A stretch of 64,000 nucleotides of DNA from a virus (IMGVR_UViG_3300031555_004524:64001-128000), one strand, 5' to 3'. Shown: positions 1 to 64,000, numbered from the stretch's first letter. The notes: generated by a model not told the origin, from the sequence alone. Numbers and translations: made by a program.

Positions 1-633
1 CATTTTATAGCTGATACCATCTTCAAATTCTTGAATTAATTTATTATATTTATTTCTCAATAGTAACGATCTTACCTTACCATTAAATATATAAGAAACT
101 GCATTTACTGGACATTCTCCTAATTCTGGGAAATCTCCTTTCATATTGATAGTATCAACCTCGATATCGAAATATCCTTTAGTTATTACTGGAGTTTCAT
201 TTTTATATAATTTATCAAATCTAAATCTATAATGGTCATTAATATCCATATCTGAATTAAATACATTTCTCAATGTATGTAATTGTTTATTCGCACCTCT
301 ATTTCCAGATTGAATATTATTATAATAGAAATCTTCATTACCTGTCATTTCAGCTATTGTTTTTAATAATTTTGTATACTGAACTGCATGTTTATCTGTA
401 TCTTTTTGTGGGATAAAAAATAAATTATGCCCAAGCTGTACATAATCTTTTGCAGTATAAAATTCATAATCGGGATTATATATAACTTGATGACTTTTCT
501 TTCCAGTTATATTATTTTTATATAATATGGATATAAAATCATCCATATATTTTCCATTTTCATCTTTCTTTGGATATTGGTAAAAACAATCCAAAATAGA
601 AATATCATCATTAGGTTGATATCCGTGTATCAT
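1..633 (-). CDS. Family B DNA polymerase, N-terminal/3'-5' exonuclease part (runs off the window start)
   Basis: Not in the ORF track. Manual translation from ATG at 633 (RBS AGGAGAGGAG) gives MIHGYQPNDD...KGYFDIEVDTINMKGDFPELGECPVNAVS, containing an ExoI DIE motif; open to position 1. Confidence 0.75.
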   Translation of the reverse strand, partial: MIHGYQPNDDISILDCFYQYPKKDENGKYMDDFISILYKNNITGKKSHQVIYNPDYEFYTAKDYVQLGHNLFFIPQKDTDKHAVQYTKLLKTIAEMTGNEDFYYNNIQSGNRGANKQLHTLRNVFNSDMDINDHYRFRFDKLYKNETPVITKGYFDIEVDTINMKGDFPELGECPVNAVSYIFNGKVRSLLLRNKYNKLIQEFEDGISYKM

Positions 634-746
634 TCGTCTAATCTCCTCTCCTATGATTGATTTACGACTTTACTATGGTGTTTTTATCCTTGTTATTTCT
701 TAAATTTTCTACATTAGGATAATGAAAGAAAGGAGCGATATTTATT

Positions 747-1697
747 ATGGCTGAATTGATAAGACTTATGACTCCAATAGTACCAGATGGTCAAGATGAG
801 TCAAGAAGTATTGAATACACACCTATTAATTTTGATGCTTTAAATAAAAGCTCTATATGTAATAGGGATTTAAACGAAATGGATAACTCCCCAGCTAAAC
901 GTAAAAAAGCATCTAATAAAATATCAGAAGTTACAACTTCTAGAAAAGAAAAAAAATCAAACGATGATGAACCATATTCTAAAAAATATGAAGAAACAAC
1001 TGCTCAATTAAAAACTGCAATCATGCAAGTTGATGCAGCATTAACAGATATTCATTCAGATATACAGCAGATTCGTTCATCTAAAACATTGAAACGTAAG
1101 TATGATTACTTATCAATGATGAATGGATCTATGGGTCAGTTTATTAATACTAAAGTAACAGCTTTACGAGAAATAAACAATACAATTACAAAATGTAATG
1201 AATTTGAACTTAAGAGAGCTAAAGAACTTAAAGCTGATCTTGCTAGTCAGGCCAATGATGATAAAGCATTGATGGATATGTACAATGCATTTATTAGTAT
1301 TCCTACTTCAGCAGGTATGCCTCTTGGTCCAAGTTTACAAAATATTACTAATAGCGGTGCTATAAACTCAGCAACTATTGTAACTAATAGAGAAAGCGGT
1401 GGAGATGCTGGATATGCAGATTATTTAAGTAGACTTAATCCTAGCCAAAGATTAATGTTATATGAAGATGATCCAGATGTACAGCAGGTAGTAATGTATG
1501 ATGAACAATCTGGTTCTAAATGGTTTGAAATCATGAATCTTAGAACAAGAGAAGTTATTGAAGGTGTAAACAAACATGATATGATGTTTATGGAAGATAC
1601 AACACTTGATTTAGATAATAATATTGCAAGAAATATTAATCTTGGTGAATCTTATCCTATAATTAGAGTAGGTAAATCAGTGATGAATTCTTATTAA
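747..1697 (+). CDS. Hypothetical protein (coiled-coil central region)
   Basis: 316-aa ORF with RBS AAGGAG; no recognisable motif. Confidence 0.6.
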   Translation: MAELIRLMTPIVPDGQDESRSIEYTPINFDALNKSSICNRDLNEMDNSPAKRKKASNKISEVTTSRKEKKSNDDEPYSKKYEETTAQLKTAIMQVDAALTDIHSDIQQIRSSKTLKRKYDYLSMMNGSMGQFINTKVTALREINNTITKCNEFELKRAKELKADLASQANDDKALMDMYNAFISIPTSAGMPLGPSLQNITNSGAINSATIVTNRESGGDAGYADYLSRLNPSQRLMLYEDDPDVQQVVMYDEQSGSKWFEIMNLRTREVIEGVNKHDMMFMEDTTLDLDNNIARNINLGESYPIIRVGKSVMNSY

Positions 1698-1707
1698 AAA
1701 AAATAAA

Positions 1708-1734
1708 CCCGTATGCATTAATTTGCATACGGGG
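1708..1734. terminator. Hairpin between convergent genes
   Basis: CCCGTATGCA-TTAATT-TGCATACGGG inverted repeat with an A-tract on its left. Confidence 0.6.
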
Positions 1735-4471
1735 TATTTGTTTGATCAGCATAGCTGAATATAATATTTCCTGCAGGTTTACTATTTCCAACTGGACTCA
1801 ATAATATTATATCTGCATTATCCATTACAGATTCTGTAGCATGTGAAACCATAATACACATTTCTACCTCCAATTCTCTCATAATTCGTTGTACGAGTGA
1901 TATGAAAATAGCTTTATTATCTTGATCTAATCCATGATCAATTTCATCTAATCTTAAAATATTATATTTTGTAGATCCTTGTTTTAATAAAGCGAATCCT
2001 AATATCATTGATATCATACATTTCTGAGAAGTAGAACATGAACTGATATCATCATTTGGTATTGGAGATTCCATACTGATACATGGTATTCTAAACTCTT
2101 TTTCATTAATGACATATTTACCTAACTGCAAAGATCCATCAAATAATGTTGCTAATAATTTATTCGATAAATCTAAAGTTTGTCCCATATATATTTCTAT
2201 GAATAAATTCTGTATACCATCTTTTGTTGGGGATGAGTATTTCTTTATAAGCTCACATAACTCATATTTGTTTTCATATATAGCCATCTCTTCTTTATAT
2301 TCCCTTAATCTTTCAGCAGAGAATCTTAATTTCTCTCTTTCATGTCTTAATGGAATTAATTCATGATTGATATTAGATAACTGTGATTGAATATGATTTA
2401 TTTGTTTTATTGACTCTTCTATACGAATCATATTACATGATATTGCTGATAATTGTTCATCTATAGAAGATTTCATTTCAAATAATTTATTTTTATCTTC
2501 AAATTTTTTCTTCATGTTTGTAATATATAAATGAATATCTTTTATCACGATATCATCTTTTTGAGCATCTAATAATTTTTCATTTTCATATTCTATTTTT
2601 TCTACAATTCCATTCATCTTTCTATTCATATCTTGAATATCATTTTGAATTTCATCTATTATAGAATTTTTACTTTCAAATATTTTATATTCAGATTCCA
2701 ATTGAGATAAAGTTTCTTTATCATGTTTATATAATTCAAATATATTCACCTTATCAATATGAGAATATAATTCATGAATTTCGCTAAAAGTACTACCTTG
2801 AATAAGTCTAGTGAGAAATTCATCTAAATTACTATAGATATACCCATTAGGTAATTTCTTTAATATATTCTGATTGCTTTGAATATTTCTAATAATAATC
2901 TGAATATTTGAAGATATGTTAGCTATAACTCTTAACTGTTTAAGTTTTTCTTCATATCTAATTTTAAGACCTCTATTAGACTCAAGCGATTCAGTTAATG
3001 TAATTTCTTCTAATTCATCATAATCACTCTTAGCCTCCAATGCATCTTTAATAAAACTACATGTATTAATTGTACAGGTTTCAGGTCTATCGTTTAAAAT
3101 AGATATCCTCTTTGTCAATCCAGCTAAATATTGCAGTCTTGACTCCATAGATATCATATCTTCTGTAATTCTGCGCAGATCTGATTCAACTTCTTGTATA
3201 AGATCTATAATGCTCACATTTTCAGAAATATATCTAACTGCAGTTTCTACTTCATTATCATAATGATATGATCTTAAAATATCAACCTGTTCTTTAATAT
3301 CTTTTAAAACATTTAATCCACTAACGAATTCATCTTTTGTCAAAGCAGACGATGGACTAATTCCCATCTCTTTAAACATAGATTCATATTTAATAATATT
3401 ATTTTTCAGTCTCTTTATTTCAATTTCTAATGTCTTATAATTATACTCAGATTTTAAAGCATTTAATTTCTCCACTTTATTTTGTATAGATCGTGCTTCT
3501 TCTTCTCTAGAACTAATAAGCGATTCTATTTTTTGTTGTTGTAAAATTATAATATGCATATTATCATTAATTAACTTTTCATACGTCTTTTCTAATTCTA
3601 AACAACTTTCATAATCGGATATGGTTACTGTTTCAGCCGATGCTATATTTTTTGTTAAAAATAAATCTAATGTCTCTATTTGCTTCATGATAGAAGCTTT
3701 CTGATCCAATAGTTGTAAATATTTTGATTGAATCTGCCCATCTGGATCTGATAATTTAACCATAGATTCAGCTTCTGCTAATAATTTTTCTAATCTAGTT
3801 TTCTCATTTTCCAGATATTCCAATCTCTGGTCAGCTGCAGTTAATGATGAATTTAAATGCTCTTCATTGCCAATTGTATCAATTTTAGCACTTATAGAAT
3901 TTTTCATAGATTTAAATGCAGATGAACGTTTATTCATAGTTTTACATATAATATTATACGCTTCAGTTTTATCTGTTACATTTCCAACATATTTTTTTCT
4001 TTCAGCTGGAGTCTTATCAACTATCCCTCTATTTTCTACAGACATATGAGAAAGCGAAACAAAAGCTGCATCTAGTTTAAACTCTAGATGCAAAATTTCT
4101 TTATATGAACTAATATTACCATTACTATTTAATTCTATAACTTCCCCATTAATAATCTTTTTCAGATATGCTTTAGTTGTCTGTCTATCTCCATTTTTAT
4201 TCACAGGATAAATTATTTGAATCTGATACATAGTTCCATCCTGCATGATATATGTCAGTTCTTTCATACCTTCTTCTTTAGGTAAGAAATTAGATGCTGG
4301 ATCTGGCATTGGATGAAGGGCATCCATTATAGTAGACTTACCAGAACCATTCTTTCCAATAATTAATACTAAATCGTGTTTACATTTAGTGAAATCGATA
4401 GTGATGTCATGCAATCCAGATGCTCTACATACACCAATTAAACCTTTTAATCTTGCATTAATAAGTTTCAT
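1718..4471 (-). CDS. sbcC: SbcC/Rad50 (gp46-like) SMC-family ATPase
   Basis: Walker A GKNGSGKST, long coiled coil with central CxxxxC (CTINTC) hook-like motif, Walker B LRLDEID, H-loop VSH. Confidence 0.9.
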   Translation of the reverse strand: MKLINARLKGLIGVCRASGLHDITIDFTKCKHDLVLIIGKNGSGKSTIMDALHPMPDPASNFLPKEEGMKELTYIMQDGTMYQIQIIYPVNKNGDRQTTKAYLKKIINGEVIELNSNGNISSYKEILHLEFKLDAAFVSLSHMSVENRGIVDKTPAERKKYVGNVTDKTEAYNIICKTMNKRSSAFKSMKNSISAKIDTIGNEEHLNSSLTAADQRLEYLENEKTRLEKLLAEAESMVKLSDPDGQIQSKYLQLLDQKASIMKQIETLDLFLTKNIASAETVTISDYESCLELEKTYEKLINDNMHIIILQQQKIESLISSREEEARSIQNKVEKLNALKSEYNYKTLEIEIKRLKNNIIKYESMFKEMGISPSSALTKDEFVSGLNVLKDIKEQVDILRSYHYDNEVETAVRYISENVSIIDLIQEVESDLRRITEDMISMESRLQYLAGLTKRISILNDRPETCTINTCSFIKDALEAKSDYDELEEITLTESLESNRGLKIRYEEKLKQLRVIANISSNIQIIIRNIQSNQNILKKLPNGYIYSNLDEFLTRLIQGSTFSEIHELYSHIDKVNIFELYKHDKETLSQLESEYKIFESKNSIIDEIQNDIQDMNRKMNGIVEKIEYENEKLLDAQKDDIVIKDIHLYITNMKKKFEDKNKLFEMKSSIDEQLSAISCNMIRIEESIKQINHIQSQLSNINHELIPLRHEREKLRFSAERLREYKEEMAIYENKYELCELIKKYSSPTKDGIQNLFIEIYMGQTLDLSNKLLATLFDGSLQLGKYVINEKEFRIPCISMESPIPNDDISSCSTSQKCMISMILGFALLKQGSTKYNILRLDEIDHGLDQDNKAIFISLVQRIMRELEVEMCIMVSHATESVMDNADIILLSPVGNSKPAGNIIFSYADQTNTPYAN

Positions 4472-4677
4472 ATATTCGATTTCCTTTCTAAAATATATTT
4501 TATTAGTACGTTTTTTGATACGTAAAAAATAAAAAAGACGAAAAATCTCTGGTGCTTCCTAATGAAACACCAGAAACCTTTCATACATTTTACATTTAAG
4601 AGGAACTACTCTATAAACGATCTCTCTAAAACATCGTTTATTCAATGTATTTTAGTGGACAACAAAAACACATTACT

Positions 4678-4980
4678 CTATAGTTCTATCTTTTTCTGCT
4701 TTGGTTTATCATAACCGCGCATAAAATCATTCCACATATTTTCCGTCAATGGTTTAGGTATAGTTCTATCATTACCACACCATTTGATAGGAAATATAGT
4801 ATGACATCTTTTGCATTGAAAATGCGATAATCGTTTTGATTGTAATTTATGAAACGAATTCGAATTTAATAATGATGAATAATATACTGGATTATTATAC
4901 ATATCGTATAATTCAAGAGAAAAGGATCTATTACATATAGGGCATGTATCTTCTCTAATCTTATGAAACAATCTCTTCAT
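4678..4980 (-). CDS. Small Zn-ribbon protein
   Basis: CPIC...CKRC; N-terminus resembles 6582..6854. Confidence 0.6.
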   Translation of the reverse strand: MKRLFHKIREDTCPICNRSFSLELYDMYNNPVYYSSLLNSNSFHKLQSKRLSHFQCKRCHTIFPIKWCGNDRTIPKPLTENMWNDFMRGYDKPKQKKIEL

Positions 4981-5734
4981 CGTCTTCTCCCTTTTTCTTA
5001 GTTTGACTGTATATTTCTGTAAGCATATCTTTTTCAGATGCTATATAGCTATAATCCAATAAATGAATAATATCTGTACTTTCTAATAAATCCATATACA
5101 ATTCAACATGTTTCATCTGATAATTTAATCCTATTTTCTTTAACCTATTAAGAATAACTTCTTTTAATTCTTTCTTTGTTAAAGTAACATTCATGAATGT
5201 ATCCATCATCCATTTAACGTATATAATATCAGGAGCATGAATATCTGTTTGAATAGCTGGAATATATGTGTAATCTGCATTTCTAGGGAAAGATATATAT
5301 CCAAAATTATCTGTTCTAGAAATATGACCAACTATTTTATACATTTCATCAGCTAAATATTCCACATTATTTAAATTCTGTTGAATAGATAATGGTACAA
5401 TAACTACAGCGGTTAGTTTCCCATCATATATAAATTTACCACAAATTATTGTTTCTGCTAATTTATAGTCATTTTCTTCTTCTAATTCAGAATAATCAAA
5501 TACGATAATCATAGCCTGTCTATTTGGATTGAATAATGGTGTTTTAATAACACGCTTATATCGTTTCATATCTTCAAATGAAGAATATCTATAATATAAT
5601 TGTAGCATTGCAGATAATTCTACTGTTAAATCTGGCATAGTCATAAAAGATGATGCTGTTAAAATAGATTTAATAGGCATGAATATCCCCTGCAGTGCAG
5701 TATAAATTTCACTATACATAATTTTACTCCTCAT
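4961..5734 (-). CDS. Hypothetical protein
   Basis: 257-aa ORF overlapping neighbours in an operon. Confidence 0.55.
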   Translation of the reverse strand: MRSKIMYSEIYTALQGIFMPIKSILTASSFMTMPDLTVELSAMLQLYYRYSSFEDMKRYKRVIKTPLFNPNRQAMIIVFDYSELEEENDYKLAETIICGKFIYDGKLTAVVIVPLSIQQNLNNVEYLADEMYKIVGHISRTDNFGYISFPRNADYTYIPAIQTDIHAPDIIYVKWMMDTFMNVTLTKKELKEVILNRLKKIGLNYQMKHVELYMDLLESTDIIHLLDYSYIASEKDMLTEIYSQTKKKGEDDEEIVS

Positions 5735-6563
5735 TTCTATCTATTATTGTAACTTTATGAACAGGTTCTTTATCAGATACTAGCCCAAATACTCGTATAG
5801 ATTCATCAATTATTTTTTCTAGTACGTTATGATACCCATTTCCAACTTTACAAGTTACATATTGAGATACTATATTATTATCTTGACCGTATTTTTGTAT
5901 TCTTATTGCTATATGCAATCCACCAAACACAAAAACTGGTTCGATATCAATATGTTGCCAATAGTGCGAATCTCCGGTGGATAGTTCCACCTTACTATCA
6001 ACCTCTATTCTCAACATTTGAGATGATTGTTTATTTTTTATTTTGTTCAATTCTTCTTCTATAATATAATAGAATATTAATTTAAACGCATTATTACCAT
6101 GATAAGTTTCAGCTGAATAGTTCGCCTCATTGTATAAATTATGGTAATATTGAGATATTGACATCTGATTGTCTATATTACTATTTATAGTAACTTTAGG
6201 AACATAATCAAATGCCAATTCTGATATTTTCCCAGATTTTTCTAATGCATCTAATAACGAATTATACTGATTCTCATGTACAGAACGAGTTCTACTACAT
6301 AAAAGATTAACGTCAGAATCAAGATGTTTCGATATAATTCCAGTTTCATCTAAAAACTCAGAAGGATAGATATGGGCCATACATACACCCATATCCATAT
6401 CTTCTCCTATTGAAACTAATACTATTCTTGTACAATCTATACACAATGCAGTCAATCCTATCAACATTTCTCCTAAATGAATATTGCAGGAACTATTAAC
6501 TGCCATTGATAATTCATAATACATTAAACTTTCAATAATTTTTTCTTTTAAAGTATTAGTCAT
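5724..6563 (-). CDS. Hypothetical protein
   Basis: 279-aa ORF with RBS GAGG. Confidence 0.55.
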   Translation of the reverse strand: MTNTLKEKIIESLMYYELSMAVNSSCNIHLGEMLIGLTALCIDCTRIVLVSIGEDMDMGVCMAHIYPSEFLDETGIISKHLDSDVNLLCSRTRSVHENQYNSLLDALEKSGKISELAFDYVPKVTINSNIDNQMSISQYYHNLYNEANYSAETYHGNNAFKLIFYYIIEEELNKIKNKQSSQMLRIEVDSKVELSTGDSHYWQHIDIEPVFVFGGLHIAIRIQKYGQDNNIVSQYVTCKVGNGYHNVLEKIIDESIRVFGLVSDKEPVHKVTIIDRNEE

Positions 6564-6581
6564 ATATTAACCTCACCACTA

Positions 6582-6854
6582 TTAAAGTTGAAAAGGATTA
6601 TATTCTTTTAACTCTCTTTTTATTTTTGGTAGTGAACTTTTTATACACCAATTTTCACCATGTTTTTCGGCATCATATATAGCATTACATTTACTACATG
6701 CTAAACTAGCTTGATAATGAGAATCAGTAACCTTTCTTTTACTACCCATTGGAGTTAAAGAATATGTAGATATATCTAATTCTACTAATTCTAAATCACC
6801 TAAACAGATAGGACATTGATTAGGTTTTAATTTTGTAAATAATCTTTTGCCCAT
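6582..6854 (-). CDS. Small Zn-ribbon protein
   Basis: CPIC...CSKC. Confidence 0.6.
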   Translation of the reverse strand: MGKRLFTKLKPNQCPICLGDLELVELDISTYSLTPMGSKRKVTDSHYQASLACSKCNAIYDAEKHGENWCIKSSLPKIKRELKEYNPFQL

Positions 6855-6860
6855 ATCTCG

Positions 6861-7148
6861 CTACCTCGCTTGTACTTTCCATATACTTTGACTTGATGTA
6901 TATTTCATATCACTCAAATATCCTTTTGCTACTATAATTGCATCTCCATTCATAGTATCAATTGATGTCTTTGATATTTGGGTATATTTTTTATAGTTCC
7001 CATTAACCCATACTTCTCCAGGAATGTACTTCTTACCTACACGATTATTCACTTCGATAAGCATTTTTTCCTGGGAAGCTGAGTATAAGAAATATCTATA
7101 TTCTTTAGATTTATCTCTATCTGCCACTGTTGCCATCTTTGATTTCAT
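6861..7148 (-). CDS. Hypothetical protein
   Basis: 95-aa ORF in operon. Confidence 0.5.
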   Translation of the reverse strand: MKSKMATVADRDKSKEYRYFLYSASQEKMLIEVNNRVGKKYIPGEVWVNGNYKKYTQISKTSIDTMNGDAIIVAKGYLSDMKYTSSQSIWKVQAR

Positions 7149-7168
7149 CTCCTTAAATTATTATAGAT

Positions 7169-8965
7169 TTAATCAGATGTCATATCAGTATGTTCTATTT
7201 TGTGAAACAGTGGTATCAGTCTACGATTTTCAGAATCACATTTCTGAATAGTTCCCATCATAGATGCAGTTAGATTTAATGAATCATTTATAGCTGCAGC
7301 TCTTGATTCATCAACTGGAATTCCAACATTTCTTCTAAGCATCAGTGACTGTTGGATACCCATGAGATCTCTATATTCTTGCAACATAGAATCTGTTTCT
7401 TCTCTCCAAGTATTAGGTTCTGATACATCAGAAAATGATCCGTCATATAATTCAGCCATAGGACAAAGCATTCCTGTTAAGCCTGGATCACTTGTAGAAA
7501 CAGCGTTTAAATCCAATCTTCCAATATGTGAAGGATGAACTTGTCTATATTGTCTTGGAATGCTAGATGCACTTTCACCTAACCCAGATACACCTTTATA
7601 CGTGAATTTAAGAGATGAAAATACATCTAAATCATTCACCATACCAGTACAGTTAATAAGAGAGTCTCTAGTCATAGCTTTTATTAAGAAATCTGGATAG
7701 GTGTTCAATACTCTTACAATTGATTTTAGAGTAACTTTATTCCCCTTATCAGATATTCTTAAAATACCTCGAACTATCTTCATGCCATATAACATTGCTA
7801 TATATTCAGCATCTCTTATTCGTTTCATAGAGATATCAAGATTATCTTTTACTCGTAATGCTGAGAATTCTCTCAATACCCAAGTTAATACATCATAGAT
7901 ATCTTTCTTCTGATCATCTGGTAAATGTAAATGTTCCTGTGCAGAAATATCGTATATATTTTCTAAAGATTCGAGAATAGATAAACCTTTATCAACACTT
8001 TTATTTCCAAATGATGCACCTAAGCTTTCTAACCAGAATTCTTTAGTATAAATATCATCAAGTATATAATCTTTTGAATTAACTGCTACACAAATTGTAT
8101 AGAATAATGATTGAGCTGCTAAATCTCTATCAAATACAAATTTTGGCATTGCTATATAAATATTATGACGTTTAACTACATACATACTTGGGTCTTCTGG
8201 ATCTTTATCATATAAATATAAATATGGAATATTTAATTTATCTTTAGTTCCATATAACCCATAATGTGCTAACAAATATTTCATAGCAGGAACTGATTTG
8301 CTGAAAATATTTGACTGATAGAATACCCCTGTTAATTGTGAGCCATCAGTACATTTAATCTTTAATTCTTTAGAATCTTCGATATTGTATCTATAGAATC
8401 TAGATGCCATAAACATCAATTTCAATGCTACCATTCTAGCCTTAGAGCTAGATGTACTATTATTATAGGTAGTTTCAATAATCTGACCTGTGCTGGTATA
8501 ATAGTTTCCATAAAGTTTATAATAATATTTATTAACAACCCTAGGAACTTCGATATATACTTTTAAAATATCAGATGTTTTTGTTTCATCTTTAGCATCT
8601 GGATCTGGATTGCTTTCATTATGAACTGCAATGAAGTACTCCACTACCAATAATTTTATATCAGATTCTTTAAGAGAAATATAATCATACACATTCTCTT
8701 CTGTAGGTTTCTTTCGTAATCGTTCTTTTTCATATTGATGAAGAATTTTGTGAATTTCTTCATACGATTCAATAACTGTAAAGTTGAGTACTTGTATAGT
8801 AAATACTCTATTTCTTTGACAAGCCAAGATAACTTTCTTGAGCTCTTCTATAATATAATCTTCACTTTTAGTGATCAATTGTCTATTGAATTGCTCTCTA
8901 TGTTTATCATTATATTCTCTGATAAACTCTCTTTGATTCTTATACATCTTGGTCATTACCTCCAA
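7169..8965 (-). CDS. Phage multisubunit RNA polymerase beta subunit, N-terminal half (probably non-virion RNAP)
   Basis: YRQVHPSHIGRLDLNAVSTSDPGLTGMLCP matches the RpoB fork region [23 protein letters not shown]; split beta subunits are typical of phiKZ/AR9-like phages. Confidence 0.8.
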   Translation of the reverse strand: MEVMTKMYKNQREFIREYNDKHREQFNRQLITKSEDYIIEELKKVILACQRNRVFTIQVLNFTVIESYEEIHKILHQYEKERLRKKPTEENVYDYISLKESDIKLLVVEYFIAVHNESNPDPDAKDETKTSDILKVYIEVPRVVNKYYYKLYGNYYTSTGQIIETTYNNSTSSSKARMVALKLMFMASRFYRYNIEDSKELKIKCTDGSQLTGVFYQSNIFSKSVPAMKYLLAHYGLYGTKDKLNIPYLYLYDKDPEDPSMYVVKRHNIYIAMPKFVFDRDLAAQSLFYTICVAVNSKDYILDDIYTKEFWLESLGASFGNKSVDKGLSILESLENIYDISAQEHLHLPDDQKKDIYDVLTWVLREFSALRVKDNLDISMKRIRDAEYIAMLYGMKIVRGILRISDKGNKVTLKSIVRVLNTYPDFLIKAMTRDSLINCTGMVNDLDVFSSLKFTYKGVSGLGESASSIPRQYRQVHPSHIGRLDLNAVSTSDPGLTGMLCPMAELYDGSFSDVSEPNTWREETDSMLQEYRDLMGIQQSLMLRRNVGIPVDESRAAAINDSLNLTASMMGTIQKCDSENRRLIPLFHKIEHTDMTSD

Positions 8966-9131
8966 ATTGTTTCGTTATTGCTTCCTTATATGAAGCAATT
9001 GCCGCATCTGCAAGTTTTTGAATAGAACTGCCAGCTTTAATAAAAGATTTAGTGACAGTTTCTCTAAAATGTTGTGCAGCTTTTATATGCTTTGATGGCT
9101 CATATTTATCATTCATCATATGAGTCTCCAT
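8940..9131 (-). CDS. Small hypothetical protein
   Basis: Overlaps both neighbours, consistent with an operon. Confidence 0.45.
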   Translation of the reverse strand: METHMMNDKYEPSKHIKAAQHFRETVTKSFIKAGSSIQKLADAAIASYKEAITKQFGGNDQDV

Positions 9132-9819
9132 CTACAACTCCAGTTAAATCAACTGTAATTGTTGTCCCCATAGGATTAGGCACATCTGGACTTTCATCTG
9201 TCAATGTTAATGTAGCTTTAATATCTAAAGCATTGCATACTCTCTCTAACATTTGAATTGATATTCTATCCTTATGAAGTAATCGTTTATCATTTGGATA
9301 ATTAGGACCAAATCTAGGTTCATATTTATCCAAATCAATATGCTTTGCAATAACTGCTTCTTTTAAAGCACGTATTGCTGCGCTATCATCTGGGCCTATC
9401 ATAGGTTTAAATATACTATTAGCACTTGTTAATATTTCATATTCAATATTTCTAACAGCTTCTTGTTTCTCAAGTAATTCTCCAATATCTTTACTACGAG
9501 ATAAATCTATTGCTTTTGACATATGATATTCAGAATTTACTGGATCTTCTGGCATAGAAATTTTATGAAATAAATCTCCTAATATTATACCATGATTTCT
9601 TCTATCATTAGAACTAATAATTGGAAGTGCAACACCATCCACTTCAATAGCAGTTTGATTTTGAATATATGCATCTTTATTATTCATATAATCACTCAAA
9701 TCTACTACATCGTATAATTTCTCATTTATGTTTATTTTAATCATATCCATGTTACTCATATTTTCACCTATTCTATAAAAAATACCAAAAATTAAACCTG
9801 TGTGCCGATAAAGACACAC
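9109..9819 (-). CDS. Hypothetical protein with possible C-terminal XRE-type HTH
   Basis: ISIQMLERVCNALDI resembles the end of a Cro/XRE HTH; true start probably later (MSNMD). Confidence 0.5.
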   Translation of the reverse strand: MCLYRHTGLIFGIFYRIGENMSNMDMIKININEKLYDVVDLSDYMNNKDAYIQNQTAIEVDGVALPIISSNDRRNHGIILGDLFHKISMPEDPVNSEYHMSKAIDLSRSKDIGELLEKQEAVRNIEYEILTSANSIFKPMIGPDDSAAIRALKEAVIAKHIDLDKYEPRFGPNYPNDKRLLHKDRISIQMLERVCNALDIKATLTLTDESPDVPNPMGTTITVDLTGVVDGDSYDE

Positions 9820-9849
9820 AGGATAATTCTTTACTTTTTGAAAATTCTA

Positions 9850-10437
9850 TTAAGCTACTGTTGAAGCATCATCCTTAATAAGAACTTTCATTGGACCATC
9901 TGGCACCATAACTTTCAAAATTCTTCCATCTTCGACACCGATAAGAATCTCAAAGAATCCTTCATGTGTTACCTCTATGGTTTTACCTTCAACTGCAAGG
10001 CTATCACAGAAGTCTACGAGCATTCCTAAAATCTTTCCTTCAATATATGCCATAAGTACTTCTGTAACTGTATATGCTTTATCATGCATTCTCTTGTTCA
10101 CTAATGCCTGAACCTGAGTCTGAGTATTTTCATACACATTTGTGTTTTCGTCGATATCGTTTTTATCGAATGTCCAGTAATAGTTATAGTTATCCTGAGC
10201 ATCTTCATCTTCTTCGTTTACATTATATTCAAGAACAGCTGCCATAATGAAGTTAGATTTGAGATCTTTGAACACTACAGCATTTTTCTGTTTGTTTTTA
10301 ACGATTCTAAGATAATCACTAGCTCCTTCAATAATTGCTTCGAGGAATATTAAAATCTCATTATCTCCTACTTCATACCCCTCAGCCTTAAACACTTCTA
10401 CTGTTTTCTGCGCAAAACTACTTTCATTCAGTTTCAT
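9850..10437 (-). CDS. Hypothetical acidic protein
   Basis: Strong RBS AGGAGG, preceded by a TATATTAT motif. Confidence 0.6.
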   Translation of the reverse strand: MKLNESSFAQKTVEVFKAEGYEVGDNEILIFLEAIIEGASDYLRIVKNKQKNAVVFKDLKSNFIMAAVLEYNVNEEDEDAQDNYNYYWTFDKNDIDENTNVYENTQTQVQALVNKRMHDKAYTVTEVLMAYIEGKILGMLVDFCDSLAVEGKTIEVTHEGFFEILIGVEDGRILKVMVPDGPMKVLIKDDASTVA

Positions 10438-10526
10438 TTCGCAAGTACCTCCTTAAAATTATAATTTTTTGTTATATTATCAAATTTATAATATATAATT
10501 ACTCTTGTGTTTGGGTAATTGTAAAA

Positions 10527-12872
10527 TTATAAATATTGATTCATATTTTCTTTGAATTCCTCTATACTTACAATAGGAATTCCATAAACTGCAGCTTTCT
10601 TATATTTATTACCCTGTGTAAATTCTGGATATGGAACTAATAAAACTGTAGTTTCTTTTGTAACTCCAGCACTACTATCAGCATCGTATCCTAAAGAGTC
10701 TAAATATTTTTCTAATTCTGCATCTCTACAGTGAGTAAATCTAATCTGTGGAGCTTTTATTAATGAATTTCTAACGCTATCTGTAAGTGGAATATTATTT
10801 AAAATATAAATAATATCATCTACAAATAATTCCATTTCATTTAATATTACTTCTATTGTAGTTTCACCAATACCCTTAATATTAATTAGAGTAGATCTCA
10901 AATTATCTTGAGTATATCCACCACTCTTATAATATTCTAAGAATTTAGATAAACTAATTTTAGATAATATTAACTTCCAAGTCTTTTCAGCAATACTCGT
11001 AAACCCTAAAGAACCGATTATTTTATAATCTTTCTGAGGAACCTTTTTAATATTTTGCAATTGATTAGAAAAATCAAGTTTCTCATTTGGTCCTAAAACT
11101 GCAAAGTTATTTGGATCTTCGCTAGCAATCATAAGACTTCTAAAAGTTCTATACGGTAATGCTCTTATAGTATTTTCACTAAAGTTAACAATACCAAGTT
11201 TGGCTAGCATATTTGTCATTCTCTTGACTGCTATCTCTGGACAATGCATATTTAAACAATATGCACTATCTCCAGTTGACGATACTCCTATCTCACCGCC
11301 ACAGAATGGACAATGTGTTGGAAATAAATCAACTCCTGGACTTTTTGCATTCTTTGAATTTCTTTTATTATGAGCATTTACTGGTTTATATACATATGGC
11401 ATGACATCATTCACATATTTTACATCTATGATATCTCCATAATGTAAATCCAATTCTTTAAATCTTTTATAAGAATGCCCACTAGATTTATCATGAATAG
11501 TTCCCATAAATTCAATTGGATCATAATGAATCATTGGTGTTATTGATCCGTCTTGTCCTACAGTATAAGTGTATCCTCTAAATATAGTTTGTTTATTTAT
11601 TGGATTGAATTTAACTGCTACTTTGTATCTATCAATAAAATTATCTCTTCCCAATAAAGTTCTAACTTTTGGATCGTAGAATTCAAAAACTACTCCATCA
11701 TACATAAATGGAAGTCTAGTTCTAGCAAATTCTGCTTCCTCAACAAATCGTTTCATCTGATATAATAAACTAGCATAATTTCCAGTAAATACGCTATATC
11801 TCATTATTTCATCAGTAGCATAATATCTATTCAAGAAATCCAATTCTACTAATCTATCTAATGGATTACCTTGTCCATCTTTTATGTCAGTGGATATTGG
11901 AACTAGAGTTATTAAATCTCTATAGTTTGTTGCTTCAGATGAATTCATAACGCCAATTATAGCCATTCTACAATTTGCATATTGATAATTCTTTCTATCA
12001 TTTAATTTAGCCAAATTATATTCAGATATAATAGCTTCAAACTTAATACCATTAGCTTGAGATAGACTATTTGGAAATCTATATCCTGCTAAAATTGGTG
12101 TTATATCTGAAGCTTTTCCAACTCCAGTGTCTCCTCTTGTTCTAGCCGAATGAAGTATACTTGAACAATCTGCTTCTACAGATATACCATCATACTTCAA
12201 TGTAGCAATTACAGTTAATTTCTCGTTAGCACCTATCACCCCAGCTTCTAATAGTGGTTGGAAGAAATCCCTTTCTACAACTCTGACATTAGAATCATTT
12301 AAAACTCCTGCATCTGCTGCTTGAGAATTTAGAACAAACTTACATTTATCAAAAGTTCCTACTAAATCAGGATGATTATGGGAAGTATTGTGTAATCTTT
12401 TAGATATTGTAGAATTTTCTGTTGTCTGAGTAATAATATTAAAATGATTATGGCTATATTGTAATATTTCTGGAAACATCATCTGTTTTTCATATTCCAA
12501 TTCTTCATCAGTAATCTTCTCGAATAATCTTTTTCTAACAGTATTCTCAGAAGTCGCATGCTCTGGCTTAAACTGTACTGGCTCTGCACCTACAGGATAA
12601 ACATTGTTGTTATATCTTCTATAACATTCAATCATTAAATCATATATACCATCTTCTATTGGTGGATTAGTATCCATATTATTATAGGTAATATTACCTA
12701 TCTTTATCAATAATTCTAAATCTTTCACTTCATCTTCTGTTAAATTTTGTTTCTGAAGTAGATATAAAATATATTGATTAACCTGTAAAAGATTTGCCCA
12801 TAATAGTGATAATCTACCGTCTTGTAAATCTTTATAAATATCTTGTAATGAGCAATTCGAACCTATTATCAT
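10527..12872 (-). CDS. ligA: NAD-dependent DNA ligase
   Basis: Motif I KYDG, TRGDTGVG, DGVV, VAVKF, OB fold, CPFC..C..C Zn finger, HhH GIGETT and a C-terminal BRCT-like domain. Confidence 0.92.
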   Translation of the reverse strand: MIIGSNCSLQDIYKDLQDGRLSLLWANLLQVNQYILYLLQKQNLTEDEVKDLELLIKIGNITYNNMDTNPPIEDGIYDLMIECYRRYNNNVYPVGAEPVQFKPEHATSENTVRKRLFEKITDEELEYEKQMMFPEILQYSHNHFNIITQTTENSTISKRLHNTSHNHPDLVGTFDKCKFVLNSQAADAGVLNDSNVRVVERDFFQPLLEAGVIGANEKLTVIATLKYDGISVEADCSSILHSARTRGDTGVGKASDITPILAGYRFPNSLSQANGIKFEAIISEYNLAKLNDRKNYQYANCRMAIIGVMNSSEATNYRDLITLVPISTDIKDGQGNPLDRLVELDFLNRYYATDEIMRYSVFTGNYASLLYQMKRFVEEAEFARTRLPFMYDGVVFEFYDPKVRTLLGRDNFIDRYKVAVKFNPINKQTIFRGYTYTVGQDGSITPMIHYDPIEFMGTIHDKSSGHSYKRFKELDLHYGDIIDVKYVNDVMPYVYKPVNAHNKRNSKNAKSPGVDLFPTHCPFCGGEIGVSSTGDSAYCLNMHCPEIAVKRMTNMLAKLGIVNFSENTIRALPYRTFRSLMIASEDPNNFAVLGPNEKLDFSNQLQNIKKVPQKDYKIIGSLGFTSIAEKTWKLILSKISLSKFLEYYKSGGYTQDNLRSTLINIKGIGETTIEVILNEMELFVDDIIYILNNIPLTDSVRNSLIKAPQIRFTHCRDAELEKYLDSLGYDADSSAGVTKETTVLLVPYPEFTQGNKYKKAAVYGIPIVSIEEFKENMNQYL

Positions 12873-12920
12873 ATAATATATCCTCCTTTCTATATATCAA
12901 AAGAATAATATATAAATTTA

Positions 12921-13313
12921 TTACATTTTATCCCAAGATTGATATACGCTTCTTCCAGATGATCTGTAAAATAAATCTGCAGGATTTATTTTATCATCTA
13001 TAAGCTGTTTATTGATTTTAGTATTCATAGCTTTTATTTGCACTCTGAATCCTTCTGGTATCATCTTCACTACTTCAGAAAATTTTGCGGAGTCGCTTTC
13101 TTTATATATTTTATCCAGTAATGTATCCATTGCATATAGCATATGATGATGACCTTCATTTGTAATCAGCAATTCATCATTTGCTGCATCTATAAGATAT
13201 TTCGCAGTATCATAGAGATTTTCCGCATAATTATTTTTACTAAGATTGATATTTAGATTATCTTTACATGTATAAAGATATAGTTCTCCTAACTGATCGT
13301 AACTAAGTACCAT
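12921..13313 (-). CDS. Hypothetical protein
   Basis: 130-aa ORF in operon. Confidence 0.5.
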   Translation of the reverse strand: MVLSYDQLGELYLYTCKDNLNINLSKNNYAENLYDTAKYLIDAANDELLITNEGHHHMLYAMDTLLDKIYKESDSAKFSEVVKMIPEGFRVQIKAMNTKINKQLIDDKINPADLFYRSSGRSVYQSWDKM

Positions 13314-13315
13314 AA

Positions 13316-13789
13316 TTATTCACCTTCCACAATATCTTCTTTTTTAGTTTCACTAAATTCTATTAAGCTTGCACATATACATCTATCAAATATTTGTCTG
13401 GATTCTATTACATTAGGCTCTATATGCTTATTGCAGAATGTATATAAAAAATCAGCAATCTTTGCAGCTTTGGATTTAGTATATAATTCAGAATCAGTCG
13501 AATGGAATGAACCATCGTTAAATATATTGGTTACATGGGTATTAAAAAATCTCTTCCCAATATATTTTTCCAGTTCTTCAAATGAATCTTCTGTTGCATG
13601 TCTAAATAATTCATCTTTAGCCTTTTGCAAGTTATCGATATTATCGTATACACACATTGGTTCTATACAAGAAAAATATCCATGTTCATCTACATCTTCG
13701 ATTGCAGCACATATTAAAACATATCTTTCTTTTAAACCATATTTCTTTTTCAAAAAATCACGTTCTTTTTCAAATTCAGCAGTAATCAT
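13316..13789 (-). CDS. Hypothetical protein, dispersed paralogue family
   Basis: Pattern YVLIC...MCVYDNIDNLQKAKDEL shared with neighbours. Confidence 0.5.
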   Translation of the reverse strand: MITAEFEKERDFLKKKYGLKERYVLICAAIEDVDEHGYFSCIEPMCVYDNIDNLQKAKDELFRHATEDSFEELEKYIGKRFFNTHVTNIFNDGSFHSTDSELYTKSKAAKIADFLYTFCNKHIEPNVIESRQIFDRCICASLIEFSETKKEDIVEGE

Positions 13790-13801
13790 AAATAATTCTC
13801 C

Positions 13802-14026
13802 TTATCTAACATGTCTCTTCCCAGGTCTTTTATAAATTCTAGGATTAGTCCACGTTTTTCTTCTATTAATTTTTTTATTAAAAGCTTCTTGTTTGCTTAT
13901 TTTATTATTAATTTTAGTTATATCTTCTCGCAATATATCCACTACAGATACTATAGTATTTTGTATATTATCTGTACGAATCGGTACAATCCTCCTATCA
14001 TCTGTATAAAAATTTACATGTGACAT
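13802..14026 (-). CDS. Small basic hypothetical protein
   Basis: RBS AGGGG, K/R-rich C-terminus. Confidence 0.45.
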   Translation of the reverse strand: MSHVNFYTDDRRIVPIRTDNIQNTIVSVVDILREDITKINNKISKQEAFNKKINRRKTWTNPRIYKRPGKRHVR

Positions 14027-14041
14027 ATATTTATCCCCTTT

Positions 14042-14296
14042 CTATATCATACTACTTTTAACTTTTACAACTAATACCTGTTCATTATAGGTATTATGTG
14101 CAATTACTACTCTACGTCTCATATCTTGACGTTCATGAGTATTCAAATAATTATCAAACAAATATTGATTAAGATTATCTTCTTTATTATTTATAATATC
14201 AATAATTTTATCTTTTTCATCTAATAATTTTTCCTCATCTTCATGTATTTTCATTATATAAAAATCATCATCTAATTTAACAAGTAAAGCAAACAT
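14042..14296 (-). CDS. Hypothetical protein, paralogue family
   Basis: RBS GAGGTG; shared pattern. Confidence 0.5.
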   Translation of the reverse strand: MFALLVKLDDDFYIMKIHEDEEKLLDEKDKIIDIINNKEDNLNQYLFDNYLNTHERQDMRRRVVIAHNTYNEQVLVVKVKSSMI

Positions 14297-14549
14297 AATA
14301 TCACCTCAAATTTGTAATTCTACATATTTAAATCACTTTGTTTCTCTCTTCGTCATATAAATTCATTTCATAATGTATCATATATGAGGATACATGCATA
14401 CTGCTTTTATCTATATGCTTCATACGATCAAAATCATAGAGATATAACCAAAAGATCCATTTAACTGACAATCTTAAATAGATTCAGATGTATCTTTAAC
14501 ACCTTCAACTTGAATACATTTTTTGTTTTCTTTCACGATATAAAACTTC

Positions 14550-14858
14550 TTATATTACGTTGATAGGTATAATTTCTAATAGTTGATCTTTGTATATATT
14601 GTCTTCCATATAAAGTATTAAATCTTTAGCCAAATTTTCAGGAGATGTTTGATCTTTTGTAATATTAACTCTAGGGTTAGGTATATAATTATAATTTTCA
14701 CCAATATACTGAGCAAGCTTATTTTCATCACCCTCATTGACAAGTGTTATTATATCATTTTTCATTTTTCCTAATAAAGATGGAGATTCCGAAGCTGCTA
14801 ATACAGTTCCATTAAAGTAATCTATATCCCAAATGGCTAACTGCAAAATATAAATCAT
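14550..14858 (-). CDS. Hypothetical protein, paralogue family
   Basis: YILQL...VLAASES...LEIIPINVI. Confidence 0.5.
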   Translation of the reverse strand: MIYILQLAIWDIDYFNGTVLAASESPSLLGKMKNDIITLVNEGDENKLAQYIGENYNYIPNPRVNITKDQTSPENLAKDLILYMEDNIYKDQLLEIIPINVI

Positions 14859-15157
14859 CAGTCTTCCTCCTTTTTTCTATCTTTTAATAAACAAAAATTT
14901 TCAGTAATCATCTCAGATATATTATATACACATTGATTAGTTTTGACCATTGTATTACTAAAATGCGGTATCCTAGATTTTCCTATTATTTTATCTAATT
15001 TTTCTTTTGATAACGGTTTTAGTTCATGATGAATTATAGGCACATCGTACATGCTACTATTATCAATATTATACACATGATCATATTCTTTATCTGATTT
15101 TATAAAATCTACACTCAATTCATTTTCTTGTATATTATTGGTATTCATAAAAATCAT
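14858..15157 (-). CDS. Hypothetical protein
   Basis: Overlapping start/stop with neighbours. Confidence 0.45.
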   Translation of the reverse strand: MIFMNTNNIQENELSVDFIKSDKEYDHVYNIDNSSMYDVPIIHHELKPLSKEKLDKIIGKSRIPHFSNTMVKTNQCVYNISEMITENFCLLKDRKKEED

Positions 15158-15507
15158 CCTCTATATATAATATATCTAACTGGATATATCATAAATGTGG
15201 TATCAATGTTATCCAATATATAATCTTTCCAATCAAATATTGTATTTTTTAGATCTTCGGTATCAAATATATACATACTATCTTTAGCATTTTCACTATC
15301 TGGAATCTCTGTTTCTGGATCTTGTATATCATATAGTAATCTTAATAGATTATCCGCATCTTCATTTTTAATAAGATAAACGATTTTATTCTTCATTTCA
15401 TCTAATATGTCATAATTTTCACTAACACAAATCATTGAAAAATATGAGGTATCTACATACTTTTCATATAACTGAAATACTAATACGTATTTATAACTAG
15501 CTAACAT
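15154..15507 (-). CDS. Hypothetical protein, paralogue family
   Basis: YVLVF...MICVSEN...FMIYPVRYI. Confidence 0.5.
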   Translation of the reverse strand: MLASYKYVLVFQLYEKYVDTSYFSMICVSENYDILDEMKNKIVYLIKNEDADNLLRLLYDIQDPETEIPDSENAKDSMYIFDTEDLKNTIFDWKDYILDNIDTTFMIYPVRYIIYRG

Positions 15508-15568
15508 TGTATCCCTCCCAAATTCATAAGAAATAAGAGGACTACATCTCTGCAGTCCTCATTAATAT

Positions 15569-16003
15569 CTATTCTTTCTTCTCTATTTTTGTAAATAATT
15601 TTCGATGGAATAAATATTTTTCTGATTGTTCTCTGAGTTCTACACTACGGTAGAAATCCTTCATTGGATCTGCTACTCTCATTTCTTCCTCAGGAATCTT
15701 TCTAAACAATGGTTTATATTCAACCTTCTCAATCTTTCTGATAGGTCTATGCATAAATAATCTAGTCTTCTTTTTAGCTTTCTTTACAAATTCTAATTTA
15801 AGACCCATTGTTTTCAAATATGCATTAAGAATTTCAACATTTCTATTTTTAGAATTACTGTCAAGATTAATATCAACATGATATGGATCTCCAGTGATTG
15901 CTTCTCTCATTAAACGTCTAGCTTGTGGAGATACTGAATGAGTCATTAAACATTGCACAACATTTGCTGCACCCATGTGTAATAAATCGCCAGTTTCCAT
16001 TTC
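15569..16003 (-). CDS. RNA polymerase beta C-terminal subunit, exon 2
   Basis: Begins GAA ATG GAA (EME), completing the universal RpoB motif RFGEME that is broken at the end of exon 1. Confidence 0.88.
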   Translation of the reverse strand, partial: EMETGDLLHMGAANVVQCLMTHSVSPQARRLMREAITGDPYHVDINLDSNSKNRNVEILNAYLKTMGLKLEFVKKAKKKTRLFMHRPIRKIEKVEYKPLFRKIPEEEMRVADPMKDFYRSVELREQSEKYLFHRKLFTKIEKKE

Positions 16004-16185
16004 CGTAAGTAATTATTATTTATTATAAATATCTAATAACACTTTCCCCCTTCATAGTCCCATCATGTATGAAACTCCACACTAAGTATATAATCTTAGT
16101 GGATCACTGTATACAGTGATCGGGGCTTAAGTTCCCGAATACGGTTTCGGTACAATTATATCCGTAATATTTATTTAGATGAATA
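16004..16185 (-). ncRNA. Putative TnpB omegaRNA scaffold, overlapping the intron 3' end
   Basis: Non-coding stretch after tnpB: GTACCGAAACCGTATTCGGGAACTTAAGCCCC, hairpins GATCACTGTATACAGTGATC and CACTAAG..CTTAGTG, then GACTATGAAGGGGGAAA. Resembles Firmicute IS605/IS607 right-end omegaRNAs; GCCCC/GGGGG could form a pseudoknot. Confidence 0.65.
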
Positions 16186-17448
16186 TTATACGAAATTTAA
16201 TGTAGGATAAATAGCTAAATTTTTAGCAGCATTATCATCTCGATTTATAACTAATCCACATACTGGGCATCTATATATTTTTCTAGCCCCAATATTATGA
16301 ATATTTCCACATGAACTGCATCTATTAGTAGATGGATATTTTTTATCAGCTCTAATTATAGGAATACCATGCATTTGGCATTTGTATACTATTATTTCTT
16401 GAACCTTATATAAGCAATGTTCAAGTATATTAGCATTATATGCTTGCTTAGCAGACATTGGTATTCTTGATGTATCTTTTATAAGCATATCTGAAACTTT
16501 TAAATCTTCAATAACAACAGCTTGAGGGTTTAGTGCTATTATATTATGAGATACATAATTATGAACTTCGTTCAGTTTTCTGTTATACTTTTTACGATAA
16601 TATTTATTTATTTTACAAATAGTTTTATCCATATTTTTCGTTCTAATACCATCACACTTCTTGAGTCTCGAAGCATTAATATTATACTGCCTATTTAATT
16701 TTGTTTGAAGTCTTTTTATTTTCTTGGACTCCTTATCAATATTAGGCAATTGTATTTTTATCCCATTTGAATCAACTATCCAATTTGTTTTACTACATCC
16801 TAAGTCAATTCCTATAGTATCACTATATGGACTATTTTCTATGATATTATGCATCTTATCATAGTTAGAAAAATTCATATTATCTGATTTTTTCATAGTA
16901 AAACTTAAATAGTAATTTTCACCATCAAATGTTATTCTTGGGTTATAATATTCTCTATATCTAGGATCATCTTTATATGTAGAACTTTTACCTATACAAT
17001 ATTCTTTTGGTATATGTCCACATAAAATAGTTCCAATTTTTTTAGAAATTTTAACTGAAGATTTTCCTATAGTTAATCTATCTGCTCTTATAGCCATACT
17101 TTGAGCTATAGATTTCTTAGATTTATATTTAGGATAATCGCATTTTTTAGCTAAATACATTTTGAATGCATTAACAGCATCCCATAATGCAATTTTCATA
17201 GTAGTTGAATCGTATTCCAATAACCATGAATTTTCTGGCTTATTTTTAAATTCAGTAAATAAATTATTTATATCGAATTGCGATAATATCTTATTCGTAT
17301 TTTTAAAATATTCACTTTCAATTTCTATTGCAAAATTGTAGATATATCTCATAATCCCAAAATATCTTTTTATAATATCTTTTTGTTCATCAGTTGGATA
17401 TAATTGTATTTTATTTCCTATATATTCAATATCACTCATATATTTCAC
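16186..17448 (-). CDS. tnpB: RNA-guided endonuclease TnpB (IS200/IS605/IS607 family)
   Basis: N-terminal KIQLYPTDEQ..FGIMRYIYN, RuvC-I IGIDLG, RuvC-II VVIEDL, Zn finger CSSCG...CPVCG, RuvC-III NRDDNAAKNL; D-E-D triad intact. Confidence 0.93.
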   Translation of the reverse strand: MKYMSDIEYIGNKIQLYPTDEQKDIIKRYFGIMRYIYNFAIEIESEYFKNTNKILSQFDINNLFTEFKNKPENSWLLEYDSTTMKIALWDAVNAFKMYLAKKCDYPKYKSKKSIAQSMAIRADRLTIGKSSVKISKKIGTILCGHIPKEYCIGKSSTYKDDPRYREYYNPRITFDGENYYLSFTMKKSDNMNFSNYDKMHNIIENSPYSDTIGIDLGCSKTNWIVDSNGIKIQLPNIDKESKKIKRLQTKLNRQYNINASRLKKCDGIRTKNMDKTICKINKYYRKKYNRKLNEVHNYVSHNIIALNPQAVVIEDLKVSDMLIKDTSRIPMSAKQAYNANILEHCLYKVQEIIVYKCQMHGIPIIRADKKYPSTNRCSSCGNIHNIGARKIYRCPVCGLVINRDDNAAKNLAIYPTLNFV

Positions 17449-17998
17449 CCTCCTTTCATAAAAATATTTTTTATGAAGTTGTTAGGGTTGATATAAATAT
17501 ATAATATATTAGATATTTAATATTAAATTTATAATTACCTTATTTCATTATAATCGCAACTTATAATGCATGGTCAATTCCATGTCACTTCCATTACAGA
17601 ACGTGCGTAGATCATTTGTCCATCCGTTAATATTAACGGAGAGGTATTTTTCTTCCTCCTAGATCTATCATAGTAGATCTGCTTGAGGTTCTACATTAAG
17701 GCTTTCGCCGCCCCCGCCAGGGGCTGATCGTTGAACGTCTAACCATTAAGATTAGTTCGCTGCTAAAGATGGGCTTGTTATCGAATACTTAGGACTTATA
17801 TCATTCTAGACGATCAATAATATAAGCTTTTATTTCACCATATATTCATCCGTATTATATTTTTTCTGCTTTCGCAACCATCACGCTTATCTTTGCAGAT
17901 TACGTTGTGGAGAATACGGCTCTTAACCCACTTCCTAGCATTTAACTCCTTTGGAACACACCCATCACTGGATATGCTGTGAATTGCTGTTAAGCTAC

Positions 17999-19780
17999 AC
18001 CGAATCTGATTGGAGTATCTGTATATAATGCTTTATGATTTTTAGAAGCTTTTGATCTGGTATTTTCATTTTTAATATTTGTAGATGATAAGCTTGTTAC
18101 TGAGAATTTTTCTTCAGCGTACTGTTTCAATCTATAAATATAAATTTTACCTACTACCATTTCTCTTAATCCAGGAATATATCTAATATTTCCGTTACTA
18201 TCTTCTATCGGAATAATCATTTTATATTGCTTTATAAACGGGAACTCATGATATAATTGTCGTAATATATCAATACTTGTACTTTCAGACATAGGTTTAT
18301 TTGATAATAAAATATATCCATCTTCTATCATTTGATCAATATACCAACCTCTATCGTTATTAGTAGCACTATCATGATACATCATTTCATAAAATTCATT
18401 GGCTTCAGATTGAGATACATAAGATATATATCTATAAATCATCTCAATTGAATCGTCCAAACTAATATTATTATCTCTAATATATTCCAATAATCTTGTA
18501 CCAATAAATGTTAATGAAACCTCCGCTAATTGACCCCAATTCAATCTATTAGTACATGTAAATCCGTTGAAACATACTTCAAGTCTGTCACCATTTTCTG
18601 TTACAGGCATAAGATGATCTGGAGTTATTTTGGCAATAATACCTTTACCTCCAAATCTATTTGTAATTTTATCTCCTGCAATGGGAACACTTTCTTCCAA
18701 TATATAAAACTCTACCAAAGTACCAGTAAAACTTTTATCTTTGATGAAAGTTGTTCCTTCTAATTCACGTTTAGAATTAAACCATAATTCTTCTAACTCT
18801 CGTTCCATATGGATATATCCATGCTGTTTTCTTAAACGATTAATACATTCTACAATTTCTTTACATACTCTAATATGCTCATTGTAATAATATAACACTT
18901 GCTGATTAGAATATCTGGATTGTAAAATTTCTGGAGAGTTTGAATATATATTAATATCTATAACCTTCCCTGTTACTGTGAATTTCTCATCACTGATTAA
19001 CAATTGTTTTAATCTTTCTATAGATTGCATATATAAAGATTCTTCAATCTTTTCTCGTCTAACACCGACAAGAATACCATTGTTAACATACTCCCCAATA
19101 TCTGGGAATGCCTTATCTCCTAATAAATTTAGAAGAATATCATTATCATTCAATGATACCTGTACTCTTTTTAATAATGGAGATGCTAATTTTCTTGCTG
19201 CGGATTCTGATAACTCAATACCATCTTCCATAGTAATATCCGAACAGATATATCCACATAATAAGTTTACACCATCACATCTATTCTGATACTCATCATA
19301 TGAATATGAAGATCTTACTAATTCCCCTTCAGATATTTCATATCCAATATCCAATTTATCCAATACTGTATTGTCATAATCATATAAATAACCATATGTT
19401 TCTGTAGTATAACGATATGGAACTTTAGTGATTACTCCAAATTTTCCAGTATCAATATCTCTTGTTATTAAGTAATATGACTCATTTGGATTTGTTGTGA
19501 ACTTAGATATTTTATCAACAATTTCCAAATCAGACTCTGCTCTAATAATAGATGAACTTTCATCGCCATATCTATTTTCATATCCAGTACCTATTACTGG
19601 AACTTCTGGTTTAAGAATCTGCATAGCTTGCTCTAATTGGCTTTCTTGCATTATCTTTCTAGAACCAGAGTTTGTGCTAGAAAATGGTTGGAACAATCCT
19701 TTTCCACCCATTTGCTCTCTCGATGTTAATCGAGCTTCCTCATAACCAATGGTCTTTTCCAAGTCCATTATTGATGCCAT
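17999..19780 (-). CDS. RNA polymerase beta C-terminal subunit, exon 1 (spliced product about 738 aa)
   Basis: SGSRKIMQESQLEQ, EDGIELS, GDKITNRFGGKGII, NRLNWGQ, IYIYRLKQ, ending TPIRFG: conserved RpoB C-terminal segments. Confidence 0.9.
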
Positions 19781-19968
19781 TGTCGGTCGCCCCTTTCTTG
19801 GTCAGTTTTATAATTTTTCTCATATTTAGTAAAATCCGAACATATATATTTATTTGGATTCATACCTAATTTGCATGGCTCTCCACATCCAATACACACA
19901 TATTCTTCTTCTATATAATATCCAAATGGACATAATGATTTTGCGTCGTAATATTTTTGTCTGGACAT
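19768..19968 (-). CDS. Small Cys-rich protein
   Basis: RBS GGAGG; CPFG..CIGCGEPC..C. Confidence 0.5.
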   Translation of the reverse strand: MSRQKYYDAKSLCPFGYYIEEEYVCIGCGEPCKLGMNPNKYICSDFTKYEKNYKTDQERGDRQWHQ

Positions 19969-20066
19969 GTAAAATTTATACCTCCTTCAAAAATATAATA
20001 TACAACCAATCTGAAACTTGAATATGTACAGACTAGCAATGATAACACTGCTAGTCTATATTATAA

Positions 20067-21323
20067 TTAAGCTGCTCCTGCTAACCCTAACAATGCAGAA
20101 GATACATCAAATATTTCGTCTTCCTCTTCGCATTCAACTGGTTTATTGATAAGATTCTGCAATCCAATCATAGCATATTTCATAAATAATTGCTGGAATT
20201 CAGGATCAGTTCTAAGCTTATTTTTAAATTCTTTCTGAGGGCATCTAACTTTTTCCTCTCCTCCGAATGTCATTGATACTCCGCTTACAGTAACAATTCC
20301 TTGATCTTTAAGCATATAGAATAATGACAATTCTCTATCGAATCCTTTTTCATAATCAAATATGAGATTTACAGATCTACCAGAAGCGCTTGTTCTGGAT
20401 TTAACCAATGTAGCTTCTACTACAGACCCTTTAATATAAAATCCTTCAGTTTCTTTAAGTTTAGCATTATCATCTAATCTAATTAGTAAATTAGTAAGAT
20501 ATACTGCTACTCTACCTCCACCAAGACTTTCACCTTGTTTTAAATATGCCACCTGTGCTTTCTTCTTAGCAAACATATTAATTTCAACTGATTCTGTAAT
20601 ATGGTTTACTACGAATAAAATAATATTAGCAGCTTTAAGCATAGGAATAATTCGTCTAAAAATAGCTGAGTTTGTTTTTGCTGCAGCTGTTGTAGACATC
20701 TGACCAGATAATTCTTCCTCTTCTGTTAATTTTTCTGGCATGAGCATAGCTAATGAATCAAGAATATAAACTGTAGGTTCTAATTTATAAATACGATTTC
20801 CTCGTTCATCATATAAACCAGTATCATATTCATATTCAGCTCTATCCTCTAATTTTAAATCATGAATCATTTTGATTCTCTGATAAAAGTTTTCAGCTGT
20901 TACACCGCTATTTCTAGCAATATATTTATCTTCCATTTCTTCATTTCCCATTCTCATGAGAAGTCGTTTTCTTGACTCTACAATACCACCTTCAATATCA
21001 TCATGATATATACATGATGTAGGAAATGGTCTAATAATTTCTGCAGCAGATTGCATAATAAATGTGGTTTTACCACATCCGGATCTACCAATTACAGTAA
21101 CCATAGAACCATCTACAATTCCGACAGAATTGTATGTAAAATCCATAGTATCGGATTTTACATGAATAACAGTACCATTTAAAAAATCAAATCCCAAAAA
21201 ACCAGTAGGGTATGCAATATCACGTTCTGTTTCATTTTTCATTCGAGAATCTTTCATTGAACCGACTCTTTCTCTAAACGCTGAAGCTAATCGTCCCATA
21301 AAAAATTTCATCCTTTCTATCAT
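20067..21323 (-). CDS. RecA/UvsX-like recombinase
   Basis: PTGFLGFD, Walker A GRSGCGKTT, Walker B YILDSLAML, VVNHI, GGGRV, KSRT. Confidence 0.85.
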   Translation of the reverse strand: MIERMKFFMGRLASAFRERVGSMKDSRMKNETERDIAYPTGFLGFDFLNGTVIHVKSDTMDFTYNSVGIVDGSMVTVIGRSGCGKTTFIMQSAAEIIRPFPTSCIYHDDIEGGIVESRKRLLMRMGNEEMEDKYIARNSGVTAENFYQRIKMIHDLKLEDRAEYEYDTGLYDERGNRIYKLEPTVYILDSLAMLMPEKLTEEEELSGQMSTTAAAKTNSAIFRRIIPMLKAANIILFVVNHITESVEINMFAKKKAQVAYLKQGESLGGGRVAVYLTNLLIRLDDNAKLKETEGFYIKGSVVEATLVKSRTSASGRSVNLIFDYEKGFDRELSLFYMLKDQGIVTVSGVSMTFGGEEKVRCPQKEFKNKLRTDPEFQQLFMKYAMIGLQNLINKPVECEEEDEIFDVSSALLGLAGAA

Positions 21324-21435
21324 TTTATTTTATTAACATGTTTCGCACATATTAAAAAATAAAAATAGTACAAATATTGCTATACTTATCATAAATGAGG
21401 TAGATAGCCTACTGACTATCTACCTCAAATATATT

Positions 21436-22356
21436 TTATATTAATACTAATTCTCGTTCTGATTGTTCAAATAAATCCACCATCTGACAAATTCGTCCAT
21501 AATCAGACACTGCAATTGATTTAAGATTTATTCTTACAGGTGCAGCATTCTGTAAGTAGCATTTAGTTTGAGCATAATTCTTCAATACAGCATAAATCAC
21601 ATCTAATGGACTTTCGTTAAGAATATCCAATATAGCTAATGTAATTCTACCATAAATCTCTTCCTGATTAATAGTCATACTATCTGCTTCCCATACATCA
21701 AACATTATGCCTTCAAACATTGGTGAAAGATGATCAAAGAATTTCTCATAAATATATACAATATTTTGCTCAGTCATCATATCAATATCTGAATTCATAA
21801 TTGTACAATTTACTCGTTTCATTGCAACTTTTTGGTCTTTTGTCGAATAACGAGAAATAATTAAATCAATAATCAACTTATTCGAGAAACCATATCCATA
21901 TAATCTTGGAATGGAGTCCCTATTAATTGTTCTCGCTAATCCATATAAAAGATTCATAATATTTGGATCTTTCTTATAGATCATAAAATCATAAATCAGT
22001 CGGTTACAATTGATTTTTTGATCTAATGTAAAGGAATCAGTTTTTGCCGATAATACTCTAGTGAATATTTCAACAAATCTTTCATTTGTAAATAAATTTG
22101 CAATTAATACACTATTGGTATCTATAAAAGATTTGTCTAGAATATGAGTATAAGCTTCCTGTAATAATTGAAACAATAAATTGTCATCAATGTTATTAAT
22201 ATTGGACAATCTTGGTACTAGTATGCTAGGATTCATCTCAATACTATCAAGCATATTTATATCAATAAATTGCTTTGGTTGTAATGGGTGGCGTTCAGCC
22301 ATTTCATTTAGCATTCCTCCGAAAAACATTTTTCTTTTCTCCTCTCGCTCCATCAT
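21436..22356 (-). CDS. Hypothetical protein coupled to the tubulin gene
   Basis: TAATG stop/start overlap with the tubulin ORF. Confidence 0.6.
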   Translation of the reverse strand: MMEREEKRKMFFGGMLNEMAERHPLQPKQFIDINMLDSIEMNPSILVPRLSNINNIDDNLLFQLLQEAYTHILDKSFIDTNSVLIANLFTNERFVEIFTRVLSAKTDSFTLDQKINCNRLIYDFMIYKKDPNIMNLLYGLARTINRDSIPRLYGYGFSNKLIIDLIISRYSTKDQKVAMKRVNCTIMNSDIDMMTEQNIVYIYEKFFDHLSPMFEGIMFDVWEADSMTINQEEIYGRITLAILDILNESPLDVIYAVLKNYAQTKCYLQNAAPVRINLKSIAVSDYGRICQMVDLFEQSERELVLI

Positions 22357-23519
22357 TAATATGGAGATGTAATATTTACCTCATTGTTTTCATCATTGTC
22401 TGATTCTAACTTTGCAAAGAATGCAGACTTATCCATTCTTTTCTTTTTTGGCTTTGGAGTTGACACATCAAACATTGTATCGTTTTTATCCATATCAAAT
22501 TTCTTTGAAAAGAATGAATCTTTCTTCTTATCTACTTTTGTAGTATATTTTAAATACTTATCATAAATAGCTTCTATTTCTTTTACAGGTATTTTTGATC
22601 CAGCCGAAATAAATGCAATAAAATTAGGCATATCTTCTTCATGCTGAATATGTTCAAATTTTTCAAAACATGTGCCCAATTTATCAATTAAAATATCCTG
22701 ATAATCTATAATACCTGTCAAATCTTCATCAATATTGATCATAACTGCTAATCGTATTTGACTTTTATCATTGAGATCCAGTGTTGTAGTCTCATCAATC
22801 ATAGCTGTTACCATCTGTCTAAAACCTTCTCTATTTTTTATCTTAGAGAATTCTTTCACTTCAATGATCATATACCCTGGTGTTGTAGAAACTTTAAACA
22901 AATCTGTTTCGTCAATATTATGATCAGATGCCACCAATGGGTTTCCGTATAAGATACTTATCTTTTTACAGAAATCAATATTAGCTGCACGTTCGGCTTT
23001 TAATCTATTACCGTCAAATTTATCCATATATTTTGAATTCTGAATACATTCAACAGTAAAAGATTCTTTCATTTCCTGGAAATACTGTACAGTATTCATT
23101 AATCCTCTACCATCTTCTTCAAATCCAGTAAATGCGAAACAATGTACATTAATATCATATGACTCTTTAATATAATGAGCAAGAAGTGGTACTGCTCCTG
23201 AGCCTGTTCCTCCTTCAGTTGATGATACTAATACCACTAATTCAGCTTCATTATCTGTATCAATTCCTAAGAAATCTTCTAAATCTAAATGTCCGCCCAT
23301 AATATTTTCTTCTACAAGCTTTTTAGATAGAGATCTTTCTTTTCCACATCCACCATATGCATTGTTAAAACATATTACATTACCTTTATAATCTGCAGGT
23401 ATGTCTTTTCTTGTAGAGTTTACAAGTAATACGTTTTCAATAGATTCAATTTTGTCCTCTACTGCACTGATTGCTGCTTTGTTTCCAGCAGCTCCTACTC
23501 CAATAATTCTCGTTCTCAT
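22356..23519 (-). CDS. Tubulin/FtsZ-family GTPase (PhuZ/TubZ-like)
   Basis: IIGVGAAGNKA, GGCGKE, signature GGTGSG, T7-like NIDETD. Confidence 0.88.
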   Translation of the reverse strand: MRTRIIGVGAAGNKAAISAVEDKIESIENVLLVNSTRKDIPADYKGNVICFNNAYGGCGKERSLSKKLVEENIMGGHLDLEDFLGIDTDNEAELVVLVSSTEGGTGSGAVPLLAHYIKESYDINVHCFAFTGFEEDGRGLMNTVQYFQEMKESFTVECIQNSKYMDKFDGNRLKAERAANIDFCKKISILYGNPLVASDHNIDETDLFKVSTTPGYMIIEVKEFSKIKNREGFRQMVTAMIDETTTLDLNDKSQIRLAVMINIDEDLTGIIDYQDILIDKLGTCFEKFEHIQHEEDMPNFIAFISAGSKIPVKEIEAIYDKYLKYTTKVDKKKDSFFSKKFDMDKNDTMFDVSTPKPKKKRMDKSAFFAKLESDNDENNEVNITSPY

Positions 23520-23546
23520 TATTATTTCTCCTCCTTAAATATATAC

Positions 23547-23864
23547 TTATACCGAATGTACTGGTATTATTTCTATTTTAATTGAATAGAATGCATTTAA
23601 AAAATTTCTAATTGTATCATAACCTCGAATCCTCCAAGGATCAGATTCTTCATCTGGATTTACAAATAATGTATTTGTAGGTTCATATATTGTTTTATTT
23701 TTAATACAAAAATTCATCATAGCTGTTGGCCCAAAATGTATTGTATTTTTAAATTCTTGAGAAATATCACATATTCTCTCATAGCTAGTTGAAGCTGCTA
23801 TTATAATAGCATCATTACTATTCTCATCATAGCTATTCAACTTAACTTTTAATACATGAATCAT
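23547..23864 (-). CDS. Hypothetical protein, paralogue family
   Basis: IHVLKV...IIAASTS...IEIIPVHSV. Confidence 0.5.
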   Translation of the reverse strand: MIHVLKVKLNSYDENSNDAIIIAASTSYERICDISQEFKNTIHFGPTAMMNFCIKNKTIYEPTNTLFVNPDEESDPWRIRGYDTIRNFLNAFYSIKIEIIPVHSV

Positions 23865-24168
23865 CTATTTTTCCTCCACTATTTCTAAAATTTAATGTTT
23901 TTATAAATGGAGTTAAATGTCCGCATAAATATGCATCATAATCTTTTATATCTATCCAATGAGTGCAATAACCACACATAGCTTCAATATCCACTGCTTG
24001 CGGTTCATACTTATCAAAAAACATTTGTAAATCATTGAAACTTTTTACCAAAGCAATATTGAATTCTTCCAATATTTGATTTAATTCATTTATATTATCT
24101 GATACTTTGGCTATATAATTAAATTCGCAATGTTCTATTGTAGAATCTTGTATAAATAATACATGCAT
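23842..24168 (-). CDS. Hypothetical protein, paralogue family
   Basis: MHVLFI...IAKVSDN. Confidence 0.5.
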   Translation of the reverse strand: MHVLFIQDSTIEHCEFNYIAKVSDNINELNQILEEFNIALVKSFNDLQMFFDKYEPQAVDIEAMCGYCTHWIDIKDYDAYLCGHLTPFIKTLNFRNSGGKIDDSCIKS

Positions 24169-24178
24169 ATAACCCTCC

Positions 24179-24388
24179 TTAATTATTTGATAGCGATATT
24201 AAATTAAGAATATCTTTAATAGGAATTCCAGTAACTTCACTTATTATTCCACATATAGATATTAATAATAGAATTATAGATAATATTATAATAAATTTAG
24301 CTTTTATATCATGTATAAAATCATATTTGATAAGGTAATACACAGATACTATCACATATGATAATGATATAATATAAACAGTTAACAT
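24179..24388 (-). CDS. Small membrane protein (2 TM)
   Basis: Two hydrophobic stretches. Confidence 0.5.
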   Translation of the reverse strand: MLTVYIISLSYVIVSVYYLIKYDFIHDIKAKFIIILSIILLLISICGIISEVTGIPIKDILNLISLSNN

Positions 24389-24390
24389 GT

Positions 24391-24699
24391 TTATACCCCC
24401 AATACTCCAATCATATGAACATCTGCACTCATGATGTATATTGATTGATAAGTATTATTTATTGATTGTTTAGCATATTTGGTAGGATCAAAAGGTGAAC
24501 GATTTCCTAACAAAATAGCATTATTATCTTTTAAGAATTTTATAATAGACTCATATCCTTCCATCGCTACTTTTATATAATCTTCTTGTAAATATTCTAA
24601 TATAGTTTTATTTTGCGATGTTGCTAATAATACAATATCATAAGTTTTATAATCTTCTTTAAAAATGTTTATAAGTAACAGATGAATTCTTTTATTCAT
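24391..24699 (-). CDS. Hypothetical protein, paralogue family
   Basis: IHLLLI...LLATSQN. Confidence 0.5.
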   Translation of the reverse strand: MNKRIHLLLINIFKEDYKTYDIVLLATSQNKTILEYLQEDYIKVAMEGYESIIKFLKDNNAILLGNRSPFDPTKYAKQSINNTYQSIYIMSADVHMIGVLGV

Positions 24700-24761
24700 T
24701 TTATAGTACTCCTTATTTAAGATATGACTAGATACTCAATTAAGAGTATCTAGTTATGTAC

Positions 24762-24905
24762 TTATATTCTTCTTGGAGATTCTTTAAATCTATCATCTTC
24801 TTCATTAGAAGTTCTGTCTTCTTGTTCATTAAATGGAGTTAAGCCTAAACCTAAATCTCCCTGTTCTGAAATTACATAATTTCCATTTCCGTTCGTTGTT
24901 GGCAT
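24762..24905 (-). CDS. 47-aa stand-alone small protein (not in ORF track)
   Basis: RBS AAGGAGG 9 nt before ATG; MPTTNGNGNYVISEQGDLGLGLTPFNEQEDRTSNEEDDRFKESPRRI; TATATTAT motif upstream and a hairpin (24727-24754) downstream. Confidence 0.5.
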   Translation of the reverse strand: MPTTNGNGNYVISEQGDLGLGLTPFNEQEDRTSNEEDDRFKESPRRI

Positions 24906-24980
24906 TTTTCATACCCTCCTTATCTTATATTTTTAAACTCTTCTCATATTAATAATATACAAGTATTAAAAGAATTAGAA

Positions 24981-25721
24981 TTAAGATCGTTCCACTCCAG
25001 CACGCCTTCTATCTTTTATTGTATACATTGTATAATCACCTTGATTTATGAGATTACTATTCAAATGAGATCCAATAAGATACACATTAAACATATTTCT
25101 TGCTAATGAATCATCAACTGAATCTGGCAGATCCTCTAATCTCACAATTCCAGTAGTACCAATTGTATTATACATAGCATTCATTGCAGCCATTGAATCA
25201 GCTTTAGGTCCACTAAATTCTTTCATGGTATTAGTTAAATCTGATATTGCTAATGATTCAAATTCTCTATCAGAAGTTCCAGCACCTTTATCTCCGCCCA
25301 ATAAACGTCCAGTTTTCATATCTCTATTAGATATTTCTGGAGCCCATTTATTTTTCTTTGTAACAAACTGCTGAACTTTCTTTAATGGTAAATATACTAC
25401 CATAGCTTCTTCCTGGCCAGATACTGGAACTCCATCTTTATTTTTATAGAAGTATGGAAATGTAATGGTTTCCATTAATGGAACTCCTAAATAATCCAAT
25501 GCTTCTATACAATCAGACATCGATGGTTCAGTAATTGACGGTTTATCATGAAATCTAAATGGTAATTGTTTTTTCATAAGATTGTAGAATTGAGTATCAC
25601 TCATATTGGCAAATAGCTGTCTATAATAATCTGAATTTGTTCCCGATTTATCAATTTTATCCATAGACTCTAATACCATTGTTTCTACTTTTTTTCTCTG
25701 TTCTTTGGTCATTTTAGGCAT
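24981..25721 (-). CDS. Probable C-terminal fragment subunit of a second (virion) RNA polymerase beta
   Basis: YLPLKKVQQFVTKKN...RDMKTGRLLGGDKG..SDREFESL..TMKEF..KAD parallels the RpoB C-terminal YxxKLxH..DK...TQQP.GG...GEME...LxE...KSD; recognised from recall only. Confidence 0.6.
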   Translation of the reverse strand: MPKMTKEQRKKVETMVLESMDKIDKSGTNSDYYRQLFANMSDTQFYNLMKKQLPFRFHDKPSITEPSMSDCIEALDYLGVPLMETITFPYFYKNKDGVPVSGQEEAMVVYLPLKKVQQFVTKKNKWAPEISNRDMKTGRLLGGDKGAGTSDREFESLAISDLTNTMKEFSGPKADSMAAMNAMYNTIGTTGIVRLEDLPDSVDDSLARNMFNVYLIGSHLNSNLINQGDYTMYTIKDRRRAGVERS

Positions 25722-25736
25722 TTATAAATACCTCCA

Positions 25737-26090
25737 TTATTCAAGTCTAGATCCACCTATATTAGCATGACCAATTCTAGCACTATTTGGTTTTCGTACT
25801 ACAATTTTATCAAAATCTAATATATCCTCTGTAGGAATCTTAATAATTGTAGATTCGTATTTATCGGCAAAATCCATAGTTAAAACTGCACTAATATTTT
25901 CACTTCCAGGATAATAAATATTTGCAATTTTTACCACTTTTCCAGTTCCTTTAAGTTTTTTAAATTCTCGTCTATATTCAATAGAAAGAATATCTCCTTC
26001 TCTAACAGTATCAATTTTTTCAGAACCGTCATCAAAATATAAATGCATAGCCAATGCGTGCACTGGCTTTATTTCATTTTTTAATAGCAT
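25737..26090 (-). CDS. Hypothetical beta-rich protein
   Basis: RBS AGGAGG; AACA-N6-TA motif upstream. Confidence 0.55.
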   Translation of the reverse strand: MLLKNEIKPVHALAMHLYFDDGSEKIDTVREGDILSIEYRREFKKLKGTGKVVKIANIYYPGSENISAVLTMDFADKYESTIIKIPTEDILDFDKIVVRKPNSARIGHANIGGSRLE

Positions 26091-26126
26091 ATGTATAAAA
26101 CCTCCTTTTAAATGAATGTTTCAAAT

Positions 26127-26693
26127 TTATACAGTATGCTCTAATCTGCGAAGATGGTCTGTATGTCCCATACCACCTCTGCGTTTAACTTTACAGTTAT
26201 CTCCAACAACTATACCATATTGAAGGAATATACCTTGAACAATTTTGCTATTATGAGGGATTAAACAACTTTTATTCTGATTGTTTTCATTTGTTATTTT
26301 TAAGTAAATATGACCTTCATTTTCTGCGTTAAAATAATCACCATCTATAACAGCAATAGTATCATCCAGACGAACTTTATAATCAAAACTTAATCCACTT
26401 TTTGGATATATACCCAAAAACCATTCACTGATAACTTGTGCTCTAATTCCAGTTGGAATAACTACAGATTCTCCTGGTAATAGTATCATATCATTGAATG
26501 GGAAATAGAAATCATATCCAGCAGATTCTTCTGTAGATCTATCTGGCAATTTAATATTGTCATATATTTTTGTTTTTACATGTGATTCATCTAATAATAA
26601 ATAATCTTTCAAAGGTCCTTTATCACAAAAACGATGAATTCCTTCCATAAATTGTTCAAAACTAACTTTATGAAATTGTCCTACATTTTTCAT
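26127..26693 (-). CDS. dut: Trimeric dUTPase
   Basis: Motifs SAGYDF, PKSGL, VIDGDY..NEGHI, VQGIF, RRGGMGHT. Confidence 0.88.
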   Translation of the reverse strand: MKNVGQFHKVSFEQFMEGIHRFCDKGPLKDYLLLDESHVKTKIYDNIKLPDRSTEESAGYDFYFPFNDMILLPGESVVIPTGIRAQVISEWFLGIYPKSGLSFDYKVRLDDTIAVIDGDYFNAENEGHIYLKITNENNQNKSCLIPHNSKIVQGIFLQYGIVVGDNCKVKRRGGMGHTDHLRRLEHTV

Positions 26694-26710
26694 GTTTTAT
26701 ATCTCTCTTT

Positions 26711-26938
26711 CTAGTTTAATAATATAAATAATAAAAAAATAAATAATGCTATACATAATATCGATACCGATATAATATAGTTACAAGCTTTTTTCTCCAT
26801 TTCTTTATCAAATTCTGTAATTCCAGTAGTATCAATAAAATATAATTTATATATATATATATTTATAATACAATATATCAATGAAAAGATTACAAATAAT
26901 ATAATTATAGATGCACTTATTTTTAATAATCCGTACAT
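26711..26938 (-). CDS. Small membrane protein (2 TM)
   Basis: Two hydrophobic segments, RBS AGGAG. Confidence 0.5.
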   Translation of the reverse strand: MYGLLKISASIIILFVIFSLIYCIINIYIYKLYFIDTTGITEFDKEMEKKACNYIISVSILCIALFIFLLFILLN

Positions 26939-27040
26939 TATATGAATATTCTCCTTATATATTAATATATAGTTTCAATATAAATAAAAAATAAAAGGGA
27001 GTATGAAATATATATATACTCCCTCTTTAATTTAATGCTA

Positions 27041-27844
27041 TTATACTTCCATACCATACTCTAATAAAAGCTTATTGCAGACACATGATAAGAATTCAGC
27101 ATTAGTAGGTTTATCTCTATTCCACGAATAACTATTTCCAAAATACTTATTAATATTCTCTGCAGAGTGATTCGAATTATAGGCTCTTTCTATAGCGTGC
27201 CTGATATTTCTTTCCACTCTAGGTGATGTAGTTTTATTTTTTTCTGCCACATATGGATATATATCTTTTGTAATATGTATACCTGACAAGTAACCACCAC
27301 AATATTTCATAATATATATAACTGCGTCGGTAATAAATTTTCTGCCTAAGATATTATAAGGTATTCCAATATCAGATAGCATCTTATCAAGTGAAACTGT
27401 GATGTCAATATTCTTATTATTCTTAGAATCTGCAGGTGTAGAAGTTATAGCATTTATAATTGCAACTTTGCTAAGCATTAATATGGTCGATATTAATGAA
27501 TCTGTATGTATTGGATATTTCATATAATGATTGCACCCTGCAGTCAATACATTATTAATCATATTATTATTTATTATATCACCAGTTGCAATTATAATTG
27601 GATTATATTTATATATCTTTCCTATGTAATCGATCATATGTAATATATCAAAACCTGATCTAAAAATGTCAGCTACAATTACTTTAGGTTTGTTATATGA
27701 AATAAATGTTAAAAGTTGTTTTTGACTCATTTCGTTAGCATTCATAAATTCGAAACAATATTCAGAATTAGATATGTTTGATGTATTAATATCTGTGCCA
27801 TAAGAGAAAAGTAATACTGTAAATTTTGGTTTGTTCTTATTCAT
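27041..27844 (-). CDS. spo0A: Spo0A homologue (degenerate receiver plus Spo0A DNA-binding domain)
   Basis: C-terminal GIPYNILG..ITKDIYPYVAEKNKTTSPRVERNIRHAIE..KPTNAEF matches the Spo0A effector domain. Confidence 0.85.
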   Translation of the reverse strand: MNKNKPKFTVLLFSYGTDINTSNISNSEYCFEFMNANEMSQKQLLTFISYNKPKVIVADIFRSGFDILHMIDYIGKIYKYNPIIIATGDIINNNMINNVLTAGCNHYMKYPIHTDSLISTILMLSKVAIINAITSTPADSKNNKNIDITVSLDKMLSDIGIPYNILGRKFITDAVIYIMKYCGGYLSGIHITKDIYPYVAEKNKTTSPRVERNIRHAIERAYNSNHSAENINKYFGNSYSWNRDKPTNAEFLSCVCNKLLLEYGMEV

Positions 27845-27999
27845 AAGATTTTATCCTCCTGTGTAAATAAAATTATACTGTTTTATTTGATTCACCATAA
27901 TAATATATAATACAAAAGAATAATATTACCTTTTATCCAATCATTTTATAAAAGTTTCCCATAGGATATTTCATCCTATGGGAAATATATTTTTATTTT

Positions 28000-29112
28000 T
28001 TAGAATCCACGCATTTTCTTAAGAAGTTTTGTGTTCTGTGAGGCTGTTCCTCTATATCCACTGATACCATATTTAGCTGCTAATTTAGCTCTATTATCGT
28101 ATCCTGAATCCTGACCGATGCTTTCTAAATAATCTACGATAGATGACCCTTTATATGTGATTTTCTTATCAGAAGAAGTACTTGTGCTTGTTGTTTTAGA
28201 ACTTCTCATAAGATTTAATAATTTAAGGTTCTGTGTAGATGTACCTTTATAATTCTTGATACCATACTGAGAAGCTAATGCTGCTCTATTGTAGTATGAA
28301 GAGTTTACGCCAATACTATCTAAATATTCTACAAGAGAGTTTCCTTTATATGTAGATGTAGAAGCAGCAGTGCTTGCAGGTTTAGTAGTAGTTGCAGGCT
28401 TAACAGTTGTTGTTTTTGAAGTTGCAGCTTCTTTAAGTTTCTTAAGAAGTTGTGCATTTTGCGCAGCTGTACCTTTATAGTTAGCAATTCCATACTGTTT
28501 AGCAAGTTTAGCTCTATTAGAATATGAACTATCCATGCCTTTATTATTCATATAGTCAACAACAGATCCACCATTGTATGAACCAGATGAAGTAGCAGGT
28601 GCAGGCGATGTAACTTTATCAGCCGCAAGTGGAAGATTCATATTTTCCCTAACCATGTTTCTAAATCTTTCCCATCCGAGATCAATTGTACGATGAGGGC
28701 AATCTTTTCCACTCCATGATTTATGAGTTACAAGTTTATCAATACCTAAACCATACTGTTTAAGTTTAGCAGCTGCAAGGATAGCAGCATTCTTTTCAGC
28801 TTTTGTAAATTTAGATCCACCACTTCTACTATAACAAATTTCAATAGATAAACTATTTCTGTTACCAGTTTTCTGTCCTGCATGGTATGCATTACGGTAA
28901 TCAGGAATGCCCTGATATGCACCCAAATCATCTACAGCATAATGGAATGATGTCTTATTATTATTCGAAATCATGTACTGCACTTCGTTACGAGCGCTAG
29001 CATTATTTGCTGTATTATGAATTGTTACTGATGTTGGATTTAACCCATACGGACATTTAATTTTAAATTTTGAAGATGGACAAATAAGCTGTGTAATTTT
29101 AATTGATGCCAT
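28000..29112 (-). CDS. N-acetylmuramoyl-L-alanine amidase (endolysin) with three cell-wall-binding repeats
   Basis: TIHNTAN, SFHYAVDD, AYHAG, SIEIC, HKSWSGKDCP; three repeats of SxVDY..S.G.DSSY.NRA.LA..YGI..Y.GTA.QN..LL. Confidence 0.9.
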   Translation of the reverse strand: MASIKITQLICPSSKFKIKCPYGLNPTSVTIHNTANNASARNEVQYMISNNNKTSFHYAVDDLGAYQGIPDYRNAYHAGQKTGNRNSLSIEICYSRSGGSKFTKAEKNAAILAAAKLKQYGLGIDKLVTHKSWSGKDCPHRTIDLGWERFRNMVRENMNLPLAADKVTSPAPATSSGSYNGGSVVDYMNNKGMDSSYSNRAKLAKQYGIANYKGTAAQNAQLLKKLKEAATSKTTTVKPATTTKPASTAASTSTYKGNSLVEYLDSIGVNSSYYNRAALASQYGIKNYKGTSTQNLKLLNLMRSSKTTSTSTSSDKKITYKGSSIVDYLESIGQDSGYDNRAKLAAKYGISGYRGTASQNTKLLKKMRGF

Positions 29113-29294
29113 TATTCATCATCCTCCTCTTCTTCATCATCGATATCGTCTTCTTCTTCACCATCATCATCTGAACCAATACCTTCTCCTTCATCATCTT
29201 CAAATTCAATGCCTTCTAATTCAGTTTTAGCTATTTCTTCATCAAAATCCTCAGCTTCAACTTCAAATTCAAGCATTTCCATAACTTCTGCCAT
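29112..29294 (-). CDS. Extremely acidic 60-aa protein
   Basis: RBS AGGAGG; 35 of 60 residues D/E; stop overlaps the amidase start (TAATG). Confidence 0.65.
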   Translation of the reverse strand: MAEVMEMLEFEVEAEDFDEEIAKTELEGIEFEDDEGEGIGSDDDGEEEDDIDDEEEEDDE

Positions 29295-29318
29295 GATAAT
29301 AAATCCTCCTTTTATAAA

Positions 29319-29576
29319 TTATTTAATAACGTTTAAATCTATTCCTTCAATAACTGCTCTTTCTTCAAGATACGATGCGTATAATTTCATTGATTTAAGT
29401 TGCCCATGAAGTAAATCATAGCTGCATGATGGAGTGAAATTTAAAGTTCCATTTTTATATTTTTTTAGCATTTCACTTAATCCATCTATTCTAATTTTTA
29501 ATTGCTGGTATTCGGCTATAAATCTCTCTTTATAGTCTTCACTGTTCATCATTTTTACTGTGTCATTCAGCTTCAT
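29319..29576 (-). CDS. Conserved phage coiled-coil protein (crAss001_48-like)
   Basis: DYKERFIAEYQQLKIR...QLKSMKLYASYLEERA pattern; family recognised from recall. Confidence 0.6.
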   Translation of the reverse strand: MKLNDTVKMMNSEDYKERFIAEYQQLKIRIDGLSEMLKKYKNGTLNFTPSCSYDLLHGQLKSMKLYASYLEERAVIEGIDLNVIK

Positions 29577-29687
29577 AAATACTTCCTCCCTCTTTATGGA
29601 ATTATATTAAATTTACTAGTCTGTTCTACATATATAGTATAAATTGGTAATTTTCAACATTCGGTTAATATAGATAATATTTGCGAG

Positions 29688-30872
29688 GTGTATAAAATGG
29701 CTAAAGTAACCAGTGCTATAGTTAAAAATATATATCCAATTATATCTTCAGCTATGCAAAAAAATACTACTAAATATAAAAAGAATTTACAGCAATTTAT
29801 AGAAGCTAGATCTAAAGAATTATATGAGATAGCTCCTTATACTAGAATATATTTTAATCAAGATGACAATGATAACTTTTTTAAATCTATAGGAATAAAA
29901 GAAGAAGAAATACGAAGAGAATTAACAAAAACATATTTCTGGAATATGAACTTTAATCCTAAAGCTGCTAAAGATCCATTTACAGTAGCCCTTATGATGA
30001 TTATAAGGTATTTTCTTATTAAGGGGGATAGAAAAAATGCTGAAATATCTGCTATATATTTGGCATTCTCTGGAAAGTTTTATCCATCTATTCATTACAG
30101 TAAATTTCCTACAGTACAACCTATTGAATATAAGCATGTAATGGATTATGTAGTAAATACTATGATGAGTCAGAAATTTGATTTAAAACGAGAAGGTAGC
30201 GTATTCGGAGCTATTAGAAGTCTATGTATAACATGGCTAAATACTTATGATGATTTATTTAAATCTGATATGGATGATGAAGATGTAGCAGATCTAATTC
30301 AACAGTTGCATGGTCGAATTAAATCATTTATGGGAAATGTAGCAGAATTATACTACAAAGCATATGAAGAAGGAAATTATATTTCATATGATTCTGATAA
30401 CGAAGATGAAGATAATTATAGAATTGCAGATACAGATTCTTTAAGAGCAGAACGTTATGTCGAACGAGCTATGGAAGAAATCAATAATAATAATATTGAT
30501 ATGAAGTTATGTAGAATGGCTAGCGATAGTAACGTTAAAATTACTGAAGTGCAATCTATAATTGAATCTATTCAATCTGATCCTAGTAATATCCCTATTA
30601 TAAAAGAATTATTGAGAATTATTGTATCTGAATATTTGGCTGATAGTAAACAAAAAGATATTGCTTCAATAGAATTTGTAAATAAATCTATTGGAAATAA
30701 ACCAAATACAAAAAATAAAAATATTCTTAGACAAAAAGAAATTATTGAAACTTGGTTAGATGAAAACTCTCCTCAATATAGAAAGAGAAAGAGTAGAGCA
30801 GCTACTAAATCATCTTATTATAAATCAGTATTAACTTACTATGTATTATTATTAAATAAAGTAAATAGATAA
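29688..30872 (+). CDS. Hypothetical late protein
   Basis: 394-aa ORF behind an AACA-N6-TA motif. Confidence 0.65.
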   Translation: MYKMAKVTSAIVKNIYPIISSAMQKNTTKYKKNLQQFIEARSKELYEIAPYTRIYFNQDDNDNFFKSIGIKEEEIRRELTKTYFWNMNFNPKAAKDPFTVALMMIIRYFLIKGDRKNAEISAIYLAFSGKFYPSIHYSKFPTVQPIEYKHVMDYVVNTMMSQKFDLKREGSVFGAIRSLCITWLNTYDDLFKSDMDDEDVADLIQQLHGRIKSFMGNVAELYYKAYEEGNYISYDSDNEDEDNYRIADTDSLRAERYVERAMEEINNNNIDMKLCRMASDSNVKITEVQSIIESIQSDPSNIPIIKELLRIIVSEYLADSKQKDIASIEFVNKSIGNKPNTKNKNILRQKEIIETWLDENSPQYRKRKSRAATKSSYYKSVLTYYVLLLNKVNR

Positions 30873-30914
30873 AAAAAATAAAGAGAGTAGGAATTCCTAC
30901 TCTCTTATAAATTT

Positions 30915-31391
30915 TTATTGTGAATTAGTATTAATAATTTTCTCTCCAAAATCAGATATATCATCATATCCTTGAAAAATTTCCCATATGTCGAAATTAC
31001 CACTATCTTCTTTTTTCACAAACACTATTCCATACATGTCAATATCTTTCACGCAGTAATTTTCTTTTATATAGTCGATATCGACTCCTGTTTCCATCTT
31101 GGAATAATATATAGTGAAATCTGTTCTATATTTCCATGCGTGTATTAATATTGCGAATAATGAACATAATGCGCACGGTAGTTGCAGAAGAATAGCTAAT
31201 AGTATAGCCTCATCAATAGGCTTAACGAAAAAATTTCTAATAACTAAGCATTCTATTATAGTAATCAATGTTATAGATATAACACCTAAGAATAAGTATA
31301 AATTGTTTGCAGTGCATACTTCTTTTGTATATATTTTTCTATTGTACATATTTTTGATATTTGCCCTTTCTGTTTCTATCTTATAAACCAA
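30915..31391 (-). CDS. Membrane protein (2 TM)
   Basis: Two hydrophobic helices. Confidence 0.5.
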   Translation of the reverse strand: MVYKIETERANIKNMYNRKIYTKEVCTANNLYLFLGVISITLITIIECLVIRNFFVKPIDEAILLAILLQLPCALCSLFAILIHAWKYRTDFTIYYSKMETGVDIDYIKENYCVKDIDMYGIVFVKKEDSGNFDIWEIFQGYDDISDFGEKIINTNSQ

Positions 31392-31618
31392 CTATCAGTT
31401 TCAATAAATTCTATATTCTCTAAATTAGGATTGATTTCTTTAAGTTTTTCTCGATATTTATTTATCAATTCTCCACCCCTGCCAATCATATATCCTGGTT
31501 TATCGGTACAAATTTTAATTGTTTTTCTAAAGTTAGGATACACTCCAACAAGAATAATACTTTCAACTCCTGCTTCTGTTTTCCACTGTTTAATAATATT
31601 TGCTATTTCTTTTCTCAT
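31376..31618 (-). CDS. Stand-alone KH-domain protein resembling ribosomal protein S3 KH
   Basis: IKICTDKPGYMIGRGGELINKYREKL versus S3 IHTARPGxVIGKGGxxIEKLR; GxxG loop intact. Confidence 0.65.
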   Translation of the reverse strand: MRKEIANIIKQWKTEAGVESIILVGVYPNFRKTIKICTDKPGYMIGRGGELINKYREKLKEINPNLENIEFIETDSWFIR

Positions 31619-32186
31619 ATCCGTTTACCATTTTTAACCTTTCTATTCTTTTCTTGAATTCTGTTTTTGCCACGTATGAGATATCAGTATTTCTACGTAC
31701 CCACTCATAACCTTTTATCAAAATATCAGTTCCAATCTTTCTGCTAGCATAATCATCAGCTTCATATTCCATAATAGGAACATTAAACAATGTCCGTCTT
31801 ATAGCATCTTTTTTAGCTTGATTTGTACTATAATTGTCAATATGACCAGAATTAATATGTCCGATTTCATGACTTATCATTGCAGCTTTTACATAATCTG
31901 GCATATTAGATAAGAATCTATCTATACAAATAACATAAACCCAATTATCATTGCCAATGAGATTAAATCTTGCTACTGCTGCTAAAAGTAATCCGTTTAT
32001 ATGAAGATAGTGATCATCTTCAACAATTAATATCGATTTACCATTATCTGCTAAGCCAATATCATAGAAGTTTCCATCATCAAAATGCACAAATGTTCCA
32101 CATAATGGACCTTCCATTTTTAATTTACCAGAAGATAATTTAAAAACTTCCGTTCGTAATTCTCTCATAATTTTCATTTTTTCCAT
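31590..32186 (-). CDS. M48-like zinc metallopeptidase
   Basis: AMISHEIGH (HExxH) and EYEADDYA. Confidence 0.7.
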   Translation of the reverse strand: MEKMKIMRELRTEVFKLSSGKLKMEGPLCGTFVHFDDGNFYDIGLADNGKSILIVEDDHYLHINGLLLAAVARFNLIGNDNWVYVICIDRFLSNMPDYVKAAMISHEIGHINSGHIDNYSTNQAKKDAIRRTLFNVPIMEYEADDYASRKIGTDILIKGYEWVRRNTDISYVAKTEFKKRIERLKMVNGYEKRNSKYY

Positions 32187-32241
32187 AATATATTTCTCCT
32201 TTTCGCAATATATAATATAAGTTTTAAAAATAAATTTTAAG

Positions 32242-32505
32242 TTATTTAGATATCATACCCAAACTAGCTAATAAAAATATTATAAGTATGGTTGCAATTT
32301 CAATATACTTATCAATTTTAATCCATTTGTGATAATTATAAGTATTATACATTCCATAATATTTTCTCATAAATAATAAAACTAATGTGCAGGCTGATAT
32401 CAATCCTATGATAATAAATAAAATAATTGAAATCATATTTTCATAAATAATTTCTTCCTTTCTCTCAAATAGTTTATTATATTCACTATAATAATATATT
32501 ACCAA
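32242..32505 (-). CDS. Small membrane protein
   Basis: Two hydrophobic segments. Confidence 0.45.
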   Translation of the reverse strand: MVIYYYSEYNKLFERKEEIIYENMISIILFIIIGLISACTLVLLFMRKYYGMYNTYNYHKWIKIDKYIEIATILIIFLLASLGMISK

Positions 32506-32570
32506 TTTAATATAATTTTACAAAAAAAGAAAGATATCGAGTATTCCTATATCTTTCTTATTATGCAATA

Positions 32571-33635
32571 TCATGAAGTTTTGACTTTATATGTTTTTGG
32601 GGCTGGATCTTTGATAAGTCTAGCTGGACCTTTCTTGTATGGATTAATGTATACAGTTTTTCCGTTTTTATAATGACGCATATGTCCAGATACACCCCAC
32701 ACATCTATTCGTCTAAACATAATAACACCTTTATTTATTCGTATTTTGGAATTCTTCCCTTTTCTGATTTTAATAGCATCAATTATCACTTCTTTCCGTC
32801 TACGCGATTCATTAGGATCTATACATTGTATTACTTCCATTTTATTATTTGGATCAGCATTATAAGATTTATATTTCAATCTCTGTTCCTCTAATAATAT
32901 ATTTGTCGTAATTGTACCTCTTATTACTAATTCATAAATATATTCAACAATATTACAATCCTTATCGATACCTATACCACTACCGAGATTGTAACATTTG
33001 TTCTTTAATATACTAAATTCACTATTTTGATATTCATAAACCTTTTTATATAGTTCATATTCGGTATCAGTTAATATAGATTTTACATCACATGATGAAT
33101 TGAACCTATCAAAACCAGTTCTAGGACGCGACATTTCTATCTCAATATGATCATGATAATATTTATGCTGTATTATAAAATCTATAAGCTTAATAAACGT
33201 AGATGTATTTGAAATTAATTTATATGCATCAATTCTCAAAGTTAATATATGATTATTAATATCCAATCTTAATATTCTAAAATATGCATAAATGCTACCA
33301 GTTTTATCATATCCTTTAATAACACCCTTATTTATAAATGGTATATGATATTTAAAACTACTTATAGTGTCTATATTATGTATATATGCCATCTTAATAA
33401 GCTTAAACATTTCTTCACGATTAGCACCAATTTCAATGCGATCAATATCTTCTATTTCTTTAAAAGACATAAATTTTCCAGTAGATATTAACTCATTACA
33501 TAATTTGCTATATATCTCATTAATATCATCTGAAATTTTATCTTCATTAATATCTTTTTCAGACTTTATATCATCATCTACTGATGATTCTTCTTTGGCT
33601 AATTTTATTCGATTCATAATATTATATGTAACCAT
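32571..33635 (-). CDS. Hypothetical phage protein with C-terminal VxGHxRxYxxGKxVxIxPYxKG motif
   Basis: WGVSGHMRHYKNGKTVYINPYKKGP basic motif common in phage proteins. Confidence 0.55.
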   Translation of the reverse strand: MVTYNIMNRIKLAKEESSVDDDIKSEKDINEDKISDDINEIYSKLCNELISTGKFMSFKEIEDIDRIEIGANREEMFKLIKMAYIHNIDTISSFKYHIPFINKGVIKGYDKTGSIYAYFRILRLDINNHILTLRIDAYKLISNTSTFIKLIDFIIQHKYYHDHIEIEMSRPRTGFDRFNSSCDVKSILTDTEYELYKKVYEYQNSEFSILKNKCYNLGSGIGIDKDCNIVEYIYELVIRGTITTNILLEEQRLKYKSYNADPNNKMEVIQCIDPNESRRRKEVIIDAIKIRKGKNSKIRINKGVIMFRRIDVWGVSGHMRHYKNGKTVYINPYKKGPARLIKDPAPKTYKVKTS

Positions 33636-33703
33636 ACTACCCCTTTATAAATTATAAAAATAAGAGTATAGGAGAATATCCTATACTCTCATATTATTAA
33701 TTT

Positions 33704-34981
33704 TTATTCTACTACAGATTTATTTTCATCTTCAATATTCTTTAAGATAATACTCTGAAGTTTGGACTGATTAATTGGCACATTCTTTAAATCTACATCT
33801 GTAGATGGGTCATCTATGATAGACTGAAGAATCTGTTTAATTTTCTTATCTTCAAATCCGAATGATGCACACATATCATAAGCTCTCTGATAATAGATTC
33901 CCTTAACAGATACAGAACAGTCAAATCTACCTTCTCTGAGAAGTGCATCGTCTAGTCTATCTGGATAGTTTGTTGTAGCTACAAAGATAACATTTGTTGG
34001 AGATGAATTTGAATCTAAGAACTGAAGAAGTTTATTTAATCTAGCTTTCTCTTCTTTACTCATTTCTTCACCATCATTACGATTACCAACAATACAGTCA
34101 ATATCTTCTAATACAATCACATATCTAAAATCATCTGCATTGATCGTATCTGTAAACTCTGCAGTTTTTAATGTATCAAATGTGGACATATCTACAACCA
34201 TCATATTGCAGCTGCAATATGTAGCTATTGCTGTAGCTAAAGAAGTTTTACCTGTTCCTGGTTCTCCTTTTAATAAGATACCTGTTTTATAAATAAGATC
34301 TCGTTCTTTATATATTTCTTCATGTGATAAGAACTTATCAATATGCTCCGTAACAGTTTCTACAACGCCTGGTTCTAAGAAAATTGTTTCCATTCTACGA
34401 GTATTCATTCTAGATGCTACTGATCTGAAATTTTCATGCGAATCTTTTTCACCACCGCTAATTTTATAACATGTAAGATCAGCATTTTTCATCTGCATAA
34501 TTTTCTCTAACTGTCTGTAATATTTGTATGCATGTTTACCACAGATATAGATATAATAATTTGAATAGCTATTATATTCCTGATACCCACCATTAGTATG
34601 ATTACTCTTCATAAGAACTTCTTTATCAGACATCATCTTAGCAATCTGATTTCCTGTTCTAACGATCATAAATGTCTGTTTGTCTAATCCAATATATAAC
34701 TCCTTATTTTCGAGATATTCTCTCTTATCTCTAACTGTAATATGTTTATTGTAGTTTTTATCATATTTCTTAATGAATTCTAATATAGCCATATGTTTAT
34801 AATCAGGTAATGGACCTGTAGTTAATTCTACGCCAAAATGCGATTTAGCTGCAATTATTGATTTATCAATAAGATTGTCGATAAATCTATCGATTATTTT
34901 AAATGATCTAGTTTGTACACCAGATCTTGCTGCATCATATCCTCTGTTTAAAAAATTCATTTTGTTAATTGTGTTATTCAT
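33704..34981 (-). CDS. AAA+ ATPase (BCS1-like)
   Basis: GILLKGEPGTGKTS, VLEDID, TTNYPDRLDDALLREGRFD. Confidence 0.85.
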   Translation of the reverse strand: MNNTINKMNFLNRGYDAARSGVQTRSFKIIDRFIDNLIDKSIIAAKSHFGVELTTGPLPDYKHMAILEFIKKYDKNYNKHITVRDKREYLENKELYIGLDKQTFMIVRTGNQIAKMMSDKEVLMKSNHTNGGYQEYNSYSNYYIYICGKHAYKYYRQLEKIMQMKNADLTCYKISGGEKDSHENFRSVASRMNTRRMETIFLEPGVVETVTEHIDKFLSHEEIYKERDLIYKTGILLKGEPGTGKTSLATAIATYCSCNMMVVDMSTFDTLKTAEFTDTINADDFRYVIVLEDIDCIVGNRNDGEEMSKEEKARLNKLLQFLDSNSSPTNVIFVATTNYPDRLDDALLREGRFDCSVSVKGIYYQRAYDMCASFGFEDKKIKQILQSIIDDPSTDVDLKNVPINQSKLQSIILKNIEDENKSVVE

Positions 34982-35068
34982 TTTTGTACTCTCCTTTTTT
35001 AATTATAGTATAATATATAGAGAAGAGAACTTATCACAGTCCTCTTCTCATTTTTATAATATATCATT

Positions 35069-36091
35069 CTAGTCTACTTTATAAAATAAAAATTCTGGTA
35101 TATTAAATCCTGCGGCTCCTGGATGTCCACCTCCACCAAAACTTTCAGCAATTTTATTAACCTGTATGTCTTGATTAGCTGTATATAATGAGTACTTAAA
35201 TTTATCGCCAGTAAATCTAAATACACATAATATATCATACTCATTTATTTTATCCCCAAATAATAAAGATGAGAATGTAGAACTATTACAAGCCAATACA
35301 GAATACTGTTCATATCCAGGAATAGTACATTCAAATGCACTTTTCAATTCTATTCTATTTCTTTTTTCATCAAATGGTTTAACAGTCATACCTGTTGAAA
35401 GAATTCTATCAAGCAATTCATATCCACGATCAGTAGCTGTTTCTGAATAAATATATCTAATAGCATTCTGTATAAAGTCTTTAGAATCATATGATAAATT
35501 TAAACCAGTATGGAATATTTTTGTATGTTCGAAATTATGCTTCCAACAATCATAATCATCAATATACTTTAATACGATAGGAGTATTATCATAATAACTA
35601 TCAATAATATCTGCCAAGTGCTCGCCTGTTTTTATAATATCACTATTTGGCTTATTGGTCATAAAATTTTCTAATATGTACCAATATGATAACATTGCTC
35701 CGCAATATTTAGTTGAAATTGCACCTTCAATATTTCTCATCCATCTATTTTCTAAAATTTGTATAGTATCTACAGAAGATGCATGATGGTCAATCCATAT
35801 TAATCTACATTTTATATTATCTATCAAATGTTTAAAAAATGCAATATTTTCAATAGCTTTATTAGATAAGGAATAGTCTACGAAAATAACAATATCATTT
35901 TCAGTTATATTGTTTAATATAGATATTTTATCTAGCTGCATTTCGTAATTTAATTCTACACAATTAATATTCAGCATGCCAGAATATTTATACATTCTTG
36001 CTACTGTTCCGAAGTAATATTTAAATATACTTCCTGCCATAATCCCATCATCGTCATCATGATGACAAATATAAATATTTTTATCAATCAT
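35069..36091 (-). CDS. DHH/DHHA1 family phosphoesterase
   Basis: HDDDDG, FVDYS, IDHH, GGGGHPGAAGF. Confidence 0.88.
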   Translation of the reverse strand: MIDKNIYICHHDDDDGIMAGSIFKYYFGTVARMYKYSGMLNINCVELNYEMQLDKISILNNITENDIVIFVDYSLSNKAIENIAFFKHLIDNIKCRLIWIDHHASSVDTIQILENRWMRNIEGAISTKYCGAMLSYWYILENFMTNKPNSDIIKTGEHLADIIDSYYDNTPIVLKYIDDYDCWKHNFEHTKIFHTGLNLSYDSKDFIQNAIRYIYSETATDRGYELLDRILSTGMTVKPFDEKRNRIELKSAFECTIPGYEQYSVLACNSSTFSSLLFGDKINEYDILCVFRFTGDKFKYSLYTANQDIQVNKIAESFGGGGHPGAAGFNIPEFLFYKVD

Positions 36092-36109
36092 TTACGTTAT
36101 ATCCTCCAT

Positions 36110-36520
36110 TTATTTTATATTTATAGTTTGTGCAACTATATCAAACGCTATTATTAAATTAATATGATATTTTTTATTATTATATTTTTGCAATGCATTG
36201 GGAATCACCAATGCCCGCAATACTGCTTCAACTTTAATATTATCAGTATTAATAAATTTTTGTAACAGTTTACCATTATCATTATCGTCAATGCTTACTT
36301 TGATTTTATCATCAAAAATTTCCAATATAGTGCAACACGTATTTGTCGGGTCTATATAAAAATAATTTGACGGGTCTCTTTTTTCTTCAAAGAATTCACA
36401 CTTAAATTGCCCATCTTTTAATAATCTTTGTATTCTCTCTCTTTCAATAGCACGTCTATATGAATCAAGTGTATAGTTAGCTTCTATTGCATTTTCATGT
36501 CGTTGAATATAGCATTCCAT
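36110..36520 (-). CDS. Hypothetical protein
   Basis: RBS AGGAGG. Confidence 0.5.
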   Translation of the reverse strand: MECYIQRHENAIEANYTLDSYRRAIERERIQRLLKDGQFKCEFFEEKRDPSNYFYIDPTNTCCTILEIFDDKIKVSIDDNDNGKLLQKFINTDNIKVEAVLRALVIPNALQKYNNKKYHINLIIAFDIVAQTINIK

Positions 36521-36574
36521 GACTACCTCCTCTTATATTATGTATTATATAGAAGTAAGTGTACTAATAAATAT

Positions 36575-36979
36575 TTAAATAATATCCCACTCTTCAGAAC
36601 TATTCATATACTCTTCTAATAATTTATCGTTTTTATTTATTCTCATCGTATCATCTATATTATATACACGTTTTGAAATATATTCCAATGAGAGATATCG
36701 TCCTTCTTCAGTATTTCTCTCTAATGGTGTAACATGTTCTAATGTATATAATGATACAACATATGCATTATTATTAGAATTCAAATCACAATCTTTATCT
36801 AAATATATATTTTTTAACACTTTTAGCATTTCACTAAAACTATAATATATTGATTTGTACGAATCTAGATGTATATTAAATTTATCTAGAGATGAATCTT
36901 CTATAGTATTAACTTTTCTTGAAATTGATTCTATATTATCACTAAATATAGAAATACGCATATCATACAAAAATGGCAT
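36575..36979 (-). CDS. Hypothetical protein
   Basis: RBS GAGGTG. Confidence 0.5.
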   Translation of the reverse strand: MPFLYDMRISIFSDNIESISRKVNTIEDSSLDKFNIHLDSYKSIYYSFSEMLKVLKNIYLDKDCDLNSNNNAYVVSLYTLEHVTPLERNTEEGRYLSLEYISKRVYNIDDTMRINKNDKLLEEYMNSSEEWDII

Positions 36980-37067
36980 TTATATCACCTCAAAAAATAT
37001 CTTTATTATATTATTAAAACAATAAAAAATAAATAGATGGTATGTATAAATTACCATCTATTTATTT

Positions 37068-38514
37068 TTAATATCTTTTCCTTTGCATTCCAATTTTTCT
37101 TTTATTTTTAGTTACATAAGCTAACGTTCTACTTTTTCTAGTTGATATTGTATATATACTATCAGATTCATATTCAATATTACCACTAATACTATATACA
37201 GATCCATCTGAAAAGAATATATCCATTATACTATCTATAACTAATGTAGCATTTATGGGATGACTAATTTTAGTTAGTTCTCCAATATCCAATTCTTCAT
37301 ATGATTTATATTCCAATGTATTGGGGTTATATCTATTATTATCATACATCATAAATCACCACACTTCTGCTATATTAGGTTGTATAATTGTATTGTCCAA
37401 ATCATTTATATCTAATATTCTGGAAACATAAATCCATTTTGATTTGGAAATAGCAATTGCATTATTAACAGTTGGTAATCGTTTATCTTCTATCTCAGTA
37501 TATGCATATACAAAACTTCCTATCCTAGTTGTTACTGAATCTATTGGTAATGTGCATCCCGAACATAAACCAATAAGTCTATAAGTTGTGAATGCTTTTA
37601 TCGGTTTAGCCATAACTATCACCCCCATAATCGTCTAGATAATTGACGTATTCTTGATACAATCTTTATATCATGTAAATATTTTGGTACTATCATACTA
37701 TTATAATATACCATAACGACGTTTAATGTATTATATATAGGTAACGACTCATGTGATCTAAGAGATTCAGAATACATAATATCAGATTATCATTTATTGA
37801 AGGGGATTGATGTTTATCTCTATACGATATATCCAATATAGATAAATTAGATTTACTATAAGCTTTTATATTTCTAGTAACTACAATATTCATGTTTTTT
37901 ATTACCTCCATCTAATACATACTTTGTACTGATATATTTGGCATGTAATTGCGCATAGAACGATTAAATATACTTTTATCTTTAGACATTTGAACTAAAT
38001 TTCCTCTCTCTAATTGCTGATAATATGATTCGATTCCAATATCAGGATACACAAAATCTTCAAAATATGGTACATCGGATGCTCCAGTATATGATACATA
38101 TTCTATACTACATCCAATACCATAAATACATTTTGAAAAAGGTTCTGCATGGGTTCGTCGCACACTCCCGCTAAACGAATACACCCATTTGCTAGCCCTA
38201 TCGATAGTTGTAAATTTTTGCATATTGTTTCCTTTCTATATAGTTATATTTACACATGATCTAACACGCACCATAAAGACAATATTTATTTCAGATACTG
38301 GTTCAGTATAATATTCTATATCAAAAACTGCATCTTCATCATCGTTAATATGAATATATTCATCCATATTAACATGCTTATACGTATATTTATTAATAGG
38401 TTTTTCCAAATTCATCGCAGATATAGGATAACTTTCTATACAATTCACACACATATCTTTTATAATAGATGACGACTCGCATATATTTTTACCATCATAA
38501 GTACCTATGTTCAT
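37068..38514 (-). other. Cluster of five small hypothetical ORFs
   Basis: Tightly packed minus-strand ORFs 37068-37352, 37356-37628, 37723-37911, 37912-38223 and 38236-38514; no motifs recognised. Confidence 0.4.
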
Positions 38515-38589
38515 TATTTATCCTCCTACAATTTCATATATTGAGTACAATAAATCCCATATGGAATTTCTTCCATATGGGCAATTTAT

Positions 38590-40971
38590 CTATTTTATTG
38601 TGCATTTTACTATCATATCGCCTTTTGTAGATAAAATCTTTGATCCAGACGAGATACTTGATCCTCTTGGAATGTCTGATACTGGAATTTCAAATTTGTT
38701 CATCTTTGTAACAATATTAAGAATATTCTTATCATTTACTCCAAATATAGTTTTAATCTTATCTGTTTTTCCTAATTTAATTACAGATGATCCAGCCTTA
38801 TATCTATTAGATCTTTGCAATCCAGATATATTAAATCTATTAGCTTTACCTGATTCTGTCAATACAATTATATCTGTAGCATCTGGTAATATTACACTGA
38901 TACCATCTATAGTTTGACCTTCTTGCAACGCCATTGCTGATACTCCTATTGTATTTCTTCTATACTTAGGAATATCTTTCATATTAATTCTTAATGCTCT
39001 TCTATCACTATATATAATCACATCAAGATTATCATTCAATCCTAATACTTCCTTTACAGTATCACCAGGATTTAATTTTGTATATATTATTCCTGATGGT
39101 GGCACTGTAATAAAATCATTAAGATCCATTTTCTTGATACAGTTATTTGATGTAACCACTATAATATAGTGAGGTGATACCAATTTAGAAAAATCTTTCA
39201 ATATAGGTTCGTACATAACAGCCGCTATTTCAGAAGTTAATCCTTTTAATAGCATTCTTATATCTGCACCTGTAGTGTTTCTCTCCGTTATTGGTATTCT
39301 ATGAACTGGCAATTTAAATACCTTTCCTTGAGCAGAGAATAATAAAATATTTTCAGTATTCTCTACATTTAATACAAACTTTGGAGAATCTCCTCTGTAT
39401 GCACCAACTGGTTCATTCTGAGGCAATTTCTTAATATAGTTATTTTCTGTAACTACTATTGTAAAATTACCCTGTGGAATTGCTGATGTATCATTCATAC
39501 TAATAAGTTTGCACATTCTAGGTTTTCCATATTTCTTTTTGATAACTTCTAATTCTTCAATAATATCTTTAAGAATTAATTCATCATGAATAATATGATC
39601 TTCATGATATTTAATAATTTCTAATAACTTTTCTATTCTAGCTTTATATCTATTAAGGTTAGCAATAGATAATCTCTTAACTTTCTGCTCTATAATAAAT
39701 TTAGCTTGAACGTCAGTTATCTTAGCATGCTTAACAATATACTCAATAATAACACTATCATCTAAAGTATTTTGTTTAGTAATCATGTTAATAATTTCAT
39801 GAATATAACCAGACTCCATAACCTTAACATAAGCATCTAATTTATGGAATTCAGTTTTAGCATCCTGTTGCTCTATACAATGCATTCTAAATTTAGTTTT
39901 CTTTCGCTCTTCAATAAAGAATTCTAAATATGATTTATATGACATTCTTACAACTTCTGTATCTACCAAAACTTCAAAGTTTACAGTATACGTAGATTGT
40001 AATTGTGTATTTCTATATAATACATCTCTAACAAAATTAGGATCAGATCCAGGTTTCAAATAAATAAGACATCTCATATTTGAACCTTTTGAGTCTTCTT
40101 CTAATTTCACTACTTGTGGAAGTTTACCTTCTTTAACCATTTCTAATATACTATATTTAACACCACCTTTTTCTGGTGATCCTTTATCATAGTATACTCG
40201 TTCTGGTGTGGATTTAACAACAAGTCTATGTTTTCCTTTAGCATATTCCTCTATATCTATTATAGCTCTTGCTACATATTTTCCAGAACCTTTATTACAA
40301 ATAGATTTCCAGTTCGTATCTACAATCTCACAAGACATGCAATGATCTGGAACTAATACTACTTGAGATTTTGGATTCTTAATTAAATTTATAGTTGCAT
40401 CAATAACTTCAGCTAAATTATGTTTTGGAATATCTGTTCTCATACCAATTCCAATACCCCATGAACCATTAATAAGTAACCATGGGACTGCTACTGGAAA
40501 ACAATCAGGTTCTTTGGATCTGTTATTAAAAGTTGAAGACCAATCCACAACTGCTTTTGTTTTTCTCATATCAGATATGATACAATCCAATGCAAATTCT
40601 GATAGCATTATTTCAGTATATCGCATATGTGCTGCACCAGCACCCTGCATATTACCCATATTACTTTCTGAATATATTAATGGCTCCTTATATGACCACC
40701 ATTGAGACATTGGGGTGATGGCATCTGCTACGGCATCCGATGAATGAGGATGAGATCTACCTATTACGTCACCTACAACTTCAGCTGTTTTAACAAGCAT
40801 ATCAGAACATGGTTTTTGATTAAACATTGTATCTAATATACGTCGGTTTACACGTTTTAATCCATCTCTCGCATCAGGTGTTGTTCGTTTTCTATTTGCT
40901 TCTATAGAATACAATATAATATTATTTTTATATTGATCTCCTGCATCTTTTTGAATAATTATTTCGGACAT
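38590..40971 (-). CDS. gyrA: Type IIA topoisomerase subunit A (GyrA/ParC-like)
   Basis: PDARDGLKRVNRR, HPH, catalytic AAHMRYTE, LINGSWGIGIG, C-terminal pinwheel repeats. Confidence 0.9.
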   Translation of the reverse strand: MSEIIIQKDAGDQYKNNIILYSIEANRKRTTPDARDGLKRVNRRILDTMFNQKPCSDMLVKTAEVVGDVIGRSHPHSSDAVADAITPMSQWWSYKEPLIYSESNMGNMQGAGAAHMRYTEIMLSEFALDCIISDMRKTKAVVDWSSTFNNRSKEPDCFPVAVPWLLINGSWGIGIGMRTDIPKHNLAEVIDATINLIKNPKSQVVLVPDHCMSCEIVDTNWKSICNKGSGKYVARAIIDIEEYAKGKHRLVVKSTPERVYYDKGSPEKGGVKYSILEMVKEGKLPQVVKLEEDSKGSNMRCLIYLKPGSDPNFVRDVLYRNTQLQSTYTVNFEVLVDTEVVRMSYKSYLEFFIEERKKTKFRMHCIEQQDAKTEFHKLDAYVKVMESGYIHEIINMITKQNTLDDSVIIEYIVKHAKITDVQAKFIIEQKVKRLSIANLNRYKARIEKLLEIIKYHEDHIIHDELILKDIIEELEVIKKKYGKPRMCKLISMNDTSAIPQGNFTIVVTENNYIKKLPQNEPVGAYRGDSPKFVLNVENTENILLFSAQGKVFKLPVHRIPITERNTTGADIRMLLKGLTSEIAAVMYEPILKDFSKLVSPHYIIVVTSNNCIKKMDLNDFITVPPSGIIYTKLNPGDTVKEVLGLNDNLDVIIYSDRRALRINMKDIPKYRRNTIGVSAMALQEGQTIDGISVILPDATDIIVLTESGKANRFNISGLQRSNRYKAGSSVIKLGKTDKIKTIFGVNDKNILNIVTKMNKFEIPVSDIPRGSSISSGSKILSTKGDMIVKCTIK

Positions 40972-41065
40972 AAACTTTAGTTCCTCCTTATATAATCTTA
41001 ATATTAAGTTAAAAGGTAATTAATACGCTACCTTTTTTATCATAAGTATAATATATAATCAAGGA

Positions 41066-41109
41066 AAAAAATAAAATAGAGTAGAAATTAATCTACTCTA
41101 TTTTATTTT
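41066..41109. terminator. Bidirectional intrinsic terminator closing the downstream array
   Basis: AAAATAAAATAGAGTAGA-AATTAA-TCTACTCTATTTTATTTT inverted repeat. Confidence 0.75.
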
Positions 41110-41439
41110 AATTCATTTTCCAAAAATAACTATATTATCACATATAATTCATTTGTTATGATTAACTATATTTATTTGGTTAATTCATTTGTCGGTTTTA
41201 ACTATATTTTTAGCTTTAATTTATTTCATGTCAATAACTATATTAACTGACGTGATTCATTTATTGCAGGTAACTATATCAAATCGCATAATTCATTTAT
41301 CTGAAGTAACTATATTGCATTGCATAATTCATTTATCTTAAATAACTATATTGTGTATCATAATTCATTTATCTGAAATACTATATCTTCACTGGTAATT
41401 CTTTCCCCATTCTAACTATATTAGCATATATAAATCAAA
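41109..41439 (-). repeat. TIGR-like dual-repeat array, 9 units of 36 nt
   Basis: On the plus strand, TAATTCATT at 41109, 41145, 41181, 41217 (variant), 41253 (variant), 41289, 41325, 41361 alternates with TAACTATAT at 41127, 41163, 41199, 41235, 41271, 41307, 41343, each separated by a variable 9-nt spacer; the last units carry 1-nt deletions. Confidence 0.9.
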
Positions 41440-41490
41440 ATATATAAAATAAAGGATAAGATATTATCTTATCCTCTATAATATTATTAT

Positions 41491-61562: not shown

Positions 61563-64000
61563 TGGCTATTAGATTAGAAGATTTGGATATTCTAAAAAAT
61601 AAAGTCATATATGATACAAATAATGATCAGTATGTAATGGCAGAGCAAGGAGAAGTTTCCTTTGCCTCTGCCGATTATAAAATACTTGGATTTTTAAATG
61701 GATACGTATATTCATATGATGACGATTATATAGTAAAAAGCACACTTGATATGGGGGAAATTGCTAGAATAGCAGTTCCTGCTACTAATGGTGTATTTTT
61801 AGAAGGAATAGATTATATGTATTTCTATGAGAGAAATACTATTTGGAAGGTTACAGAAAATTTAGAAATTCCATGGAAATTAGAATTTGACGATTATATA
61901 AAAGATGTGGTGATGGATAATTTTGGATATATATACGTTATATATGAGAATAGCCGCACTATAAGAAAATATACTACTGATGGTGAAATTGTAGTATATT
62001 TTAATGAAAGTGATGATCCTACCAAATTTTGTAAATTATATAAAATATTTATAAATAAAGGTGGAGGTAATTTATATATAATCGGTTCTGAATTCTGGAA
62101 TAATAAAGTTCGTTCATTTGTAGATCATTATGATAATAGAACTTTTAAAAAGATAGAAAGACTCACTCTATCAGTACATGATAATGTGGATATTTATAAC
62201 CCATATTTTTCATATCACGATCTTTATATAGACGATGACTATATTTATATCTATGCTAATAATTATATTGAAAAGCTAAATATAAAATTACGTCCATTAT
62301 GGAGATATGGTTTAGGATATAATCCACTATCATTAGAAGTTGACTCGTTACATAAGATAACATTTGATGATGAAAAATATAAAGATAGAATATATTTCTC
62401 AGAAATATTTGATAGTACACAAGGATATAGTTTTGGCAAGTTATCCACAAATGGAAATATGTTATGGAAAATAACTAGTCCAGAAAATATAACTAAAACT
62501 GAATTCAACGTTGCTATTTATAAATCTGCAATTTATATTACAACTAAAAAAGATATAAATTTGACAAATGACTATGTGCTTGCAGTTGACGATGATAAAA
62601 TTATCTTTGAAACAAGAAATGGTGAGCTTGTTCGAATGATTGATAGTGGTAACGATATTCTATATTCACCTGAAAATTATATAGGAATGTATTTATTGGG
62701 TAGTAAAATAAAAGATGGTATACCAAAATTTATTGATTACTATCTTGCACATGATACTGGATTGGTTGTTACTGAAGATAATGCTTTACTTATTCTCACA
62801 GAAGAAAATAAAGATTATACAAATCCAGAAAATTACAATTATTTCAGACTATTGGGATCTGAAGTATTAGATGAATTACCAGATTATAGCATATTGAAAA
62901 CAAAAAATGGTAAGCCTATATTAAGTTTCGATAATTCATATATCGAAACTTTGTATCCATATATATCGGGAATAGATGAACAATATTTTACAGATGGGCA
63001 AGGTAATTATGTATCTGTCGCTGGCGAGATAGAAACAATAGAAAAGAATGGTGTTTATACTAGATTCTTTTATTTATTGGCAGATTACCATAAATTCTAT
63101 CAAAATATTGCAACCAAAAAAGATAATAAAATAATTATAACTAAGAAGTATGGTCATGGAATTGCTAGAAAAAAGAAATATATCCATAGATATGTAGTGA
63201 AAAAACTCATAGATATCGATATTATAGTTGAATATCTGATTCAGAATGGGGTATTAGAAACACTTTTACCTAAGTATGTAGAAAAATTAAAACATCATAC
63301 CATTAGTATGATAGAAGATATTCAAAATGCAATGACTCCATGTATTTATAATATAGATGCACATAGAGTATATGGGTATAGATATGATGGACGAGAATTT
63401 TATTTACGTACTCCTAATACTATGATATTTATGTGTAAAAATATACCTTATCTGGATAAGCGTAGACGAGATTCTATATTTGTTGAATCCATGGTTACCT
63501 TAGTAGAAAATCAAGAAATAACCCCATTTTTATTATTTATAAATGGAAGAGCTGTTAAATGGTCTAATGTTACTATTATACGAGACTGGTCATTCTCATT
63601 TATAATAATTAGTAATTGTAAGACGTATGCTGATTCATTAGATTGCGTATTATTCCCATGCACTATACGATATGGAGAAAATAATAACATCCTCCCTAAT
63701 TGCACAACTGGATTATATTTCGATTATAATGGATTCTATACCACAAATCCAAATAAAGTAAATCTTCGAATAGAGGTTACAGATAAACATGTTGCTGGAG
63801 GTACATATCGTATAAATGAGAGTTATCCTCATATAGAATTATTAGAACCAAATGAAAGACAAACAAGTTTTCCTGAAAATATATTAACATTTGAATCTGA
63901 TGATAGATTCTATGCAGATGGAAGATTTTATTTGGATCATTATGGGGAAAATATATATACATATGCAAGAGAAACAGCTGGTGTTACTTTTAGATCATTC
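61562..64000 (+). CDS. Large probable virion structural protein (runs off the window end)
   Basis: TAATG overlap with the previous gene; reads MAIRLEDLDILKNKVIYD... and appears open to the window end; beta-propeller-like N-terminal region. Confidence 0.6.
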   Translation, partial: MAIRLEDLDILKNKVIYDTNNDQYVMAEQGEVSFASADYKILGFLNGYVYSYDDDYIVKSTLDMGEIARIAVPATNGVFLEGIDYMYFYERNTIWKVTENLEIPWKLEFDDYIKDVVMDNFGYIYVIYENSRTIRKYTTDGEIVVYFNESDDPTKFCKLYKIFINKGGGNLYIIGSEFWNNKVRSFVDHYDNRTFKKIERLTLSVHDNVDIYNPYFSYHDLYIDDDYIYIYANNYIEKLNIKLRPLWRYGLGYNPLSLEVDSLHKITFDDEKYKDRIYFSEIFDSTQGYSFGKLSTNGNMLWKITSPENITKTEFNVAIYKSAIYITTKKDINLTNDYVLAVDDDKIIFETRNGELVRMIDSGNDILYSPENYIGMYLLGSKIKDGIPKFIDYYLAHDTGLVVTEDNALLILTEENKDYTNPENYNYFRLLGSEVLDELPDYSILKTKNGKPILSFDNSYIETLYPYISGIDEQYFTDGQGNYVSVAGEIETIEKNGVYTRFFYLLADYHKFYQNIATKKDNKIIITKKYGHGIARKKKYIHRYVVKKLIDIDIIVEYLIQNGVLETLLPKYVEKLKHHTISMIEDIQNAMTPCIYNIDAHRVYGYRYDGREFYLRTPNTMIFMCKNIPYLDKRRRDSIFVESMVTLVENQEITPFLLFINGRAVKWSNVTIIRDWSFSFIIISNCKTYADSLDCVLFPCTIRYGENNNILPNCTTGLYFDYNGFYTTNPNKVNLRIEVTDKHVAGGTYRINESYPHIELLEPNERQTSFPENILTFESDDRFYADGRFYLDHYGENIYTYARETAGVTFRSF

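What the first reader, a model, noticed from the sequence alone, without database searches (positions are those of the whole stretch)
15569..19780. Group I intron in phage RNAP beta uses TnpB in place of a homing endonuclease
Seen: the intron splits the invariant RFG|EME motif (U at the 5' splice site, G at the 3'), encodes a catalytically intact TnpB and an omegaRNA-like 3' end, and has no TnpA. The sequence right after the element, which would be the guide, is exon 2 (GAAATGGAAACTGGCG). Established: IStrons fuse group I introns with TnpB elements, TnpB guides derive from the right flank, and jumbo-phage RNAP introns normally carry HNH or similar homing nucleases. Inference: RNA-guided homing in which TnpB cuts intron-less RNAP alleles of co-infecting phages and phage recombination (RecA, SbcCD) copies the intron. 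It could double as an inter-phage weapon.
Basis: partly seen in the sequence, partly recalled or inferred. Interest (0 to 1): 0.85.

Follow-up and report, generated by a model that had tools for sequence, protein, structure and literature searches.

The report
Transposase-less TnpB intron in phage polymerase
A 1,995-base self-splicing intron carrying an RNA-guided nuclease (TnpB) and its guide-RNA scaffold, but no transposase, splits an RNA polymerase gene of an uncultured jumbo phage; it belongs to a phage-restricted branch of the known 'IStron' elements that probably spreads by cutting intron-free copies of the gene in co-infecting phages.

Summary
The element is real. It is a group IA2 intron with tnpB and an omegaRNA in the non-virion RNAP beta-C gene of a complete 248-kb phage that encodes no TnpA. 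The guide therefore starts at 16002 and the predicted TAM is GGTG (family consensus RGNG). It is not unique to this site. Its TnpB lies in a 38-protein clade whose long contigs are jumbo-phage-sized; the nine lineages examined sit in frame at nine conserved motifs in seven essential genes, none with tnpA. ORF-less and HNH-bearing siblings use the same ribozyme. Support for RNA-guided homing is indirect: intact nuclease under purifying selection, a phage late-promoter motif upstream of tnpB, site fidelity, and elements far more uniform than their flanking exons in relatives. Transposase supplied in trans is not excluded, and nothing was tested experimentally. The scan has noted comparable phage IStrons on other DNA. 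Verdict: new variant of a known kind.

The parts
17998..19780 (-). Exon 1 of the non-virion RNAP beta C-terminal subunit; ends ...RFG plus the first G of the Glu codon; its last four bases GGTG are the predicted TAM
   Evidence: RNAP beta; closest cultured match AR9/PBS1, 32%; spliced ORF
16003..17997 (-). The whole element (intron = IStron derivative), 1,995 nt, starting TAGC and ending CGG
   Evidence: single copy in the genome
17979..18000 (-). P1: exon GTG (18000-17998) paired with the internal guide CAC (17981-17979); the next guide bases pair with the start of exon 2
   Evidence: (middle pair covaries in every element found)
17546..17977 (-). Ribozyme core P2-P9.2, class IA2 (P3 17950-17944/17648-17642; P7 17731-17725/17614-17609; P7.1, P7.2, P9-P9.2)
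17503..17540 (-). 5' arm of the long AU-rich stem (about 34 bp) that loops out the tnpB cassette; pairs with 16043-16007
   Evidence: -21.9 kcal/mol
17472..17483 (-). AACA-N6-TA, AR9-type late promoter motif inside the intron, 15 nt above the ribosome-binding site (17454-17449)
   Evidence: consensus from PMC5312081; function inferred
16186..17439 (-). tnpB, 417 aa from the ATG at 17439; RuvC triad and Zn finger intact
16003..16153 (-). omegaRNA scaffold; pseudoknot 16144-16140 with 16007-16003, which includes both terminal G's
15983..16002 (-). Predicted 20-nt guide = start of exon 2
   Evidence: position inferred and from CboIStron (10.1101/2023.11.20.567912)
15569..16002 (-). Exon 2 of the RNAP beta C-terminal subunit

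Best explanation
It is a group B (IS607-type) IStron derivative without transposase that now lives as an RNA-guided homing intron of jumbo phages. From the long RNAP transcript the ribozyme splices out (after a G paired with C) and restores the polymerase subunit. From a phage late promoter inside the intron, a second transcript that lacks the ribozyme core makes TnpB and an unsplicable omegaRNA whose guide is exon 2. TnpB cuts the intron-free allele (TAM GGTG, family RGNG, plus the guide match) of a co-infecting close relative inside exon 2; its own junction (ACGG) lacks G at -3 and is spared. Recombinational repair copies the element. New sites are colonised rarely, by an unknown route. Shown by sequence analysis: anatomy, boundaries, no TnpA, conservation. 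Inferred: splicing, promoter use, TAM, cleavage, homing.
For: TnpB clade of 38 (SH-aLRT 99) with D/E invariant in 38/38 and the third catalytic D in 37/38, dN/dS 0.12-0.28. No TnpA remnant in 13 loci, only 60-109 nt between P9.2 and tnpB, no resolvase in 15 related phage records, no relative in 185,579 prokaryote genomes (the two intron-pattern hits lack the 5' motif and look like chance). Nine lineages examined, all in frame at conserved motifs of essential genes, against 58% intragenic and 54% of those in frame for bacterial IStrons (PMC4227781). Identical TnpBs stay at one site (10/10 places). In terminase-site carriers exon synonymous divergence is 5.4% against 0% in tnpB and 0.09% in the non-coding element, with exon variation up to 5 nt from the left end and none in the first 45 nt on the cut side; a second family shows 0/1939 against 9/300. 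Late-promoter motif in 9 of 13 members, 0/5000 shuffles. G at -3 in all left flanks and in no right end, the self/non-self rule of CboTnpB. ORF-less and HNH-bearing siblings, including an ORF-less intron at this same site (L017). 13 of 119 RNAP homologs break at this site; most of the rest are empty. The phage encodes UvsX-like and SbcC-like proteins.
Against: No experiment and no RNA data. No empty allele with a perfect guide match was found for this element: the closest relative (68% aa) mismatches at positions 9, 14 and 20, the best seed is 13 nt, and a solved IS607 TnpB is sensitive to single mismatches at positions 1-13 (PMC11061315). The sweep pattern comes from relatives chosen for identical TnpB, n=7, and the 45-nt gap alone is not significant. 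The many sites require some transposition route. A non-GG left core does not rule out TnpA.
Confidence: 0.68

Rival explanations
1. Ordinary non-autonomous group B IStron: moved by a host or plasmid IS607 TnpA in trans, with TnpB serving to restore the element after excision. The NG left-end dinucleotide travels with the element into RGGG targets, which would also explain why it always matches the internal guide.
For: Nine unrelated sites; two elements 85% identical over 2 kb lie in rpoB and gyrB. CGG right end, the trinucleotide CboTnpA needs (PMC13521648). CboTnpA integrates a circle with a non-GG dinucleotide at GG targets and leaves it at the left junction. The rare codon GGC (7% of Gly codons) is common at the sites. 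A full IStron with TnpA and a related ribozyme exists in the same protein neighbourhood (L131). IStrons spreading without their own ORF A are described.
Against: No TnpA in any clade locus or related phage record; no near-identical copies at different sites, one copy per site; no intergenic or antisense insertions among those seen; empty alleles are not enriched for GGG scars (1 of 11); phage-type promoter motif; L131 is not the sister group in the tree.
Confidence: 0.22
2. TnpB is kept mainly as an interference weapon: it cuts the RNAP gene of competing phages that are too divergent for repair from the carrier, as the HNH nuclease gp210 does for PhiPA3.
For: The target is a conserved motif; empty alleles at only 33-68% aa identity keep GGNG and the first 7-13 guide bases (partly imposed by the search pattern). 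Precedent: PMC11620839.
Against: Those alleles carry 3-9 mismatches in 20 nt; shared host range is unknown; the uniformity of elements across diverged flanks points to copying, not only killing. Not exclusive of homing.
Confidence: 0.07
3. An immobile relic: it splices, but TnpB no longer has a function in this phage.
For: ORF-less siblings and a frameshifted tnpB (L117) show that decay happens in the family; no perfectly matching empty allele was found.
Against: Intact ORF, catalytic triad, pseudoknot, promoter motif and ribosome-binding site; dN/dS 0.27-0.28 against the nearest relatives.
Confidence: 0.03

Closest known systems
Group B (IS607-type) IStrons: BcISt1, CboIStron/CbISt1-4 (Tourasse 2014, PMC4227781; Zedaveinyte 2023, 10.1101/2023.11.20.567912)
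   Same: IA2 intron with the cassette after P9.2, 5' exon ending in G, CGG end, long AU-rich stem around the ORF, omegaRNA pseudoknot overlapping the 3' splice site, guide from the right flank; CbISt3/4 are already in phages
   Different: No tnpA or remnant anywhere in the clade; target ends in NG (T, C or A seen, never G) with a covarying internal guide; confined to conserved in-frame motifs of jumbo-phage genes; phage late-promoter motif for tnpB; HNH-bearing siblings
CsISt1 of Clostridium sporogenes (atypical group B, PMC4227781)
   Same: tnpB only, inserted after a non-GG (AG) site; sister elements L031 and L093 also end in CAG
   Different: One bacterial copy there; here a diversified phage lineage. 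Sequence relationship to CsISt1 was not tested.
Homing-endonuclease group I introns of phages (T4 td/I-TevI from own knowledge; PhiPA3 gp210, PMC11620839; AR9 g189/g190 intron, PMC5312081)
   Same: Single fixed site in an essential gene, intron-internal phage promoter, polymorphic occupancy, ORF-less derivatives
   Different: Nuclease is RNA-guided and reprogrammed by the flank; non-canonical 5' splice site; IStron ancestry
IS605 TnpB gene drive in plasmids (Mears 2025, PMC11870625; reviewed in PMC13565253)
   Same: TnpB spreads an element between homologous replicons without TnpA
   Different: Plasmid insertion sequence, no intron, not between phages
ISFba1 TnpB / RAGATH-18 reRNA, IS607 (PMC11061315; PDB 8IAZ)
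   Same: Best natural match among solved structures (E 3e-49); G-rich TAM ending GGAG fits RGNG
   Different: Intron-less element; Rfam found no RNA family here

Membership tests
Group I intron, class IA2 | P3-P4-P6-P7 core with G-binding pair and terminal G | tested here: met
   P7, P6 and P1 100% paired; P3, P4, P7, P8 with compensatory changes
Group I intron, class IA2 | P7.1 and P7.2, extended P9 | tested here: met
   helices 9, 10, 12-14
Group I intron, class IA2 | U.G wobble at the 5' splice site | tested here: not met
   G-C at -1 and a Watson-Crick pair at -2; the same exception as group B IStrons
Group I intron, class IA2 | Self-splicing | not testable with these tools
Group B (IS607) IStron | 5' exon ends in G; element ends in CGG | tested here: met
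Group B (IS607) IStron | IS cassette after P9.2, enclosed by a 15-34 bp AU-rich stem | tested here: met
   ORF-less L017 keeps only a short AU-rich hairpin
Group B (IS607) IStron | TnpB plus omegaRNA whose pseudoknot overlaps the 3' splice site | tested here: met
   5-8 Watson-Crick pairs at the expected place in 11 of 12 elements (one the outgroup), five different paired sequences in the clade
Group B (IS607) IStron | Target ends in GG | tested here: not met
   TG, CG or AG in all clade elements; precedent CsISt1
Group B (IS607) IStron | Serine transposase TnpA, whole or remnant | tested here: not met
   tnpB-only copies are admitted to the class
Group B (IS607) IStron | Related copies at unrelated sites | tested here: met
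   at family level only (nine sites); not for near-identical copies
Group A (IS605) IStron | T-rich pentanucleotide target, TCAG end, U at the 5' splice site | tested here: not met
Homing intron | Intron-encoded nuclease intact and under selection | tested here: met
Homing intron | Occupied and empty alleles of a conserved site | tested here: met
Homing intron | Lateral spread at the same site | tested here: inconclusive
   sweep-like pattern in relatives, biased sample; not testable for this copy
Homing intron | Nuclease cuts the empty allele and the intron is copied | not testable with these tools
   needs experiment

The most novel reading that the evidence does not exclude
A jumbo-phage lineage of IStrons has become a transposase-independent class of RNA-guided homing introns: the TAM has relaxed to RGNG (a Gly, Arg or Ser codon plus G, free at the wobble position), so one nuclease is retargeted to each new conserved motif by its flank, and a phage late promoter inside the intron removes the splicing-versus-guide conflict known from bacterial IStrons.
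Probability: 0.4. Interest if true: 0.8.

Novelty: new variant of a known kind. Interest (0 to 1): 0.6.

Why it matters
It offers a natural, directly testable case of intron homing driven by an RNA-guided nuclease without a transposase. Both halves are published (IStrons; TnpA-independent TnpB drive in plasmids), but I found no paper on a phage lineage of this kind in the library searched. The family also gives many natural examples of the non-canonical G-C 5' splice site with a covarying internal guide, and a set of compact nucleases with a predicted relaxed TAM.

Tried and rejected
Rfam at gathering and E-value thresholds found neither the intron nor the omegaRNA; the structure was established by covariation instead. 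Single-sequence and alignment scans of viral contigs for the TnpB gave only distant (27-35%) hits. MAFFT did not align the omegaRNA regions; they were anchored by script. The sigma-70 promoter scan was at chance level. Rejected: group II intron (ends do not fit; group I core present); group A IStron; my first idea that P0003 sat at the same site (it is 39 codons downstream); my first idea that the TnpA-bearing L131 is the sister group; the argument that a non-GG core excludes TnpA. No self-target with more than a 7-nt seed exists in the genome. No structure prediction or complex job was needed.

Full report
Setting. The window lies in a complete 248,162-bp phage genome with terminal redundancy, 29% GC and no tRNAs. 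The interrupted gene is the C-terminal beta subunit of the non-virion RNA polymerase: the closest cultured matches are AR9/PBS1 at 32%, and two matches are annotated as non-virion.

Observation. Removing 1,995 nt gives one 738-aa frame. Of 119 homologs other than the window's own fragment, most are 712-771 aa and uninterrupted; 13 stop right after the FG of the motif with FGVA or FGEA, the read-through of this intron family. Rfam found nothing, so I assigned helices by hand and counted pairs on 17 relatives: 94.9% of cells paired, 45 of 76 pairs with changes on both sides, no shuffle as high, slid controls 36-47%. P7.1, P7.2 and the extended P9 place it in class IA2, as for all IStrons (PMC4227781). 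The structure was derived from these sequences, so the compensatory changes, not the percentage, are the evidence. tnpB (417 aa) has the RuvC triad and Zn finger. There is one copy, and no serine or Y1 transposase in the genome.

The ends. The junction has a one-base ambiguity. Two sister elements (L031, L093) end in CAG and have a terminal G only if exon 1 ends in G. The omegaRNA pseudoknot includes both final G's and covaries with the right end. Group B IStrons splice after a G and end in CGG. A roughly 34-bp AU-rich stem encloses the cassette, another group B mark.

The family. The TnpB falls in a clade of 38 proteins, 38-57% identical to it, with support 99; their longest contigs reach 200-280 kb, and nothing was found in prokaryote genomes. 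Nine lineages were placed: this site; the same gene 39 codons downstream (L015); gyrB at KGLG-EM (L107); terminase at two sites (L109, L129); a second RNAP at TG-DK (L102, L098); a small RNAP beta subunit at SDR-EFE (L099); tubulin at YG-GCG (L104, L117); DNA polymerase B (L111). All are in frame, in sense, at conserved motifs, with only 60-109 nt between P9.2 and tnpB and no TnpA remnant. Fourteen related phage records have no resolvase (only five are at least 90% complete). The same ribozyme occurs without an ORF (L017 at this very site; many at a terminase NG-GFG site) and with NUMOD4-HNH genes in the P6 loop. A complete IStron with TnpA and a related ribozyme is the nearest BLAST outgroup (L131) but not the sister group; the sisters are two more TnpA-less elements in phage RNAP genes. 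Descent from IS607-type IStrons is thus well supported. Whether the phage introns gave rise to IStrons or the reverse is not resolved.

Why homing. Without excision there is no donor joint to repair, yet the nuclease is conserved (dN/dS 0.12-0.28; catalytic residues 37-38 of 38), so its likely target is an empty allele in another genome (inference). Identical TnpBs stay at one site. Among seven terminase-site carriers the 1,893-nt element has 2 variable positions while the exons have 29 in 867 nt; synonymous divergence is 5.4% in exons and 0% in tnpB; exon variation reaches -5 on the left and starts at +46 on the side where an IS607 TnpB cuts (16/22 nt, PMC11061315). Two other families show the same direction. 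These samples were picked for identical TnpB and are small, so this is suggestive only, and it concerns relatives, not this copy. An AACA-N6-TA motif, the AR9 late-promoter consensus (PMC5312081), is enriched before genes of this genome (37 of 143 against 9.7 expected) and lies 10-16 nt above the tnpB ribosome-binding site in 8 of 13 members, 9 counting one more distant match. A transcript from there lacks the ribozyme core and could not splice, which would sidestep the conflict described for CboIStron; this is inference. All left flanks have G at -3 and no right end does, matching the CboTnpB self/non-self rule.

What argues against. The family has reached many sites, and two elements 85% identical sit in different genes. 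CboTnpA can integrate a circle with a non-GG dinucleotide at GG targets and leave it at the left junction, so a transposase borrowed from the host could produce NG left ends that match the internal guide. Reverse splicing (4-8 contiguous guide pairs across the ligated junction) and off-target cutting (the gyrB and rpoB sites share GGTG plus five bases) are other routes; none was tested.

Comparison and verdict. It works most likely as a homing intron. It meets the RNA-level marks of group B IStrons but not the GG target or TnpA, for which CsISt1 is a single precedent. IStrons in phages (CbISt3/4) and TnpA-independent TnpB drive in plasmids (PMC11870625) are published; a jumbo-phage lineage of this kind was not found in the papers searched. 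Earlier notes of this scan report similar elements in other phages; they are unchecked and not used as support. New variant of a known kind, interest 0.6.

Noticed in passing
G000 ~164165-165500 (L154) and ~52550-53700 minus strand (L155), outside the window: Two further group I introns of this phage, each with a NUMOD4-HNH gene in the P6 loop; the first splits an RNAP beta' catalytic motif (LAA-DFDGD).
   Followed up: partly
L129, L134-L143: A terminase gene with three sites for this intron family (Walker A region, PG-D with TnpB, and a third with or without HNH); occupancy varies independently between otherwise close phages.
   Followed up: partly
P0130, P0147, P0151, P0155, P0157, P0158, P0204, P0206, P0210, P0223: RNAP homologs with FGNME or FGYME lose the G at -1 and would be immune to this intron family; possible escape alleles.
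   Followed up: no
L024, L027, L063, L064, L084, L094: Other intron-plus-TnpB elements without an obvious tnpA in viral contigs, in a separate TnpB clade and mostly ending in CAACGG; more typical group B IStrons.
   Followed up: partly
L131:1700-4330: A complete group B IStron (intron, MerR-resolvase TnpA, TnpB, omegaRNA) on a 152-kb contig, with a P7-P9 region resembling this family.
   Followed up: partly
insertion sites: The rare Gly codon GGC (7% in this genome) is the commonest at insertion sites and GGG was never seen within the clade; unexplained (stronger P1, or a dinucleotide carried by the element).
   Followed up: partly
window 17455-17477 (-): A 10-bp hairpin abuts the tnpB ribosome-binding site and overlaps the predicted late start; not evident in the relatives.
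   Followed up: no
L117: Tubulin-site element with a frameshifted tnpB but an intact pseudoknot.
   Followed up: no
L001:5116-5461: A related phage's RNAP beta gene has a ~345-nt interruption at the ITGR-FG motif, a different site.
   Followed up: no
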